Source of the DNA: an uncultured delta proteobacterium
Lineage (GTDB): Bacteria > Desulfobacterota > Syntrophia > Syntrophales > Smithellaceae
Assembly: GCA_963753975.1 (NCBI GenBank)
Contig: CAVWEH010000002.1
Coordinates: forward strand, 512,001 to 576,000
Length of the DNA stretch: 64,000 nt
Reading direction: 5' to 3'
The position numbers and the translations under genes are program-made. Positions 1 through 64,000 of the stretch are shown here, one piece after another. Position 1 is the stretch's first letter; each line of letters opens with the position of its first letter. The notes beneath the pieces are model-generated. The model did no database searches. It had not been told where the DNA came from and saw only the letters and a list, made by a program, of their open reading frames with translations.

Positions 1-367
1 CACCCGCTTTCGCGGCTATCAGCGCTTGCAGGGGAGAAAATATTAAAGTTTGATTGACGTCGATGCCCGCCTGAGCAAACATTTTAGTCGCTTTTAACCC
101 TTCAGTACAAAGAGGCACTTTTATGACAACATTATCTCCCAGTTGTGCCAGTTTTTTGCCTTCGGCAAACATGGCTTTTGCCTCCTGACTCATCACTTCC
201 AGACTTACCGGACCTTCCACATTTTTCAGTATATCTTTAACAACGGCGTCAAAACTTTTTTTCTCTTTAGCAATCAATGATGGATTTGTAGTAACGCCGT
301 CAACCATTCCCAGGTTAAGACCTTCTTTAATTTCTTCGATATTGGCAGTATCAATAAAAAATTTCAT
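1..367 (-). CDS. tal: Transaldolase / fructose-6-phosphate aldolase (5' part; runs off window)
   Basis: Own translation from ATG at 367: [35 protein letters not shown]...; DTA and GVTTNPS motifs. Confidence 0.9.
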
Positions 368-384
368 AACTCCCCCTAATATAT

Positions 385-651
385 TTACCCGTTTTTTTCC
401 GATTCGTATTTATCACAACATTGCTTACTGCAAAAGTATCGGGTGATACCGGCTATTTGTTTTCTGTAGGCCTGGCTTAAAGGTATGTATGTGTGACAGG
501 CAGGATCCTCTACTAAGTCTTCTCCGGATGACACGGATGTAGAAAAACGAAAATTTTTATTTTTTTCCAGTTTCATCTGCTGTATGGCTGTAAACAGTTT
601 ATACAACAAATAAATTAAGATTATGAATACTAAAAAACGCAAAAAATACAT
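385..651 (-). CDS. Small membrane protein with YHS/TRASH-like metal-binding motif
   Basis: N-terminal TM helix; DPAC...YFCSKQC. Confidence 0.7.
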
Positions 652-678
652 AAACCCCTGTCGGATGTTTTTCTATTT

Positions 679-1167
679 TTATATCATTTCGACAATTTTA
701 GTATCAGTCAAGCGATCTCTTAATCCTCGGATAGAAATGCCAAATACGGGATGAATGAAATAAGAGGCGATTTCATATAACGGTTCCAGAACAAACCGCC
801 GTTTGTGGATTTCCGGATGTGGCACAACTAAATCGGCCTCTTGGATCACATCCTGTCCATAAAACAGAAGGTCAAGATCAATAATTCGCGGGCCTCCCTT
901 AATTTCCTTTTTGCGGCCCATGTCCCTTTCGATTCTTCTCAATGCCGTTAGTAGATCACGGGCAGATAGTGTTGTTATTATCTCTACTACGGCATTTATG
1001 AAATAATTTTGTTTCTCAATTCCTACGGGTTCAGTTTTATAGAAAGATGATGCCCGTATTTGGTTGACCCCATCTATTCTGGAGAGGATCACGATGGCAT
1101 ACTTGCAGTTTTGCAGAGTATTGCCCAAATTAGAACCAATTCCAATATAACAAACAATGCTCTTCAA
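679..1167 (-). CDS. folK: 2-amino-4-hydroxy-6-hydroxymethyldihydropteridine diphosphokinase
   Basis: GIGSNLG, PRIIDLDLL, VPHP motifs. Confidence 0.95.
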   Translation of the reverse strand: MKSIVCYIGIGSNLGNTLQNCKYAIVILSRIDGVNQIRASSFYKTEPVGIEKQNYFINAVVEIITTLSARDLLTALRRIERDMGRKKEIKGGPRIIDLDLLFYGQDVIQEADLVVPHPEIHKRRFVLEPLYEIASYFIHPVFGISIRGLRDRLTDTKIVEMI

Positions 1168-1192
1168 ATCTCTTAAAAGCCTTAATTTACTC

Positions 1193-1999
1193 TCATCCCC
1201 TTAATCCTAAAACATCCTGCATATCGTATAAGCCATTTTCTTGATTAACAATCCACTTAGCCGCACGGATTGCGCCTTTGGCAAAGTTATCACGGCTGTG
1301 AGCGCGATGAATAAATTCCAGCCGCTCCCCTATTCCGCCAAAAATTACCGTGTGTTCACCGACGATATCACCGGCACGAATTGTTTGAAGTCCTATTTCT
1401 TTTTTTGTGCGCTCGCCGATCAATCCTCGCCGCGTATAAACCCCCACTTTTTCCAGATCACGCCCCAGTTTGTCGGCAATAACTTGAGCCATTTGCATAG
1501 CCGTGCCGCTGGGAGCGTCCTTTTTTAAATGATGATGGGCTTCAACAATTTCCACATCATAATCATCATTAAGAATACCGGCACAATATTCCAATACTTT
1601 CAACATAACATTTACCCCGACACTCATATTGGGGGCCAACACACAACGCGTATTTTTTGCCAATTCCTTGACTTTTTTCATTTCGGCGGCGGTAAATCCC
1701 GTAGAACCGATCACAATTGCGCGATTTTTTTCACCCGCGATTTTCAAATAATTGAGAGAAGCTTCATGATTTGTAAAATCAATAACAACGTCGGCCTCTT
1801 CAATACAATTGGTTAATTTATCGCAAGCTAAAACCCCTGTTCTACCCAACCCCAAGCCTTGGCCAACGTCACGGCCGATAATAGGATGCCCCGCTACCTC
1901 CACCGCCGCTACTACTTTGATCTCATCCATCAGGGAAATAAGGCTGATAATTCTTCCGCCCATCCTTCCACCGGCTCCGGTAACGACAGCTTTAACCAT
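1193..1999 (-). CDS. dapB: 4-hydroxy-tetrahydrodipicolinate reductase
   Basis: GAGGRMG, EAHHHLKKDAPSGTA. Confidence 0.97.
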   Translation of the reverse strand: MVKAVVTGAGGRMGGRIISLISLMDEIKVVAAVEVAGHPIIGRDVGQGLGLGRTGVLACDKLTNCIEEADVVIDFTNHEASLNYLKIAGEKNRAIVIGSTGFTAAEMKKVKELAKNTRCVLAPNMSVGVNVMLKVLEYCAGILNDDYDVEIVEAHHHLKKDAPSGTAMQMAQVIADKLGRDLEKVGVYTRRGLIGERTKKEIGLQTIRAGDIVGEHTVIFGGIGERLEFIHRAHSRDNFAKGAIRAAKWIVNQENGLYDMQDVLGLRG

Positions 2000-2037
2000 A
2001 AAATCATCTCCTTTAACTAGTTATTGAGAAAAGACGA

Positions 2038-2910
2038 TTAAATCAGGCCATAATTAACCATAATCTTTTTTAGTTTTTCGAAATTAGCTTCCGCCATTTT
2101 ACAGAGCGGCAATCTATATTCATACTTTATTTTGCCCATCAGCGCCAAAGCCGCTTTAACCGGAACAGGATTGACTTCAATAAAGAGCGCGTCAATCAAC
2201 GCACTCATTTTATGATGAAGTTTTTTTGCCGTTGCCATATCGCCGGCCGCAAAAGCATCGACGAGTCCGGCCATATCTGCCGGTGCCACATTCGAGATAA
2301 CGGAAATAACACCGGCACCGCCCATTGCCATTAAAGGCAAAGTAAAAATGTCGTCACCGGACAAAACCGTAAAATCCTTGCCGCAGAGACCGATAACATC
2401 GCTCATTTGCTTGATCGAGCCCGAAGCCTCCTTAATGCCGACGATATTTTTTATTTTGGATAGTCTGGCAACCATTTCCGGCATGAGATTTACACCGGTG
2501 CGGCTCGGTATATTATACGGCATTATCGGAATAGGCACATTTTCGGCAATCGCTTTAAAGTGCTGATAAAGCCCTTCTTGAGTGGGTCGGTTATAATATG
2601 GGCAGACGATAAGTGCAGCGTCAGCGCCCGCCTTATGGGCATGAGCCGTCAAACGTAAGGCCTCGGCAGTACTATTCGATCCGGTCCCGGCAATAACCGG
2701 CACCCTCTTCTTTACGGCATTGATGGTGATTTCTATAACCCGGTCATGCTCTTCATGGGAAAGGGTCGCTGATTCTCCGGTAGTCCCGCAGGGCACGATA
2801 CCGTCTGTTCCATTGACGATTTGAAATTCGATAAGTTCGCGCAAAGCTTCTTCATCGATTTGGCCATTTTTAAATGGTGTGACTATAGCAACTATTGCCC
2901 CTTTAAACAT
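2038..2910 (-). CDS. dapA: 4-hydroxy-tetrahydrodipicolinate synthase
   Basis: GTTGES, YNIPSRTG, GIKEASG. Confidence 0.97.
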   Translation of the reverse strand: MFKGAIVAIVTPFKNGQIDEEALRELIEFQIVNGTDGIVPCGTTGESATLSHEEHDRVIEITINAVKKRVPVIAGTGSNSTAEALRLTAHAHKAGADAALIVCPYYNRPTQEGLYQHFKAIAENVPIPIMPYNIPSRTGVNLMPEMVARLSKIKNIVGIKEASGSIKQMSDVIGLCGKDFTVLSGDDIFTLPLMAMGGAGVISVISNVAPADMAGLVDAFAAGDMATAKKLHHKMSALIDALFIEVNPVPVKAALALMGKIKYEYRLPLCKMAEANFEKLKKIMVNYGLI

Positions 2911-2922
2911 AGAAAATTCTCC

Positions 2923-3384
2923 TCATATTTTTTTCCCCTTAAAATTTGCTTCTACCCCGGAGGCTTCCCGACAAAGTCCACCATCATCGCAAAGCATCAA
3001 ACGGTAATTGTAGATTTTACCCAACTCAACTTTCTTGTCTGTGAAATTAAAAGTTTTAATTTTTTTGTCCTCCGTCACTGGTTCCGTGACAGGTATTTGG
3101 CCGATGCGTTCAAATGTTCTCGGACAATCCTTACAATCATTTCCGGCACTGCCAACTTCGCTTTTTTCTATGTTTATATAATTAATTAATCCGCTTTTAT
3201 CGTAAAAATCCCATTTTAAGGTTATACCATCGTCCGCTGAAACTGCTGCCAAATTCTTTACGATTTGTTGATAATCAGGGCCAGCGCTTAAGGAAACAGG
3301 ATTGGCTTTCAGACCGCAAGCGACAATAAAAATCAATAATATCAAATAGTAAAAAATTCTATATTTTACTTGAACTTTTTTCAA
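2923..3384 (-). CDS. Putative lipoprotein (Fn3-like fold, CxxC); start uncertain, TTG at 3384 chosen
   Basis: Hydrophobic stretch plus lipobox IVAC-GLK; CKDCP; lies in the argH-dapA operon. Confidence 0.65.
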   Translation of the reverse strand: MKKVQVKYRIFYYLILLIFIVACGLKANPVSLSAGPDYQQIVKNLAAVSADDGITLKWDFYDKSGLINYINIEKSEVGSAGNDCKDCPRTFERIGQIPVTEPVTEDKKIKTFNFTDKKVELGKIYNYRLMLCDDGGLCREASGVEANFKGKKI

Positions 3385-4747
3385 TTTCCCTGATCCTTTT
3401 CCACACAGCCGCTTGTGCCGTTCCCCCCTGATGCCGGCGAGAATTAACCGCATTTGTGAGCTTTATAACATCCTGAATGTCGGAAGTAAATCCGCTGTAA
3501 TATTTCTTATAATCTTCCAGCCTTAATTCTGCCAACTCTTTTTTATTTTTTATGCAGTAAGCGATTATCCTGCCTACTATTTCATGTGCCCTACGAAAAG
3601 GCACGCCTTTTTGGACCAGATATTCCGCCACATCGGTTGCCGTAGAAAAACCACCTTGCGCCGCTTGCCGCATTTTTTCTTTATTAAACTCAGCATGTCT
3701 AATCATTTCCACGAAAATTGCCAGACACTCTTTCAGAGTATCCACACTGTCAAATAGCGGTTCTTTATCTTCTTGTAAATCACGGTTATAGGTCATGGGC
3801 AAACCTTTAAGCAGTGCCATTATCGCAAAGAGGTCTCCGTACACCCGCGCCGTTTTCCCTCTGATCAACTCCGCAATATCCGGATTTTTCTTCTGCGGCA
3901 TAATACTGCTGCCGGTCGTATAGGCATCGGATATTTCGACAAAGCCGAACTCAGCGGATTCCCAGATAATTAAATCCTCACAAAAACGGCTCAAATGCAT
4001 CATTGTCAGCGCTGCCGAAAAAATAAATTCCGCGATAAAGTCGCGATCGGCGACCGTATCCATACTGTTTTTGCTGATTGCCGGAAAATTCAATAGTTTT
4101 GCCGTTCGGCTGCGATTGATCGGCAAACTTGTGCCGGCAAGGGCTGCCGCCCCTAAAGGTAAGATGTTGACTCTGGCTTTACATTCCTGCATTCTCTGTA
4201 CGTCACGTACAAACATTTCTCGAAACGCCAAAAAATAGTGGGCGAGCAAGACCGGCTGAGCCTTTTGCATGTGCGTATAACCGGGCATGATCGTTTTGAT
4301 TTCTCTTTTCGCGAGTTTTACTAATTGCAGCTGTAACTCACCAAACAGATGAAGAATTGCATCAATTTCCCCGCGTAAAAACAGACGGATATCCAAAGAG
4401 ATTTGATCATTGCGGCTGCGCCCGGCATGAAGTTTTCCCCCGGTTTCGCCAACACGCTTGACCAACTCTTTCTCTATGGCCATATGAATATCTTCATCGG
4501 ATGCGCTGAAAGTAAATCTGCCTTTTTCTATATCCTTTAGAATATCATTGAGAGCTTTAATAATTCGCTTTGCTTCCGTGCGGCGTATTATTCCCTGATC
4601 GGCAAGCATTGTCACATGAGCGATAGAGCCTTCTATATCATATGAGTAGAGCCGCCGGTCAAAGTGAATCGACGAGGTGAATTTCTCCACATTTTTCGCT
4701 GTGGGTTTCTGAAATCTCCCGCCCCATGGTTTTTTGCTCGCCGCCAT
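3359..4747 (-). CDS. argH: Argininosuccinate lyase
   Basis: WGGRF, GRSRNDQ, GSSIMPQKKNPD. Confidence 0.97.
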   Translation of the reverse strand: MAASKKPWGGRFQKPTAKNVEKFTSSIHFDRRLYSYDIEGSIAHVTMLADQGIIRRTEAKRIIKALNDILKDIEKGRFTFSASDEDIHMAIEKELVKRVGETGGKLHAGRSRNDQISLDIRLFLRGEIDAILHLFGELQLQLVKLAKREIKTIMPGYTHMQKAQPVLLAHYFLAFREMFVRDVQRMQECKARVNILPLGAAALAGTSLPINRSRTAKLLNFPAISKNSMDTVADRDFIAEFIFSAALTMMHLSRFCEDLIIWESAEFGFVEISDAYTTGSSIMPQKKNPDIAELIRGKTARVYGDLFAIMALLKGLPMTYNRDLQEDKEPLFDSVDTLKECLAIFVEMIRHAEFNKEKMRQAAQGGFSTATDVAEYLVQKGVPFRRAHEIVGRIIAYCIKNKKELAELRLEDYKKYYSGFTSDIQDVIKLTNAVNSRRHQGGTAQAAVWKRIREIEKSSSKI

Positions 4748-4765
4748 GAATTTATCTCCGCATCA

Positions 4766-5980
4766 TTAACGTTTATCTTTCAAAACATTCTGGATTCTCA
4801 GCCGTAATCCATTGAGCCTGATGAATCCCGTGGCATCCTGCTGATTGTAAACCTGATCTTTCTCAAAAGTGGCAAACGCTTCGCTATAGAGCGAATGAGG
4901 CGACTTGCGCCCGACGACTATGCAGTTACCTTTATACAATTTCAACCGTGCCGTACCGGTAACATTTTCCTGCGTGGCATCAATGTAAGCCTGCAGTGAT
5001 TTCATTTCCGGCGCATACCAGAAGCCGTTATAAACCAGCTGGGCATACTTGGATATCAACGAATCCCGCATAATCATCTCTTCCCGATCCATTGTAATGG
5101 ATTCCACCGCTCGGTGTGCCGCCCACAACACTGTCCCTCCGGGCGTTTCATAGACTCCTCTTGATTTCATCCCCACAAAGCGGTTTTCCACCATGTCCAC
5201 CCTGCCGATACCGTTTCTGCCGGCAATTATATTCAGATGATCCAGAAGTTTTGCCGGAGACATCTTTTTGCCGTCGACAGCCTGAGGATTTCCTTTTTTA
5301 AAATCAATTTCTACATAAGCCGGTTTATCCGGAGCGTCTTGGGGTGATTTCGTCAGCACAAAAATATCTTCCGGCGCTTCGGCCCAGGTGTTCTCCAAAA
5401 TTCCCCCTTCATGCGAAATATGCAAAAGATTGCGATCCGAGCTGTAAGATTTGGCTTTAGTTAGCGGTACGGGAATCTTCTGCTTTTCGGCATATTCAAT
5501 CATCGATTCGCGGGAATTGAATTTCCAGTTGTCGTCACGCCAAGCGGCAATGATTTTAATAGCGGGATTTAGAGCAATATAGGTTAGTTCGAACCTGACC
5601 TGATCATTACCTTTCCCCGTTGCCCCGTGAGAAACTGCATCTGCTCCTTCCATCTTTGCAATTTCAATTTGTTTTTTGGCTATCAAAGGCCGGGCGAGCG
5701 ACGTGCCCAGAAGATAAGTTCCTTCATAGACGGCATTGGCCCTGAGGGCCGGAAAGACAAAGTCTCTGGCAAATTCTTCCTGTAAATCCTCTATATATAT
5801 TTTACTCGCGCCGGTATTGATCGCTTTTTCTTTGAGCCCCGATAACTCTTCTTTCTGCCCCAAGTCGGCCGCAAAACAAATCACTTCGCATTTATAAGTT
5901 TCGATTAGCCACCTCAGGATAACCGAGGTATCGAGACCGCCTGAATAAGCCAAAACAACTTTCTTAATTGCTTCCGACAA
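4766..5980 (-). CDS. argG: Argininosuccinate synthase
   Basis: [24 protein letters not shown]. Confidence 0.98.
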
Positions 5981-5992
5981 ATTTTTCTCCTC

Positions 5993-6901
5993 CTAAAGCA
6001 ATATCTCCAATATCGCCTTTTGCACATGCAGGCGGTTTTCCGCTTCGTCAATAACGACCGAATGCGGCCCATCCATGACATCGCCGGAAATTTCTTCTCC
6101 CCGATGAGCCGGCAGGCAATGCATCACTATAACATCTTTCTTCGCTTCTTTTACAAGGCTTTTGTTTATTTGGTAATTGCTAAATATTTTTTTCCTTTTC
6201 TCGTTTTCGGATTCCTGGCCCATGCTCGCCCAGACATCGGTGTACAGGACATCCGCATCCTTGGCGGCATCCTCGGGATTTCGATAAAGCGTAATCCCTT
6301 CTTTGGATTCTTTAATTCCTTTAGCCATAATGCCCGCATCCGGCTCATAACCGTGAGGACAAGCCAGTGCCAATTGAAACGGCAGTCTCGCCGCGGCTTC
6401 GATCCAGGAGTTGGCGACATTATTGCCGTCACCGATATAAACGACTTTGAGTCCTTCGTACGAGCCTTTCTTTTCTTTAATCGTAAACAGATCGCTCAGA
6501 ATCTGACAGGGATGCGCTAGATCGGTCAAACCGTTAATAACGGGAATCGTCGCATAGCGGGCAAATTCTTCGACGCTCGCCTGGGCAAAAGTCCTGATCA
6601 TGATCCCATTTAAATAACGGGACATCATCCGGGCGCTATCGACAATAGTTTCGCCGCGGCTGATTTGCGTATCGCGGGAATTCAAGAATAGGGCAATCCC
6701 GCCTAATTGATACATGCCAACCTCAAAGGAAATCCTTGTTCGGGTGGAAGACTTATCGAATATCATTCCTAATGTTTTTCCCTTTAATGAGGTATGCGTT
6801 TTACCTTCTTTTAAATCCTTTTTCAGCTTCCTTGATTTTTTCCAGATTAATTCGAAGTCAGCCGGTTCCAGATCGTAAATGTTTAACAAATCTTTTTTCA
6901 T
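5993..6901 (-). CDS. argF: Ornithine carbamoyltransferase
   Basis: SSTRTR, HPCQ, HCLPAHRG. Confidence 0.97.
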   Translation of the reverse strand: MKKDLLNIYDLEPADFELIWKKSRKLKKDLKEGKTHTSLKGKTLGMIFDKSSTRTRISFEVGMYQLGGIALFLNSRDTQISRGETIVDSARMMSRYLNGIMIRTFAQASVEEFARYATIPVINGLTDLAHPCQILSDLFTIKEKKGSYEGLKVVYIGDGNNVANSWIEAAARLPFQLALACPHGYEPDAGIMAKGIKESKEGITLYRNPEDAAKDADVLYTDVWASMGQESENEKRKKIFSNYQINKSLVKEAKKDVIVMHCLPAHRGEEISGDVMDGPHSVVIDEAENRLHVQKAILEILL

Positions 6902-8091
6902 TTACCCTCCAACGCTTCGTTGAGGATCTGCATTGCGTAATCGACATCTTGATTTGTGATAATGAGCGGCGGCACGAACCGCAGTGTCTTGCCACCCGCA
7001 CTGTTGATAAGCAACCCTTTTTGCAGGCATTTATTCACGATGTCTCCGGCTTCAATGTTAAGAGCGGCCGCAAGCATCAATCCTTTCCCCCTGACTTCAT
7101 TAATAACCTTATGCTTTTGCTGCAACTTCTTCAATTGAGATAAAAAGTAATCGCCCACGTTTCGGCAGTTTTCCAATACACCTTCCCGCAGAATAGTTTC
7201 TACCGTCGCCGTGGCTGCGGCCATAGCCAAAGGATTGCCGCCAAAAGTGGAAGCATGATTGCCGGGAGCAAAAGCTTGCGCAATTTTATCCGTCGCGAGC
7301 ATTGCCCCGACCGGAAAACCGTTCCCCAAAGCCTTGGCCAGGGTCATTATATCGGGCTGAATCCCGGAATGTTCATAGGCAAATAGTTTACCTGTCCTGC
7401 CTATGCCGGTTTGCACTTCATCGACGATGAGCAAGATATTGTGCCGGTCACAAATTGACCTCACTTTTTCCAAATAGCTAGCGTCCGGGATATTGACGCC
7501 GCCCTCACCTTGAATCGGCTCAACCATGACGCCGCAAGTTTTCTCCGATATTGCCGCCTCCAGCGCGCTCAAATCATCGAAGGGCACGTAAGTGAAGCCT
7601 TCCAAGAGCGGTGTAAATCCAAACTGAAATTTTTCCTGTCCGGTCGCCGTAATTGTGGCCATAGTCCGGCCGTGAAAAGAATCTTTCATGGTGATTAGTT
7701 CGAATTTATTGTTCCCTAATTTTTCGTGCGCATATTTTCGCGCCAGTTTTATAGCCGCTTCGTTCGCCTCCGCTCCGCTGTTGCAGAAAAATACTTTATT
7801 CGCGAAAGAATTTTCTATAAGCAGATGCGCCAGTTGCGCCTGCGGTTCCGTGTAGTACAAATTCGAAATGTGCGTCAATTTTTCCAGTTGTTCTTTGACC
7901 GCGGCAATAACGGCGGAGTGAGAATGACCCAAATTGCAAACAGCAATACCGGCAGTGAAATCAAGATATTCTTTGCCGTTTACATCCCATACCTTTCGGC
8001 CCAATCCTTTTACAATGACAACAGGAAAACGCTTATAAGTATGCATTATGTATTTATCAGCCGTATCTATCAATTCTTTTTCTTTCATCAT
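6898..8091 (-). CDS. argD: Acetylornithine aminotransferase
   Basis: NSGAEANE, FHGRT, DEVQTG, AKALGNG; in arg cluster. Confidence 0.95.
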   Translation of the reverse strand: MMKEKELIDTADKYIMHTYKRFPVVIVKGLGRKVWDVNGKEYLDFTAGIAVCNLGHSHSAVIAAVKEQLEKLTHISNLYYTEPQAQLAHLLIENSFANKVFFCNSGAEANEAAIKLARKYAHEKLGNNKFELITMKDSFHGRTMATITATGQEKFQFGFTPLLEGFTYVPFDDLSALEAAISEKTCGVMVEPIQGEGGVNIPDASYLEKVRSICDRHNILLIVDEVQTGIGRTGKLFAYEHSGIQPDIMTLAKALGNGFPVGAMLATDKIAQAFAPGNHASTFGGNPLAMAAATATVETILREGVLENCRNVGDYFLSQLKKLQQKHKVINEVRGKGLMLAAALNIEAGDIVNKCLQKGLLINSAGGKTLRFVPPLIITNQDVDYAMQILNEALEGK

Positions 8092-8113
8092 CTCCAGCCA
8101 GTCTTTTTTAAAA

Positions 8114-9004
8114 TTATAAAACTATTTCCGTGCCGATTCCTTTATCGGTAAATATTTCCAGCAAGATGGCGTGTTTCAGCCGACCATCGATAATATGCGT
8201 TTTTTTCACTCCGCCTTTCAGAGCTTTGAGGCAGCATTTGACTTTGGGAAACATCCCCCCCGCGACAATACCGTCGTCGATTAACTTCAAAGCTTTTTTA
8301 CCATTCATTGTATTAATCAGCTTTTTGTCCTTATCAATGACCCCCTGCACATCAGTTAAAAGTAAAAGCTTTTCTGCTTGCAGGGCTGACGCGACTTCCC
8401 CGGCGACGACGTCCGCATTTATGTTATAGGTCTCGCCTGCATCACCTATTCCCGTAGGCGCTATAATCGGGATAAACCCGTTTTGTGTTAAGGATAGAAT
8501 CAGTTGCGAATTGATGGTCTTTACTTTGCCGACCAAACCGATATCAATAATTTCGGATGGCGTGTGTTTAGCTTTATCTTCGCTTAAAAGATATTTTTCC
8601 GCGCCTATTAGATTGCCGTCCTTGCCGCTGAGACCTACGGCATTGCCGCCGTGGCTGTTAATCAAGCCGACAATTTCTTTGTTGACCTTTCCGACCAGGA
8701 CCATTTCCACGATATCCATCGTTTCCTGATCGGTAACGCGCATTCCCTGAACAAATTTTGATTCTTTTCCCAGCTTGCTCAAAAAATTGCCTATCTGCGG
8801 ACCGCCGCCGTGAACGACTACGGGATTAATGCCGATATATTTCATCATCACGACATCCTGGGCAAATTTATCTTTCAGCTCAGCGTCAACCATGGCATGT
8901 CCGCCATACTTGATGACAATTGTCTTATTGTAAAATCGCCTGATGTAAGGCAGAGACTCCAAGAGAATGTCTGCCCTTTCCATCGAATTTAATATATTTT
9001 CCAT
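8114..9004 (-). CDS. argB: Acetylglutamate kinase
   Basis: [21 protein letters not shown]. Confidence 0.97.
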
Positions 9005-9016
9005 TAAGAACTCCGC

Positions 9017-10411
9017 TTATAAGATATACCTGCTTAAATCTTCATCTTCGATGATATCACCCAATTTGTCTTCCACATCCTTGGCATCGATTTTGATTTC
9101 TTTCTCCTTCATATCCGGCGCTTCAAAAGAAATATCATCCAATAATTTTTCCATTATCGTATAGAGCCTTCTCGCGCCGATATTTTCGGTTCTTTCATTG
9201 ACCGTTGTCGCGATTTCCGCTATCGAGGCTATGGCCGCTTCCGTAAAAATTAATTTTATGCCTTCCGTAGCCATCATTTCCGTGTACTGCTTAACCAACG
9301 CATTGTTCGGTTCGGTAAGTATCCGAATAAATTCTTCCTTACCCAGCGAATCAAGTTCTACACGAATCGGAAAACGCCCCTGCAACTCCGGGATCAAATC
9401 GGAAGGTTTGGAAGCGCTGAACGCTCCGGCAGCAATAAAAAGTATATGATCCGTTTTGACCATTCCATAGCGAGTATTGACGTTCGAACCCTCCACAATG
9501 GGGAGCAAGTCTCGTTGCACGCCCTCACGCGATACATCCGGACCATGCGGCGCATCACTACCGACAATCTTATCAATTTCGTCTAAAAATACTATCCCCG
9601 ACTGCTCCACTTTTTCTATAGCTGTTTTAGTCACTTTGTCCATATCAATCAACTTTTGCGCTTCTTCTTCCGCCAACACTTCCAGAGCTTCCGGCACTTT
9701 CATGGTTCTTTTCTTCTTTTTTTGCGGGAATACATTTCCTAACATATCCCTGATATTAAGCCCCATGTCATCCATCCCGGCAGCGGAAAAGATTTCGATC
9801 ATCGGGCCGCTTCTGGCCTCGCTAACTTCCAATTCCACTATCCGGTTATCCAGTTTGCCGGCTTTGAGTAATTTTCTTAATTTCTCCCGCGTGGCATCGA
9901 AACTTTGCGGCTGCTCCTCGCTTACCTGAATATTCTCAGCTCCTCCATTTGCATCCGTCAACATGTCGTCAACCTTTTTTTCCACAGGCCTTTGAGGAAG
10001 CAAGAGATCCAGCAATTTCTCCTCAGCAATTTCTGCAGCTTTGGTGCGCACGTTCTCTTGCTCTTCCGATTTGATCATGTTTATCGAAAGCTCGACCAAA
10101 TCACGGATTATCGATTCGACATCACGCCCCACATAACCAACCTCCGTAAATTTGGACGCCTCCACTTTTAAAAAAGGCGAATTATCCAGCTTGGCCAATC
10201 GACGGGCGATTTCCGTTTTTCCCACACCGGTAGGCCCGATCATGATAATATTTTTTGGCGAAATTTCATCAGCTAATTCTTTAGACACGTTTTGCCTGCG
10301 CCATCTGTTGCGCAGGGCGATGGCCACAGCCCGTTTGGCATCCGCCTGGCCAATAATATGCCGATTAAGTTTTTCCACTATTTCCCGGGGTTTTAACCCA
10401 TCATTGGACAT
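9017..10411 (-). CDS. hslU: ATP-dependent protease ATPase subunit HslU
   Basis: [29 protein letters not shown]-terminal DLSRYIL. Confidence 0.98.
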
Positions 10412-10420
10412 ATTCTATCT

Positions 10421-10999
10421 TTACCCCTTGCCTTTATTATTTTTTTTCTCTTTTATTGGTGCTTCAACATCTATTTCTTCAATTGTTATGTGATCGTTAG
10501 TATAAATACAAATTTCGGCCGCTATTTTCATTGCTTCTTGCGCAATTTCCGTCGCCGTCATATTGGTATGCCGAACCATGGCGCGGGCAGCAGCCTGAGC
10601 ATAAGGCCCACCGGAACCGATGGCCATAACGTCATCATCAGATTCGATCACATCTCCATTTCCGGAAATTATCAATGAATAATCTTTACTTACGGCGATC
10701 ATCAACGCCTCCAAATGCCGCAATACACGGTCAGTGCGCCAATCTTTCGTCAATTCCACTGCCGCTCTCAATAAGTTGCCATTGTATTGCTCCAACTTTT
10801 GATCAAAGCGGTCAAACAAAGTAAAGGCATCTGCCGTCGCACCGGCAAAACCGACGATAATTTCATTATTATAGAGACGGCGCACTTTACGGGCGCCGTG
10901 TTTCAAAATTGTCGTATCCAAGGTAACCTGACCGTCACCAGCTACAGTTATTTTACCTTTATGCTTAACAGCTAATATAGTGGTACCCTTTATATGCAT
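10421..10999 (-). CDS. hslV: ATP-dependent protease peptidase subunit HslV (true start ATG 10999; upstream ORF extension is repeat DNA)
   Basis: MHIKG-TTILAV, GDGQVT, GSGGPYA. Confidence 0.97.
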   Translation of the reverse strand: MHIKGTTILAVKHKGKITVAGDGQVTLDTTILKHGARKVRRLYNNEIIVGFAGATADAFTLFDRFDQKLEQYNGNLLRAAVELTKDWRTDRVLRHLEALMIAVSKDYSLIISGNGDVIESDDDVMAIGSGGPYAQAAARAMVRHTNMTATEIAQEAMKIAAEICIYTNDHITIEEIDVEAPIKEKKNNKGKG

Positions 11000-11034
11000 T
11001 TTCCTCTCCTCTAAAAAACCAGGCCTTTCCCAAT

Positions 11035-11283
11035 TACGGCAGTCCCTCGACTCGCTTCGCTCACTCAAGATAAATTCTCCTTTGGTTTTTCCCGGCGGCT
11101 TTCTGAAAAAAAGCCAAGTTCTCCTAAACCCCGGATCGTCGTGCTTCGCTTGCACAGGATCAATTCAACTAACAAATTTCAACCCGTGACCTTTAGGTTA
11201 TGCGCTTTGCTTTTGAAATTTGAGTTTCATTGATTCGACTAAAGCCTTTTCCGGCGGCTTCGCCTGGAAAAAGGCCAAGTCTC
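11035..11283. repeat. Intergenic cluster of short GC-rich imperfect repeats/palindromes between xerC and hslV
   Basis: TTTTCCCGGCGGCTTTCTGAAAAAAAGCCAAGTTCTC (~11086) resembles TTTTCCGGCGGCTTCGCCTGGAAAAAGGCCAAGTCTC (~11247); also CTCGCTTCGCTC motifs. Confidence 0.5.
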
Positions 11284-11285
11284 AT

Positions 11286-12200
<915 letters not shown>

Positions 12201-12230
12201 ATTTTTATACCAGTTAGTTATCAGACATAA

Positions 12231-12365
12231 CGATAACCCCACTTCGCTTCGGGGATAATTCGTTCTAAAAGTTTCATCGCGCTTCGCTTGAGGTGTCACT
12301 TATCCCGCTCCGCTACGCTTCGGGGATAATTCGACTAACGCTTCAAATTTCGCTTCGCTCGTTTT
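12231..12365. repeat. Intergenic REP-like repeats
   Basis: 18-bp direct repeat CGCTTCGGGGATAATTCG at 12245-12262 and 12316-12333; several CGCTTCGCT motifs. Confidence 0.55.
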
Positions 12366-12377
12366 CAGCGAGTCTCA

Positions 12378-12878
12378 TTACATCTTATACTTGCCAAAAT
12401 CTTCCGCAGAAAGATTTTCCAGAAATTCCTTAATCTTATCTTCTTTCATTTTATCCAAATCACTTATTTTAATTCCGAAATCCACACTGCGCGATTTTTC
12501 AATGACTGCTTCATCGACAAATATAGGCGCATGCGCGCGCAGAGCCAGAGCAATAGCATCGCTGGGACGAGCATCAATTGTAAAATTTTGCCCTTCTTTG
12601 CTTAAATAAATATTAGCAAAAAAGGTATTGTTGCGAATATCGGCGATCACTATTTTATTCACGGCCACAGCTAAAGTTTTCAAGCATTCGTTAAACAAAT
12701 CATGGGTCATCGGCCGGGAAAAAGCTATTTTTTCCAGTTCTGTGGCAATAGCACTGGCTTCAAACAAACCTATCCAGATAGGAATGGCTTTATTTTCCTG
12801 CATGTTTTTCAATATGACGATGGGTGTATTGGTAATGGGATCAATTGTTAATCCCGAAACCTTCATTTCAATTAACAT
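12378..12878 (-). CDS. Bifunctional nuclease family protein (DUF151)
   Basis: IPIWIGLFEA, RPMTHDL, IDARPSDAIALALR. Confidence 0.92.
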   Translation of the reverse strand: MLIEMKVSGLTIDPITNTPIVILKNMQENKAIPIWIGLFEASAIATELEKIAFSRPMTHDLFNECLKTLAVAVNKIVIADIRNNTFFANIYLSKEGQNFTIDARPSDAIALALRAHAPIFVDEAVIEKSRSVDFGIKISDLDKMKEDKIKEFLENLSAEDFGKYKM

Positions 12879-12889
12879 TACCAACCTCC

Positions 12890-14224
12890 TTAATTTTCAA
12901 CTATTTCTCCTCTTAAAGAATGCAAATAAGCTTTAGATATTTTTACATTTACCACCTTGCCGATTAATTCCCGGTCGCCCTTAAAATTAACAATTTTCCA
13001 GGAGCGGGTTCGTCCGGTCAAATCACTTTCCAAATTTTTGCTATTTCCTTCCACCAGTAATTCTTGTCTGGTTCCTTCCAAAGCTATGTTTTTTTCCAGA
13101 GTATATTTATCCTGCAACGCCTGCAATTCTTGGAGTCTTCTTAGCTTTTCACATTCTTCGATTTTCCCCGTAAACTTTTGAGCCGCAGTCCCTTTTCTTT
13201 CAGAATACTTAAATGAGAATAAGGAATCAAACCTGATTTTTTCCATCATGTCAATGGTTTCTTGATAATCATTTTGCGTCTCCTGCGGAAATCCGACGAT
13301 TATATCTGAGGTAATGCTTATCCGTGGACAAACCTTGCGCAAATGATCGACTTTTGCTCTGTATTCTTCCACGGTATATCCTCTATTCATTAACGCCAAT
13401 ACCCGGTTGGATCCGGATTGTACCGGAAGATGAATGTGTTCGCATAATTTTTCTTCTTGGGCAAAGCAATCGATTAATTCGTGGGAGAGGTCACGTGGAT
13501 GTGAGGTTGTAAATCGAATTCTTTTGATGCCGGATATCTTACCGATTCTCTTAATTAGCCCGGCGAAATTCACCCCATTATTTATATTTTTGCCGTAAGA
13601 ATTGACATTTTGTCCCAAGAGCGTAACTTCTTTAATCCCGCAATCAGCCAGTTTTTTTATTTCTTCGCTGATCTCTTCCGGCGCCCGGCTCATCTCTCGC
13701 CCGCGCAAATAAGGGACAACGCAATAGGCACAAAAATTATTACAGCCCTGCATAATCGTGACAAAAGCGCTGACCGCATCCTTTTTCGGTGGAGCGAACA
13801 CGCCAATCGATTTTAATGATGGATGAAAATCGATTTGCGTAATCTGTTTTCTTTCTTTTTGCAGCGTTTGGACTAAACCGGGCAAACCATGAATGTTATG
13901 TGTACCGAAGACCAGGTCAACCTGCGCCACCTTTTTAAAAATCCTATCGCCTAAATGCTGTGCTAAACAACCACCGACACCGATAATCAGCGCCGGATTT
14001 TGTTCTTTTAATTTAGTGAGCCGTCCTAATTCAGAGAAGACTTTCTGCGCCGCTTTTTCCCGGATCGAACAGGTGTTGAGAAGGATTAAATCCGCTAATT
14101 TCTTGTTATCCGTTGTTCTGTATCCGATGCCGGCAAGCAAAGCCGCTATTTGTTCGGAATCGTGAATATTCATTTGACAGCCGAATGTTTGAATATATAA
14201 GTATTTATTTTTCATCTTTTTCAT
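12890..14224 (-). CDS. miaB: tRNA-2-methylthio-N6-dimethylallyladenosine synthase MiaB
   Basis: TFGCQMN, NTCSIRE, GCNNFCAYC radical-SAM motif, C-terminal TRAM domain. Confidence 0.97.
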   Translation of the reverse strand: MKKMKNKYLYIQTFGCQMNIHDSEQIAALLAGIGYRTTDNKKLADLILLNTCSIREKAAQKVFSELGRLTKLKEQNPALIIGVGGCLAQHLGDRIFKKVAQVDLVFGTHNIHGLPGLVQTLQKERKQITQIDFHPSLKSIGVFAPPKKDAVSAFVTIMQGCNNFCAYCVVPYLRGREMSRAPEEISEEIKKLADCGIKEVTLLGQNVNSYGKNINNGVNFAGLIKRIGKISGIKRIRFTTSHPRDLSHELIDCFAQEEKLCEHIHLPVQSGSNRVLALMNRGYTVEEYRAKVDHLRKVCPRISITSDIIVGFPQETQNDYQETIDMMEKIRFDSLFSFKYSERKGTAAQKFTGKIEECEKLRRLQELQALQDKYTLEKNIALEGTRQELLVEGNSKNLESDLTGRTRSWKIVNFKGDRELIGKVVNVKISKAYLHSLRGEIVEN

Positions 14225-14345
14225 ACCAAGTCGCATTCAAACGCTAACTTTGTTGGCTGCGTCGTCTGGCTCCTCAACGTATCTACAATACGCCTGCGTC
14301 GCCTCCTCCTTGCCGCCTCGTTATCCTCTGAATGCAACATGGTAT
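14223..14345. mobile_element. 123-bp MITE-like element with 17-bp terminal inverted repeats
   Basis: ATACCAAGTCGCATTCA (14223-14239) vs TGAATGCAACATGGTAT (14329-14345), 15/17 complementary; non-coding interior. Confidence 0.6.
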
Positions 14346-14479
14346 CAGCTTTAATTACTTAAATTGAGGCTTAATATTTCAACATTAGTTAGTCAATAAG
14401 TTTTTGAGAATTTACAGGTGATTTTTCCTTTTAAAAAAACTAAGATGTGCTATGTTTTGACCGAGAACTCGGAAAAAGC

Positions 14480-14505
14480 GAAGTTCGGATATTAATTGTT
14501 ATAGC
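14480..14505 (+). other. Putative attI-like site / 5' recombination boundary of the first gene cassette
   Basis: GTTATAGC (14498-14505) is the exact reverse complement of R'' GCTATAAC (15148-15155) at the end of the same cassette. Confidence 0.55.
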
Positions 14506-14516
14506 AGGAAAAGAAG

Positions 14517-15146
14517 ATGAAAGAGGCATCGAAAAAATCACCTGTTTTCACCCCGGATGACGAGCCGTATCTTGGGAGAGAATCTGTGTTTCACTTTGAT
14601 CAGGTTATCCTGTCCTGCTTGGAAGCAAATGCCGAGATTGCTGCTTACACACACAAAAACGAACTGAATGACTTGCAGAAGGCAGCTTGTCAGATTATTC
14701 CCCAAGGTATCAATCTTGCGTTAAGTATTCGTGAACTGGTTCGCCAAGGCTATCTGTTTGCGGCGGCTGTTCTGATGCGCCCTCTCATTGAGCGCGTAGC
14801 TATTATTTCATACCTCCATGAAAAACCGCAAGAAGTCTCTTTATGGCAACGTGGTTGGGAACATAAAGAGCGCCCCAGTCTTGCCAAAATGCTGGCAACC
14901 ATGAACAAGGAGGTGGACACAAAGCAGGCTCAGGAAATTTGTAGCACCTTCAATTCCTTAACTCATGGTGACCCTATGGGCTCGGCCTTCAATTTGGTGA
15001 GCCTCCCGGCAGGTGGGCTTGGCTATTCCGTCGGCAAGGTGCTCAACGAGCCGGAGTTCTGCGATTTCGTTTGTTTTCAATCGTATCTCTACTTGATCGT
15101 CATAATGGCAAGAATGGCAGGGTGTTTCCCTGATAAAAAAAGCTGA
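14517..15146 (+). CDS. Gene-cassette ORF 1, hypothetical (possibly DUF5677/HEPN-like)
   Basis: RBS-ATG 12 nt after the GTT site; LMRPLIE and NSLTHG motifs; followed directly by attC. Confidence 0.7.
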   Translation: MKEASKKSPVFTPDDEPYLGRESVFHFDQVILSCLEANAEIAAYTHKNELNDLQKAACQIIPQGINLALSIRELVRQGYLFAAAVLMRPLIERVAIISYLHEKPQEVSLWQRGWEHKERPSLAKMLATMNKEVDTKQAQEICSTFNSLTHGDPMGSAFNLVSLPAGGLGYSVGKVLNEPEFCDFVCFQSYLYLIVIMARMAGCFPDKKS

Positions 15147-15147
15147 A

Positions 15148-15213
15148 GCTATAACAAGGCGCTTCACGGGATCGGCGTGCACGCACGCCTCCCCGTAAGC
15201 TTTTGCGTTATGC
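15148..15213 (+). other. attC integron recombination site
   Basis: R'' GCTATAAC ... R' GTTATGC; hairpin GCTT(C)ACGGG..GGCGTGC-AC-GCACGCC..CCCGT-AAGC with the characteristic unpaired base in L''. Confidence 0.85.
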
Positions 15214-15234
15214 GAAGAATATGGAGGGCACCAA

Positions 15235-16074
15235 ATGAGACGTAAGACGGTTATAGTGATTCTAATAGTCCTGATGTGTCTCGGACTGTTCCAGATATAC
15301 GACTCACCGGATGAAAACCACAAGTACGCAGCCGATCTACAAGGGACAATAAATGCGGGGCATCAGTTTTCGTGGCTTCTGTTCATAGGCTATAAAGGCG
15401 GGTTGCTCGATCAGTTTGATTTTACAGACTGGGCAAGGTCAAAACTGAAGGAAAAAGATATACAACAAGTATTTCGGAATAAAATTCTTGACAAATACAA
15501 GGCTGGCGGCGGGAAGTATGAGCATGAGCTGAGTTCGATACTATACAAGGAACCAGAAGACATCGAATTGGTTGCTTTAGAAAGGCAACAAAACTATACG
15601 GCTATGACTTTTAAACTCAACAAGCGATTTACCAACAGTCCCGATCTGCCTGACAAAGGCGGACTGGTGTATTCCGTTGTTTTTTCGTACGGTGAACGAC
15701 CGGATGGTGCACTCTGGAAAAAGGTGTTACGTAAAACTGCAAATGCTGTCCCGTTTTGCAGCTCATTCGGCACAACGGGAAGGTGGGTAGTTGTTGATTA
15801 TAACTATACTTACAATCAAAGCGACTATGTGACATGGTACTTGCGAGAAGGAGATAGCTTGGTTAACCAGAAACAGAAAGAGAACATGGATTCCTTGAAG
15901 AGATTGAATACGAAAGAAGGGCGTCAGGAGTTTATGAAGAGTGTAGAGACGGATGTAGCGATCTCCGATATATGGGCTAGTGCTTGGGTAAAAAGACTTC
16001 CAGAACATATAGACGAACATCTTTTTCAGAAAACAGAGCGGGTACGAAATGAGCTTGTCCCTGGAGCCCGGTAG
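15235..16074 (+). CDS. Gene-cassette ORF 2, exported or membrane-anchored hypothetical protein
   Basis: GGAGG RBS just after attC; N-terminal hydrophobic signal. Confidence 0.75.
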   Translation: MRRKTVIVILIVLMCLGLFQIYDSPDENHKYAADLQGTINAGHQFSWLLFIGYKGGLLDQFDFTDWARSKLKEKDIQQVFRNKILDKYKAGGGKYEHELSSILYKEPEDIELVALERQQNYTAMTFKLNKRFTNSPDLPDKGGLVYSVVFSYGERPDGALWKKVLRKTANAVPFCSSFGTTGRWVVVDYNYTYNQSDYVTWYLREGDSLVNQKQKENMDSLKRLNTKEGRQEFMKSVETDVAISDIWASAWVKRLPEHIDEHLFQKTERVRNELVPGAR

Positions 16075-16132
16075 CAATAAAGGTCAGCCAATCACCAATA
16101 AAGTCGGCTATGACTGATCATGACGTTAGCCG
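16074..16132 (+). other. Degenerate attC-like site
   Basis: Imperfect hairpin GTCAGCC...GGCTATGAC ending in GTTAGCCG (16125-16132); R'' box is degenerate. Confidence 0.4.
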
Positions 16133-16175
16133 TATGATTAAATGGATAAAAATATATAAGCAGAGGATTATTGCG

Positions 16176-16436
16176 ATGAATAAATGGGAAATATCAATAT
16201 TGAGGGTAATCGTGTCCAGTGCTGGGACCGCATCTTTAAACCACATTTACTCTGAGCTTCCTCATTATATTAATTTAACAAATAAACATAAAGAAATAAA
16301 TTACAAAGCTCCAAATTATCATCATCAAACAAGAGCGCATGTTGATGATTTATTGGACAGTGGAGATCTAATCAGAACTAGCAGGGGTGTATACTCCATT
16401 ACGTCGCAAGGTCGGTTAAGAATTAGGAATATGTAA
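16176..16436 (+). CDS. Probable cassette ORF 3, small winged-helix-like protein
   Basis: GAGG RBS; helix-rich then LIRTSRGVYSITSQG wing-like end; followed by CGACTAAT (16439-16446), 6/8 match to the complement of GTTAGCCG. Confidence 0.6.
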   Translation: MNKWEISILRVIVSSAGTASLNHIYSELPHYINLTNKHKEINYKAPNYHHQTRAHVDDLLDSGDLIRTSRGVYSITSQGRLRIRNM

Positions 16437-16639
16437 AACGACTAATAATTGTAAGTTGTAAAAGGAAAATATATTAGCCTACCATGCTGATAAGGAAAAG
16501 GATGGTCAAATCTTTATCCTTGACAATTCATCATCAGAGAGACTGCAATCATTGACATTCCCAGCTTTCCGGCGATTGATGCTTTTTCTTTAATCGCCGT
16601 TATCGATATTTTGAGACCTGATTTATATAAATTCAAAAA

Positions 16640-16803
16640 TGATTTATGAAGTGCGAATTGAAGCTTTTTACGGGTACCAGGCCCTCGCAGTGCAACGGCC
16701 GCCGGCACAAGTGTTTGAGTTCGCCTTAGGCGAACGAGTTTTGTGTCGGCAGTGAAGCGAGAGGCCGCATGGTCGTAAAAGGATTCTGAACACAAATGAA
16801 TCA
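16640..16803. repeat. Long imperfect palindrome (REP/MITE-like)
   Basis: Nested arms TTTTACG/CGTAAAA, CTCGC/GCGAG, GCCGGCACAA/TTGTGTCGGC around centre GTTCGCC-TTA-GGCGAAC. Confidence 0.6.
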
Positions 16804-16822
16804 GCTTTGCAAACCTTTCATT

Positions 16823-17680
16823 TTATAATTTTGTCATTGCTTCATAAAGCATATTGCTTAGCTTACCAAATTCCATCACGGAAAGTGTCTCTCCCCGGCG
16901 TTTTCCGTCAATCTTAGCGCAAGCCAGAACATCTCTTATCTTTTCTTCAGAAATGTTCGTCAGTAACTTTGAATTCTTCAAATTGTTAGTCAGCATTTTT
17001 CTACGTTGGGCAAACGACTGCTTTAACCAGGCCTGTAAAAAATATTTCATCAGTTCAAATGGACAAGAGATTTTTCCAGAGAAAGTCCCTCTTATTACCG
17101 CCGATTCGACTTTCGGACGCGGATAGAAACACGTTGCGGGCACATCAAATATTTTTTCCACGGAAGCAAACATTTGTAAAATCACCGAAGGCACGCCATA
17201 GCTTTTATCGCCGGGCAGCGCTACCAGCCGCTCAACAACTTCTTTCTGTAGCATGAGAACAAAACCATCGATAACTGAACGGAAAGACAATAAATAAAAA
17301 AGCAAAGGGCTGGATATATTGTAAGGTACATTACCGATAACCTTTACTTTGGATTTATATCCTTTTGATAGCGCCTTAAAGTCATATTTCAATATGTCGC
17401 CGCAGTGAATCTCCGCATTACTATAGGGCGCAAGTTTTGCTTTTAATACTTCTACCAGTTGCGGATCTATTTCTGCGGCAATAACTTTGCCGGCTTTTCT
17501 AGCGATCTCTTGCGTCAGTATGCCGATGCCGGATCCAATTTCAATGATAACATCTTCTGCGGAAATATCCGCTGATGCTGCTATTTTCCTGATGATATTG
17601 CCATCCAAAAGAAACGACTGGCCTAATTTCTTCTTCGGCTTGATTTCATATTTATTGATTATTTCTTTTGGCGTTGTCAT
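16823..17680 (-). CDS. rsmA: 16S rRNA dimethyladenosine transferase RsmA/KsgA
   Basis: KKLGQSFL, EIGSGIG, GNVPYNISSP, FAQRRK. Confidence 0.95.
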   Translation of the reverse strand: MTTPKEIINKYEIKPKKKLGQSFLLDGNIIRKIAASADISAEDVIIEIGSGIGILTQEIARKAGKVIAAEIDPQLVEVLKAKLAPYSNAEIHCGDILKYDFKALSKGYKSKVKVIGNVPYNISSPLLFYLLSFRSVIDGFVLMLQKEVVERLVALPGDKSYGVPSVILQMFASVEKIFDVPATCFYPRPKVESAVIRGTFSGKISCPFELMKYFLQAWLKQSFAQRRKMLTNNLKNSKLLTNISEEKIRDVLACAKIDGKRRGETLSVMEFGKLSNMLYEAMTKL

Positions 17681-17687
17681 GGTTACT

Positions 17688-18695
17688 TCAGGAATTTGCC
17701 GTAGACAGCGGCCAACGCGATATTGCGTTCAAATCCAGCGAATCTCGATGGCCATTTAAGAGCATTACCTCGCCCAGTGCTGCAATCATAGCCGCGTTAT
17801 CCGTGCATAAAATCATCGGCGGTATAAATAAATCAATTTCCTTTTTTGATGCGGTAGCGGCAAATTTCTTCCGTAATCTACTGTTGGCCGCAACACCTCC
17901 GCAAACTACAACTTGGGAAATGTTATTATCTTGAGCTGCTCTAATCGTTTTTTCTACTAATACATCGACAATTGCCTCCTGATAACTTGCCACTATATCC
18001 GGTAATTCAGCGGCGCTAAAATCACAACCGCGTTTCTTCAACATAGTCAATAAGGAAGTTTTCAAACCACTGAAGCTGAAATCAGGCGAGTCCTTCATCG
18101 CCCGAGGAAAAGCAACTGCTTGCGGATTGCCATTTTTGGCCATTTTATCAATCACTACTCCTCCGGGATAACCAAGATTAAGAAGGTTGGCGCCCTTATC
18201 AAATGCTTCTCCCGCTGCATCATCCCGTGTCTGGCCTAATAAATGAAAATCATGATAATTTTTCACCATGTAAATATTCGTGTGTCCGCCTGATGCAATT
18301 AAGGCAACAAAAGAAAATGCGGGCGTTTTTTCGGCAAGGAATACTGCTGCAATATGCCCTTCTAAATGATTAACGCCAACTAATGGAATGTTCAGTGCAT
18401 AGGCCAGAGCCTTGGCCGTTGATAAACCAATCAGAAGTGATCCGATCAATCCCGGACCGCGGGTTACGGCCATACCTTTTATTTCCTTGAGCTCTATGTT
18501 TGCATCAGATAAGGCCTGTTCGATAACTGGATTTATTGCTTCAATGTGTTTACGCGAAGCAATTTCGGGAACAACTCCGCCGTACTTGCTATGAACTTTG
18601 ATTTGCGAGGCTATTACATTGGAAAGTATTTTCCCGTTATCGACTACTGCTGCCGCAGTTTCGTCGCATGATGAGTCAATTCCTAAAACTAACAA
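17688..18695 (-). CDS. tsaD: tRNA N6-adenosine threonylcarbamoyltransferase TsaD
   Basis: SSCDET, NHLEGH, SGGHT, DDAAGEAFDK, TDNAAMIA. Confidence 0.97.
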   Translation of the reverse strand: MLVLGIDSSCDETAAAVVDNGKILSNVIASQIKVHSKYGGVVPEIASRKHIEAINPVIEQALSDANIELKEIKGMAVTRGPGLIGSLLIGLSTAKALAYALNIPLVGVNHLEGHIAAVFLAEKTPAFSFVALIASGGHTNIYMVKNYHDFHLLGQTRDDAAGEAFDKGANLLNLGYPGGVVIDKMAKNGNPQAVAFPRAMKDSPDFSFSGLKTSLLTMLKKRGCDFSAAELPDIVASYQEAIVDVLVEKTIRAAQDNNISQVVVCGGVAANSRLRKKFAATASKKEIDLFIPPMILCTDNAAMIAALGEVMLLNGHRDSLDLNAISRWPLSTANS

Positions 18696-18808
18696 ATTTT
18701 AATCCTCTTTTGTAATTTTACTTTACTAAAAGTGAAAAATGCTTATATAAAAGGTGGACCTATTTGTAAACAAACTTTTAACAGCGATTATTCGGTGGAA
18801 AACATTCA

Positions 18809-20398
18809 ATGGAATTTAAAACAGATTTTTTGATTTTAGGCAGCGGTATTGCGGGTTTAAGCTTGGCTATTAAGGCTTCCACCCTGGGCACTGTCGCCAT
18901 CGTCACAAAAAAAGAAAAGTCGGAATCCAATACTAATTATGCTCAAGGCGGCATCGCCGCCGTTACCGATCAGACCGACAGTTTCGAAGATCATATTAAC
19001 GACACACTGATTTGCGGCGCAGGTCTTTGCAACAAAGATGTGGTCGATTTCGTCGTCCGAGAAGCTCCACCCCGTATTCAGGAACTGATCCAATGGGGAG
19101 TAAATTTCACAAAATCGGAAGCGCCGCCTCATGCCTATGATTTAGGTCAGGAAGGAGGCCACAACCGCAGACGGGTACTGCATGCTAAAGACCTGACCGG
19201 AAAAGAAATCGAGCGGGCATTGCATGAAAAAGTTTCTCATTTAAAAAATGTGACAATTTACGAAAATCACATAGGCATTGACCTCATCATCGAAAGGGAC
19301 ATCTCCGGTAAAGCCGTTCGTTGTCTGGGAACATACGTGTTGGATATCAATAAAAATAGGGTTCATACATATTGCGCAAAATATATAATTTTATCCACCG
19401 GCGGAGCGGGCAAAGTTTATCTGATTACTACAAATCCCGATATTGCGACCGGTGACGGAATTGCCATGGCGTATCGTGCCGGAGCGCAAATTTCCAACAT
19501 GGAATTCATCCAGTTTCATCCGACTTGTCTTTACCACCCTGATGCCAAAGCTTTCCTCATCAGCGAAGCCGTGCGCGGCGAAGGGGCAATTCTCCGACTA
19601 AAAAATGGTGCGACGTTTATGGAAAATTATCACGCCCTGCAAAGTTTAGCTCCGCGTGACGTTGTCGCCAAAGCTATTTACACGGAAATAAAAAAATCCG
19701 GCGATGAATATGTTCTTCTGGATATAACTCATCGCGATCGTGATTTCATAATTAATCGCTTTCCCAATATTTACGAAAAGTGTCTGGAATTCGGTCTCGA
19801 CATAACCACGGATCCGATTCCTGTGGCTCCGGCCGCACATTATATCTGCGGCGGTGTTACCGTAAATCCCTTCGGGGAAACTTCTATTGCCAATCTTTAC
19901 GCCTGCGGTGAAGTATCCTGCACCGGACTGCATGGGGCAAACCGCCTAGCGAGTAATTCCCTACTAGAAGCAGTTGTTTACTCACACCGTATTTATGCAA
20001 AAATTGCGCAATTATTCGCTTCCCAACAACACAGCAATTATTTTGTCGCTCCGTGGGATGACAGCGGAACAACGGAAAGTGACGATAGTGTTGTTGTAAC
20101 TAACAACTGGGACGAAATAAGAAGGTGTATGTGGAATTATGTTGGGATTGTTAGATCAAATAAAAGACTGGAGAGAGCCGTCCGCCGAATTGATCTCATC
20201 CAGAAAGAGATTGACGACTATTATTGGAACTTCAAGGTCACCAAGGATTTAATCGAACTGCGCAATATTACCACTGTCGCCAAATTAATCGTTCAGAGCG
20301 CTTGCGCCAGAAAAGAGAGCCGCGGTCTGCACTATAACGTCGATTATCCCGATACCCTCCAGGAATTCCAGAAAGACACGATTATTTTAAAAGGATAA
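18809..20398 (+). CDS. nadB: L-aspartate oxidase
   Basis: GSGIAGL, YAQGGIA, QFHPT, GLHGANRLASNSLLE, ESRGLH. Confidence 0.96.
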   Translation: MEFKTDFLILGSGIAGLSLAIKASTLGTVAIVTKKEKSESNTNYAQGGIAAVTDQTDSFEDHINDTLICGAGLCNKDVVDFVVREAPPRIQELIQWGVNFTKSEAPPHAYDLGQEGGHNRRRVLHAKDLTGKEIERALHEKVSHLKNVTIYENHIGIDLIIERDISGKAVRCLGTYVLDINKNRVHTYCAKYIILSTGGAGKVYLITTNPDIATGDGIAMAYRAGAQISNMEFIQFHPTCLYHPDAKAFLISEAVRGEGAILRLKNGATFMENYHALQSLAPRDVVAKAIYTEIKKSGDEYVLLDITHRDRDFIINRFPNIYEKCLEFGLDITTDPIPVAPAAHYICGGVTVNPFGETSIANLYACGEVSCTGLHGANRLASNSLLEAVVYSHRIYAKIAQLFASQQHSNYFVAPWDDSGTTESDDSVVVTNNWDEIRRCMWNYVGIVRSNKRLERAVRRIDLIQKEIDDYYWNFKVTKDLIELRNITTVAKLIVQSACARKESRGLHYNVDYPDTLQEFQKDTIILKG

Positions 20399-20469
20399 AT
20401 GTCCGGTATATAGAACTTAACTGTCAAAATATTTCACCTTACGAAAAAACGGCAAAAAACTATGGACTT

Positions 20470-21771
20470 TTATTTATCGTTTCCAAATACCCGGTTAAAA
20501 ATAAAATCCAGATTCTTTAAAAAGTTATTCATGTTGAAAATTTCCGTCAAATCTTTTTCCTGGAGATATTTCATTACCACTTCATCTGCTTTAAGCAATT
20601 CTCTGAATTCTATGCCTTCCTGCCAGGATTTCATCGCGTTTTTCTGAACAATTATATAGGCGTCTTCTCTGGTCATTCCTTTTTCAATAAGAGCAAGCAA
20701 CACCATTTGTGAGAAAACAACTCCTTTGGTCATATTCAGATTGGCCAACATTCTTTCCGGATAGACAATGAGCTTATCCATCATTCCGGCAAACCTTCCC
20801 AGCATAAAATCCAAAACAATCGTGGCATCCGGTCCGATAACTCTTTCTACCGAAGAATGACTAATATCTCTTTCATGCCAAAGAGCTACATTTTCCAGCG
20901 CTGCCAACGCATATGATCTGACGAGCCTCGCTAAACCGGAGAGATTTTCCGAAAGCACCGGGTTGCGCTTGTGCGGCATAGCCGATGAACCCTTTTGCCC
21001 TGCGGAGAAATATTCTTCCGCCTCCCGAACCTCCGTCCGCTGAAGCAACCTGATCTCCTGCGCAAATTTATCCACGGAAGAGGCGATTATCGCCAGAGTG
21101 GTAAAAAATTCGGCGTGCCGATCACGCTGGATAATTTGCGACGATACCGGCGCCGGTTTCAAAGCAAGTTTGCGACATACATATTCTTCCACAAACGGCT
21201 CCACAAAAGAAAAAGTGCCTACCGCTCCCGATATCTTTCCGTAGCTTATAGATTCTCTAGCGCTGACCAGACGACGATGATTGCGCTGCATTTCCTGATG
21301 CCACAAAGCCATCTTCAAACCGAAAGTAACCGGCTCGGCGTGAATGCCGTGCGATCGGCCGATCATTAATGTATTTTTATGTTCAAAAGCTTTCTTTTTC
21401 AAGACGACTAAAAGTTGATCAATATCTTCCAGTAAAATTTCCGCCGCTTCTTTCAACAAGATGGCAAGTGATGTATCCAAAATATCGGAAGAAGTAAGGC
21501 CCATGTGAATGAAACGACCGTCTTCACCTACTTTCTCCGTTAAAGAGGTTAAAAAAGCTATTACATCGTGCTTTGTCGTTTTTTCTATTTCATCAATACG
21601 TTTGACGTTAATAGCGGCTTTTTGTTTGATATTTTTCAGCGAATTTTCCGGGATTTTGCCGAGCTTCGCCATCGCTTCGCATGCCGTAATTTCCACATCA
21701 AGCCACTTCTGATATCTATTTTCCGTACTCCAAATTTTTGTCATTTTTTCTCGGGAATATCTGGAAATCAC
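20470..21771 (-). CDS. purB: Adenylosuccinate lyase
   Basis: HDVIAF, GRSHGIHAEP, GSSAMPHKRNP. Confidence 0.97.
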   Translation of the reverse strand: MISRYSREKMTKIWSTENRYQKWLDVEITACEAMAKLGKIPENSLKNIKQKAAINVKRIDEIEKTTKHDVIAFLTSLTEKVGEDGRFIHMGLTSSDILDTSLAILLKEAAEILLEDIDQLLVVLKKKAFEHKNTLMIGRSHGIHAEPVTFGLKMALWHQEMQRNHRRLVSARESISYGKISGAVGTFSFVEPFVEEYVCRKLALKPAPVSSQIIQRDRHAEFFTTLAIIASSVDKFAQEIRLLQRTEVREAEEYFSAGQKGSSAMPHKRNPVLSENLSGLARLVRSYALAALENVALWHERDISHSSVERVIGPDATIVLDFMLGRFAGMMDKLIVYPERMLANLNMTKGVVFSQMVLLALIEKGMTREDAYIIVQKNAMKSWQEGIEFRELLKADEVVMKYLQEKDLTEIFNMNNFLKNLDFIFNRVFGNDK

Positions 21772-21966
21772 TTACTCCTCCTCAGAATATTTATAGGTAT
21801 CGCACGTCGGTCAACCTTCTTCTCGCCATTTTTTTGTAGATTGATATTATTACGATTTTGATTAATACGTCAAGACCTATTAATAATACAGCGGGTCAAT
21901 TAAAGATTGACAAATTACACACGAAAACTTATTTAAATAAAATCAACTTGGAAGACGGGTGACTGC

Positions 21967-22629
21967 ATGTCCCAAACTATAGTGGAAACTGAAAAATACA
22001 GTCTGATAGAAGAAATTTTTAATAGCATTATTCACGGGACCGGGATTCTAATCAGCCTGGCCGGACTTGTTCTCTTAATCGTTTTTGCCAGCTTGTATGG
22101 TAAGACCAGCCATATTGTCAGTTGTACAATTTTCGGTATTACGCTGGTTTTACTTTACACGGCTTCAACACTTTATCATAGTTGCCGAGAACCACAAATT
22201 AAACACGTCTTTAGAATTATCGACCATTCTTGCATTTACGCTTTAATTGCGGGAACTTATACCCCTTTTATGCTGGTTGCGGTTCGCGGGGTTTTGGGTT
22301 GGACTATGTTTGCTGTCGTTTGGTCTCTGACCATTTTGGGAATTTTGTTTAAAGTTTTTTTTATTCATCGGTTTAAAATTCTTTCCACGCTTGCTTATAT
22401 TCTGATGGGCTGGCTGGTTGTTTTTGCCATCAAACCCATTTTTCAGACACTCCCCGGAGGCGCTATTGTCTGGCTTATTTCAGGCGGACTGGCTTATACG
22501 GGGGGCACTATCTTTTATGCCTGGAAAAGACTTCCCTTTAATCATGCTATCTGGCATTTATTCGTACTTACCGGCAGTATTTGCCATTTTTTCGCTGTCT
22601 TCTTTTATGTAGTACCATTGAAAACTTAA
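21967..22629 (+). CDS. Hemolysin III / PAQR family membrane protein
   Basis: EEIFNSIIHG, STLYH, DHSCIY, HAIWHLFV; about 7 TM helices. Confidence 0.92.
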   Translation: MSQTIVETEKYSLIEEIFNSIIHGTGILISLAGLVLLIVFASLYGKTSHIVSCTIFGITLVLLYTASTLYHSCREPQIKHVFRIIDHSCIYALIAGTYTPFMLVAVRGVLGWTMFAVVWSLTILGILFKVFFIHRFKILSTLAYILMGWLVVFAIKPIFQTLPGGAIVWLISGGLAYTGGTIFYAWKRLPFNHAIWHLFVLTGSICHFFAVFFYVVPLKT

Positions 22630-22856
22630 ATAAACCATATACAAATGATTCTAAAAAGAAGTCACTTTTTCTACGCCGGCGTTTTTCGCGAAAATAGAAT
22701 CAAGACTGAAAGTTTATAAAATCTTTAATATGCTAATTTAATAAAGACATGAAGATAACTCTTATTGAACTTCCTAAATCACTCTTGTATTATCATATTT
22801 AAAATGTTAGAAGTTCGGCGAATTCAAACGTTAGTATTCCACAAGGGGAGATAAGC

Positions 22857-24563
22857 ATGAGAAAATATTTGCAATTAATATTTTGTTTGACAATTATTTT
22901 GCTGGCTACAGGATCGCTTTGGGCAAAAGATAAGTACACGGTAGCTATTTTACCTTTTTCCGTACATAGCGCTGAAAATATCGATTATTTAAAACAAGGA
23001 ATCGGGGATATGCTTTCCACGCGTATTTTTGTACCGAATAAAATTGAGGTTACGGGTAAAAATATTGTTTCCGAAGAACTCAAGAAAATCAAATCCGGGG
23101 AATTAACTTTAGTTGATGTATATAACCTCGGTAAAAAACTGAAGTCTGATTATGTCGTTTGGGGAAGCATTACCAAAATCGGCAAAAGTATCAGTATTGA
23201 TGGAAAGCTGGTGGACATAGCCGCCAACAAATCGGACATCGGCATCTTCGCCCAATCACAAAGCCTTGATGAAGTAATTCCTAAAATCAATGATTTTTCT
23301 CAAAGAATTGTCCAACATATTCTGGGAATTACATCACCGGCAACGACACAAGATACAGGTTCCGCCACTTTCGCTCCCACTGCAAGCCCTAATGCGCCCC
23401 CATCCCCTCCGGGCTCTTCGCGTGAATCGCAAATAATTGCGGGCATGAAAACGGGCAAGAGAGGCACTTTGACTTCGGCAATCAACGCTGAATTTATTAA
23501 TGCTCCCGATCCTACTAATCGCAGGGGATTTTGGATGAGTCAAAAATTACCTACCGAATTTAAAGGTATGGATATAGGAGACGTAAATAATGACGGCTTA
23601 AACGAAGTGGTGGTTATTGACAGTCATAATGTATACATATACCAAAAAAAAGCCAATGAATTGAATCTATTGGAGAAAATTCCCGGAAAATCTTATGATA
23701 ATTATATTTCAGTCGACGTAGCGGATATTAACAAAAACGGTGTAAAAGAAATAATCGTCACATCGCTCAATGATACTTTGCTTGATTCCTTTGTCTTGGA
23801 ATTCAAAGACGGTAAATATGTAAAAATTGCATCGGATATCCGTTGGTTTTTACGTGTAATCGATACTCCATCCGGTCCTTTATTATTAGGACAGGCTTAT
23901 GGTTTTGATAAGCCTTTAGACACACCAATTTATGAAATTGTTTGGAGAGACGGCAAATACGTTTCCGATCAAAAAATGAAAATACCTTTAGGTTTGTCTA
24001 TCTACGGATTAACCATTGATAATGTGGGCGCAGGAGGTGAAAAAATAATCGCCTTGGATGAACTGGACTATTTATGTATTTTTGAAAAAACAAACAAACC
24101 ACTGAGCAAAATTTTTACTTTTGGCTTTTCCAGTGACGCACTTATCTGGAGAAGTGATGATGTATATGGTGGCAGCAATAACTACTTCGAAAATATTGAT
24201 AAAACAAAGCCTGCTGAAAATGAAAAAAGCGCATTTGCCAATTTGCGCATTCTGACTTTTGATACACACAAGGATGGAAAAAAACAGATAATTATAGCAA
24301 AAAACTTATCTTCCGTCGGCCGAGTGTTTAAGCATTTGAAGCTCTTCACTTCCAGTGAAATATATAATCTGGAATGGGACGGCATGGGCATGGCGGAAAA
24401 CTGGCGGACAAAAAAAATCAACGGATACATTGCCGATTATTGTTTTAAAGACATAGATAACGATGGTAAACCCAAATTAGTGTTGGCCTTGGTTTCATCT
24501 GTCGGCGCTTCGTTGCAGGATAGAAGTGTAATAGTTGTTTATGAGCTGAATACCGTCCAATAA
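22857..24563 (+). CDS. Exported FG-GAP/VCBS-repeat protein with N-terminal TolB/CsgG-like domain
   Basis: Signal peptide; GDVNNDGLNE, ADINKNGVKE, KDIDNDGK repeats. Confidence 0.8.
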   Translation: MRKYLQLIFCLTIILLATGSLWAKDKYTVAILPFSVHSAENIDYLKQGIGDMLSTRIFVPNKIEVTGKNIVSEELKKIKSGELTLVDVYNLGKKLKSDYVVWGSITKIGKSISIDGKLVDIAANKSDIGIFAQSQSLDEVIPKINDFSQRIVQHILGITSPATTQDTGSATFAPTASPNAPPSPPGSSRESQIIAGMKTGKRGTLTSAINAEFINAPDPTNRRGFWMSQKLPTEFKGMDIGDVNNDGLNEVVVIDSHNVYIYQKKANELNLLEKIPGKSYDNYISVDVADINKNGVKEIIVTSLNDTLLDSFVLEFKDGKYVKIASDIRWFLRVIDTPSGPLLLGQAYGFDKPLDTPIYEIVWRDGKYVSDQKMKIPLGLSIYGLTIDNVGAGGEKIIALDELDYLCIFEKTNKPLSKIFTFGFSSDALIWRSDDVYGGSNNYFENIDKTKPAENEKSAFANLRILTFDTHKDGKKQIIIAKNLSSVGRVFKHLKLFTSSEIYNLEWDGMGMAENWRTKKINGYIADYCFKDIDNDGKPKLVLALVSSVGASLQDRSVIVVYELNTVQ

Positions 24564-24567
24564 GTAA

Positions 24568-24596
24568 TTGACAAAACTTGTGTGCTTAGGTATAGC
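24568..24596 (+). promoter_or_regulatory. Sigma70-type promoter of tRNA-Met
   Basis: TTGACA-17 bp-TATAGC upstream of the tRNA. Confidence 0.6.
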
Positions 24597-24651
24597 GTCG
24601 CACACATTTATTTTCCCATTAAAAAGGAAAATAATAAGTAACTATCCAAGA

Positions 24652-24728
24652 GGCGGTGTAGCTCAGCTGGTTAGAGCATACGGCTCATATCCGTAGTGTC
24701 CGGGGTCCGATTCCCTGCACCGCCACCA
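24652..24728 (+). tRNA. tRNA with CAT anticodon (probably elongator tRNA-Met)
   Basis: GGCGGTG/CACCGCC acceptor stem, TACGG-CTCATAT-CCGTA anticodon arm, encoded CCA. Confidence 0.92.
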
Positions 24729-25825
24729 TAATTATAACAAGGACTTAGGAGTTTTTCTAAGTCCTTCTTTTTTGCGCCCGGGTCACTTTCCGTGCCATAA
24801 ATGTCATCTAAAACGCTTACCGCCTTCATTCTTTTCTCTTTTAATGAATAAAGATATTTTTTAGTGGTTATCAGATTTGTATGTCCAAGGAGCTCACTAA
24901 CAACCTGAACATCAGGCCTATTATTTTCACTACCCATAGCTATTGTTGAGGCGAAAACATCCCTTAAATCTTTGGCAGTGATTTTAATCCCTGTTTTCAT
25001 TGTTATCCTTTTAAACATTTTATCTCTTCTCAATATCCGCTTACCGTTATTGTGATGAAATATAAAAGGCGAATCGGTTTTATAAGCCTCTAATCCTTTT
25101 AAAGTCATATAAAGACCATTACACATATCCAGCTGCCTTAAAGAACTTTCAGTTTTTGTTCCCCTGATTATAATTTCCCTGTTTTCATAATTTACGTCGG
25201 TCCATTTACTGGACAGCGCTTCAGATAATCTTTCGCCGGTAAAAAGTAAAAACCTGAAGAATAAAAGTTCTTCTTTCTCTAACGCTGATTCAGCCTTTTT
25301 TATTTCTTCAGGAGTAAAACCATTTTTTATGATCCTTTCCGGCCTGATTCTTTTTCTGGAAACTTTCCTCATAGGATTTAGGTCTATTATTTCTTCTTTC
25401 ACCGCCCAGTTTAATAATGCGTTTAAATCCGTCACATAATGAGTGATAGTATTCTTTGATATATCCCTCTTGCATTGTTCATCAATGAACGCTTCAATGT
25501 CATTATGAGTAATATCTTTCAGCCGCTTTCCCGCTGTAAAGAAAGGTAAGATAAAACTTTTAAAATTGGAAACGAGTCCACGCACCCTATTTTCAGATTT
25601 ACCGATTCTAGCAGAGTAAGCCAAGAAACCATTCACCGCGTCAACACAAGCCATATTAGAAGCGGAAGCAGCCAATGAGGCCTCTCTCCTTAGTTTACCC
25701 AGATGATTTTCCGCTGCCTTTTGAGCTTCATCTCTGGTATTCCAACCGGAGAGCCTGTACCTGTTTGAGTGAAAGCATATCTGATAGCCCCACTTTCCGG
25801 TATCTTTCCTTTTTCTTATTTGCAT
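24671..25825 (-). CDS. Phage-type tyrosine integrase; C-terminus reads through attL
   Basis: FTGERLSE (R), GTKT (K), KDLRDVFAS, LLGHT...TKKY; N-terminal arm-binding and SAM-like domains. Confidence 0.92.
   Translation of the reverse strand: MQIRKRKDTGKWGYQICFHSNRYRLSGWNTRDEAQKAAENHLGKLRREASLAASASNMACVDAVNGFLAYSARIGKSENRVRGLVSNFKSFILPFFTAGKRLKDITHNDIEAFIDEQCKRDISKNTITHYVTDLNALLNWAVKEEIIDLNPMRKVSRKRIRPERIIKNGFTPEEIKKAESALEKEELLFFRFLLFTGERLSEALSSKWTDVNYENREIIIRGTKTESSLRQLDMCNGLYMTLKGLEAYKTDSPFIFHHNNGKRILRRDKMFKRITMKTGIKITAKDLRDVFASTIAMGSENNRPDVQVVSELLGHTNLITTKKYLYSLKEKRMKAVSVLDDIYGTESDPGAKKKDLEKLLSPCYNYGGGAGNRTPDTTDMSRML
24684..24728 (+). repeat. attL core (3' half of tRNA from the anticodon loop)
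   Basis: CTCATATCCGTAGTGTCCGGGGTCCGATTCCCTGCACCGCCACCA. Confidence 0.92.
24739..24773 (+). terminator. Intrinsic terminator after tRNA, supplied by the element
   Basis: AAGGACTTAG-8nt-CTAAGTCCTT followed by CTTTTTT. Confidence 0.65.
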
Positions 25826-26021
25826 CGAGATTAACCTCCTCCTCTCTCGACTTGATATAATTTATCAAGTCAATTTTTCTGTAACGGATTAGCCCCCTGC
25901 CCTTTCCTATCCTGATCTTGACTAGACCACACAATCCGTAAACCATATTAACTTTAACTTTTAAAATCTCCGCTATTTGGTTTACTGTCAAAAGCTCAGG
26001 GTATTTATCCAAAAAATTCAT
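25728..26021 (-). CDS. Excisionase-like HTH protein
   Basis: LLTVNQIAEILKV...IRYRKIDL; immediately upstream of int. Confidence 0.75.
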   Translation of the reverse strand: MNFLDKYPELLTVNQIAEILKVKVNMVYGLCGLVKIRIGKGRGLIRYRKIDLINYIKSREEEVNLDANKKKERYRKVGLSDMLSLKQVQALRLEYQR

Positions 26022-26046
26022 AATTACAGAATGCGTACGCCATTAT

Positions 26047-26334
26047 TTATTTTCTGATTTCCAAATCGCCAGCATTATCTAGTCTAATATCACCAACGCG
26101 TAATGCATCTTTCAATTTAGCGAATACCTTGTCTCCAACTGCAACAGCCTGTATTAAGCCCAACCTGTCCAGTGATTGCATATCCTCTAGCCCCATCTCA
26201 ATAAGATTAGCCATCATTTCGCTTCTTGTCCTGCGCCCTCTTATAGCGCGAATCCTATCAATTTCTTTTACTATGCTTGGTCTCAACATTACTGTGTATT
26301 GCTGTTTTGCTTCTTCCACTTTTGGTCTTCCCAT
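26047..26334 (-). CDS. Ribbon-helix-helix (CopG-like) regulator
   Basis: MGRPK, YTVML beta-strand, EIDRI...TRSEMM helices. Confidence 0.75.
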   Translation of the reverse strand: MGRPKVEEAKQQYTVMLRPSIVKEIDRIRAIRGRRTRSEMMANLIEMGLEDMQSLDRLGLIQAVAVGDKVFAKLKDALRVGDIRLDNAGDLEIRK

Positions 26335-26392
26335 AATTATACCCCCTTAAATTCTTAATTATAGATACATTATGTTTACTTTTGTATAGTGA

Positions 26393-26421
26393 ATATTACT
26401 ATATTGTTAATGCTCTGTCAA
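26393..26421 (-). promoter_or_regulatory. Sigma70 promoter for the RHH-xis-int operon
   Basis: Minus strand TTGACA-17 bp-TAATAT. Confidence 0.6.
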
Positions 26422-26628
26422 GTTATTTTTTTACTCTTCCGAAAAGATTACGGTGTGTCATTTTTCGCCATTTGTAAGGGTATTTATTTCTTCCTGAAGT
26501 CAATAGGATGGCAATACATGAAAATATACAACATTTCTTTCGGTAATAAATACTTACTGAATTAATGTGATCCCGTAATTTAATTCAAAATAATATCTTA
26601 TGAAGGATTAATCTGGCTAATAATATCT

Positions 26629-27627
26629 TCAGTCATGAATTAGCGAACGACCATTTTTGCTGAGGTAAGGATCGAGAGTTTTCCAGTCTATTGTGATGAA
26701 AACATTAAAACCTTTCATATAAACTTCAAAAAATCCGAAGCCCAACCCATCTTTCAAGATCACCCACTCACTAGGTGAAGTTACTTTATGCATGATCTCC
26801 CAAGTGCTAATTTTATTGTATGGGTACTCTCTTTTCAGGTACTGAGCAATTTTCTCATCCTGCAGTTTCTGAGAAACTAGTGCTGCAACTTTGCTCTGCC
26901 AGTCGGTTTTATCACCGAATAAATCTGCAGCTTGTAATTCCCTTTTGCTTTCTAACAGCCAAGAAATGGACTCTGCTTCCGCATCGGTTCGATATGGACT
27001 TGCTGCACCCTCACTTATCATAGAGTCTAAACGTCTGACTGATATTAAGTGCTTGTTACTAAAGCTAACGGTGTATTCGTTATTACGATTTATACAACCT
27101 CTGGAATATTTAGAATGGCCAGTGGCGTATTTAGAAATAAAATTATTCCAGAATTTCTCATTTTCGTCTCGCGGGTTTTCAATTTGCGGATACGTGAGAT
27201 CGTTTCTTGAATAATGAGCATAAACATTTCTAAAAATACGATCAGGGAATTTGATCAAGCTGCATTGCAGTTGTTTGATTCTTTCTTTATAAGTCTCCTT
27301 TATTCCACTATCGGGGTTAGTATAGGAAGATATTATTTTGAGCCAGTACTTCTGATATTGCCTTGTTTCCTTCTGACCTTCAGGAGATAAATTGGTCATG
27401 GCGTCATGGTAAACTTTAGCCATCTCTTCATCGAGTTTGGAGAGTTCTGCATCGGAGCATACGATCTTCTCCACCTTACTGGCAGCCTTCTGGCAATCAA
27501 AGCTTGCGGCAGTGGCTTGTGTGGAAAATAATCCGCAAAGAATAATGGCTCTGAAAAATACTTGTAGGAAGGAACTTCTGATGGCTCCCGCTTTTCTGAT
27601 ACTATTTGAACCATTAGTCGATTTCAT
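26629..27627 (-). CDS. Exported LprI/DUF1311 (lysozyme-inhibitor-like) domain protein with C-terminal DUF3298/RsiV-like region
   Basis: Signal peptide; ASFDCQKA.SKVEKIVCSDAELSKLD...YQKYWL. Confidence 0.8.
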   Translation of the reverse strand: MKSTNGSNSIRKAGAIRSSFLQVFFRAIILCGLFSTQATAASFDCQKAASKVEKIVCSDAELSKLDEEMAKVYHDAMTNLSPEGQKETRQYQKYWLKIISSYTNPDSGIKETYKERIKQLQCSLIKFPDRIFRNVYAHYSRNDLTYPQIENPRDENEKFWNNFISKYATGHSKYSRGCINRNNEYTVSFSNKHLISVRRLDSMISEGAASPYRTDAEAESISWLLESKRELQAADLFGDKTDWQSKVAALVSQKLQDEKIAQYLKREYPYNKISTWEIMHKVTSPSEWVILKDGLGFGFFEVYMKGFNVFITIDWKTLDPYLSKNGRSLIHD

Positions 27628-27768
27628 AACTGCCTCCGGTTAAGCTATGTAGTGATGAAAATAATTTTAAGCTTGAAGGATGATGATATTTATTTTCTAA
27701 ATGATTGCAATAGATATTATTTCGTGACGAAAATTGCGTATGTATCAATATTGAATGTTTCTACCAGT

Positions 27769-27818
27769 TATCATCAATTTATCTTGACAGGTTTTTCTAA
27801 CACTTAGTAGGTGAAACA
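27769..27818 (+). repeat. Cargo-boundary 50-bp site, copy A
   Basis: TATCATCAATT-N17-CTAACACTTAGTAGGTGAAACA; aligns without gaps to copies B and C. Confidence 0.65.
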
Positions 27819-28112
27819 AATAATCGACTTCTTCCTGAAGTCGGCAACTTCCTAGATTTCATATTTATACTAGATTGCTAGTGGAAATAGTGATATTAGG
27901 AAAGCGTATTTAAAAGGCAAGCTCAAATAACAGTCCCATATTATGCATCCTTTTTAAGACTAAGTGAGGGTGTTATGTGGCTGATTTTTGAAACCCCGTT
28001 TCTTAAAAAAGAGTGGGGTTTTATTTTTTGGGATACTGTTATAATTAAAACTACCTTTAGTGACATTCTGATAGTTAGGTAATTTACATTTTTAAGCATA
28101 GAATAAGGTTCA

Positions 28113-28754
28113 ATGATGCAAATATCAGAGTTAACAGTTAGACTAATAATTCTCATCATTCCCGGTATAGTCGCAACTTTAATAGTGGATACTCTGACAA
28201 TTCATCGGGAATGGAGTCCTTTCAGGTTTAGTATTTATTCAGTAGTGTTAGGAGTCACATCTTATATATTCTACCAATTATTCTTGTGTATGTGGCATCT
28301 ATTATTTTTGTTATGCCCACTCTTTCCTGACCCTCCAAGTTTAATATTTTGGTCGTCATTATTTGATAATACGATCCCAATTTCCATATACGAAGTTATT
28401 TTTACATGTTTATGCGGTTTAGTTTTAGGTCTTTTATTTACTAGCATTATTAACCATCAATATTTATACAAAATTACAAAGAAGCTAAAAATATCAGATG
28501 TATATGGTGAGGAAGAATTATTTACACATTTTATGAGGAAGGACGATGTAGAATGGGTATGGGTAAGGTGCAAGACTACAGGTTTGACATATGATGGTTA
28601 TGTAGATAGCTTTGCAGAAACTGAAAAATTACAAGAAATAGAATTGAAAGATGTTACTGTATACAATTCAGAAGATTCTAAAGAATTATATAAACTATCA
28701 AAAATTTATCTTGCTTCACAACCGGGAGACTTTATAATCGAAGTTAGAAAATAA
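28113..28754 (+). CDS. Membrane protein (possibly DUF6338-like)
   Basis: LIIPG motif, 3 TM helices, C-terminal Sm-like region YDGYVDSF..EIELKDV. Confidence 0.7.
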   Translation: MMQISELTVRLIILIIPGIVATLIVDTLTIHREWSPFRFSIYSVVLGVTSYIFYQLFLCMWHLLFLLCPLFPDPPSLIFWSSLFDNTIPISIYEVIFTCLCGLVLGLLFTSIINHQYLYKITKKLKISDVYGEEELFTHFMRKDDVEWVWVRCKTTGLTYDGYVDSFAETEKLQEIELKDVTVYNSEDSKELYKLSKIYLASQPGDFIIEVRK

Positions 28755-28772
28755 TTAGAAGGATAATCTATT

Positions 28773-28928
28773 ATGGAAAAAAGAGAAGCCGATCTAAAAG
28801 AAGTATTTGAGGTTAGGAAAGGCGGTTCAAAACCAAAACCTACTACACCAAAACCACAGGGGCCACCGCCACCATTAAAGCCGCAGGGACCACCACCTCA
28901 ATCAGAGCCACAGAAGAAGTCAAATTAA
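28773..28928 (+). CDS. 51-aa proline-rich microprotein (below the ORF-track cutoff)
   Basis: GAAGGA RBS; MEKREADLKEVFEVRKGGSKPKPTTPKPQGPPPPLKPQGPPPQSEPQKKSN*. Confidence 0.6.
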   Translation: MEKREADLKEVFEVRKGGSKPKPTTPKPQGPPPPLKPQGPPPQSEPQKKSN

Positions 28929-29080
28929 AGGATAGATACAAAAACGTATAGTTCTTGAAAAACAATTAACAATCTTCAAGAAGAAATAAAGAACTTATGT
29001 CTATGACTTATTTTGAGGGGTTTGGATTATTATAAAGCATACATATGGACAGTGTCGGATGCATGAACTAAGATTGGGAG

Positions 29081-29623
29081 ATGCAAATGGATACACACGA
29101 TTGGGCGGCATTATGTACTGCCCTTATCGCAATAGGCACGTGGGCCCTCGTTTTCGCCACCTTCCGACTCGTTAAAGAGCAGCATGAGACGACCAAGGCC
29201 GAACTTAGGGTAAAACTACAAGTGCATATGGAAGACAGATTTGACTCCCACTCAATGCTCCTAGCACGCCAAGCACTGGCGAGCAAATTGCTGGCTGGTG
29301 TTCCCCGCGAAGATATTCAAGAAACAGTAATGAACTTCTTCGAATCTCTTGGGACACTTTTTCGCCGCGATTATCTTGATCCGGATATGATGTGGGAAGA
29401 TTTCAGTTTCCATGCCACACGATGGTGGAGTGCTACGAAAGACTACATACTCGCGGAACGCAATTTACAACGTAACGATGATACGATTTTCCATGATTTC
29501 CAGAAACTAGTTGATGAATGCTATTCTATAGAAAGTACCAGAAGAAAGCTCTCTAGGGCACAGCTTGAGCCCAGTCGACAAGACGTAAAACAGTTTTTGA
29601 TTGATGAAAGTAATCTTCTGTGA
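29081..29623 (+). CDS. Membrane-anchored hypothetical protein (possibly DUF4760-like)
   Basis: N-terminal TM; VMNFFESLG...LDPDM; FHDFQKL. Confidence 0.7.
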   Translation: MQMDTHDWAALCTALIAIGTWALVFATFRLVKEQHETTKAELRVKLQVHMEDRFDSHSMLLARQALASKLLAGVPREDIQETVMNFFESLGTLFRRDYLDPDMMWEDFSFHATRWWSATKDYILAERNLQRNDDTIFHDFQKLVDECYSIESTRRKLSRAQLEPSRQDVKQFLIDESNLL

Positions 29624-29655
29624 GGCATCATAGGGGTTACTCCCTTTCCGTCAAT

Positions 29656-29705
29656 AATCTTCAATTATGACAACTACCCATTACTGAAACTTTGTAGGTG
29701 AAACA
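29656..29705 (+). repeat. Cargo-boundary 50-bp site, copy B
   Basis: AATCTTCAATTATGACAACTACCCATTACTGAAACTTTGTAGGTGAAACA. Confidence 0.7.
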
Positions 29706-29847
29706 GTGAATCTGTAGGTTCGGCAATCCAAAAAAAATCATAATTTAGTTTTTTTGTTGACTCCTGCCTGAAATTCTCATTTTTCAAATTATCGATTCTA
29801 TGCTAGGTTACAACAAGTAATCGTTAGAGAGAGAGAGGAAAGAAATT

Positions 29848-30474
29848 ATGAAATTAAGAAGATTGATTGCAATTTTGTTAATATCTTTTATCGCAATTTT
29901 TCCCATTGCATGCAGCATGGGGCAAACAAGATATGACTTATGTAACACACCAGTTATTGGGTTAATCATGTATCCATTATTTCTTTGTGCCTCCTCACCG
30001 CTCATTCCTGAGACGGATATCTCACTTTTAGAATCTGGCGTTGTGTTAAAAACAATTTTCAAAGCACGTATCGAAAAAAGCTATAAGTTAATACTATCTT
30101 TTTATTTTCCAAAGGATCAAGATAGAGATAAAGACAATATTATAGGAGGACCAGGATACGACGGATACTGCAGAAGCTGCTTAGAAGAATGTAACTCAAA
30201 TCGAATGTCAGAAAGCGAAGAATATCGTAAATCTTATGGGACAATGATTCCTATTAGAGTCATAGTAACGAAATTGTCAGATTCAACTGTTGTTGTTGAT
30301 AAGACATTCCAAACTGTGTGTTCTATTGCATCGGGAGCTAACGATAAATGGAGAGACATTGGTTGGATAAAATTAACTGAAGGCAAGTATTCAATTGAGA
30401 TTATTAACACCACAGCTCAACCAGAATTAAAAGGAATTCAAACGAAAATTGGGTTATATATGGGAGGACATTGA
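29848..30474 (+). CDS. Putative lipoprotein (possibly DUF5625-like, immunity-like)
   Basis: Signal with PIAC lipobox; YGTMIPIRV, LTEGKYSIEI. Confidence 0.7.
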   Translation: MKLRRLIAILLISFIAIFPIACSMGQTRYDLCNTPVIGLIMYPLFLCASSPLIPETDISLLESGVVLKTIFKARIEKSYKLILSFYFPKDQDRDKDNIIGGPGYDGYCRSCLEECNSNRMSESEEYRKSYGTMIPIRVIVTKLSDSTVVVDKTFQTVCSIASGANDKWRDIGWIKLTEGKYSIEIINTTAQPELKGIQTKIGLYMGGH

Positions 30475-30555
30475 AAATAAAACGAATGCTAAACCATTAA
30501 TCCAACGTGTGGCATACAACTGATGGTGATCATTGTGTTTCACCTTTCAAATAGC

Positions 30556-30605
30556 AATCCTCAATTTTGACAATCACTCTCCACTGAAACTTAGTAGTGT
30601 AAGCA
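30556..30605 (+). repeat. Cargo-boundary 50-bp site, copy C
   Basis: AATCCTCAATTTTGACAATCACTCTCCACTGAAACTTAGTAGTGTAAGCA; 37/50 ungapped identity to copy B, exactly 900 bp downstream. Confidence 0.7.
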
Positions 30606-30627
30606 ACAATTTAATTCATTTCTCTTT

Positions 30628-31707
30628 CTATGAATATTCATACTGCTTTTTATAACCTTCAAATTCTTTTTCAAATACAACATCATCATTACCAACTGCA
30701 GGAATATACAAAGACCACTTAACAGGATTGATATATTGATCTCGCCCTATTCCAAGCGTATGCTCACCGTCAGAATTTCTTATCTTATGCCGCATATTAT
30801 AAAGACGTTTTTTAAAAAGCCATAACAAAGCCCTTATCAATTCCATTTTATCTTTTATCTTTTTATCAACATCACCCATAGGAGATAAAGATTTTGTAAT
30901 GTATCGCGTCAAATAACTTGCAAGGACAGCGCCGTTATCATGATGTCTTATAGGCTTACCAAATCTAATTCCTTGCGGCTGCGAATAAGGCCACAACTTG
31001 CTTAAATCCTCAATTTTCGCCACCCATGAACCATAAAACAACAAATGAAAATGAACCATTCCCTTTTCTGTAAATTCCATTACCCATGCAATAAAATTAT
31101 TTGGCTCACTATACTTCTTTTTATGCATTCTTAATTTACGCAAGAAATCAGAAACAAAATATCCGCCAACCACAGCAAGATAAGCTTCCGGTCCTAGATA
31201 CCACCAATCAGGAATAATCTGTTTAACAATATCAGGATCAAAAGTAAGGATTAAATGACTTACCTTTTTTAATCCCTTTACTTCATCCAAAGCACGTTGA
31301 CCAACAATCCAACTATAATTATATTCACTATTCCAACGAGATTTATTCGGGAAAGTCTTTAATTCCCCCGCTTCATTGACCAAAGGAGGCGACATTGAAC
31401 CATCAACCCGAATCAACATTTTTTTAAAATCATTAATAATATCCTTTTGATCAACAAAACCAAATTTAATAGGCTCTGATAGTTTATGATTCTCTAACCA
31501 ATTATTACCGCCAGTAGCAAGGCCATAAGGGCAATCTCTTTTTTCTTTTGTTTTTTTGTCAAAATCAGCACTAGTCAGTCTGCTATGCTTCCGGCACGCC
31601 CTGCTTGCGCTAAGAGCTTGCGCGCCTTCGCGATTAATTACCTCAACAACCCTCGAGCCCGGAATCGAATTTAAAACAAACTGGACTAAATCTGACATGA
31701 AATACAC
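30628..31707 (-). CDS. HUH rolling-circle replication initiator (Rep)
   Basis: Motif I LILTF, motif II WVMEF..KGMVHFHLLF (HUH), motif III YLTRYITK (two tyrosines). Confidence 0.85.
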   Translation of the reverse strand: MYFMSDLVQFVLNSIPGSRVVEVINREGAQALSASRACRKHSRLTSADFDKKTKEKRDCPYGLATGGNNWLENHKLSEPIKFGFVDQKDIINDFKKMLIRVDGSMSPPLVNEAGELKTFPNKSRWNSEYNYSWIVGQRALDEVKGLKKVSHLILTFDPDIVKQIIPDWWYLGPEAYLAVVGGYFVSDFLRKLRMHKKKYSEPNNFIAWVMEFTEKGMVHFHLLFYGSWVAKIEDLSKLWPYSQPQGIRFGKPIRHHDNGAVLASYLTRYITKSLSPMGDVDKKIKDKMELIRALLWLFKKRLYNMRHKIRNSDGEHTLGIGRDQYINPVKWSLYIPAVGNDDVVFEKEFEGYKKQYEYS

Positions 31708-31760
31708 CCCCTATTTAATATCAATCCATATCTCTTGTATGCCGATTCGCACGTCCGACT

Positions 31761-31799
31761 CCGACTGCTGGCTCTATCGTCGCCAGCCGCCGCAGTCGG
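31761..31799. other. GC-rich hairpin upstream of rep, candidate replication origin
   Basis: CCGACTGC-TGGC...GCCA..GCAGTCGG in an otherwise AT-rich context. Confidence 0.4.
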
Positions 31800-31999
31800 G
31801 CTATTTTCAGTATTTCACACACTTTATTTTTTATAAAAAATCCTACTCACCGTTACCCTCGCCGTGCCATTCTTGAGACATAATCAACAAAAAAAGACGC
31901 AAAAGATCGCAAAAGCGTATTTCTTTACGGCTTAATAAAGTGCTGATTAAATTGTTAAATTGTGATTTGTCTAAAAAACAAGAAAGGTGAGGCGGCAGC

Positions 32000-32044
32000 C
32001 TCATATCCGTAGTGTCCGGGGTCCGATTCCCTGCACCGCCACCA
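32000..32044 (+). repeat. attR core (displaced tRNA 3' fragment)
   Basis: Identical to 24684-24728. Confidence 0.92.
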
Positions 32045-32073
32045 AAATATAAGCCGGCGACATGCGGTGAAAT

Positions 32074-32102
32074 AAAAAAGGCCCTAAGAACGGGCCTTTT
32101 TT
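32074..32102 (+). terminator. Original tRNA terminator
   Basis: AAAAAAGGCCC-TAAGAAC-GGGCCTTTTTT. Confidence 0.8.
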
Positions 32103-32322
32103 GATTATTGTCCGCTGGTGTGTGCAGAATAATTTATAAAACCGGCCAATATACCGATACGCCGATTAAAGCTGAACGACTTTAAAAAATAATTGACTAA
32201 AAATATCAAATATGGTCCACACTATAATTATAGGTAAAGCGTCTACTTATTTATTATTACGGTCAAATTATCTAATAAGTACCACTAGTGCTATGATCAT
32301 CAATCAGCATAAAAACGTCTTC

Positions 32323-32730
32323 CTATTTTATCACTGATTCTTTCTTCAGCGTCAATGCCGCGTAATACTTGCTATTATCTTCCGCCTGATGAACAATTAA
32401 TCCCGCTTCTTTTGACGGATAAATAAACTGACATTTCATGCCTTGCTTGTTGTAAAAATAAGGCGTCTTCCCTTCTTCATAAATGACCGCTGCCGGATAC
32501 CCGTGATATCTATACAACCTTTTCCATTCACGTCTGGCATTTTCCTGCTTGAAATATGTTTCCAATTCCTGCTTGTGAGCAACAGCCGAAGGTGATTGCA
32601 TATAGAGGTAAGACGTGGCACCGAGAAATACAAAAACTAAAAGCATAGTTGCCATAATAGTGATGTTGAGACTGTATAACCGCAGTTGATCGCAAAATGT
32701 TCGCCAATTTCTTTTAATATTCATCAACAT
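32323..32730 (-). CDS. Hypothetical membrane-anchored protein
   Basis: GGAGG RBS, single TM helix. Confidence 0.65.
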   Translation of the reverse strand: MLMNIKRNWRTFCDQLRLYSLNITIMATMLLVFVFLGATSYLYMQSPSAVAHKQELETYFKQENARREWKRLYRYHGYPAAVIYEEGKTPYFYNKQGMKCQFIYPSKEAGLIVHQAEDNSKYYAALTLKKESVIK

Positions 32731-32913
32731 AATGTGACCTCCTTCTCTAAGTTATAGATGCAAACATCGTCAACAAAGCCATCGTCGATATAATTATTCT
32801 CTTCATCAAGCTTCCTTATGATAAAGATTTTTTTTACTTATGCGGCAATTAAAAAATATCAAGGTACCCACCTTGGCTCAATGCAAACCGCGAATTCTCT
32901 TCTTTCATGACCT

Positions 32914-33114
32914 TCAAGGAAGCGGACCGGATGAAGCGATCGTCGGTGACGACTCCATGCGCTTGTCCGAAAGAACATTATCATGATAGATTAGTCCCCA
33001 GAGCGCGGCAAACAAAATAATGCTGGCACCCAGGATCGCCGCAGCAGCCATGCCGTCAACGATTTCGCCTAAGAATCTATCGAAGCTTTTGTATCGTTCC
33101 TGTGTTGACTTCAT
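32914..33114 (-). CDS. Small hypothetical membrane protein
   Basis: AGGAG RBS, single TM helix. Confidence 0.55.
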   Translation of the reverse strand: MKSTQERYKSFDRFLGEIVDGMAAAAILGASIILFAALWGLIYHDNVLSDKRMESSPTIASSGPLP

Positions 33115-33277
33115 CTTTCTTCTCCTGCACTTTTCCTAAAAAAACTTTTGGGACCGACTCTTTTGATCTTGCCTTCAGACTACTTCATGTAGTCTTTTTC
33201 ATTTTTAGGATAAATAACATAAAGACAAATGGCAACAATAGTTAACTGTATGCTTAATGGTAAGTAAATCCTACCCC

Positions 33278-33358
33278 AGCGTCTGGACGCTAAGACGCCT
33301 TCGTGCGGACCTCCGCCGCAGCACGCATTCGATTGCCTGTTGCATTCAGACGTCTTTC
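33278..33358 (-). ncRNA. Candidate structured leader RNA / sRNA
   Basis: Extended -10 TGTTATAAT (minus, 33364-33372) directly before a rod-like fold CGTCTGAATGC...GCGTCCAGACG with inner CGTGC/GCACG stem. Confidence 0.35.
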
Positions 33359-33538
33359 CGGCTATTATAACAACAACAGGATTTTGTTTTCTGCGAGCTC
33401 ATCCTTTAATATTTCGGGTATCGTGGAAAGGTAAATCTTAATCAGTATACTGAGTACTTCCAATGACAATTCGACGGTGATGCGACGGCAAAAAATTAGA
33501 ACTGGGCAATATACTCAAAGCGTTTTAATTAGTAGCTT

Positions 33539-34519
33539 ATGGTCGAAAGGGAATCAAAATACGATAATATTAATTTTAATCCCTGTATCTTGGTCAGGAA
33601 CCCGCACATACAATCTATTCTGGCCAGTTCCAGATTGCGCACGCCTCACAAAAATTACATGCGGGACAATTCTCAAGAGATAATTATCACCACTTCTGTC
33701 GGATCAAAGTTGCTTTCTTTTTACGCACGTCACGAAGCAAGCAAAGGTTTGATTATCTTATTGCATGGCTGGGAAGGTTCTTCTTCATCTGCTTACATAC
33801 TCGCATCAGGGGCATTTTTTTATAATCTGGGATTTTCCGTTTGCCGCTTGAATTTAAGGGACCATGGTGATTCACATCATCTAAACGAAGGGCTTTTCCA
33901 TGGAGCGCTGTTAGATGAAACGTTTGATGCAGTAAATCAACTAGCACAGTTGGAAAAGGATTCACCTGCATATATAATCGGCTTTTCTATGGGCGGTAAT
34001 TTTGCCTTGCGTATCGCCGGGAAACACTCCCGTATTCCTATACAAAATCTAAAAAGTGTCTTTGCCGTAAGCCCGCCCCTTGACCCTTATAAAACGACGT
34101 TGGCTATCGACAACGCCTACTTCTTTTATCGCCAGTATTTCCTGAAGAAATGGAAACGTTCTTTAATCAAGAAGCAGCAACTTTTCCCGCAAAAGTATGA
34201 TTTCAGCAAAATGCTGCGGACAAAAACCTGCATGGAGTTGACGGAAGCTGTTATGCCTTACTTTCCGGAGTTCCCATCATATCGAGACTATTTTAATTTA
34301 TACACGTTGAAAAATGATTTCTTTCAAAACTTTACTGTACCCGTTAAAATATTTATTGCGGCAGATGATCCGGTGATTCCCCAAGAAAACTATTACAGTT
34401 TACAGGAAAATAATTTTTTTCAAATTTTCAGGCATAGCTTCGGCGGTCATTGCGGATTTATCGATTTATTCCCGTTAGGCTGCTGGTATAACAAAATAAT
34501 CGCGGATATTATAAATTAA
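33539..34519 (+). CDS. YheT-like alpha/beta hydrolase
   Basis: NPHIQS, LHGWEGSS, GFSMGG nucleophile elbow, DDPVI, GGHCGF. Confidence 0.9.
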   Translation: MVERESKYDNINFNPCILVRNPHIQSILASSRLRTPHKNYMRDNSQEIIITTSVGSKLLSFYARHEASKGLIILLHGWEGSSSSAYILASGAFFYNLGFSVCRLNLRDHGDSHHLNEGLFHGALLDETFDAVNQLAQLEKDSPAYIIGFSMGGNFALRIAGKHSRIPIQNLKSVFAVSPPLDPYKTTLAIDNAYFFYRQYFLKKWKRSLIKKQQLFPQKYDFSKMLRTKTCMELTEAVMPYFPEFPSYRDYFNLYTLKNDFFQNFTVPVKIFIAADDPVIPQENYYSLQENNFFQIFRHSFGGHCGFIDLFPLGCWYNKIIADIIN

Positions 34520-34530
34520 TTTGGACATTT

Positions 34531-35373
34531 ATGGATCTATCTCTTTTCCACGAAAAGGACATATTCCCCTCTTTTGTGACCGCTAAATTAGCAGCGTCAA
34601 CGATCGATTATAAAGAAAAGCATTCTTTAATAACAAAGGCCAACAGGACAGATTGGCCTCATCTTGAAGCTGGAGTCGTCCTTTTGCTTCATTACAAATC
34701 AAATCAAAAAAAGTCAGAATACGTTTTTCAACTAATTAAACGTTCGCAAAAAGTCACTCAAGCCGGCGACATCAGTTGTCCGGGTGGTATTTTGCATCCG
34801 AGAATTGATAAAATTCTCAGCTATTTTTTGAAAACAGGAATAATTTCCGACCAGCGAAAAAAAATTTTAAATTACGATGCGTGTCAGGACAAAGAAACAA
34901 ATTCTTTAATTCGACTTTTTTTAACTAACGCTCTAAGAGAAGCTTGGGAGGAAATTGGTTTAATTCCATTTAACATCTCATTTTTAGGCGCCCTACCCTG
35001 CTATTCTTTAACTTCATTTGCCATAACAATTTACCCTCTGGTCTGTCTCACCTCTAAGCCTTTTAGATATAAATTAAGTTCGGAAGTGGATAAAATTTTG
35101 GAAATTCCCCTTAGTTTTTTCTTTCAAAGCTCTAACTATGCTTCGTTGGAAATTGAAGCGGCGATGGGAAATATATCTTCCCGCCAGACCAATAAATTTC
35201 CCTGCCTAGTCATTCCCGATGACCGGGGAAACATTGATATTCTTTGGGGTGCGACTTTTAATATTATTACGAATTTTTTGGCTATCGTTTCCGATAATAG
35301 TTTGCCCTTCCCTTCCTCTTCCAGAACAATTAAAAAAGTTTTGTCCAACAATTATATTTCCGGAAATCGCTGA
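34531..35373 (+). CDS. Nudix hydrolase (CoA pyrophosphatase-like)
   Basis: GDISCPGG, ALREAWEEIGL, LWGAT. Confidence 0.85.
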   Translation: MDLSLFHEKDIFPSFVTAKLAASTIDYKEKHSLITKANRTDWPHLEAGVVLLLHYKSNQKKSEYVFQLIKRSQKVTQAGDISCPGGILHPRIDKILSYFLKTGIISDQRKKILNYDACQDKETNSLIRLFLTNALREAWEEIGLIPFNISFLGALPCYSLTSFAITIYPLVCLTSKPFRYKLSSEVDKILEIPLSFFFQSSNYASLEIEAAMGNISSRQTNKFPCLVIPDDRGNIDILWGATFNIITNFLAIVSDNSLPFPSSSRTIKKVLSNNYISGNR

Positions 35374-35378
35374 TCTTT

Positions 35379-36053
35379 ATGGCTGTAATAAAAATTAAAG
35401 GTATTCCCGTAGAAACTATAATTTTCGATTTTGACGGAACACTGGCAAAATTAAATATTGATTTTAAACAGATGCGCGATGCTGTCCTGAAACTTATTTT
35501 TTCTTACGGTATTGCGCGACATAATTTGCAAACTGATTTTATTTTAGAAATGATTAACGCAGCCAAAAATATATTGTCCCGGAACTCACCTCAAAAAGCT
35601 GAAACATTTACTAATAAAGCAATCAAAATAATTGAAGCTATGGAAATAGAAGCAGCTATCAATGGTGAATTATTCCCCCAAACAAAAGAATTATTCACCC
35701 GTCTTAACTTAGCCGGAATTTCCACCGGAGTGATAACTAGAAACTGTGAGAAGGCCGTAAAAACTGTATTCCCCGATATCCTATCTTATTGCGAGGTAGT
35801 TGTCTGTCGCGATAAAGTAAAAAACGTTAAACCTCATCCTGACCATTTAAATAAAGCCCTGCAGATGCTAAACAGTTCGGCCAATACTACTTTGATGATC
35901 GGTGATCACCCTTTAGATATTCAAACCGGTCGTAACACGGGAACCCGTACAGCAGGTGTACTCACCGGACACTTCCGGAAGTCTGATTTTTTAAATGCCG
36001 GAGCCGATCTGATACTATATAAGGCCGGCGATTTATTAAATATGATAAATTAA
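35379..36053 (+). CDS. HAD-family hydrolase (phosphoglycolate phosphatase-like)
   Basis: FDFDGTL, KPHP, IGDHPLD. Confidence 0.9.
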   Translation: MAVIKIKGIPVETIIFDFDGTLAKLNIDFKQMRDAVLKLIFSYGIARHNLQTDFILEMINAAKNILSRNSPQKAETFTNKAIKIIEAMEIEAAINGELFPQTKELFTRLNLAGISTGVITRNCEKAVKTVFPDILSYCEVVVCRDKVKNVKPHPDHLNKALQMLNSSANTTLMIGDHPLDIQTGRNTGTRTAGVLTGHFRKSDFLNAGADLILYKAGDLLNMIN

Positions 36054-36343
36054 TTTTCGTCTAAACCCTTGTGATTTTATCTGTTTATATCCGCTCTCCA
36101 CTATTATTTATTGCCTATTTACCATTATTTTTTTGTATTATTTTATTCGACAGGATGCATAATTTAAACTTATTTTATTATTTAAATATATGATTCTTAT
36201 CGGCAAACCTGACGTAGAGCATCTCTTAAGAGGCGATATAATTTTGTTTTTAGCCGAAATAATAATTGTAAATTTTGCTGCAAACAATTAAAGTATGCGT
36301 AGATTCCGCACACTGCAATTTAATCAATAGTTGAGACAATTTT

Positions 36344-38239
36344 ATGAAATTAGAAAGCCCTCAAAAATATCTTGCCACCTATAAGAAAGATTACCCTGAA
36401 AAATTCGCTGTAGAAAATGAAATCTTTAAGCACATTCGCCGCGGCGACCATATTTTTGTTGCCTCCGGATGCGGCGAACCACAATATCTTGTCCAAGCAA
36501 TGACAAGCTATGTCGAATCGCATCCGAAAGCCTTTTTTGATGCCGAAATTATCCATGTTTACTCTTTAGGCATTGCTCCCTATACTGACGCCAAATATAA
36601 AGCAAACTTCCGCCATAACTCTTTTTTTATTGGTAATAATACTCGCGATCCCATCAACAAAGGTTTGGCTGATTATACGCCTATTTCTCTTTCGCATGTT
36701 CCTTCATTATTATATAGTGGTGTAATCCGCATTGACATAGCGCTGATACAAACTTCTCTGCCCGACGATCATGGCTACTTTAGCCTTGGCGTCAGCGTGG
36801 ACATAGTAAAGGCCGCTACGGAAAAGGCGGCAATTGTTATTGCACAAGTAAACGCCAATATGCCCCGAATTCACGGTGATGGTTTTATTCATATTAAAGA
36901 TGTAGATTTTATTATTCCCTATGATGAGCCGCTCTTGGAGGTAACAGGTGCAAAAACAAGCGAAGCTATTCAAAGAATCGGTAAAAACGTAGCGCGCTTA
37001 GTGCAGGATGGCGACACCATTCAAGTGGGATTCGGCAGCCTGCCCAATGCCATAATGGCCAATTTGTATAATAAAAATAATCTGGGAGTTCATACGGAAC
37101 TTTTAAGCGATGGTCTGGTGGATTTAATCAAAGCCGGGGTTATCGACAATTCCAGAAAAACCATTGACCGCGGAAAAACAACTGCCGCTTTCAGCATGGG
37201 GAAAAAAGCCACCTATGACTTTCTTAATGACAATCCTTCCATAAATTTCCGGACAATCGACTATACAAATAATCCGTTAGTTATTGCCCAAATAGAAAAC
37301 ATGGTTGCAATTAACAGCGCTCTGGAAATAGACCTCACCGGACAAGCCACTTCGGAATCGATTGGCAGCATTTTTTATAGCGGCGTCGGCGGGCATCAAG
37401 ATTTTATGAGAGGATCATTACTTTCCAAAAACGGCAAAACCGTTCTTGCTATGAAAGCTACTTCTCATGACGACACTATTTCCCGCATTGTTCCGGCCCT
37501 GAAAGAACAAGCGGGAGTAACTCTCAATCGTGGTGATGTCCGCTACATAGTAACGGAATACGGCATTGCGTACTTGCATGGAAAAAACATCCGGGAACGC
37601 GCTATGGAATTGATTTCTATAGCTCACCCCAAGTTCCGCCCATTGCTGATTGAAGAAGCCAAAAAACGCGGTCTGATTTTTAAAGACCAAGCTTTTATTC
37701 CCGGAAAGCACGGTGAATATCCAGAAGAGTTGGAAACATTCCGCACCACAAAAACGGGATTACAAATATTCATGAGGCCGGTTAAAATAAGCGATGAACC
37801 TCTTCTGAAAGATTTTTTTTATTCCCTTTCCGACGCGAGTTTGCACAGACGGTTCTTCTCTATTCGTAAAGACATGCCGCATGAAAGGCTACAGGATTTT
37901 GTGGTTATTGATTACACAAAAGAAGTTCTCCTGGTAGTTATCACCGGAGATCAGGAAAACCAGCTCATAGCCGCGATCGGGCAATATGGAATAGACGAAA
38001 GCACCCATACAGCTGAAGTTGCATTTGCAGTGCGCGATGATCACCAAAACCGCGGTATCGGTTTTGAATTGTTGAAATACCTCACGTATCTTGCCAAAAG
38101 ACAGGGATTACTTGGTTTCACAGCGGAAGTTCTTATCGATAATGAACCCATGTTGCATGTTTTTGAAAAAGGCGGATTCGATATGAAAAAAAGAGCTGAC
38201 AGCGGCGTTTACGATTTAATGCTTAAGTTTAAAATATAA
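36344..38239 (+). CDS. Acetyl-CoA hydrolase/CoA-transferase fused to a C-terminal GNAT acetyltransferase
   Basis: GCGEPQ, LGVHTE, GVGGHQDF, VTEYGIA; GNAT AEVAFAVRDDHQNRGIG. Confidence 0.9.
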   Translation: MKLESPQKYLATYKKDYPEKFAVENEIFKHIRRGDHIFVASGCGEPQYLVQAMTSYVESHPKAFFDAEIIHVYSLGIAPYTDAKYKANFRHNSFFIGNNTRDPINKGLADYTPISLSHVPSLLYSGVIRIDIALIQTSLPDDHGYFSLGVSVDIVKAATEKAAIVIAQVNANMPRIHGDGFIHIKDVDFIIPYDEPLLEVTGAKTSEAIQRIGKNVARLVQDGDTIQVGFGSLPNAIMANLYNKNNLGVHTELLSDGLVDLIKAGVIDNSRKTIDRGKTTAAFSMGKKATYDFLNDNPSINFRTIDYTNNPLVIAQIENMVAINSALEIDLTGQATSESIGSIFYSGVGGHQDFMRGSLLSKNGKTVLAMKATSHDDTISRIVPALKEQAGVTLNRGDVRYIVTEYGIAYLHGKNIRERAMELISIAHPKFRPLLIEEAKKRGLIFKDQAFIPGKHGEYPEELETFRTTKTGLQIFMRPVKISDEPLLKDFFYSLSDASLHRRFFSIRKDMPHERLQDFVVIDYTKEVLLVVITGDQENQLIAAIGQYGIDESTHTAEVAFAVRDDHQNRGIGFELLKYLTYLAKRQGLLGFTAEVLIDNEPMLHVFEKGGFDMKKRADSGVYDLMLKFKI

Positions 38240-38261
38240 CTTATTTTAGAAAGATTTATAT

Positions 38262-39605
38262 TTGATGAATCCCAATGTATTTCGTGAATATGATGTTAGA
38301 GGTGTTGTTGACAAAGACTTAAATGAAGAATTCGTTTTCAATCTGGGACGGGCTATCGGCACTTATGCCATCCGGTACAAAATAAAAAAAATGACGATCG
38401 GGCGCGATTGCCGCCTCAGCTCGGAAGCTTATCATAATTTTTTAATTCAAGGCCTTAATCACTCCGGTATTGATATAATTGATATTGGTCTTTGCGCTAC
38501 TCCCATGCTCTACTTCTCCATCCACCATCTTCATACTGGCGGAGGGGTAATGGTCACAGGCAGCCATAATCCACCTGAATTTAATGGCTTTAAGATTTGC
38601 ATCGGCCCCGACACTATTTACGGAAATCAAGTTCAAGAATTAAGAAAAATCATGGAAAGTGAACAATATTCGACAGGTATTGCGTCTTCAGCGCTTCAAG
38701 ATATTACTCCTGCTTATCAAAACTGCATTTTTGACAATGTTAAAATTACCCGGAAAATCAAAGTTGTAGTTGATGCCGGCAACGGTGTCGGCGGTTATTT
38801 TGCTCTTCCACTTCTAGAACGTTTTGGCTGTGAAGTTATTCCGATTAATTGCGAGCCTGACGGCCGCTTCCCTCATCATTTTCCCGATCCCACTGTGAAA
38901 GAAAATTTAGCCCAACTGATTAAATTAGTGGGTAACGAAAAGACGGATTTAGGGATAGCCTTTGACGGTGATGCCGACCGTCTCGGTGTAATCAGCGATA
39001 AAGGTGAAATCATCTGGGGTGACAAACTCCTGCTGCTTTTTTCCCGTTATATTCTCAAGGAAAAACCGAATTCCACAATAATTGGCGAAGTTAAGTGTTC
39101 TCAGGTTTTATTCGATGATATTAAAAAGCATTCCGGCCGGGCGATTATGTGGAAAGCAGGGCACTCGTTGATTAAGGCTAAAATGAAAGAAGAAAAAGCC
39201 GTATTAGGCGGAGAAATGAGCGGGCATTTCTTTTTTGCCGATCGCTATTTCGGATATGATGACGCTATTTACGCGGCAGTCAGGTTATTGGAAATTCTCT
39301 CCAAGACGGGAGAAAAATTAAGCACTCTGCTTTCCGATATCCCGCAAACTTATTCTACTCCGGAAATCAGAATTGATTGCCCCGATAACAAAAAAGCGGA
39401 AGTTGTGGAAAAAATTAAAAAACATTTCCGGAACAGTCCCGGCATGGTTGATATTGATGGAGTGCGCATCCCTTTTAAGGACGGATGGGCGCTTGTACGT
39501 TCTTCCAACACTCAGCCGGTAATTGTTATGCGTTTTGAAGCCTCTTCCGCGAAAAGTTTGCAAAAAATCCGTAAAGAAGTGGAAGCCGTCCTAACGATTC
39601 AATAA
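38262..39605 (+). CDS. Phosphomannomutase/phosphoglucomutase
   Basis: FREYDVRG, TGSHNP, FDGDADR, GEMSGH. Confidence 0.95.
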   Translation: MMNPNVFREYDVRGVVDKDLNEEFVFNLGRAIGTYAIRYKIKKMTIGRDCRLSSEAYHNFLIQGLNHSGIDIIDIGLCATPMLYFSIHHLHTGGGVMVTGSHNPPEFNGFKICIGPDTIYGNQVQELRKIMESEQYSTGIASSALQDITPAYQNCIFDNVKITRKIKVVVDAGNGVGGYFALPLLERFGCEVIPINCEPDGRFPHHFPDPTVKENLAQLIKLVGNEKTDLGIAFDGDADRLGVISDKGEIIWGDKLLLLFSRYILKEKPNSTIIGEVKCSQVLFDDIKKHSGRAIMWKAGHSLIKAKMKEEKAVLGGEMSGHFFFADRYFGYDDAIYAAVRLLEILSKTGEKLSTLLSDIPQTYSTPEIRIDCPDNKKAEVVEKIKKHFRNSPGMVDIDGVRIPFKDGWALVRSSNTQPVIVMRFEASSAKSLQKIRKEVEAVLTIQ

Positions 39606-39737
39606 ATTCAAGCTAAACTGCTTTATCTTATTATTTTTTTATTGAATATTTTTTATTATTGTGTAATCTAGTAATAAATTGTTTGGACAACAATCAAGGC
39701 ATTATCGGAAGCAACTGCAGGGCAAGGAGGTTTATTT

Positions 39738-40928
39738 ATGAAGATTGTGCATCGCTTGTTACTCGTTTTGTTGATTAGTGTGTTTTTATTTGGTTGCGGC
39801 AGCAAGAAAGGCAGCACTACGGAAGGAAAGCTTGTCGACGGGCAAGGGCATCCACTTTCGGGAATAAGTGTTACTCTTAAACAAGTTCGACCTGTAGCGG
39901 GCTATGAACAACTCGAGGAAAAAACGGGCATCGATGGTATATTCCGCGTATCCGGCCTAATGCCTGATTCTGAATACATTATTACACCGGTATCCGATAA
40001 ATGGACTACAAAGGTAACGATGAAAATTACTGCCGGGAAAGAGGGGCAACCGCTAGTTTTAAGTAACCCTATTATCATTCGTTTTAATATGCTGCCGAAT
40101 GGAACTATTATCGACACAAAAACCGGTTTACAATGGCTGATCTACACGGCCACCGACATTAGTGCCGGCAATGTAATAAATACGGTAAAAACCATCAGCG
40201 AAGGGGGCTTCAATGACTGGAGGCTTCCCACAAAAGCGGAGCTTTCAGGTTTACAGGATAAAATAACCTCTCCAACAGAACAATCGGACTCTCCGTCCGT
40301 TAACGAAGTCTGCTGTGCTTGGACAGCCCCGCGCAATTCAGAAAAAATTGAATGGGAATTCTATGTTGATGATGGTAATGAACTTTGGACCTCCAGTAAG
40401 ATGCCGCCAAATGATAGAATCGTTATCGTCAGGAATTATAGTGAAATTCCCGCAACGGCCCAGGCTCCAACCGTGGCAGTACCCTCTCCTGTTGTTGTCC
40501 CTCAACCGCAAGCGGCGGCTTCCCCTGCTCCTGCAGCTGTTAGTGCACCGGCTGTATCAGAAAAGAAGGACGCAGCTGGTGCCGTGCCAGCCGGCAATAC
40601 TGTAATTGTTCGCTTCGATCCCAAGAAGGCAACAATAAATGCCGAAGATTTAGCCGCATTAAAAGTCTTTTATACTAAAATTAAAGATACATCCGGAAGA
40701 ATACTTATTGAAGGTCATTCTGATGCGGGCGGAACTGCAATGACTACCATGAAAAATTCTGTTGATCTTGCGCTTTCCACGTTGTCTCTCTTAAAGAAAA
40801 TGGGTTTGAGCGACAAAGCAAAAGTGGAATTAAAGGGTATGGGGGATACAAAGCCGGTAGCCGATAATAAGACGCCTGAAGGCCGACAACAAAACCGCCG
40901 CGTGGAACTGACCTTCATCCCCGAATAA
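39738..40928 (+). CDS. Lipoprotein: Ig-like domain + DUF1566 (Lcl) + Pro/Ala linker + OmpA-like C-terminal domain
   Basis: LFGC lipobox; DTKTGLQW, DWRLPTKAEL; IEGHSD, GRQQNRRVE. Confidence 0.85.
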   Translation: MKIVHRLLLVLLISVFLFGCGSKKGSTTEGKLVDGQGHPLSGISVTLKQVRPVAGYEQLEEKTGIDGIFRVSGLMPDSEYIITPVSDKWTTKVTMKITAGKEGQPLVLSNPIIIRFNMLPNGTIIDTKTGLQWLIYTATDISAGNVINTVKTISEGGFNDWRLPTKAELSGLQDKITSPTEQSDSPSVNEVCCAWTAPRNSEKIEWEFYVDDGNELWTSSKMPPNDRIVIVRNYSEIPATAQAPTVAVPSPVVVPQPQAAASPAPAAVSAPAVSEKKDAAGAVPAGNTVIVRFDPKKATINAEDLAALKVFYTKIKDTSGRILIEGHSDAGGTAMTTMKNSVDLALSTLSLLKKMGLSDKAKVELKGMGDTKPVADNKTPEGRQQNRRVELTFIPE

Positions 40929-41179
40929 AAATAATTAACTTGTTATAGACGAAAGCTCGCTGATTCGGCTTGCAGTGAGCTTTTTTATTAGCGCAGATAT
41001 AAGATAGCGTGACTTGAAGACATATATAAGATTGTCTGAGCAAGAATGACCGTTAAAAAACCTTGCCCCGACGCCTAAGGGGCAGGCAATTTTATCCAGA
41101 TATATTTTCTTTATAGCAAACTCATACTTCATTTTTTTGACAGCACGATCGTACTCTAACTATTTCCAATGAGAAAATA

Positions 41180-41256
41180 TGGTCGGGGCGGCAGGATTTG
41201 AACCTGCGACATCCTGCTCCCAAAGCAGGCGCGCTACCAGGCTGCGCTACGCCCCG
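41180..41256 (-). tRNA. tRNA-Pro(TGG)
   Basis: CGGGGCGTAGCGCAGCCTGGTAGCGCGCCTGCTTTGGGAGCAGG...GGTTCAAATCC...CCCCGACCA. Confidence 0.96.
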
Positions 41257-41858
41257 ATTTTTAAATTTTTTGATTTTTCCTGCAGGCTTTTTTTAAGTTG
41301 GGCAAATGCCTGCCCACGATGGCTTACTTTATTTTTGATTTTCGCTGACAATTCGGCCGCGGTCATTTTTAATTCCGGCACCATAAAAACAGGATCATAA
41401 CCGAATCCATTATTGCCGCGCGGTTCATCAATAATTCGTCCGCGCCATTTACCTTCAAAACAATCATAACTGCCATCTATTCTGTAGAGCACCAGCACAC
41501 AGAAAAAAGTGGCTCCTCTCTTTTCCTGTGGAATTCCTTTTAATCTGGCAATAAGCTTAGCAATATTCTCCTCATCAGTGGCGTTTTCTCCGGCATAACG
41601 CGAAGAATGAATTCCCGGTTCACCTCCCAATACATCCACTTGCAATCCGGAATCGTCAGCCAAAACTGTTTCGCCGGTAAATTCCGAGACTATCTTTGCT
41701 TTTTTCAGCGCATTGGCGAAGAAACTGTTTCCATCTTCAACAATCTCCGGGGCATTATCATAATTATTTAAGGAAACCAATTTTACATCTAGCTCTTGAA
41801 GCATAGCCCTAATTTCTTTTACTTTTCCTTCATTACGGGAAGCAAATACTATTTTCAA
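41247..41858 (-). CDS. rdgB: dITP/XTP pyrophosphatase
   Basis: ASRNEGK, ADDSGL, GFGYDP, SHRG. Confidence 0.95.
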
Positions 41859-42586
41859 TGCGTCAGATCCCCTACAATTTCTTTTTGCCGGGCAATGATC
41901 TTTTGAATGCCTCCGGACGCCAGATCGGTCATCTTGTTTAATTGTTCCTTATTAAAAGGAACATGCTCTGCTGTGCCCTGTACCTCGATTATGAGACCGG
42001 ACCCGGTCATGACAAAATTCATATCCACATCGGCCTGCGAATCTTCCGTATATTCCAAATCAAGAAGAATTTGATTATCGACTATTCCGACACTGATCGC
42101 TGACACAAAATCGCTGATGGGAATTTCTTTTACCAGGCTATCTTGCTTTAATCTTTTAAATAAATCTACCAGGGCTACAAAACCGCCCGTAATTGACGCG
42201 GTTCTGGTGCCACCATCAGCCTGAATTACATCGCAATCTACATAAACAGTTTTTTCACCAAAATCAGCCAACTTGGTCACCGCTCTCAATGATCTGCCGA
42301 TCAGCCTTTGGATTTCATGCGTTCGGCCGCCCAAACGTCCACGAGAAGATTCCCTTACGGTTCTAGTTTGAGTGGACATGGGCAGCATGGAATATTCGGC
42401 TGTTAACCACCCTTTCCCCGTATTTTTTAAGAAGGGTGCAGGTTTGTCCTCCAAATAGGCGGTGCAAATTACCTTGGTATTGCCGAACTCCACCAAAACA
42501 GAACCGGCAGCACTTTTTAAATAATTATTGGTTATTCTGATGGGTCTTAGTTCATCAAATTTTCTACCTGAACTTCTTTTATTCAC
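41855..42586 (-). CDS. rph: Ribonuclease PH
   Basis: [29 protein letters not shown]. Confidence 0.98.
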
Positions 42587-42589
42587 AAA

Positions 42590-43282
42590 TCACCTGAAAA
42601 ACGATTTAATGCTCTTGGCCAATGCTCCGGCAATTTCAACTTGCGTATCGGGGGAAAGCAATTTTTTTTTGTCTTCGGAATTAGTGGCAAATCCTATTTC
42701 CACAACTAAAGCCGGCACGGCTAAGCCGTCAATTATCGGCAGATCAGCTTCCCTCAATCCTCTGCTTTTTCGGGGAAATAAAGCATCTAAGTTCTTTTGA
42801 ATAAGATGGGACATTTTAACGGAATCATTGAGATATCTATTTTTTACCCGCCGCGCGCTAACATTAACCGCCGTTTTTTTTCCCGTTATATCCTTAAAAC
42901 CCGTATAATACAGCTCAAATCCGGACGCATTTTTACCAAATCCGGAGTTAATATGAATACTTAAAAAAAAGTCCGGTTTGATTTTTTCAACAATTTTTTT
43001 TCGCTCTTCCAGACTAAGCTCCCTGTCGGAATCGCGGGTTAAGATGATCTGCAAATTATTTTCTGGAGCAAGTTCTTTCTGCAGGGCTGAAGCAATAATA
43101 AGGGTAATATCTTTTTCGTCAACCTTATCTTTTATTCTGACGCCTGAGTCTTCCCCCCCATGTGACGGATCAATGACAACGACATGCTTTTCTCCTGCTG
43201 CCAATGCCGGTAGCGCCATCCCTAGAAAAAAAGCCGCTATTAAAATGCCTATCCGCGATATTATTTCGGACTTATAGAACAT
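42590..43282 (-). CDS. N-acetylmuramoyl-L-alanine amidase (Amidase_3)
   Basis: IDPSHGGED, EKD, LSIHIN, VEIGF. Confidence 0.9.
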   Translation of the reverse strand: MFYKSEIISRIGILIAAFFLGMALPALAAGEKHVVVIDPSHGGEDSGVRIKDKVDEKDITLIIASALQKELAPENNLQIILTRDSDRELSLEERKKIVEKIKPDFFLSIHINSGFGKNASGFELYYTGFKDITGKKTAVNVSARRVKNRYLNDSVKMSHLIQKNLDALFPRKSRGLREADLPIIDGLAVPALVVEIGFATNSEDKKKLLSPDTQVEIAGALAKSIKSFFR

Positions 43283-43367
43283 AATTTCACCTGTTTATTT
43301 TGCGCTTGCTTATAGCAGAGTAGATGTGTTTGTCAACAGCCAATATGGCTATAGTTCTCCGATTTCG

Positions 43368-45512
43368 TTATTGACGCATCCGTTCAACGGATTTAACAAA
43401 TTTCAGTTGTCTGATTGCCGAAAATATTTGATTAAGCTGATGCAAATCATTTACCTCAATTATGAAATTGCAGGTGGCGATCATATCGATTGTTTCCACT
43501 TGCGCATAACTGATATTAATATCAAATGATGAAATGACGGAGCTCACCTCCGTCAAAACGCCTTTGCGATCACTGCAGACCACTCTGATATGAACGGGAT
43601 AAGCATGCTTCTCCTTCATGTTCCATTCCACATCCACAATTCTATCCGCATCCAATCTTTTCAGATGAGGGCAAATTTGCGTATGAACTGTAATGCCTCG
43701 TCCGCGTGAAATGTAGCCGGATATTTCATCACCGGGGATAGGATTACAGCACTTCGCAAACTTAACCATTACGTCATCAATGCCTGGCAGTGATATGCCC
43801 AGTGACTCTGAAGCGGCGGCTGTTTTTTTCTTTATCTGTTCTTTGGTCTGTTCGGGAGCGCTGACTGATCCTTCCGCCAAAAAATGATTGACCACCTGCC
43901 GGGGCGATACTTGCCCAAAACCGACCTGGGAGATTAAATCGTCCAGAGAATTTACCGAGTATTCGGCAAATACTTTTTTAATTTCCTCCGATTTAACATA
44001 ATTGCCGAATTTTAAATTATGCCTTTTAAATTCCTTTTCCAATAAATCGCGCCCCAGGGCGAGGCTGCTCTTTTTTTCTTCCGCGTTAATCCAATTTCTG
44101 ATTTTGGAAATTGCTCTGGAAGTTACCACATACTTCAACCAATCCTTGCTGGGGTGGTGCCCTGCCTGCGTTATTATTTCCACGCGGTCGCCGTTTTGTA
44201 GTTCATACCTCAAAGGAACAATGTTCCTATTGACCTTGGCGCCGATGCACTGATTCCCAACATCGGTATGAATGCTATAGGCAAAATCAATGGGGGTCGC
44301 CCCTTTGGGGAAAGATTTAACATCGCCATTAGGGGTAAAAACGTAAACTTCTTCCGGAAACAGAGCCAGTTTCAAATTGGACATGAACTCTTTCGGATTT
44401 TTTATCTCCTGCTGGATTTCCAGCACTTCTCTGAGTTTTTTAATTTGGTTTTCTTCATTATCTTTGTAGGCGCGTCCTTCTTTATAGCGCCAGTGAGCCG
44501 CGATGCCTTTTTCCGCCCATTCGTGCATCGCTCTTGTGCGTATTTGTATTTCCAGTCTTTCCCCGTAAGGACCGACAACCGTAGTGTGCAGCGACTGATA
44601 ATTATTTGCTTTCGGCATAGCAATGTAATCTTTGAATCGTCCGGGTACCGGCTTCCACAAAGAGTGCACGATACTAAGAGTCTCATAGCAGGACTTTTCT
44701 TTATCCGAATCAAGTATTATGCGAAAAGCGATCAGATCATAAACTTCGTCAAAATTTATGTGCTGTTCATGCATTTTTTTGTAAATGCCATAAAGATGCT
44801 TCGCTCTTCCTTCCACTTCTCCTTTGATATTGAATTTTTCCAGTTCGGCATAAATAATATTTTTCACTTCCTCGGTATATTTATTGCGCGATTCATTAGA
44901 TTTTGCCAGCCGCGTGGATAATTCGTTATATGCCTCGGGAGAAAGGTGCTGAAACGACAGATCTTCCAGCTCTGTTTTCATCCAGTTGATTCCCAGACGA
45001 TTGGCCAGAGGCGCATATATGTCAATCGTTTCCCTGGCGATATAGATCCTTTTATCCGGCGGTTGATATTGCAATGTTCTCATATTATGAATGCGGTCGG
45101 CCAGACGCACCAATAATATGCGAATATCGGAAGACATGGCTAGAATCATCTTACGGAAATTTTCCGCTTGTCTTTCCTCTTGAGACCCGAAAGAAATAAG
45201 ACTGAGCTTTGTTAACCCGTTGACCAGGAAAGCTACATCTTTGCCGAATTCGTTTTCTATTTGCGCCGTTGTGGTTAAAGTATCTTCCACCGCATCATGC
45301 AATAACCCGCTAATGATCGTCGCGGCATCCACTTTCATGTCCGCGAGAATTCCCGCCACTTCCATCGGATGGGTGAGATAGGGTTCGCCGGACAATCTTA
45401 CCTGTCCCTGATGCACCGTAGCCGAGTAGATGTAAGCTTTCTTGATCATCTCCAAGTCTTCCGGAGGCAAGTACGATTGGGTTTTATCGAGAATATCAGT
45501 GATGCGTAACAT
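43368..45512 (-). CDS. spoT: Bifunctional (p)ppGpp synthetase/hydrolase RelA/SpoT
   Basis: HD motif LLHDAVED, RFKDYIA, YQSLHT, TGS and ACT domains. Confidence 0.95.
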   Translation of the reverse strand: MLRITDILDKTQSYLPPEDLEMIKKAYIYSATVHQGQVRLSGEPYLTHPMEVAGILADMKVDAATIISGLLHDAVEDTLTTTAQIENEFGKDVAFLVNGLTKLSLISFGSQEERQAENFRKMILAMSSDIRILLVRLADRIHNMRTLQYQPPDKRIYIARETIDIYAPLANRLGINWMKTELEDLSFQHLSPEAYNELSTRLAKSNESRNKYTEEVKNIIYAELEKFNIKGEVEGRAKHLYGIYKKMHEQHINFDEVYDLIAFRIILDSDKEKSCYETLSIVHSLWKPVPGRFKDYIAMPKANNYQSLHTTVVGPYGERLEIQIRTRAMHEWAEKGIAAHWRYKEGRAYKDNEENQIKKLREVLEIQQEIKNPKEFMSNLKLALFPEEVYVFTPNGDVKSFPKGATPIDFAYSIHTDVGNQCIGAKVNRNIVPLRYELQNGDRVEIITQAGHHPSKDWLKYVVTSRAISKIRNWINAEEKKSSLALGRDLLEKEFKRHNLKFGNYVKSEEIKKVFAEYSVNSLDDLISQVGFGQVSPRQVVNHFLAEGSVSAPEQTKEQIKKKTAAASESLGISLPGIDDVMVKFAKCCNPIPGDEISGYISRGRGITVHTQICPHLKRLDADRIVDVEWNMKEKHAYPVHIRVVCSDRKGVLTEVSSVISSFDINISYAQVETIDMIATCNFIIEVNDLHQLNQIFSAIRQLKFVKSVERMRQ

Positions 45513-45540
45513 TAAAGTTCCCAGCTAAATTGACTTGCGG

Positions 45541-47268
45541 CTATAACAAGCCTGCCTTTAATGATTCAGCGATAAATGCTTTCACTTCCTGAATAATCTT
45601 TGGCAGCGGATACAGTTTATTTTCACCGGTTTTTCTGATTTTCAATTCCACATTCCCATCAGCCAGGTTCTTCTGTCCGACGGTAATTCTCAGGGGAATC
45701 CCGATTAAATCGGCATCCTTGAACTTTACGCCGGCTCTTTCATCCCGGTCATCGAAAATAACCTCCATTCCCTCGGCCAACATTGAAATATAAAGATTTT
45801 CTGCAGCCGCGAAGATATTTTTTTCGTTCACATTCACCGGGGTAATAATTACATGATATGGCGCCAAAGGCATAGGCCAGATAATCCCATCTTTATCGTT
45901 ATTTTGTTCGATGCAGGCGGCAACTGTTCGGCCAATGCCGATTCCGTAGCAACCCATAATCATGATTTTTTCCTGGCCGTCTTTATCCAAATACGCTGCC
46001 TTCATCGCTTGACTGTATTTTGTGCCTAGTTCAAAGACATGGCCTACTTCAATGCCCCGCGCGAATTGGATATTGCCGCCGCAGCGAGGGCAGAAATCAT
46101 TTTTTTCCACGACACGCAAGTCGGCGAAATCTTCGATATTAAAATCCCTGTCCATATTGACATTCTTCAGATGATAATTTTCCTTATTGGCGCCCATGAC
46201 AAAATTGACCATATTCATTATAGAATAATCGGCAATCACCCGCGCCTTAATTTTGACGGCGCCGGCAAATCCCCGCGGTGCGCCTGTCGCTTTTTTAATC
46301 AGTTCATCATCGGCCAGTTCCAGTTCGGTCGCGCCCAGATAGTTTTTTACCTTGATTTCATTTACTTCCTGATCACCCCGGATAAGCACGGCGCAAGGCA
46401 CGCCGTCGGCACTGAAAATCAATGTTTTTACAATCTCTTGAGGTCTAACATTCAAAAACGAGCTGACTTCTTCGATTGTCCGCACGTTTGGTGTATGAAC
46501 ATTTTGCAACGGCAACCAATCTTTTTTAGTCGTCTTTTCCTTTTTCGGCGGCGCTACTTCAGCTTTTTCCAAGTTAGCCGCATATGTGCATTTTTCACAA
46601 AACACCATGGCATCCTCACCGGATTCAGCCATAACCATAAATTCATGCGAATATTTACCACCGATACTGCCGGAATCCGCTTCCACCGAACGGAATATCA
46701 GCCCGCAGCGGCGGAAAATATTATTATAAGCGGCAAACATCTTTTCATAACTTATTCGGGCGCCCTCTTCATCGGCATCAAAACTGTAAGCGTCCTTCAT
46801 GCCGAATTCCCGGCACCGCATTACACCAAAGCGCGGACGCATTTCATCACGGAATTTTGTCTGAATTTGATAAAGATTACGGGGTAACTGACGATACGTT
46901 TTCACGTCATTGCGGACTAAATCAGTAATTACCTCTTCGTGAGTCGGCCCCAGGCAATACTCCCGTTCATGACGGTCGCGAAATCTTAAAAGCTCCTTAC
47001 CATAATGTATCCACCTGCCTGATTCCTGCCAAAGCTCCGCTGGTTGCACCATCGGCAGATAAACCTCCTCTGCTCCGGCCTTATTCATTTCCTCCCGCAC
47101 AATTTGCTCTACCTTGCGAATAACACGATAGCCCAGAGGCAAATATGAATATATGCCGCTGGTTAATTTTCTGATCATCCCGGCCCTAATCATTAATTGA
47201 TGGCTGATAACCTCAGCATCGGAAGGAACTTCTCTTCCCGTGGGCAAATGCATTTCCGAATAGCGCAT
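45541..47268 (-). CDS. proS: Proline--tRNA ligase
   Basis: LGPTHEE, KFRDEMRPRFG, GIEVGHVF, MGCYGIG. Confidence 0.98.
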   Translation of the reverse strand: MRYSEMHLPTGREVPSDAEVISHQLMIRAGMIRKLTSGIYSYLPLGYRVIRKVEQIVREEMNKAGAEEVYLPMVQPAELWQESGRWIHYGKELLRFRDRHEREYCLGPTHEEVITDLVRNDVKTYRQLPRNLYQIQTKFRDEMRPRFGVMRCREFGMKDAYSFDADEEGARISYEKMFAAYNNIFRRCGLIFRSVEADSGSIGGKYSHEFMVMAESGEDAMVFCEKCTYAANLEKAEVAPPKKEKTTKKDWLPLQNVHTPNVRTIEEVSSFLNVRPQEIVKTLIFSADGVPCAVLIRGDQEVNEIKVKNYLGATELELADDELIKKATGAPRGFAGAVKIKARVIADYSIMNMVNFVMGANKENYHLKNVNMDRDFNIEDFADLRVVEKNDFCPRCGGNIQFARGIEVGHVFELGTKYSQAMKAAYLDKDGQEKIMIMGCYGIGIGRTVAACIEQNNDKDGIIWPMPLAPYHVIITPVNVNEKNIFAAAENLYISMLAEGMEVIFDDRDERAGVKFKDADLIGIPLRITVGQKNLADGNVELKIRKTGENKLYPLPKIIQEVKAFIAESLKAGLL

Positions 47269-48354
47269 TAAACCTCCTTTTCCCCCTCAAGCATCGAATT
47301 TATCTCTTCCAATAAAACCGGCACAAAGTTTTTTTCGGCGATTTTTTTTGTGGCTTTACCCTTTTTAAAAAGCATGCCGGAACCACGGCCTCCGGCAATA
47401 CCGATATCCGCATCGGCCGCCTCACCCGGACCATTGACAACACAGCCCATCAAGGCAACTTTCAAATATTCTTTCTTTCCGCTGAGTGCTTTTTCTATTT
47501 TTTTAGTCAACGCCGGAAGATCGATTTGACAACGTCCGCAAGTAGGGCAGGAAACAATTTCCGGCCCGACCATTCTAATTCTCAATGCGCGCAAAATGCT
47601 GTAAGCCACAGGAATCTCCGCAAGAGGATTGCCGGTCACGGAAACTCGAATTGTATCGCCAATGCCTGCATAAAGAAGCGTCCCTATGCCCAGTGCTGAT
47701 TTTATCGCGGCATCAACCAAAGTTCCGGCCTCCGTCACACCCAAGTGCAGCGGATAATCAGTTTTAGCCGCGATTAGGCGGTATGCTTCAATCATCGTCA
47801 GAACATCCGATGATTTAAGCGATAATTTAATTAAGTCAAATCCTTCATCCTCAAAAATCTCAATATTTCTTAAAGCACTGGCAACGAGGGCTTCCGGAAC
47901 CGGACCGCCATATTTCTTGGCCAAATCTTTCTCGAGCGAACCGGCGTTGACGCCTAGGCGAATAACAGTCCTCCGTTCTTTTGCCGTTTTTACGATCTCG
48001 CGGATCTTATTCTTTATCAATATTACCGGGATTAATTCTTATGCCATCCGCCCCCAGCTTCATGGCATCGAGTGCCAACTGATAATGGAAGTGGATGTCG
48101 GCAATGAGCGGCAGGCGTATCCTTTTTTTGATTTCCGGAATTGCCATGACGGCATTATGATCAGGCACGGCAATACGGACAATTTCGCAGCCGGCTTCCG
48201 CGAGTGCGTTTATTTGGGCAGACGTGGCTTTTACGTCACGGGTATCCGTATTAGTCATGGATTGCACCACCACAGGTGCGTCTCCGCCTATCGGCACACC
48301 TCCAAGATTAATTATTCTTGCTTTTCTCCTCTTGATTGATGATGAGTGCTCCAC
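47268..48354 (-). CDS. ispG: HMBPP synthase IspG, split by an apparent +1 frameshift near 48012-48015
   Basis: 5' ORF has VQSMTNT, ADIHF, RINPGNI; 3' ORF has [33 protein letters not shown]. Confidence 0.93.
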
Positions 48355-48681
48355 TTGGCGCCAGCTTTCTACGATTTTTTATATTTAAATTTATAACATG
48401 CGAATTGATCTTCGGCAATGGCTAATTTGATTGGAAAACTGCCAAGGCAATAATATCGTTAAAATAATAAATGTTGGCATAACACCTAAAAGCGGGGTCT
48501 CATTTTGCCAATATTTCTTGAATAATTTCTCTTTTGAGCGTTGTATTTGCTCTTCGGTATACTCTCACTAATTCTTTCAAATAGGCAAAGCAACCATCCA
48601 GAGAATTTGTTGTATTGGGAATATTGAATTCCGGATATTTCTGGTAGGTAAACAGATAAAGCCAAGTCAAATCTACAAAAT

Positions 48682-48721
48682 GAAGAGGGGCTGCCTGTAT
48701 CAGTACAAGCAGCCCCTCTTC
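48682..48721 (-). terminator. Hairpin downstream of the RTX gene
   Basis: GAAGAGGGGCTGC...GCAGCCCCTCTTC, 13-bp perfect stem. Confidence 0.7.
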
Positions 48722-48765
48722 TCAAATAGCCTTCACGAGTTCTAATACCACTATGCTGTTAAATT

Positions 48766-51700
48766 TTACTTCCAGCTCTGCGCCAGGATATTCTGGTATT
48801 GCTGGTCATTCATCATCGCCGTGTATTTCTGCAGGACGTCCATACCGGAATCATTGTTGATTGCGCTCATTGTGTTCACGATGGTTTCGATATCCTGCCG
48901 GGTGATGTAATGACCATCCGTAACTTCCAGTCTTTCAATTCCATAATTTGTCTGTTGGAATTCCCCAGCTATCTTCATGTAGTTATTGGCATCGATAAAT
49001 ACATAAAGATCGTTGTTTTGCTTGACTAGAACCGGCTCGGTCGTGGTTATTCCGTCAGTAAGCTTGAGATTATCTATATCGCCGCTCACGCCGGCAGTTT
49101 CATTGAGTGTATCCTGTCCATCTGTTCTGCGGAAAAGATACGTATCACTGCCGTTGCCGCCGGCCAGTATGTCGTTACCGGCACCGCCATCGAGTGTATC
49201 ATTGCCATACTGGCCAGAAAGAGTGTCGTTGCCATCCCCCCCAAGCAAGGTACTGTTGCCGTAGTAACCCGCTGTCAAAACGTCATCACCAGAACCACCA
49301 TCCAATATATCGTTGCCATACCAGCCACCTCTTAAAGTGTCGTTACCATCCCCGCCAAGCAAGGTACTGTTGCCGTAGTAACCCGCCGTCAAAACATCAT
49401 TCCCAGAACCACCATCCAATATATCGTTACCGTAGGTGCCGCCAGTTATTGTGTCGTTGCCACCTAAACCATAAATGGTATTGTTATGATCATAAACCGC
49501 CACCCCTGTAAGATTGTCATTCCCTTCTGTACCCGTAATGGGCAAAATCTCCGCCCTGCCGCCTATATCTGCAGCCGTCAGTACCGTACCATCGGCAAAA
49601 CGAAAATTGTCCACCTGATAATACCCAGAACTAAACCAGTTCTTTACAGTTAATGTCTCCCCCGTATCCTTGATCCGCAAAACAAGATCGCCGCCCGCAT
49701 TGAGGCCATAACCAATGTAATCAAAAGAATCAACCGTCAACCCCTCCCCAAACTGAACAGTGTCCGTACCGTTATAACTATTATTATCACGCTGGATAAT
49801 GTCATTGCCGGAACCTCTCCCATAGATGAACTTGTCGTCACCGCGACCGCCGTATAAATAGTCGTTACCGGCACCGCCATCGAGTGTATCATTGCCATAC
49901 TGGCCAGAAAGAGTGTCGTTGCCATCCCCCCCAAGCAAGGTACTGTTGCCGTAGTAACCCGCTGTCAAAACGTCATCACCAGAACCACCATCCAATATAT
50001 CGTTGCCATACCAGCCACCTCTTAAAGTGTCGTTACCATCCCCGCCAAGCAAGGTACTGTTGCCGTAGTAACCCGCCGTCAAAACATCATTCCCAGAACC
50101 ACCATCCAATATATCGTTACCGTAGGTGCCGCCAGTTATTGTGTCGTTGCCACCTAAACCATAAATGGTATTGTTATGATCATAAACCGCCACCCCTGTA
50201 AGATTGTCATTCCCTTCTGTACCCGTAATGGGCAAAATCTCCGCCCTGCCGCCTATATCTGCAGCCGTCAGTACCGTACCATCGGCAAAACGAAAATTGT
50301 CCACCTGATAATACCCAGAACTAAACCAGTTCTTTACAGTTAATGTCTCCCCCGTATCCTTGATCCGCAAAACAAGATCGCCGCCCGCATTGAGGCCATA
50401 ACCAATGTAATCAAAAGAATCAACCGTCAACCCCTCCCCAAACTGAACAGTGTCCGTACCGTTATAACTATTATTATCACGCTGGATAATGTCATTGCCG
50501 GAACCTCTCCCATAGATGAACTTGTCGTCACCGCGACCGCCGTATAAATAGTCGTTACCGGCACCGCCATCGAGTGTATCATTGCCATACTGGCCAGAAA
50601 GAGTGTCGTTGCCATCCCCCCCAAGCAAGGTACTGTTGCCGTAGTAACCCGCTGTCAAAACGTCATCACCAGAACCACCATCCAATATATCGTTGCCATA
50701 CCAGCCACCTCTTAAAGTGTCGTTACCATCCCCGCCAAGCAAGGTACTGTTGCCGTAGTAACCCGCCGTCAAAACATCATTCCCAGAACCACCATCCAAT
50801 ATATCGTTACCGTAGGTGCCGCCAGTTATTGTGTCGTTGCCACCTAAACCATAAATGGTATTGTTATGATCATAAACCGCCACCCCTGTAAGATTGTCAT
50901 TCCCTTCTGTACCCGTAATGGGCAAAATCTCCGCCCTGCCGCCTATATCTGCAGCCGTCAGTACCGTACCATCGGCAAAACGAAAATTGTCCACCTGATA
51001 ATACCCAGAACTAAACCAGTTCTTTACAGTTAATGTCTCCCCCGTATCCTTGATCCGCAAAACAAGATCGCCGCCCGCATTGAGGCCATAACCAATGTAA
51101 TCAAAAGAATCAACCGTCAACCCCTCCCCAAACTGAACAGTGTCCGTACCGTTATAACTATTATTATCACGCTGGATAATGTCATTGCCGGAACCTCTCC
51201 CATAGATGAACTTGTCGTCACCGCGACCGCCGTATAAATAGTCGTTACCGGCACCGCCATCGAGTGTATCATTGCCATACTGGCCAGAAAGAGTGTCGTT
51301 GCCATCCCCCCCAAGCAAGGTACTGTTGCCGTAGTAACCCGCTGTCAAAACGTCATCACCAGAACCACCATCCAATATATCGTTGCCATACCAGCCACCT
51401 CTTAAAGTGTCGTTACCATCCCCGCCAAGCAAGGTACTGTTGCCGTAGTAACCCGCCGTCAAAACATCATTCCCAGAACCACCATCCAATATATCGTTAC
51501 CGTAGGTGCCGCCAGTTATTGTGTCGTTGCCACCTAAACCATAAATGGTATTGTTATGATCATAAACCGCCACCCCTGTAAGATTGTCATTCCCTTCTGT
51601 ACCCGTAATGGGCAAAATCTCCGCCCTGCCGCCTATATCTGCAGCCGTCAGTACCGTACCATCGGCAAAACGAAAATTGTCCACCTGATAATACCCAGAA

Positions 51701-54700
51701 CTAAACCAGTTCTTTACAGTTAATGTCTCCCCCGTATCCTTGATCCGCAAAACAAGATCGCCGCCCGCATTGAGGCCATAACCAATGTAATCAAAAGAAT
51801 CAACCGTCAACCCCTCCCCAAACTGAACAGTGTCCGTACCGTTATAACTATTATTATCACGCTGGATAATGTCATTGCCGGAACCTCTCCCATAGATGAA
51901 CTTGTCGTCACCGCGACCGCCGTATAAATAGTCGTTACCGGCACCGCCATCGAGTGTATCATTGCCATACTGGCCAGAAAGAGTGTCGTTGCCATCCCCC
52001 CCAAGCAAGGTACTGTTGCCGTAGTAACCCGCTGTCAAAACGTCATCACCAGAACCACCATCCAATATATCGTTGCCATACCAGCCACCTCTTAAAGTGT
52101 CGTTACCATCCCCGCCAAGCAAGGTACTGTTGCCGTAGTAACCCGCCGTCAAAACATCATTCCCAGAACCACCATCCAATATATCGTTACCGTAGGTGCC
52201 GCCAGTTATTGTGTCGTTGCCACCTAAACCATAAATGGTATTGTTATGATCATAAACCGCCACCCCTGTAAGATTGTCATTCCCTTCTGTACCCGTAATG
52301 GGCAAAATCTCCGCCCTGCCGCCTATATCTGCAGCCGTCAGTACCGTACCATCGGCAAAACGAAAATTGTCCACCTGATAATACCCAGAACTAAACCAGT
52401 TCTTTACAGTTAATGTCTCCCCCGTATCCTTGATCCGCAAAACAAGATCGCCGCCCGCATTGAGGCCATAACCAATGTAATCAAAAGAATCAACCGTCAA
52501 CCCCTCCCCAAACTGAACAGTGTCCGTACCGTTATAACTATTATTATCACGCTGGATAATGTCATTGCCGGAACCTCTCCCATAGATGAACTTGTCGTCA
52601 CCGCGACCGCCGTATAAATAGTCGTTACCGGCACCGCCATCGAGTGTATCATTGCCATACTGGCCAGAAAGAGTGTCGTTGCCATCCCCCCCAAGCAAGG
52701 TACTGTTGCCGTAGTAACCCGCTGTCAAAACGTCATCACCAGAACCACCATCCAATATATCGTTGCCATACCAGCCACCTCTTAAAGTGTCGTTACCATC
52801 CCCGCCAAGCAAGGTACTGTTGCCGTAGTAACCCGCCGTCAAAACATCATTCCCAGAACCACCATCCAATATATCGTTACCGTAGGTGCCGCCAGTTATT
52901 GTGTCGTTGCCACCTAAACCATAAATGGTATTGTTATGATCATAAACCGCCACCCCTGTAAGATTGTCATTCCCTTCTGTACCCGTAATGGGCAAAATCT
53001 CCGCCCTGCCGCCTATATCTGCAGCCGTCAGTACCGTACCATCGGCAAAACGAAAATTGTCCACCTGATAATACCCAGAACTAAACCAGTTCTTTACAGT
53101 TAATGTCTCCCCCGTATCCTTGATCCGCAAAACAAGATCGCCGCCCGCATTGAGGCCATAACCAATGTAATCAAAAGAATCAACCGTCAACCCCTCCCCA
53201 AACTGAACAGTGTCCGTACCGTTATAACTATTATTATCACGCTGGATAATGTCATTGCCGGAACCTCTCCCATAGATGAACTTGTCGTCACCGCGACCGC
53301 CGTATAAATAGTCGTTACCGGCACCGCCATCGAGTGTATCATTGCCATACCTGCCATAAAGACTGTCATTGCCCGATCCGCCAATAAGCGTATTGCTGCC
53401 GTTGTAACTCGCCGTAATAACATCATCGCCGGAACCGCCATCCAGCATATCGCTGCCGTTATAACCACCAGTAAGGGTGTCGTTGCCATCACCGCCTAGC
53501 AATATATTGCTATGAGCAGCACCGCCATACCAACCCGCTGTCAAAACATCATTCCCAGAACCACCATCAATGATGTCATTACCGTTGCCGCCAGTTATTG
53601 TGTCGTTGCCGCCTAATCCGTAAACTGTGTTGTTCATATACGAAACCACGGCCGAGGAAAGATTGTCATCTCCTTCAGTCCCCATAATGGGAAGCATCTC
53701 CGTCCGGGCATTTACATCAGCAGCAGTCAGTTCACTGCCGTCGGCAAAATGAAACTTGTCCACTTGATATTCCCAATTAGTAAACCAGTTCTTGATCGTT
53801 AAGGTCTCTCCGGTATCCTTGATCCGCAGGATAAGATCGCCTCCCTCATTGAGGCCATAACCAATGTAATCAAAGGAATCAGCCGTCAGACCTTCACCGA
53901 ACTGCACCGTGTCCGTACCGTTGGGATTGGAATAGTAGCTGTAATCACGCTGGATAATGTCATTGCCGGAACCTCTCCCGTATATAAATGTATCGTTACC
54001 TCCACCGCCGTATAAATAGTCATCGCCCAAACCGCCATCTAGCGTGTCGTTGCCATACCTGCCATAAAGACTGTCATTGCCCGATCCGCCAATAAGCGTA
54101 TTGCTGCCGTTGTAACTCGCCGTAATAACATCATCGCCGGAACCGCCATCCAGCATATCGCTGCCGTTATAACCACCAGTAAGGGTGTCGTTGCCATCAC
54201 CGCCTAGCAATATATTGCTATGAGCAGCACCGCCATACCAACCCGCTGTCAAAACATCATTCCCAGAACCACCATAAAGAATGTCGTTGCCATCACCGCC
54301 CGACAAACTATCGTTACCGGCACCACCAGCGATAGCATCATCATTAGCAGTACCATTTAGTGAAACGTTGCCTGTACCACCAACAATCATATTTTTATCG
54401 AAGGAATTGACAATGAAATACGTTTCCTCGTCAGCCCCGGAAAGCATGTTGTTTCGGAAACTTTCATAATTCAAGTCGGCGCTGTTTTCGGCGTTGAGTC
54501 CACCAAGAGACCGGACAAATTCTGCCAGGGTAAACTTCCCTGTTATTGGATCTGTAGCAATACGCTGCTGGAAATCTGCGGCAACGGTACTTAGATCACC
54601 TTTAATGCTCTGAGTGCTTTCGTCCCAACTATACGTAATTTCATCAAAAAATCCCTTTAGATGGGTTTGCATCATTAGCTCGCCATAAAACATATCAAAC

Positions 54701-56274
54701 AGTTCTTGATAGGCCTGATTTAAAAACGGTACGGCATTGGAATTCGGATTTGCTCCCGTTGTTCCGACAAAATTCTGCCCCAGAAATTTTTCTATTACAG
54801 CAAGCTTCCTGGCATCAAATAAACCGCCTCGACTATTCGGATCAATGCCGTCAGCGCCTGTCCACTTAAATAGTATTTGCTCGAATGTGCTGTTGCGGAT
54901 ATTTGCCGATAAAGAGAGGATAGGTGTTGTACCGCCTGCTGAGGTTAAAACATCTGCATCCGTCTCCGCCATAAACTGTTCAACCAGCGCTTGTAAATCT
55001 CCGCTGGTATCCCTGACCATTGCTTGTTGTAAGTTATATACATTACCATAAGCCTGAATATCGGGCAGGGCGGCAATATCCACCGGTACATTCAACCATT
55101 CATTCGGTATAGTATACGCAGTATCTCTTTGAAACAGAAAGTCACCCATTTGACCGGTTGTGCCGTCAGTCTTTTCAAAGCTCCCTGCCTGCACCAGCAT
55201 ATTTCCTTGCCCATCGGGCGTGTTCGTAGCCGTATAGCCCGTGTTGAGGGCGCTGATCCCCAGTTCGTCGAGGGTCTTCAACTCATCTGCCGTTGAATAG
55301 CCGTCACCATCAATGTCTTGCCAGACTTTGATCTGAGAGAAAGCCACATCGTTTGCATCAACCTTCCCATCGCCGTTGTCATCGAGATCGGCCAAGGCCT
55401 GGAAACCACCGGCCGATTTCTGGCCGTTCTTCAGGAGCGTCTGATCACCGAACAATTCACCGCCATTATTGATTATGCCATCGCCGTTTATGTCCCTGAC
55501 CAAAAGGCCGTCATCGGCAGCTACCCACCCAGTCCGCTCCGCAAAGCCATTCCCATCGTGATCAAAATGTGCGCCTTGCGAGGAAGCGACGGTCTCAAAA
55601 CCGTCACCATCGAGATCCAGGACCAAGGGACAGCTGCGAGGGGGTGCAGCGTCAGCAGCGGTGGTGAAAAGAGAGCGGAAGGATGACATTATTGTATTCG
55701 TTATGTTTTGAAATAAATTGTTAATCCATAGCGGAATAAAAATATCGTTTGATGCATTATCTGCAATATAACCTCTTAACGCATCAAGTCTATTAAGCCA
55801 ACCTTTCAAAAAAACATTTTGCGATGGATCGTTTTCCACAATTTGGTTATATCTTGCTTCTCTTGCATCCAAAAAGACATCAACAAGATCACCATTGTAG
55901 TTATTTATTTCTGCTAAGGTCTGAGGACCAATCACAGCGTCTTGCGGAACACCAAGAATCTCCTGTAACATTTTTACGGCTCTTTCTGTTCCCATATTTA
56001 CAGCCGTATCAAATACGGCTATAGATAAATCTGTAGGCAAGGCGTCTCCACTTATTTTATCCCAATACATTTCTTTGTATATTTTTTTAGCATCATCTTG
56101 AGTTATGTCTTTTACACTTGCCACAGACTCACAAATTATACCCAGTTTTTTAGCCTCATTAAACGTGCCTTGTGTGATACCGTAATTGGTCTCTTTGCCA
56201 CGATCATTTTTGTAATTGGAATATCCTCCTTCTGCCTTTTTTACAAATGGATAAGCAAGATTAAAATTACCCAT
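48766..56274 (-). CDS. 2502-aa RTX (T1SS-type) protein: N-terminal GH108 lysozyme + peptidoglycan-binding domain, FrpC-like self-processing module, Ca-binding GGxGxD repeats
   Basis: EGGY..DRGKETNYGIT, FDTAVNMG, FLKGWLNRL; CPLVLDLDGDG, TGWVAADDGLLVRD, WQDIDGDG; many GGxGND nonapeptides; C-terminal LAQSWK. Confidence 0.92.
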   Translation of the reverse strand: MGNFNLAYPFVKKAEGGYSNYKNDRGKETNYGITQGTFNEAKKLGIICESVASVKDITQDDAKKIYKEMYWDKISGDALPTDLSIAVFDTAVNMGTERAVKMLQEILGVPQDAVIGPQTLAEINNYNGDLVDVFLDAREARYNQIVENDPSQNVFLKGWLNRLDALRGYIADNASNDIFIPLWINNLFQNITNTIMSSFRSLFTTAADAAPPRSCPLVLDLDGDGFETVASSQGAHFDHDGNGFAERTGWVAADDGLLVRDINGDGIINNGGELFGDQTLLKNGQKSAGGFQALADLDDNGDGKVDANDVAFSQIKVWQDIDGDGYSTADELKTLDELGISALNTGYTATNTPDGQGNMLVQAGSFEKTDGTTGQMGDFLFQRDTAYTIPNEWLNVPVDIAALPDIQAYGNVYNLQQAMVRDTSGDLQALVEQFMAETDADVLTSAGGTTPILSLSANIRNSTFEQILFKWTGADGIDPNSRGGLFDARKLAVIEKFLGQNFVGTTGANPNSNAVPFLNQAYQELFDMFYGELMMQTHLKGFFDEITYSWDESTQSIKGDLSTVAADFQQRIATDPITGKFTLAEFVRSLGGLNAENSADLNYESFRNNMLSGADEETYFIVNSFDKNMIVGGTGNVSLNGTANDDAIAGGAGNDSLSGGDGNDILYGGSGNDVLTAGWYGGAAHSNILLGGDGNDTLTGGYNGSDMLDGGSGDDVITASYNGSNTLIGGSGNDSLYGRYGNDTLDGGLGDDYLYGGGGNDTFIYGRGSGNDIIQRDYSYYSNPNGTDTVQFGEGLTADSFDYIGYGLNEGGDLILRIKDTGETLTIKNWFTNWEYQVDKFHFADGSELTAADVNARTEMLPIMGTEGDDNLSSAVVSYMNNTVYGLGGNDTITGGNGNDIIDGGSGNDVLTAGWYGGAAHSNILLGGDGNDTLTGGYNGSDMLDGGSGDDVITASYNGSNTLIGGSGNDSLYGRYGNDTLDGGAGNDYLYGGRGDDKFIYGRGSGNDIIQRDNNSYNGTDTVQFGEGLTVDSFDYIGYGLNAGGDLVLRIKDTGETLTVKNWFSSGYYQVDNFRFADGTVLTAADIGGRAEILPITGTEGNDNLTGVAVYDHNNTIYGLGGNDTITGGTYGNDILDGGSGNDVLTAGYYGNSTLLGGDGNDTLRGGWYGNDILDGGSGDDVLTAGYYGNSTLLGGDGNDTLSGQYGNDTLDGGAGNDYLYGGRGDDKFIYGRGSGNDIIQRDNNSYNGTDTVQFGEGLTVDSFDYIGYGLNAGGDLVLRIKDTGETLTVKNWFSSGYYQVDNFRFADGTVLTAADIGGRAEILPITGTEGNDNLTGVAVYDHNNTIYGLGGNDTITGGTYGNDILDGGSGNDVLTAGYYGNSTLLGGDGNDTLRGGWYGNDILDGGSGDDVLTAGYYGNSTLLGGDGNDTLSGQYGNDTLDGGAGNDYLYGGRGDDKFIYGRGSGNDIIQRDNNSYNGTDTVQFGEGLTVDSFDYIGYGLNAGGDLVLRIKDTGETLTVKNWFSSGYYQVDNFRFADGTVLTAADIGGRAEILPITGTEGNDNLTGVAVYDHNNTIYGLGGNDTITGGTYGNDILDGGSGNDVLTAGYYGNSTLLGGDGNDTLRGGWYGNDILDGGSGDDVLTAGYYGNSTLLGGDGNDTLSGQYGNDTLDGGAGNDYLYGGRGDDKFIYGRGSGNDIIQRDNNSYNGTDTVQFGEGLTVDSFDYIGYGLNAGGDLVLRIKDTGETLTVKNWFSSGYYQVDNFRFADGTVLTAADIGGRAEILPITGTEGNDNLTGVAVYDHNNTIYGLGGNDTITGGTYGNDILDGGSGNDVLTAGYYGNSTLLGGDGNDTLRGGWYGNDILDGGSGDDVLTAGYYGNSTLLGGDGNDTLSGQYGNDTLDGGAGNDYLYGGRGDDKFIYGRGSGNDIIQRDNNSYNGTDTVQFGEGLTVDSFDYIGYGLNAGGDLVLRIKDTGETLTVKNWFSSGYYQVDNFRFADGTVLTAADIGGRAEILPITGTEGNDNLTGVAVYDHNNTIYGLGGNDTITGGTYGNDILDGGSGNDVLTAGYYGNSTLLGGDGNDTLRGGWYGNDILDGGSGDDVLTAGYYGNSTLLGGDGNDTLSGQYGNDTLDGGAGNDYLYGGRGDDKFIYGRGSGNDIIQRDNNSYNGTDTVQFGEGLTVDSFDYIGYGLNAGGDLVLRIKDTGETLTVKNWFSSGYYQVDNFRFADGTVLTAADIGGRAEILPITGTEGNDNLTGVAVYDHNNTIYGLGGNDTITGGTYGNDILDGGSGNDVLTAGYYGNSTLLGGDGNDTLRGGWYGNDILDGGSGDDVLTAGYYGNSTLLGGDGNDTLSGQYGNDTLDGGAGNDILAGGNGSDTYLFRRTDGQDTLNETAGVSGDIDNLKLTDGITTTEPVLVKQNNDLYVFIDANNYMKIAGEFQQTNYGIERLEVTDGHYITRQDIETIVNTMSAINNDSGMDVLQKYTAMMNDQQYQNILAQSWK
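49171..53350. repeat. Six (plus 40 bp) tandem 690-bp repeats encoding 230-aa RTX/HCBP units
   Basis: Period 690 visible in the sequence and in identical shadow ORFs at 49737/50427/51117/51807/52497; no differences spotted by eye. Confidence 0.95.
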
Positions 56275-56305
56275 GATTATCCTCCTTAACGAAGTTTTTT
56301 ATTGT

Positions 56306-56743
56306 CTATTTTTCCTTAAGGTGGTTAAGATAAACTTGAAGGTTTAAAGTCCTTTTCTTCACTACGTTTATCTTCTCACCCGCCAATATGTTCTGCCATA
56401 TTGTTCCCTCAAAATTTTCATAGAATTCACTTATAAAATTAAACTCTGCATCTCTGAATTTTACCCATTGAATCTGGCTTTGCCTTAGAAGTGTCTTCTG
56501 TTTTTCTGGAAGTTTCTTCATAAGTTCTTTATAAATCCTGTTCATTTCTTTGTCCCACATTGTATTTGCTTCTACCGCACACTTTGTCATGCCGATTGTG
56601 CTAGAATCAGATGTAACGCATTTTTCCAGCCATGCATCTATCGGATGTTGTTTTTCTTTCTCCCCTGTAAACCCGTCTCCTGCTGCAAAGATCATCAAGA
56701 GAAAAACGACAATCAACCCTTTTCTAAAAATATTCTTTCGCAT
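56306..56743 (-). CDS. Exported LprI/DUF1311 lysozyme-inhibitor-family protein (putative cognate immunity)
   Basis: Signal peptide; C..STIGMTKC...WDKEMNRIYKEL...LRQSQIQWVKFRD; stop 31 bp before the RTX start. Confidence 0.85.
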   Translation of the reverse strand: MRKNIFRKGLIVVFLLMIFAAGDGFTGEKEKQHPIDAWLEKCVTSDSSTIGMTKCAVEANTMWDKEMNRIYKELMKKLPEKQKTLLRQSQIQWVKFRDAEFNFISEFYENFEGTIWQNILAGEKINVVKKRTLNLQVYLNHLKEK

Positions 56744-56829
56744 ATATCCCCCTTCCCTAAAATTCTAAAATATCCGCATTATTTCAATCCTCAAAAACTG
56801 CATCTGCATCAGATGAAATATTTTGGACG

Positions 56830-56857
56830 ATTCTATTTATTTGCATTATTTTGTCAA
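56830..56857 (-). promoter_or_regulatory. Sigma70 promoter for lprI-RTX
   Basis: Minus strand TTGACA-16 bp-TAGAAT. Confidence 0.6.
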
Positions 56858-56940
56858 TTCTCTTCATTGCCACCCAATTCATTTCTTATGAGCATGTCCT
56901 TGATAACATCTTTATGATTGCGAAGATAATTAAGTGCCAT
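56854..56940 (-). pseudogene. 28-codon gene stub (possibly a displaced toxin N-terminus)
   Basis: AAGGAG RBS; ATG 1 nt after the upstream stop; MALNYLRNHKDVIKDMLIRNELGGNEEN*; stop lies inside the TTGACA of the next promoter. Confidence 0.5.
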
Positions 56941-56941
56941 T

Positions 56942-57826
56942 TTATTTCTCCTTTCTAATTTTGATTAAATAGTTATAAAAATAATCATTTGCTGCCTGAT
57001 CATCTAACGGCCGCTTCATCTTTTTGTATATTTCTTCATCAAACAGAAATACCTTTCTCCCGACCAAGTCGCTCTTTGTTTTAAAATCTTTGTCAAACCG
57101 GATGATTATTATTGATGGTGGGTTTTGGTATTTTAAAAAACCGATAAATAGAAATGTATCGTCTTCTAAGGGGAGATATTTCAATTCTTCAGGCCAACTT
57201 GTTTTTTCGTAATAATATTTCCCCTGGTAATCAAAATTTCTTTCAGCCAAAGGCGTTCTCTTTTTTACCGGTTTATCATAAATGTACAGAAGCTTTTTTT
57301 GTAATAAGACCTTACCATTTTTATCTTTTCTTTCCATGTACCAGTCAAATGGGTCGTCACCCTTCGGATTCATGTTCGTAACTATTTCCACCTTGCTTCC
57401 ATCGCTGAACATGATCAGAGACGATTTCATTATTCTTCTTTCTTTTCTCATTTTATTAAAGAAAACATCGTATTCATCAGTCTTAAAATCCGTAACTGCA
57501 CCGGAGAAAAACAGCCTCCCTACATTTACTGGCTCTTCTTTTTCTCTCACTTTTACCCAGTCCTTAGCATATGTTATTAAATAATCTCCGTTCGACATTT
57601 TCATAACCCAAATAGCAGCATAATCAACGCGATTAGCTACTGGAATGTCTATTCCCCATACATCAGGGTATGGTGGATACTCTACTTGCTGTGTTTTATC
57701 GTTTTGAACATCTACTGGTTTCTCCGCTGCCCATGTGGATACAGCCATTAAAAACAATGTCAGAATCACAGTTTTTAAAATAAAAATACGAAGCAGATGA
57801 TTGTTTCTAAGATAATTATTTTTCAT
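56942..57826 (-). CDS. Exported hypothetical protein (putative orphan immunity protein); start ATG 57826
   Basis: AAGGAGG RBS, signal peptide ending TWA-AE, YPPYPDVWG motif. Confidence 0.7.
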   Translation of the reverse strand: MKNNYLRNNHLLRIFILKTVILTLFLMAVSTWAAEKPVDVQNDKTQQVEYPPYPDVWGIDIPVANRVDYAAIWVMKMSNGDYLITYAKDWVKVREKEEPVNVGRLFFSGAVTDFKTDEYDVFFNKMRKERRIMKSSLIMFSDGSKVEIVTNMNPKGDDPFDWYMERKDKNGKVLLQKKLLYIYDKPVKKRTPLAERNFDYQGKYYYEKTSWPEELKYLPLEDDTFLFIGFLKYQNPPSIIIIRFDKDFKTKSDLVGRKVFLFDEEIYKKMKRPLDDQAANDYFYNYLIKIRKEK

Positions 57827-58377
57827 GCCACCCTCCTTAAAATTTCTGTCGCAAAGCCCAGCCGCTTGCCGCGGTGAAAAGTTTTTACCCAACGTCCACG
57901 GCAAAGCCTTCTTTCGTTACCACCTTTCTGCCGTAAAACGAAAACTTATACTACGAAAAGCTCCCGCACAAATTGCCGGGAATCATGAATTTACATCTTG
58001 CTTAATTTTTTAACTGACAGGAGAGGCAACGTACAGGATGATTTTATTTTCATTAGCAAAACAGGCAAAACCTGTTTACATTTTTAATACTTTTGAAACC
58101 AAAACCATCAAATTTGAAGCTATAAAACTAAAAGAAAGGCGATACTTTTTTACTTTATATAGTTGTTATGTTTTCTAATATGATTACAAATAAATTGTCA
58201 ATAGCAATTATGCACATGAAATGTATATCTGTCCGCTAAATTCATTGATTGTTTTATAGCCAAATAATAAGTTAATTTAATATGTCAAACAGTTTTGTGT
58301 GCAAATATTTTAAATCGACGCGGAATGAAATATTATATTGAGTCTCTCCGCGGCAAGCCGAGGAGAATCTTCGATGC

Positions 58378-58457
58378 ACTCTCAAGGAATTCGTTTTAGC
58401 GGTAATGGCCAAGGTCTCCGATGGTTTGATTTTTGCAATCCTTGCCGCTAATCGCAC
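58378..58457 (-). pseudogene. Truncated 5' end of an aspartate aminotransferase (class I PLP) gene
   Basis: MRLAARIAKIKPSETLAITAK is a typical AspC N-terminus, coupled to the coaD stop; similarity is lost after about 26 codons. Confidence 0.75.
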
Positions 58458-58993
58458 TACCTACCTTCTTTATTGTTGTTGTTACGATTTATGTTGAATT
58501 TTTCCAATAGCTTCTGATGAACATTATCCGGCACCAGAGCCTTTACCGATCCTCCCAAACCGACCACTTCTTTGATAATCTTGGAGCTCGTGTAAAACCA
58601 TTTAAAACCGCTCATGAGAAACACCGTTTCAATTTCTCTTGTTTGACGACGGTTCATCAGGGCCATCTGGAATTCATACTCAAAATCGGAAAGGGCGCGC
58701 ATCCCGCGTAATATTATGCTGGCACCGGAACTTTTCAAATAATCGACAAGCAACCCGGAATGGCAATCAACTCTGACGCCTTTAATTTCTCGGCATACTT
58801 CCCTGATCATATCCATTCTTTCTTCTACCGTGAAAAGAGTGGCTTTATCGGAATTGTAAGCAACGAGAACAATAATTTCATCAAATATTCTAATTCCTCT
58901 TTTGATGATATCCACATGACCGTTGGTAATGGGATCGAATGTGCCGGGATATATGGCAATGCTGTTGGGAAATTTGTCCTGTGTCATTTTCAC
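58457..58993 (-). CDS. coaD: Phosphopantetheine adenylyltransferase
   Basis: YPGTFDPITNGHVDI, RGMRALSDFEYE. Confidence 0.97.
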   Translation of the reverse strand: MKMTQDKFPNSIAIYPGTFDPITNGHVDIIKRGIRIFDEIIVLVAYNSDKATLFTVEERMDMIREVCREIKGVRVDCHSGLLVDYLKSSGASIILRGMRALSDFEYEFQMALMNRRQTREIETVFLMSGFKWFYTSSKIIKEVVGLGGSVKALVPDNVHQKLLEKFNINRNNNNKEGR

Positions 58994-59541
58994 TCCCTTT
59001 TAAAAAAAGTTAAAGCGTTTTCACCATATTTTTTCTGTTTTATCTGTTGGATGTTTTCACCCAAAAGTTCACTGAACTTTTCTCTAATTGAATGCTGAAT
59101 CACAACTACGCCGCCTTCTCTGAGGACACGATACTTATTCAAGGACATAAGCGTCCTCGCTGCCCAATTTCGGTTATAAGGTGGATCGGCAAATACGACA
59201 TCAACTTCATATTTTTTTTTGAAAAGATCGTGTAACCCTATTGTTACATCTGCACCAATTACCCGGCACTTTTGTCCTAAAGAACACGTTTGGATATTAT
59301 TTTTAATAACCTCAATAAGGGCTTTATTTTTTTCTATCAAATAAACTTCTTCGGCTCCGCGGCTGGCAGCCTCCAAACCGACACTGCCCGATCCGGCAAA
59401 GAGATCAAGAAATATTTTGCCTTCCAGGGAGCCCAATAAATTGAAAAGAGTTTCACGTAAAAAATCAGAAGTCGGCCTTTCTTTCGATCTCGCGGGAAAA
59501 GACAATATCCTTCCCTTAAGTTCGCCTCCGATAATACGCAT
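58990..59541 (-). CDS. rsmD: 16S rRNA (guanine966-N2)-methyltransferase
   Basis: MRIIGG, RPT, LDLFAGSG, DPPY. Confidence 0.95.
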   Translation of the reverse strand: MRIIGGELKGRILSFPARSKERPTSDFLRETLFNLLGSLEGKIFLDLFAGSGSVGLEAASRGAEEVYLIEKNKALIEVIKNNIQTCSLGQKCRVIGADVTIGLHDLFKKKYEVDVVFADPPYNRNWAARTLMSLNKYRVLREGGVVVIQHSIREKFSELLGENIQQIKQKKYGENALTFFKRE

Positions 59542-59567
59542 AATTTTTCACAATATATCAAACCTGA

Positions 59568-60359
59568 TTATTTGTTGGGCTCCATATATTGCACCGGCGA
59601 ATTTTTTTTCTCCTTAGCTTTTCTACGCCTTTGCCAGCTTACCTTTGCCAGCCACCATATCGGCCCGGAAAGAGCATAACCTAGCATAGCCACAAAAGCC
59701 ACAATTACCGGTATAGCCACCACTATTATTAAAAAAAGAATTAATGAAAAAAAAGTCATGAACGGCTTGCGCGCCAGAAGCTTCAAGTCCTTGAAGCTAT
59801 AATACTTGATGTTGCTGACCATTAGAATAGAAAGAACCGTAACAAAAAAAAGCATGGAAGGATCATGGAATTTGCCCTCAACTCCCGCATAATCGAAAAA
59901 AATGACTGTTGTGGCCACAACCGAAGCGGCAGCCGGAATGGGCAAACCATTAAATACTTTGCTTTCAATTATGCCGATTTGGATATTATAACGAGCTAAA
60001 CGCAACGCGCCGCAGAGAACGAATAAGAATGCGGCAAGCCAGCCCCATTTGCCGTAAAAAGACATCGCCCAGTTATACGCAAGAAAAGACGGGGCCACGC
60101 CAAAGGCAATCACGTCGGAAAGTGAATCATATTCGGCGCCAAATTTACTGGTCGTGTTGGTAAAGCGGGCAATCCGACCATCCAATCCGTCAAAAACAAC
60201 GGCCACCAAAATCAGGATGGATGCTGGAACAAAATGTTCCTTTAAGGAAGCGATGATGGAATAAAATCCGCAAAATAAGCTGGCTGTCGTAAAAAGGTTG
60301 GGCAATACATAAATGCCTTTTTTAATGCGGATTTTTTTAAAGGGGGTTTCTTTATTCAT
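59568..60359 (-). CDS. pssA: CDP-diacylglycerol--serine O-phosphatidyltransferase
   Basis: LPNLFT, DGLDGRIAR..FGAEYDSLSD, LRLARYN. Confidence 0.95.
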   Translation of the reverse strand: MNKETPFKKIRIKKGIYVLPNLFTTASLFCGFYSIIASLKEHFVPASILILVAVVFDGLDGRIARFTNTTSKFGAEYDSLSDVIAFGVAPSFLAYNWAMSFYGKWGWLAAFLFVLCGALRLARYNIQIGIIESKVFNGLPIPAAASVVATTVIFFDYAGVEGKFHDPSMLFFVTVLSILMVSNIKYYSFKDLKLLARKPFMTFFSLILFLIIVVAIPVIVAFVAMLGYALSGPIWWLAKVSWQRRRKAKEKKNSPVQYMEPNK

Positions 60360-60997
60360 GATAAAAAGCCCAAAGGTGTCTGACCTGCTTTAACCTTGTC
60401 CCGCAGCTTTACCGAAATGTGGGAATCTTCTGGCAAATAAACATCCACACGTGAACCGAAACGAATTATGCCAAAACGCTCGCCCTTTTTAATTGCCATC
60501 CCGGCATTCATCCAGCAAACAATCCTGCGGGCAATAAAACCGGCTATTTGCACCACCCAAATCGACCGACCGTCTTTAGTTTTTATCATAACTTCATTGC
60601 GTTCGTTAGTGAGAGAAGCTTCGTCTAAATTGGCGGAAAAGAATTTACCCTCGTGATAATTCATCTCTTCGATTTTTCCGGCATAAGGGGCGCGGTTGAC
60701 ATGAACGTCAAAAATATTCATGAAAATACTTATTTTTTTAAATCTCCCGGAAATGCTGCCGTTCATCGCCACATCTTTTATCTTTATTACTTTGCCGTCA
60801 GCGGGAGAAATTAAAACTTTTTCTTCTTCCCGAAAATATCTGTCCGGATTACGGAAAAACCAGATAATAAAAAAAGCCATGAAAGCGAATAAAATTGTCA
60901 GCCAAATGATGCCAAAAAAAGCCACAAAAGCCGTCATGACGAGTGAAAAGATTATAAAGGGATAACCTTCATGAGCTATTATGCTATCGTGTTTCAT
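60356..60997 (-). CDS. psd: Phosphatidylserine decarboxylase proenzyme
   Basis: FFRNP, SPADG, VHVNRAP, RFGSRVD cleavage motif. Confidence 0.95.
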   Translation of the reverse strand: MKHDSIIAHEGYPFIIFSLVMTAFVAFFGIIWLTILFAFMAFFIIWFFRNPDRYFREEEKVLISPADGKVIKIKDVAMNGSISGRFKKISIFMNIFDVHVNRAPYAGKIEEMNYHEGKFFSANLDEASLTNERNEVMIKTKDGRSIWVVQIAGFIARRIVCWMNAGMAIKKGERFGIIRFGSRVDVYLPEDSHISVKLRDKVKAGQTPLGFLS

Positions 60998-61182
60998 AAA
61001 ATATATTATCTTTCCTTAAAATGGAGCTTTTTTTGATATATCAATTGGGTGCGCTTGTCAATATCTTTGAATTTCCTGCTGCGGCATTTCCAGAATGATT
61101 CTACACTTACGGTTGACTCTTAACTCACCCAACTATATAATAATCGACATGCTGGTTATCAGTTTTTTGCAGGTTAAAATTT

Positions 61183-62646
61183 ATGTTTAAAATCAGATGG
61201 TATTTCGTCTGGGGTATTTTCATTACCTTCGTTTTCCTCATCCTTTTGACAATTCGTCTCGAATTTTTTCCAAAAAGCCCGGAGACTGTCGCCATTGAAC
61301 AAATGCCGGCGCTACAAACGCAAGACACCTGGATGAATATTTACCAAAACGAAAGAAAGATCGGTGTTGCGCACCGGCTTTTCACTGCCGGGGAGAAAGG
61401 CTCTACCTTCAGCGAAACCGTATCCATGCAAATCAATACCATGGGAGTAACGCAAGTGCTCAATATTCTGACAGAAGGCGATCTTAATCCCGATATGACC
61501 ATCTCTTCATTTAATTTTGATTTGAATTCCAGCTTATTTCGTTTTCAGGCGCGAGGCCGTGTTGTAAAAAATAAGCTGATTTTATTCGCCGGTATGCCCG
61601 ACGCCCAGGAAAGAAGTGAAATCAAGCTCAAAGATATCCCTTATATGAGCGGAAGCATTTATGAAGCCGCGTTCCGGTCTAACTTGGAAAAGGATGCCTC
61701 TCGCAGTTTCAGCATTTTTGATCCCTCCACATTCGGAAAGCGTTTGATCAAAGTTACCCGAAATGCAGATGAAGTTATTCGTATCACGGGGAAACGGATT
61801 TTAACACAGAAATACTGCGCTGATTTCATGGGTGCGAAAAATTACGCCTGGCTGGATAAAAACGGAGATGTCTTAAAAGAAACAAGTATTTTAGGCCTTT
61901 CTCTGGAAAAGGTCAGCCCCCAAAAAGCGCGGGAAGGAATATCTAACGGCACGAGTATTGACCTCACCCAAATTGCGTCTGTTCCTTTTAATGTCAAAAT
62001 TACCGAACCGGAAAAGCTCAACGAGATTAAAATCAAAATTAGCGGTATCGGCGGAACGTTATTATTCCTTAATGGAGACAGACAAAGTTTGCGCCATGAT
62101 GTTCTGACCATAACCAAAGAACAACTGCCCGCGCCTCAGATTTCGAGCAATATTCCGCCAGAAAAAATTGCCGTCTTTTTAACACCGTCGCCTCTTATCC
62201 AATCCAACGATGCGCAAATAAAAGCACAGGTGGAAAAAATCATTAAACCAACCGATACTGCCGTGCAAAAAGCAAAGAAAATTGTCAACTGGGTTTATCG
62301 CCATGTAGAGAAAAAACCCGTCTTATCGGTACCTAACGCCTTGGAAGTCTTGAAAAATAAAGTCGGCGATTGTAACGAGCATGCTGTATTGACGACGGCA
62401 ATGCTGCGCGCCGCCGGAATTCCGGCACAAATAGAGGCGGGCTTGGTTTATCAACACGGGCGGTTTTACTATCATGCGTGGAACATTGTTTATTTAGGCC
62501 GGTGGATAACCGCTGACGCCGTTTTCAATCAATTCCCCGCCGATGTAACCCATATCCGGCTCGTCCGGGGTGAAGGAAGTGAACAGTTGGACTTAATCGG
62601 TGTGATGGGCAAAGTAAAACTGGAGGCCTTAGAACAGGAAAAATGA
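61183..62646 (+). CDS. Transglutaminase-like domain protein
   Basis: GDCNEHA, YHAW, WITADA catalytic triad; N-terminal TM. Confidence 0.9.
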   Translation: MFKIRWYFVWGIFITFVFLILLTIRLEFFPKSPETVAIEQMPALQTQDTWMNIYQNERKIGVAHRLFTAGEKGSTFSETVSMQINTMGVTQVLNILTEGDLNPDMTISSFNFDLNSSLFRFQARGRVVKNKLILFAGMPDAQERSEIKLKDIPYMSGSIYEAAFRSNLEKDASRSFSIFDPSTFGKRLIKVTRNADEVIRITGKRILTQKYCADFMGAKNYAWLDKNGDVLKETSILGLSLEKVSPQKAREGISNGTSIDLTQIASVPFNVKITEPEKLNEIKIKISGIGGTLLFLNGDRQSLRHDVLTITKEQLPAPQISSNIPPEKIAVFLTPSPLIQSNDAQIKAQVEKIIKPTDTAVQKAKKIVNWVYRHVEKKPVLSVPNALEVLKNKVGDCNEHAVLTTAMLRAAGIPAQIEAGLVYQHGRFYYHAWNIVYLGRWITADAVFNQFPADVTHIRLVRGEGSEQLDLIGVMGKVKLEALEQEK

Positions 62647-63377
62647 TTACTTTAAATGAACTGACCAAGCATTACGGTGCCACCATAGCCGTAAATAAGC
62701 TGTGCTTGCATGCTGCTGCCGGAGAAATTTATGGTTTTATCGGCCCGAACGGTGCCGGCAAAACCACGACCATTCGCCTGATGGGCGGTATTCTTGCACC
62801 TACCTCCGGCGATATTATCATTGGCGGAATAGATATAGCTCAAAATCCAATAGCTGTAAAAAAAATGATCGGTTTTGTCCCCGACAGGTCTTTTCTTTAT
62901 GAAAAGCTTACCGGTATGGAGTTCCTGCGTTTTTCAGCCGATTTATATGAAGTCAATCCCGCCGAATTCTCGCCAAAAGCCGAACAATTGCTGCATCAAT
63001 TTGCTCTTTGGGAGTGGGCTGATGAAATAATCGAAGCTTACTCCCACGGCATGAAACAAAGGCTTATTATCGCTTCCGCGCTACTGCATGATCCGAAAAT
63101 ACTGATAATCGATGAACCGATGGTAGGCCTTGACCCCGCCGCCGTGCGCATGGTGAAGGATATTTTCAAAGACCTAGCCCAAAAGCAAACAACTATTTTT
63201 ATATCCACCCATACCTTGAGCATAGCTGAAGATTTATGCCATCGTATCGGTGTAATTCATAAAGGCACACTGCTTGCGGAAGGCTCTGTTGACGAATTAA
63301 AACATATTGCGAAACTTGGCGAAGCCGGGCTCGAAGAAGTTTTCTTAACTATAATTAAGGAAAACTCCTTTTTATGA
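62643..63377 (+). CDS. ABC transporter ATP-binding protein
   Basis: GPNGAGKTT, YSHGMKQR, IIDEP. Confidence 0.95.
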   Translation: MITLNELTKHYGATIAVNKLCLHAAAGEIYGFIGPNGAGKTTTIRLMGGILAPTSGDIIIGGIDIAQNPIAVKKMIGFVPDRSFLYEKLTGMEFLRFSADLYEVNPAEFSPKAEQLLHQFALWEWADEIIEAYSHGMKQRLIIASALLHDPKILIIDEPMVGLDPAAVRMVKDIFKDLAQKQTTIFISTHTLSIAEDLCHRIGVIHKGTLLAEGSVDELKHIAKLGEAGLEEVFLTIIKENSFL

Positions 63378-64000
63378 ATACAATTCTTTCCTTATTAAAA
63401 CCGCGGGTATTTTCTACAATCAATAGCTTGCGGACCGGCAATAAAAGAAACAGTTGGATGCGCATTTTCATGTTTGGTGCGGCCGGCATTGTTTTTTGGG
63501 CGGGCGCTTTCATTATTCTCTACCGAGTTTTATTTTATTTTCAAAGCGTACAGGATTTCGGCGATATACTGGCGATGAAACTTCTCTCCATGATCATCAT
63601 AACCTTTTTTGTACTCTTATTGTTCAGCAGTATCATTAATTGTCTTTCCCATTTGTATCTGAGCCAGGATTTACAGTTTTTACATTCTTTGCCGGTTTCG
63701 TCCAAGGATATATTTCTTTCCCGTTGGCTCGTAAGTACATGGGACAGTTCCTGGATGGTCGTTGCTTTCAGCCTTCCTGCATTTTTATCTTACGGCCTCA
63801 TCTACAAAGCAGGCATTATTTTTTACACGATTGTTTTAGTCGCTATAATTTTCATGTGCCTTATCGCTTCGGCTCTTGCCGCCATTTTGGTTTTATTTGG
63901 AGCTACGATACTGCCCGCCGGGAGAATCAGGACGATTCTTATCATTCTGGGGTTCATTCTGGTGTTACTGTTTGTTTTCGTTTTGCGTTTAACAAGACCG
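63374..64000 (+). CDS. Putative ABC transporter permease (runs off window)
   Basis: ATG overlaps the ATPase stop; MNTILSLLKPR... multi-TM with LYLSQDLQFLHSLPV. Confidence 0.8.
   Translation, partial: MNTILSLLKPRVFSTINSLRTGNKRNSWMRIFMFGAAGIVFWAGAFIILYRVLFYFQSVQDFGDILAMKLLSMIIITFFVLLLFSSIINCLSHLYLSQDLQFLHSLPVSSKDIFLSRWLVSTWDSSWMVVAFSLPAFLSYGLIYKAGIIFYTIVLVAIIFMCLIASALAAILVLFGATILPAGRIRTILIILGFILVLLFVFVLRLTRP

Follow-up and report, generated by a model that had tools for sequence, protein, structure and literature searches.

Repeats in a Rep element are copies of a lineage-wide 77-bp site marking exact points of gene-module exchange

The Rep element and its cargo

The window, by which we mean the whole 64,000-nucleotide stretch of DNA analysed here, contains an element integrated at a tRNA-Met gene, in which a tyrosine integrase gene and a rolling-circle rep gene enclose cargo genes interspersed with repeated sites. 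Its features are the following.

24652..24728, plus strand: tRNA-Met, the element's integration target
24684..24732, plus: attL, a 49-bp direct repeat in the 3' part of tRNA-Met, 98% identical to 32000-32048
24671..25825, minus: tyrosine integrase, 384 aa, phage-integrase type (PF00589 and SAM-like domains)
25728..26021, minus: HTH_17 protein, excisionase-like (domain match)
26047..26334, minus: 95-aa small protein common to related elements, putatively RHH/CopG (no Pfam match)
26487..26496, plus: left cargo dock, a half-site with spacer TTCCTG; backbone homology to a related element stops at 26496
26534..26555, plus: degenerate half-site of the left type; its distance from the TTCCTG half-site before it is the one fixed in the family
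26629..27627, minus: cargo, LprI-domain protein of 332 aa, opposite in direction to the sites
27749..27825, plus: site A, 77 bp (right spacer GTAGGT at 27807-27812)
27828..27837, plus: TTCCTG half-site closing a 19-bp gene-less module behind site A
28113..28754, plus: cargo, DUF6338-like membrane protein (below the Pfam cut-off)
28773..28928, plus: cargo, 51-aa proline-rich ORF of no family
29081..29623, plus: cargo, DUF4760 protein, ending 12 bp before site B
29636..29712, plus: site B, 77 bp (right spacer at 29694-29699)
29848..30474, plus: cargo, DUF5625 protein with a lipoprotein-like N-terminus, sole gene of the 900-bp B-C unit
30488..30543, plus: possible, weak decayed integron attC, its right box overlapping the start of site C (read by eye; fold -5.5 to -6.3 kcal/mol)
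30536..30611, plus: site C, the right cargo dock beside the rep stop codon; right spacer one base short
30628..31707, minus: HUH rolling-circle Rep, 359 aa (PF23343)
32000..32048, plus: attR, the 49-bp partner of attL

Three 50-mers starting at 27769, 29656 and 30556 align without gaps, at the positions given in the original prediction. A and B agree at 31 of 50 positions, A and C at 29, and B and C at 37, whereas no 50-mer pair exceeded 33 in 40 dinucleotide-shuffled versions of the element; alignment and shuffles together bear out the three predicted copies. The predicted spacing of B and C, 900 bp apart around one gene, also holds, the gene being that of the DUF5625 protein, as does the word said to recur at 26488 and 27829, where a 14-mer beginning TTCTTCCTG is present at both positions. 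The proposed length of 50 bp, however, was too short: the site spans about 77 bp, and its left edge lies 20 bases further left. For the supposed decayed fourth copy at 26413-26462, agreement with A, B and C does not go beyond 18-22 of 50 positions. That stretch is backbone sequence common to related elements, and what had been taken for its left box may be a -35-like hexamer on the minus strand before the 95-aa gene. A related junction does lie directly to its right, at 26487-26555, where the backbone homology stops exactly at 26496.

Close relatives of the Rep locus carry a site at the rep 3' end in five of seven cases. In these five, homology to the window begins at the left edge of site C, and the DNA upstream of the site differs. 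As judged from these alignments, the Rep element keeps its backbone between two docks and varies the DNA between them. The same dock with different upstream DNA in five loci supports the predicted modular gain of cargo at a dedicated site. Viral contigs held no relative of Rep.

Anatomy and distribution of the site

The full 77-bp site consists of two inverted half-sites around a 16-bp centre. Each half-site is made up of an inner arm (11-12 bp), a spacer (6 bp) and an outer arm that opens with G(A/T)AA, and the left and right halves mirror each other in base profile, with the arm limits in this mirror profile being our own reading. The right spacer, GTAGGT, is invariant, whereas left spacers vary. 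In a profile of 209 sites the outer boxes read TTTC and G(A/T)AA. Further half-sites with spacer TTCCTG often follow the site (124/381, mostly at +80/81 or +105/109). Behind the TTCCTG half-site a left-type half-site recurs at the same offset in 35 of 87 sites, compared with 1 of 87 at any offset on the opposite strand. The left and right half-sites face opposite ways; the TTCCTG half-site and its follower run in one direction, as direct repeats.

The site does not fold. The mean folding z-score of 60 sampled sites was about -0.55 on both strands, revealing no hairpin, and pairing across the dyad scored 13.93 observed against 14.02 expected over 214 sites, revealing no covariation. The sites are consequently not attC hairpins, in agreement with the original prediction.

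The source genome (G000) holds 22 copies, of which 19 lie outside the Rep element, most of them adjoining ordinary genes; an assignment of the system to the Rep element, as had been supposed, finds no support. A scan of this genome with the first 50-column matrix returned 20 matches of 33-59 bits, while three shuffled genomes gave at most 14.7 bits. Across the family, sites are present in 90 of 116 genomes, with copy numbers ranging from 0 to at least 41; 20 of the 116 are site-rich, defined as having at least 20 sites. Sites also occur outside the family, in at least five genomes. Sites typically stand behind genes: 138 of 173 follow a gene on the same strand, at a median distance of 85 bases, and 55 of 59 neighbouring pairs less than 4.5 kb apart share their orientation, with no replication-strand bias in G000 (11 vs 11). 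Among copies in one genome, G205, the centres are near-identical. Rfam holds no family for the site, the sole passing match being a tRNA, and no match was obtained in viral contigs (exact matching), in annotated plasmids searched with site A or in phages searched with site B.

Flank exchange and its breakpoint

Comparison of 381 unique sites identified 184 pairs with one flank in common and one pair with both. The single-flank pairs, which are not independent of one another, divide into 146 sharing the upstream flank only and 38 the downstream flank only, although one pair scored as upstream-only was found on inspection to have both flanks in common. Similarly, a unit encoding a 171-aa protein has different neighbours in the source genome and in G011. 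DNA to the left and right of the site is inherited separately.

The position of the switch could be mapped within the site. In 70 pairs with a common downstream module, positions 59-77 agree at 0.87-1.00, while the variable positions 52-58 are at background. This places the main breakpoint at positions 59-65, in the invariant spacer GTAGGT. Conservation runs on to about position 77, some 12 bases past the breakpoint. Approximately 11 of 322 left-part matches, read by eye and including site C of the window, are deletions of 1-6 bases within GTAGGTG. Positions 56-58 differ in most clean upstream-sharing pairs, where a strict 6-bp overlap would tie them to the upstream side, and position 66 differs in six of nine high-identity pairs with a common downstream gene. 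The centre behaves differently again: in roughly half of the pairs with high identity and a common upstream flank it has been swapped, and it does not travel with the downstream flank (identity 0.49 vs 0.44 background). The repeats of the window are instances of a 77-bp site that is spread across the lineage and marks the exact points of gene-module exchange.

Contigs from four runs of relatives contained no credible B-C circle or excision joint; the best public read run contained only 0.07 of the words, no RNA run containing them was listed, and these results count neither for nor against such a circle. An excised circle, or an empty and a filled locus from one strain, was likewise not found.

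Candidate enzymes, alternatives and known systems

To explain the module exchange we modestly favour site-specific recombination, in which a tyrosine recombinase would act in trans on half-sites in double-stranded form; the enzyme is probably other than the element's own integrase. Since the right spacers are identical, all sites would be mutually compatible. Modules lying between direct repeats of the site would then be excised and inserted, much as at the pdif sites of Acinetobacter. The variable left spacers would recombine more rarely, which would account for the occasional centre swap. The best candidate for the enzyme, and the weakest step of this scheme, is a tyrosine recombinase of 200 aa with little beyond its catalytic domain, which would itself be carried on one of the modules that it moves. 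Wherever it is missing, as in the source genome, arrays would be frozen or an incoming copy would be needed.

The 200-aa protein has the R-K-H-R-H-Y motifs, and its five closest copies, 85-100% identical, occur in different neighbourhoods. In three of the five a full site follows the stop codon at a distance of 13 bp, and in four a TTCCTG half-site together with a left half-site precedes the start by about 200 bp. Its close clade, however, is limited to 3 of 116 family genomes, and the source genome lacks the protein; the wider family occurs in 15 of 116, of which five are site-rich (Fisher p=0.13), and in none of the five site-bearing genomes outside the family. Its close homologues number more than 100. 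More distant relatives mostly have no site nearby, and viral contigs contain no relative at all. The protein may simply be cargo.

Other recombinases were also considered. A 279-aa recombinase beside one site of G010 was set aside, being present in 8 of 61 genomes, mostly site-poor, and not tracking the sites. Y1 transposase and resolvase domains were not found in G000 or G011, though tblastn did return two short fragments resembling a large serine recombinase (C1:209-211 kb). IS91-family elements with their own recombinase insert at one base of the left half-site in six of seven independent insertions, entering the outer left box backwards, and their right end resembles a half-site. The IS91-linked recombinase occurs in 6 of 61 genomes at E<=1e-40, the source genome not among these, and has no relative in viral contigs. 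Taken together, these observations may, tentatively, describe a hitherto undescribed gene-module system of Smithella-type syntrophs, a counterpart to integrons and dif modules in which a small self-carried tyrosine recombinase would act on dispersed 11-6-11 half-site chains, an integrative rolling-circle element would dock cargo at the sites and carry modules between hosts and an IS91 clade would parasitise the sites by mimicry.

Alternatively, a HUH enzyme, either Rep or an IS91-type transposase, could nick the boundary of spacer and outer arm, roll to the next site and release a single-stranded circle to be pasted into another. Rep is found in 8 of 116 family genomes, all eight among the 20 site-rich ones (p=2e-7, the genomes being kin and not independent), and the sites at the rep 3' end noted above fit this scheme, as do the site-like right end of the IS91 clade and its TTTC target, which is close to the IS91 targets listed in the excerpted text of PMC13181058. 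The same excerpt describes oriIS/terIS and one-ended transposition; the likeness extends to the absence of target duplication and to a junction adjoining a YTTC-like tetranucleotide. We nevertheless regard this route as unlikely: 12 of the 20 site-rich genomes lack Rep; no IS91 transposase (NF033538) was found in G000, G002, G005, G010, G011 or G013, whereas the transposase is present in many site-poor genomes; the conservation seen past the breakpoint, with conserved sequence on both sides of the junction, is not what a tetranucleotide target would yield; and the sites contain no folding palindrome of the oriIS/terIS type.

Also improbable is a small non-autonomous element or gene-conversion family whose copies shuffle modules by homologous recombination. 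The wide range of copy number within one family, the near-identical centres in G205 and the frequent centre swap would all suit it, but random crossovers would make the centre go with the downstream flank, which it never does, and the small deletions cluster in one 7-base word. Moreover, neighbouring sites show no shared target-site duplication (0.524 vs 0.516, p=0.40, 73 pairs). The same result led us to reject a DDE-type MITE. A REP/RAYT origin was likewise rejected: GTAG is present, yet nothing folds, and PF01797 is missing from G000 and G011.

There is a slim chance that the host XerC/XerD act on the half-sites as they do on pdif sites in Acinetobacter. Every site-rich genome examined shares them and no other recombinase, a finding that also tells against the scheme favoured above, and the 11-6-11 layout fits them. 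Host dif, however, is located once per genome at the switch of GC skew and KOPS in five of five genomes, and its XerD arm begins TTATGT whereas the outer arm of the site begins G(A/T)AA, with about 4 of 11 bases matching; between inner arm and XerC arm the agreement is about 5 of 11 (both counted by hand). Two intragenic dif-like strings with a likeness to the inner arm were discarded as coincidences.

Even less credible is the earlier proposal that the element's own integrase moves the cargo. Although no other tyrosine recombinase of the source genome, Xer proteins apart, is intact, it has 49-bp attL/attR repeats of its own at tRNA-Met, which are unlike the site and on which it likely acts instead, and the 19 outside copies lie away from it. 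In addition, it clusters (at 45% identity) with only one other of 76 recombinases compared from site-rich genomes, and no close relative stood among the recombinases listed for G011 or G013.

That the motif is an ordinary promoter, operator or terminator, as its intergenic, genome-wide placement behind same-strand genes might suggest, is largely refuted because the flanks are exchanged, both being almost never inherited together, and it sits poorly with a fixed 77-bp multi-arm layout, the lack of a hairpin and an IS that targets one base. A genome-wide promoter or transcription-factor motif had been foreseen as the contrary case; the motif is indeed genome-wide, but it acts as a breakpoint and not as an ordinary operator.

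To our knowledge, few systems shuffle single-gene modules by site-specific recombination, namely integrons and Xer-driven dif modules. The system described herein would follow dif-module logic with different binding arms, on the chromosome and in dozens of copies, in uncultured syntrophs; scans based on attC or dif would miss such sites. With the anatomy of the site described, its crossover mapped and two candidate enzymes named, the system lends itself to direct tests in E. coli on short synthetic substrates. Among the papers searched, none dealt with integrons in Smithellaceae or with catalytic-domain-only recombinases with cassettes, and no Smithella paper was among the matches listed.

By analogy, the site appears to work most like the dif modules of Acinetobacter, which the excerpted PMC13141974 describes as pdif sites acted on by XerC/XerD on Rep_3/OrfX plasmids. 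According to that excerpt, the two share a pair of different arms of about 11 bp with a 6-bp spacer, a crossover within identical or near-identical spacers, site-bounded modules that include gene-less ones, and a replicon backbone bounded by two sites with changing cargo; IS elements targeting the sites are a further likeness (PMC10132070). Unlike dif modules, the arms here are not host Xer boxes, one spacer does not vary within the family, copies are scattered along the chromosome and the enzyme is only a candidate. Furthermore, a fixed inverted half-site pair 16 bp apart is combined here with direct-repeat TTCCTG half-sites, an arrangement that may depart from the strict alternation of dif sites.

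The comparison originally drawn with recombinase-associated arrays fails on layout. The Bacteroidales rAID-1 arrays, in the excerpted preprint (bioRxiv 10.1101/471110), likewise have repetitive motifs between genes, and small genes of low GC content close to one for a tyrosine recombinase, but they are defined by a 5' XerD-like gene with co-directional genes downstream. Here the integrase targets a tRNA and lies on the minus strand while four of five cargo ORFs lie on the plus strand, the excisionase-like gene and the 95-aa gene stand between integrase and cargo, and most sites are far from any recombinase.

Integron cassettes and CALINs, as portrayed in the excerpted PMC8618304, resemble the present arrays in having co-oriented sites behind genes, no adjacent recombinase (CALINs) and units with changing neighbours. 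In contrast to attC as given there, the site has no RYYYAAC/GTTRRRY boxes, stable hairpin, covariation or replication-strand bias, nor does the left box pair with the cassette's own start, as on its own circle (6.56 vs 6.50 shuffled, p=0.39, 55 pairs). Units here also often have their own upstream region and, unlike integron cassettes, can be reversed. For an integron integrase with its insertion domain, none of nine TIGR02249 matches in G000 passed the cut-off, and the only IntI there is a C-terminal remnant (C4:123072-123203). A general rule of attC followed by site was rejected: 96 of 366 sites start GTT, but an upstream attC passes the fold filter in only 2 of 366. At locus L202, a strong attC with a fold of -18 kcal/mol stands next to the site, at the place matching the weak candidate before site C.

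The 77-bp site and its spread

Our analysis establishes a 77-bp site with its anatomy and distribution, shows that it acts as a breakpoint, and identifies the two docks of the Rep element, a dock being a site or half-site between the element's backbone and its changeable cargo. No description of the 77-bp site was found in the literature searched; what this analysis adds is a model built on half-sites, a map of the crossover, the docks and two enzyme leads. The reference features in the window are:

24684–24732 and 32000–32048: ends of the 7.4-kb Rep element, where 49 bp of the 3' part of tRNA-Met are repeated
27769: start of the 50-mer in site A (whole site 27749–27825)
29656: start of the 50-mer in site B (whole site 29636–29712)
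30556: start of the 50-mer in site C (whole site 30536–30611), next to the rep stop codon

The three 50-mers lie where the original prediction placed them and align without gaps (identities of 50: A/B 31, A/C 29, B/C 37); the best pair across 40 element shuffles reached 33, compared with 37 for B/C. The supposed fourth copy falls away, with only 18–22 of 50 identities to A, B and C.

The conserved unit spans about 77 bp. Its halves are mirror images, each comprising an inner arm of 11–12 bp, a 6-bp spacer and an outer arm reading G(A/T)AA outwards, with a variable 16-bp centre between the inner arms. The right spacer, GTAGGT, is invariant; the left one varies. A third half-site, with spacer TTCCTG, follows 124 of 381 sites, mostly at two fixed distances, and where that half-site is an exact copy (87 sites), 35 have a fourth behind it at one fixed offset, against 1/87 at any offset in the other-strand control. 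The sites indeed show no hairpin behaviour (fold z about −0.55), and they show no compensatory covariation, no pairing with their own circle junction and no replication-strand bias. The 77-bp site fails the tests for attC, the integron cassette site.

Scanning the genome of the window (G000) with a matrix of the three copies gave matches above 40 bits on three further contigs. The sites are not specific to the element. The iterated matrix found 20 matches, and none of three shuffled genomes scored above 14.7 bits with it. With the final 72-column matrix the count is 22, of which 19 fall outside the Rep element, most of those beside ordinary genes. The site pattern is present in 24 of 61 related genomes (reversed-pattern control, 0 matches). 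A sequence profile matches 90 of 116 family genomes, where copy number runs from 1 to at least 41; in a sample of the phylum it matches 9 of 141. With one genome per species, the exact pattern occurs in 108 stretches; the 80 listed are mostly from Smithella, Smithellaceae, Syntrophaceae or delta-proteobacterial MAGs. In two other families (L513–L518 in genome G205; L503–L512 in G274) the site centres are lineage-specific and near-identical; in G274 and G144 the centre is apparently one base shorter.

Flank exchange and crossover position

Among 381 unique sites (adequate upstream flank in 366, downstream in 353), 146 pairs have just the upstream flank in common and 38 just the downstream one, while a single pair shares the two, counts in which pairs are not independent because of paralogue families; one pair scored as upstream-only is in truth a second case sharing both. 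The 70 pairs with a common downstream module agree almost fully at position 59 and beyond but only at background level at variable positions 52–58, so the main crossover maps to GTAGGT(G). Small deletions in GTAGGT(G) occur in about 11 of 322 left-part matches (judged by eye), site C among them. A strict crossover model does not, however, account for everything: upstream partners that are identical elsewhere are frequently unlike at positions 56–58, pairs with only the downstream gene in common are frequently unlike at position 66, and the centre is swapped in about half of high-identity upstream pairs. Target duplication as the cause of these departures failed its test.

Loci L028:105–9655, L044, L052 and L029 contain tandemly arranged paralogues from a single membrane-protein family, many of them directly 5' of a site. 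In the largest protein cluster, 16 of 22 members end just upstream of a site.

The docks of the Rep element

Besides five cargo ORFs (LprI, DUF6338-like, 51 aa, DUF4760 and DUF5625), the Rep element carries genes for an integrase, an HTH_17 protein, a 95-aa protein and an HUH Rep, the last present in 8 of 116 family genomes. Besides the window copy there are seven close Rep loci, five with a site at the 3' end of rep; the two without (L207, L208) are short fragments. The rep-to-site distance is 7–22 bp in three measured intact cases, the window included, and 276 bp in L202. Upstream of this site the DNA differs in every case; similarity to the window starts at 30537–30542, where site C has its left edge. 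For the opposite side, a longer read-out of one of these elements (L148) aligns with the window between 26194 and 26496. The alignment stops on the final base of a TTCCTG half-site, behind which lies a fourth-type half-site at the family offset. Since homology ends at both points, the cargo region, 26497–30535, lies between two fixed docks.

At both ends of the backbone the outer arms point inwards, as in a module itself. The same dock logic is described for Rep_3/OrfX plasmids and dif modules (PMC13141974), where the replicon backbone likewise lies between two sites and receives changing cargo.

Classical integron cassettes with attC lie within the cargo of related Rep elements (L204:2050–4150, L202:7420–7500), the last attC ending exactly where the 77-bp site has its first bases. 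Sites also lie at the edges of further small integrative elements (L045:3150–11896, L054:3326–6152, L125, L205:8218–11026, L206:4489–6757), which carry a related 90–95-aa gene and different Rep-like genes, one with a MobF relaxase. At 24671–24732 the integrase frame crosses attL and enters the tRNA-Met gene, and integration therefore alters the C-terminus of the protein; in related elements the matching frame carries on.

Candidate enzymes

We lean towards a tyrosine recombinase that acts in trans on double-stranded sites and recombines them site-specifically within the spacer. The best candidate, as yet unproven, is a 200-aa enzyme with intact catalytic motifs. Its five closest copies lie within the site system, each in a different neighbourhood. 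In three, a full site lies 13 bp past the stop codon; in four, a TTCCTG half-site occurs together with a left half-site some 200 bp ahead of the start. The family numbers 2162 proteins (E ≤ 1e-30), and metagenomes hold more than 100 homologues at ≥81% identity. Against this candidate, it is absent from G000 and from 5/5 site-bearing genomes outside the Smithellaceae, its close clade occurs in only 3 of 116 family genomes, and its wider family shows no significant link with site-rich genomes (p = 0.13). This 200-aa tyrosine recombinase lacks a core-binding domain and has half-sites on both sides at L031, L040, L523, L524 and L531 (gene at about 1500–2100).

The second lead is an IS91-family element with an upstream recombinase. 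Of 7 independent insertions (four genomes), 6 lie backwards at one and the same base in the left half-site; the right end of the element is a hairpin resembling a half-site. One more distant relative is not located at a site. As its presence does not follow site number, we read the element as a parasite of the site. Loci of this element, with its upstream Xer/IntI-like recombinase, are L043:7455–10040, L044, L045, L046, L210, L217, L225 and L227, and its joined ends would make a long hairpin with a 4-base bulge.

As for the HUH Rep, 8/8 genomes bearing it are site-rich and 12 of 20 site-rich genomes lack it, related genomes in this comparison not being independent.

G000 holds XerC, XerD, the element integrase and two recombinase fragments, one an IntI remnant, and no IS91, Y1 or resolvase-domain genes. 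Only XerC/XerD recur throughout the recombinase lists of 15 site-rich genomes, in which part of the loci were compared. The system works like the XerC/XerD-run dif modules of Acinetobacter but fails the arm test: the host dif, at the GC-skew maximum and KOPS switch (G000 C2:200344–200364; one copy per genome in 5/5 tested), has a XerD arm starting TTATGT that is absent from the site, and a host dif-type site was rejected.

The IntI remnant, C-terminal, lies upstream of a leuA-like gene (G000 C4:123072–123203), and G011 has an equally long fragment. In G000 one Xer gene of the two is split between frames of 204 and 179 aa (C2:602455–603313); comparable splits exist in G013 and G002, and these may be assembly errors.

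Follow-up and report, generated by a model that had tools for sequence, protein, structure and literature searches.

A window of 64,000 nucleotides (contig CAVWEH010000002.1, positions 512,001 to 576,000) from an uncultured delta proteobacterium of the family Smithellaceae carries a pair of adjacent genes that is probably (with a probability of about 0.7) a horizontally acquired, immunity-first member of a polymorphic toxin family that exchanges its cassettes and uses the backbone of FrpC-type RTX proteins. The first gene codes for a small exported-looking protein of the LprI family; the second, for a giant RTX protein with a GH108 muramidase-type head and an FrpC-type self-processing module (SPM). 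The features of the locus are listed in Table 1. In this family, the C-terminal position of the type I secretion signal would place the variable toxic head at the N terminus; the immunity gene would lie directly upstream, and recombination in or close to the SPM junction would exchange head-plus-immunity units as cassettes. In the window, the head would be a GH108 muramidase that resembles T4 lysozyme and is joined to a peptidoglycan-binding domain. The two genes, together with the promoter-like site and the terminator-like hairpin, would form a two-gene operon on the acquired island.

Table 1. Features of the locus (positions in the 64,000-nucleotide window)
Feature	Position	Strand	Details
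Island unalignable to the same-genus genome G370	48476..58378		9.9 kb, holds the pair
Terminator-like hairpin	48682..48721	-	18-bp stem with 10 G-C pairs, 45 nt past the RTX gene stop codon
GH108-SPM-RTX gene	48766..56274	-	2502 aa, no N-terminal signal peptide
C-terminal 160 aa, presumed T1SS secretion region	48769..49248	-	Ends ...QNILAQSWK
Exact tandem block	49171..53350	-	6.06 units of 690 bp, residues 975-2368
FrpC-type self-processing module (SPM)	55114..55629	-	Residues 216-387; match to 6SJW, E 2.7e-53
Codon 215, TGT (Cys)	55630..55632	-	Equivalent to FrpC Asp414; directly precedes the SPM proline
Predicted toxin head	55786..56247	-	GH108, residues 10-95; PG_binding_3, residues 98-163
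Ribosome-binding site AAGGAGG	56281..56287	-	6 nt before the RTX gene ATG, read from the sequence
LprI-family gene, candidate immunity gene	56306..56743	-	145 aa, exported-looking, PF07007 (LprI/DUF1311), Cys42 and Cys55
Promoter-like site TTGACA-16-TAGAAT	56830..56857	-	87 bp upstream of the LprI gene start
Orphan immunity-like gene	56942..57904	-	Exported-looking; 320 aa if started at the first TTG, 294 aa if started at the Met at 57826

The initial annotation had described an exported LprI/DUF1311 gene 31 bp upstream of the RTX gene and a GH108 muramidase with a peptidoglycan-binding domain and an intact EGGY glutamate at the N terminus of the latter; both descriptions hold, and the four Pfam families that it named for HMM searches (Glyco_hydro_108, PG_binding_3, LprI PF07007, and HemolysinCabind) all scored above their curated cut-offs. 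The head matched Glyco_hydro_108 (PF05838) with 85.2 bits against a cut-off of 21.2 (E 4.6e-24) and PG_binding_3 (PF09374) with 43.2 bits against 24.6 (E 4.7e-11), and residues 2 to 168 matched the muramidase SagA (7DNP; E 5.8e-26). The EGGY glutamate is E15, and E15, D24, and T29, which are invariant across 39 aligned GH108 sequences, align to Glu17, Asp26, and Thr31, the residues named as catalytic in SagA (PMC8334348). Pfam, the 7DNP match, and the triad agree in placing the head among the GH108 muramidases with PG_binding_3 of the SagA/TtsA type. Such a head may be expected to be active as a muramidase and toxic, its partner would neutralize it by binding, and both proteins would be exported.

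The SPM of the FrpC/ApxIV type is likewise present, with the equivalents of W451, W519, D478, and D579 and the DLDGDG motif conserved in the alignment to 6SJW; the roles of W451/W519, of D478/D579, and of the Ca2+-binding DxDxDG motifs are taken from PMC7078468. What departs from the earlier description is the scissile bond, as the Asp of the Asp-Pro junction is replaced by Cys (Cys215-Pro216). In FrpC, the D414A mutation abolishes cleavage (PMC7846742), and the mechanism given in PMC7078468 requires the Asp side chain, that of Asp414 forming an anhydride. Across 44 distinct homologue junctions, this residue is Asp in 21, Ser in 20, Cys in 2, and Thr in 1; the junction is Asp-Pro in P0008 and P0010, whose SPMs are the closest.

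The long RTX stalk of the initial annotation proved to consist of 30 HemolysinCabind and 7 HCBP_related stretches above the curated Pfam cut-offs, including the block with a 690-bp period; these repeats are exact, so that the RTX copy number may depend on the assembly. Each tandem unit codes for 230 aa and combines RTX nonapeptides with an HCBP_related domain. The C terminus can be aligned right up to the end of RTX proteins whose genes adjoin those for C39-domain ABC transporters and HlyD (L057 RTX protein: 32%; E 7e-22; residues 2370 to 2530 of 2533), and it matches P0008 and P0010 at 76 to 77%. The protein has the traits of an RTX-type substrate of type I secretion, i.e., nonapeptides, a C-terminal region of this kind, and no N-terminal signal peptide, the GH108 domain beginning directly at the N terminus.

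The small protein matches the LprI profile (PF07007) at residues 44 to 135 (E 2.6e-20; 73.2 bits against a cut-off of 22). Judged by eye, its N terminus resembles a signal peptide, with a basic and then a hydrophobic stretch, and no Cys that could serve as a lipoprotein anchor follows the hydrophobic segment; the MliC domain (PF09864) gave no match at an E value of ≤0.01. In complex modeling, which the initial annotation had proposed, the LprI protein and the head passed with a score of 0.83 (0.83, 0.84, and 0.82 in individual runs) against 0.12 for the best control, with at least 88% of the contacts common to the runs and a partner pLDDT of at least 90. This score expresses the model's confidence only; of the complexes already solved, 116 of 157 reached the mark, as did 2 of 215 mismatched pairs, and these counts hold only roughly because our own alignments were used. 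The LprI family has a single solved relative, 6AR7, which is an uncharacterized protein that was not solved as a complex; recall of a solved complex is therefore an unlikely explanation for the pass. The modeled interface reaches the active site and includes head residues 13 to 17, of which E15 touches LprI residues 48 and 49, and residues 145 to 165. As an immunity protein, the PF07007 protein would wait in the periplasm and block the cleft that separates the catalytic domain of the head from its binding domain, with the loop between its two cysteines sitting on the catalytic Glu15.

The argument in the initial annotation that LprI binds lysozyme has turned out to be weak. According to PMC7933661, LprI of Mycobacterium tuberculosis also carries an MliC domain, which is said to be sufficient for lysozyme resistance, and ScwA, a PF07007-only protein, gives no lysozyme protection; no inhibitor activity is proven for PF07007 alone. 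The only studied candidate inhibitor of a GH108 enzyme, PhiA, differs in fold and showed no binding to SagA in vitro (PMC8334348).

The assignment of the pair to a polymorphic toxin family comes from a comparison of SPM-RTX relatives, which were collected by searching with residues 1 to 420 and whose heads were read from precomputed Pfam lists. The N-terminal domain varies, a point that the initial annotation had proposed to test: heads included GH108 with PG_binding_3 (P0005, P0009, and P0012), M23 peptidase (PF01551; 6 proteins), lipase (PF01764; 2 proteins), PF01464, and PF11187 (1 protein each), and many had no Pfam domain at all. Loci within the same phylum show, among others, heads of the Phage_lysozyme, Glucosaminidase, Peptidase_M23, and Lipase_3/Mbeg1-like types. 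Co-variation with the upstream gene, for which a test had likewise been proposed, was also found. Among 20 head/upstream-gene pairs, the upstream ORFs were similar in 5 of 5 cases of long (>140 aa) head similarity: the GH108 heads of the window and L062 (69% for the head, 77% for the upstream gene), L052 and L057 (33% and 40%), L053c and L054 (37% and 35%), L055 and L058 (29% and 26%), and the M23 heads of L053 and L062 (39% and 23%). The exception is a weak similarity of the M23 heads of L060 and L062 (E 1.5e-4), whose upstream genes are unrelated. L124 and L125 represent a second GH108 clade, with heads that are 47% alike and a common upstream exported ORF (28% over 151 aa; E 3e-20) from outside the LprI family.

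The order of an LprI gene and then GH108-SPM, separated by about 27 to 31 bp, recurs on two unrelated contigs, one labeled as a Nitrospirae metagenome-assembled genome (L062) and the other from a metagenome (L123). Their GH108 cassettes match the head in the window at 69% each (over 206 aa for L062); the ORF upstream of the L062 cassette is 77% identical to the LprI protein of the window, and the one in L123 matches the LprI profile. Both cassettes belong to arrays of truncated head-SPM ORFs with a small ORF before each, and in L062 a full-length M23-SPM-RTX gene is found downstream of the array; orphan cassette arrays were also found in L052 and L053. Outside the cassettes, an LprI-like ORF was detected near a GH108 gene at 1 of 59 genome loci (flanks of up to 6 kb) and at 0 of 79 metagenome loci (flanks of up to 9 kb). 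The RTX gene in the window is itself a mosaic: residues 1 to 200 are closest to the L062 and L123 cassettes, and residues 203 to 640, along with the C terminus, to P0008 and P0010 (74 to 77%), whose heads are unrelated. Judged from these sequences, the family has features of polymorphic toxin systems, namely varied heads on one backbone, a co-varying neighbor gene, and orphan cassettes. The toxin-immunity reading of the pair is supported by the sequence comparisons and by the complex model.

The island would have been acquired horizontally. In a blastn comparison of L122 with the window, the flanks are 89 to 92% identical to the same-genus genome G370 and the middle does not align; in G370, a frame for a 398-aa aminotransferase-like protein, between ispG and coaD, occupies the place of the island. 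No homologues of the pair were found in any of the 7 other genomes of the family. The G+C content is 0.358 in the LprI gene, 0.344 in the region encoding 320 aa further upstream, and 0.475 in the RTX gene, with 0.41 to 0.46 in the flanks. The promoter-like site is the best match (11 of 12 positions) in a scan of positions 48300 to 58500, a consensus match alone. A 79-aa ORF (48486-48725) has no Pfam match, is overlapped by the terminator-like hairpin, and is probably not a gene. The 320-aa region contains the orphan immunity-like gene. Its product gave no Pfam or PDB match but resembles the ORFs directly upstream of the SPM-RTX genes in L052 (39%; E 4e-54) and L057 (34%; E 7e-38), two loci with mutually related heads (33% over 316 aa); no cognate toxin head was found in the window.

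A further correction to the initial annotation concerns delivery of the toxin by this organism. As it had noted, the window contains no T1SS genes, and the genome search that it suggested for HlyB, HlyD, and TolC recovered TolC-family genes but no T1SS ABC transporter or HlyD in the 2.43-Mb, 6-contig, 95.1%-complete genome. TIGR01846, TIGR01842, and TIGR01843 all remained below their cut-offs. The best ABC exporter reached 364 of the 726 bits required for HlyB, is 31% identical to the T1SS ABC transporter of a relative, and looks MsbA-like because it lies between lpxK and lpxB; the HlyD-like matches are components of RND and MFS pumps, and the HlyD of a relative produced only matches at E 6e-5. 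In 4 of the 6 loci that include downstream DNA, genes for a C39-domain ABC transporter and HlyD directly follow the full-length SPM-RTX gene, and one further locus has a HlyD-family ORF. The GH108-SPM-RTX gene is the only RTX gene of the genome, which, along with the missing transporter genes, makes delivery here doubtful. No domain for crossing the outer membrane of a target cell was identified. For the proposed weapon laid out as a mirror image of CDI and Rhs systems, the head variation, the co-variation, and the complex model agree with the proposal, and no result of the kind that would refute it computationally was observed.

These findings bear on a tentative alternative, which we regard as a real possibility albeit not the expected one, that the pair comes from the toxin family but has been stranded and is no longer a weapon, the giant protein being neither exported nor processed and selection maintaining, if anything, the immunity that the LprI and orphan genes give against toxins of neighbors. 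It would account for the lack of T1SS ABC and HlyD genes by both family models and relatives' proteins, for the solitary RTX gene, for ispG, beyond a strong terminator-like hairpin, in the place that the ABC and HlyD genes take in relatives, for Cys215 in place of the scissile Asp, and for the orphan immunity-like gene kept next door. However, the 7.5-kb frame is fully open, although other genes in the assembly, those for ispG and AcrB, have frame breaks; the ribosome-binding site is strong, the promoter-like site is the best of the region, and no residue of the catalytic triad or of the SPM core has been lost. Because the genome is 95% complete and split into 6 contigs, a T1SS operon could have been missed in a gap, and non-Asp junctions are so common among the homologues, mostly with Ser and in two cases with Cys, that the absence of Asp need not mean loss of function. 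Under the toxin-immunity reading, too, the weapon may be undeployable in this genome, with no T1SS found and a Cys-Pro junction in the SPM, and the lasting benefit may be immunity, conferred by the LprI and orphan genes, against neighbors with the same heads.

The head might instead act on, or bind, the producer's own peptidoglycan, with the LprI protein as a housekeeping regulator; it could retain or anchor a surface RTX adhesin in the periplasm or serve as a secretion-associated muramidase similar to SagA and TtsA. The closest solved relatives of the head, SagA (7DNP) and 6V3Z/6V40, which we take to be TtsA-type entries, are self-acting muramidases tied to secretion, and T1SS adhesins of the LapA type keep their N terminus in the periplasm. 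In Salmonella, ScwA regulates an endogenous lytic enzyme, as reported in PMC7933661. We nevertheless consider such a role unlikely: heads that are interchangeable on the same backbone with M23 peptidases, other lysozymes, and lipases, together with arrays of truncated cassettes and co-varying upstream genes, fit conflict systems and not housekeeping, the island-borne pair is missing from all 7 other genomes of the family, and no LapG-type site or retention module was recognized. A classical FrpC/ApxIV-type protein directed at a eukaryotic host, functioning in adhesion or cytotoxicity with an incidental lysozyme-like head, would agree with the homology of the SPM and RTX parts to FrpC and with the attenuated virulence in pigs after deletion of the ApxIVA SPM (PMC7078468). 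This is very improbable, given a peptidoglycan hydrolase with a peptidoglycan-binding domain, whose substrate exists only in bacteria, and named SPM-RTX relatives that come mostly from environmental metagenome bins and from a few cultured species; FrpC itself showed no attenuation in animal models (PMC5472700).

Polymorphic toxin systems have been described for type V, VI, and VII secretion and related routes. For type I secretion, our literature search returned only a one-sentence hypothesis from 2019 that FrpC/FrpD is a T1SS effector-immunity pair (Bayer-Santos et al., PMC6759196) and the RTX bacteriocins (PMC3034196); in the available sections of Zhang et al. 2012 (PMC3482391), the T1SS appears only as background for RTX toxins, and no paper on the cassette family was found. 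By a narrow balance, we favor the broader view that FrpC-type SPM-RTX proteins, including FrpC/FrpD, are a large class, not described before, of type I-secreted, mirrored polymorphic antibacterial toxins whose SPM has a dual role and whose junctions extend beyond Asp-Pro. If so, their layout would be an immunity gene first, then an exchangeable N-terminal head (a muramidase, M23 peptidase, lipase, or other domain), with arrays of orphan head-SPM units upstream, and the Ca2+-triggered SPM would be both a recombination handle and a means of releasing the head outside the cell, perhaps tying it covalently to the target. Ser-Pro junctions are about as common as Asp-Pro, with Cys-Pro in the protein described here, which raises the chemical question of whether and how SPMs with Ser-Pro or Cys-Pro junctions are cleaved. 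Neisseria FrpC/FrpD, whose function has been open since the 1990s, would be one member of the family. The locus and its relatives supply antibacterial-looking heads, co-varying upstream genes, orphan arrays, and a testable inhibitor-enzyme pair; they make testable the function of FrpC-like proteins, the purpose of the “clip-and-link” module, and whether the very large PF07007/DUF1311 family (2669 representatives at E ≤ 0.001) includes true muramidase inhibitors.

The closest known system is frpDC of Neisseria meningitidis, which has a gene for a small exported protein immediately upstream of the RTX gene and a homologous SPM; FrpC is a substrate of type I secretion, and FrpD binds its N-terminal domain with a Kd of about 0.2 nM (PMC5233953, PMC3034196). 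However, the FrpC head has no known activity, whereas that in the window is a recognizable muramidase, and FrpD is a lipoprotein of another fold, whereas its counterpart is a PF07007 protein. FrpC has Asp-Pro in place of Cys-Pro, and Neisseria has a T1SS, which was not found in the present genome. The cassette arrays and co-variation seen here are not described in the frpDC literature that we found.

With CdiA-CT/CdiI of CDI systems, Rhs proteins, and T6SS effector-immunity islands, the family shares a variable toxin on a conserved delivery backbone, an adjacent immunity gene, orphan cassettes and retained orphan immunity genes, and peptidoglycan hydrolase and lipase payloads. Signal peptide-containing LprI-domain proteins are the predicted immunity proteins beside lysozyme-like T6SS effectors, and Pantoea has VgrG proteins with GH108 ends (PMC9796082, PMC12135965). 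Unlike in those systems, the layout in the window is mirrored, with an N-terminal toxin, the immunity gene first, and orphans upstream; export would presumably be type I and not T5, T6, or T7, and where those systems usually have releasing peptidases, this one has a Ca2+-dependent SPM.

Brucella SagA and Salmonella TtsA have the same combination of a T4-lysozyme-like catalytic domain, PG_binding_3, and Glu/Asp/Thr triad, and a periplasmic partner, PhiA, has been proposed for SagA. They act on the producer's own wall and so allow the exit of other cargo; SagA carries a membrane anchor at its C terminus and lacks an SPM-RTX fusion, and PhiA has the MliC/PliC fold and showed neither binding nor inhibition in vitro (PMC8334348). 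The RTX bacteriocins, such as RzcA and the bacteriocin of Rhizobium leguminosarum 248, compared here by description only, are antibacterial, T1SS-exported RTX proteins that form a recognized class whose mechanism “remains to be characterized”; the available part of PMC3034196 describes no enzymatic head, SPM, or linked immunity gene for them. Finally, M. tuberculosis LprI and Salmonella ScwA are exported PF07007 proteins with conserved cysteines and links to peptidoglycan enzymes; the additional MliC domain of the former may account for its lysozyme inhibition, and the latter raises MltD levels and does not protect from lysozyme. In contrast, the protein in the window has a single domain, is not a lipoprotein, and is encoded beside its predicted target.

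Two minus-strand open reading frames (ORFs), separated by a gap of 31 bp, encode a small LprI-family protein (P0002) and a large GH108-SPM-RTX protein (P0001), where SPM is the FrpC-type self-processing module. The initial annotation described the pair correctly with respect to coordinates, intergenic gap, and the GH108 plus PG_binding_3, SPM, RTX, and PF07007 domains. The BapA_N and DUF7393 Pfam matches to P0001 were set aside, as no single stretch passes alone, and the NCBIfam names suggested for P0001 as a whole (RTX hemolysin, EhxA, and others), which are due to the repeats only and all score under cut-offs, were rejected.

Features of the gene pair and its surroundings (window positions unless residues are specified)
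Feature	Position	Strand	Details
P0002, small protein	56306-56743	-	145 aa
P0001, large protein	48766-56274	-	2502 aa
PF07007 (LprI)	P0002 residues 44-135		Pfam 2.6e-20, exceeds curated cut-off
Glyco_hydro_108	P0001 residues 10-95		Pfam E 4.6e-24, exceeds curated cut-off
PG_binding_3	P0001 residues 98-163		Pfam 4.7e-11, exceeds curated cut-off
RTX nonapeptide stretches	P0001		Pfam, n=30, exceed curated cut-off
HCBP_related domains	P0001		Pfam, n=7, exceed curated cut-off
Exported-looking ORF just upstream of the LprI gene	56942-57904	-	320 aa
Promoter-like TTGACA-16-TAGAAT	56857-56830	-	best of region; consensus match only
AAGGAGG	6 nt ahead of P0001 ATG	-	consensus match only
Terminator-like hairpin	48721-48682	-	18-bp stem, strong; consensus match only

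Residues 2 to 168 of P0001 match the Brucella muramidase SagA (7DNP; 5.8e-26), and residues 216 to 387 match the solved FrpC SPM (6SJW; E 2.7e-53). The catalytic residues of SagA, listed in the accessible part of PMC8334348 as Glu17, Asp26, and Thr31, align with E15, D24, and T29 of P0001; these positions are invariant in 4 GH108-SPM heads (the head being the N-terminal domain before the SPM) and in 39 diverse GH108 sequences. The N-terminus of P0002, a basic stretch followed by a hydrophobic one, without a lipobox cysteine, is read by eye as a putative Sec signal peptide; that of P0001 has no comparable segment.

The signals around the pair are compatible with a self-contained operon of two genes. 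Downstream of the RTX gene, a 79-aa ORF (48486-48725, minus strand) was rejected as probably not a gene, since it has no family match and overlaps the terminator-like hairpin. The neighbors, named here from their Pfam families, are housekeeping genes: ispG, proS, and the RelA/SpoT-family, amidase, and RNase PH genes on one side, and coaD-like, rsmD-like, pssA-like, and psd genes on the other. These flanks are 89 to 92% identical to those in a same-genus genome (G370), whereas the 9.9 kb from 48476 to 58378 have no counterpart there, a 398-aa aminotransferase-like frame occupying the position instead. The G+C content is 0.36 in the LprI gene and 0.34 in the region of the next ORF, versus 0.41 to 0.46 in the flanks. 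A search with P0001 residues 1 to 420 in a sample of 400 genomes of the phylum turned up SPM-bearing relatives in 9 of them (in none of the 7 further genomes from the organism's family), and the fused GH108+SPM arrangement in no other genome. From the unalignable island and this distribution, the pair is accessory and was gained by horizontal transfer.

A word-indexed protein search with the same query returned 823 proteins of 1376 to 4379 aa, the best 120 of which are SPM-RTX proteins whose precomputed Pfam lists vary at the N-terminal front. Among these 120, the head is GH108+PG_binding_3 in three proteins (P0005, P0009, and P0012), PF01551 (Peptidase_M23) in six, PF01764 (Lipase_3) in two, and PF11187 and PF01464 (which we take to be the SLT lytic transglycosylase family) in one each; many others carry a head without a recognizable Pfam family. 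At ten loci from the same phylum, the heads include Phage_lysozyme, Glucosaminidase, Peptidase_M23, Lipase_3/Mbeg1-like, and several unassigned domains. One of the latter, the 308-aa head at locus L052, gave no meaningful sequence match in PDB.

For six loci (L052, L055, L056, L057, L060, and L061), the available sequence extends downstream past a full-length SPM-RTX gene. Four of these encode, directly downstream, an ABC transporter of 704 to 740 aa with a Peptidase_C39-like domain and an HlyD-family protein (455 to 474 aa, or in one case broken off at the contig end); one has an HlyD-family ORF and one has neither. The last 160 residues of P0001 align to the extreme C-terminus of these T1SS-linked relatives (32%, E 7e-22, for the L057 protein), including a common terminal Q-x-I-L-A-Q-x-W motif. 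The downstream ABC and HlyD genes and the common C-terminus argue that type I secretion is the route of the family.

The combination of LprI with GH108 recurs outside the window. Contig L062, a Nitrospirae MAG contig by its title, carries an LprI homologue (77% identity) and, ~27 bp downstream of it, a GH108-SPM ORF that is 69% identical to the P0001 head over 206 aa; on metagenome contig L123, a GH108-SPM ORF (69%) likewise comes after an LprI homologue (profile E 5.7e-55). Both units lie within arrays of head-SPM ORFs that are truncated and lack RTX repeats, each of these ORFs having its own small ORF ahead, mostly with a signal-peptide-like start; the L062 array terminates at a full-length M23-SPM-RTX gene, and comparable arrays are present at L052 and L053. 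We refer to an upstream ORF with its head-SPM ORF as a cassette. In a table of 20 head/upstream-ORF pairs, 5 of the 5 head similarities longer than 140 aa were matched by similarity of the upstream ORFs; at one weak M23 head similarity (E 1.5e-4) the upstream ORFs were unmatched. In a more distant GH108 clade (L124 and L125), whose heads are alike at 47% and share about 45% identity with that of P0001, the common upstream ORF is a different, non-LprI exported-looking one (28% over 151 aa, E 3e-20), so that the GH108 head is not always accompanied by LprI; each head subtype pairs with a partner of its own, as would be expected of specific immunity. That LprI is simply a general neighbor of GH108 genes was rejected: with a broad LprI profile, LprI-like ORFs were found in the fetched flanks (up to 6 kb on genome contigs and up to 9 kb on metagenome contigs) of 2 of 60 genome and 1 of 80 metagenome GH108 loci, namely, L062, L065 (three tandem copies), and L123, two of which are the cassette itself. 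Taken together, the recurrence, the co-variation, and the rarity of LprI near GH108 genes show, at the level of sequence comparison, head and upstream gene traveling together.

Some other gene associations were seen at these loci. A Gastranaerophilales MAG contig by title (L065:6001-9568) encodes a stand-alone GH108 protein 1.2 to 3.5 kb from the three tandem PF07007 genes, which lie on the opposite strand, a second, SPM-free GH108-LprI association. In genome G001, the head cassettes of an SPM array are interspersed with genes for ParB_N and HTH_ParB domain proteins (L053:8964-9899 and L053:15852-16787). A further class of immunity proteins may be represented by the ankyrin-repeat proteins whose genes lie upstream of SPM-RTX genes at L058:6808-8469, L059:5324-6103, and L060:9613-10875, in the last case directly upstream of an M23-headed gene.

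The P0001 gene itself is a mosaic. Its residues 1 to 200 are nearest to the L062 and L123 cassettes (76 to 80% in the first 100 residues), and residues 203 to 640 and the last 150 residues are nearest to P0008 and P0010 (74 to 77%). These two proteins, the closest relatives of the P0001 SPM and C-terminus, have unrelated heads of about 150 aa (residues 1 to 150) with no Pfam family and a conserved ...FR.HD.AYD... stretch. The 320-aa ORF next to the LprI gene is homologous to ORFs located directly upstream of SPM-RTX genes at L052 (39%, E 4e-54) and L057 (34%, E 7e-38), whose heads are related to each other and absent from the window. It thus looks like a candidate orphan immunity gene remaining after head replacement; in the simplest reading, an incoming LprI+GH108 cassette would have displaced an earlier head, whose immunity gene stayed behind. 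Its product has no family match and no PDB sequence match, falls in the protein atlas only into unnamed clusters (0.85, under the level that counts), and in an AlphaFold2 model from a 3-sequence alignment reached a mean pLDDT of 45.8, too low for an FrpD/Smlt3025-like fold search.

The SPM assigned by the initial annotation is present and its core is conserved, including the equivalents of W451, W519, D478, and D579 and the DLDGDG motif, but the junction is Cys215-Pro216 rather than Asp-Pro, with a TGT codon two base changes from an Asp codon. According to the partial texts of PMC7078468 and PMC7846742, the carboxylate of Asp414 attacks the carbonyl of the same residue, and FrpC D414A is not cleaved. 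The best 120 of the 823 hits yielded 44 distinct N-proximal junctions once 49 duplicates, 15 junctions >700 aa away from the N-terminus, and 12 hits with no match to the pattern had been left out. At the position preceding the SPM proline, 21 of them have D, 20 have S, 2 have C, and 1 has T. Ser is about as frequent there as Asp; non-Asp junctions are thus common and probably maintained. The junction is uniform inside one array (...RRD|P in L062, ...TTS|P in L123), which suggests that the junction or the SPM likely acts as a recombination handle. The literature, as far as available, covers Asp-Pro only and yielded nothing on the chemistry of other junctions; Ser-Pro and Cys-Pro modules may use other chemistry or may not cleave.

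A single complex prediction, combining head residues 1 to 175 (39-row alignment) with LprI residues 27 to 145 (131-row alignment), scored 0.83 (runs 0.83, 0.84, and 0.82; best control 0.12), against a mark attained by 116 of the 157 complexes of solved structure and by 2 of the 215 mismatched pairs, counts that are rough, as own alignments were used. The runs share at least 88% of contacts, with a partner pLDDT of at least 90. In the predicted interface, LprI contributes residues 36-59 and 109-126, and the head contributes residues 13-17, 30-36, 92-98, and 145-165. The modeled E15 contacts the loop that connects Cys42 and Cys55 of LprI, at residues 48-49; the model supports a putative occlusion of the head active site by LprI. 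Since the only solved relative found with the LprI profile, 6AR7, is an uncharacterized protein, this result is unlikely to be the memory of a solved complex. The premise that LprI binds lysozyme needs correction: in the accessible text of PMC7933661, Mycobacterium tuberculosis LprI also carries an MliC domain, and ScwA, with PF07007 only, gave no lysozyme protection, so that little can be concluded from the name "lysozyme inhibitor LprI". Proteins with a signal peptide and an LprI domain beside lysozyme-like T6SS effectors have been predicted, not shown, to confer immunity (PMC9796082; PMC12135965).

For the reading of the pair as a toxin-immunity cassette of the SPM-RTX family, we put the probability at roughly 0.7. 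The initial annotation had proposed an N-terminal lysozyme-like warhead delivered by type I secretion with its immunity gene first; the comparative tests and the complex model favor this at the family level, but deployment in this genome is doubtful. The genome-wide search that it proposed for HlyB, HlyD, and TolC found TolC-family genes but no type I ABC or HlyD. The HlyB, PrtD, and HlyD family models all score under their cut-offs, and the T1SS ABC and HlyD proteins of a relative matched only MsbA (31%) and sequences at E 6e-5. The best ABC exporter sits between lpxK and lpxB and looks MsbA-like, the HlyD-like genes form part of RND and MFS pumps, and every RTX repeat of the genome lies within the P0001 gene. 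The Cys-Pro junction likewise counts against a working weapon in this genome. The pair may therefore be stranded here, a reading that we hold tentatively: with its 6 contigs, the assembly reaches 95.1% completeness, and a T1SS operon could be missing from it. As to origin, the stranded and toxin-immunity readings are compatible. For a deployed toxin, monoderm targets and RTX-aided translocation past the outer membrane of a diderm target are possibilities only.

The P0001 stalk contains a block with an exact 690-bp period (49171-53350, 6.06 units, residues 975-2368), detected by a repeat search and script, Tandem Repeats Finder (period <=500) giving only the inner 114-bp period. Each of the six exact copies encodes 230 aa, an RTX block plus an HCBP_related domain, and diverged copies (62 to 94% identity) border the block, so either very recent expansion or homogenization by assembly and polishing took place. 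In the same assembly, ispG (GcpE; 47268-48354, minus strand) is split into overlapping frames, 47268-48020 and 48007-48354, that form two halves of the Pfam model, where G370 has a single open frame of 369 aa, and AcrB-type genes elsewhere (L017 and L018) are split into 2 or 3 frames, which points to assembly indel errors or pseudogenes. Given these frame breaks, the six-fold repeat may differ from the true copy number.

In a literature search with most subscription journals outside its reach, we found no description of the SPM-RTX toxin family beyond PMC6759196, nor of SPM-RTX backbones with enzymatic heads, arrays of cassettes, co-variation of head and immunity gene, or junctions other than Asp-Pro. 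The accessible part of the 2012 polymorphic toxin survey (PMC3482391) has type I secretion in the background only, and that of PMC3034196 treats RTX bacteriocins as a recognized class with an uncharacterized mechanism. The system would represent a polymorphic toxin type on the type I/RTX route, in a mirrored layout. In the available text of PMC6759196, Bayer-Santos et al. (2019) report a likeness between a T4SS antibacterial effector and the heads of 221 RTX proteins and hypothesize that FrpC acts as a T1SS antibacterial effector against which FrpD gives immunity; the RTX proteins with Smlt3024-like heads in its S4 Fig and S2 Table may already include some members of the family. Among described systems, the one that comes nearest is the Neisseria meningitidis frpDC operon, which has the same gene order and a homologous SPM and in which, according to the accessible parts of PMC5233953 and PMC3034196, FrpD binds the FrpC head with sub-nanomolar affinity.
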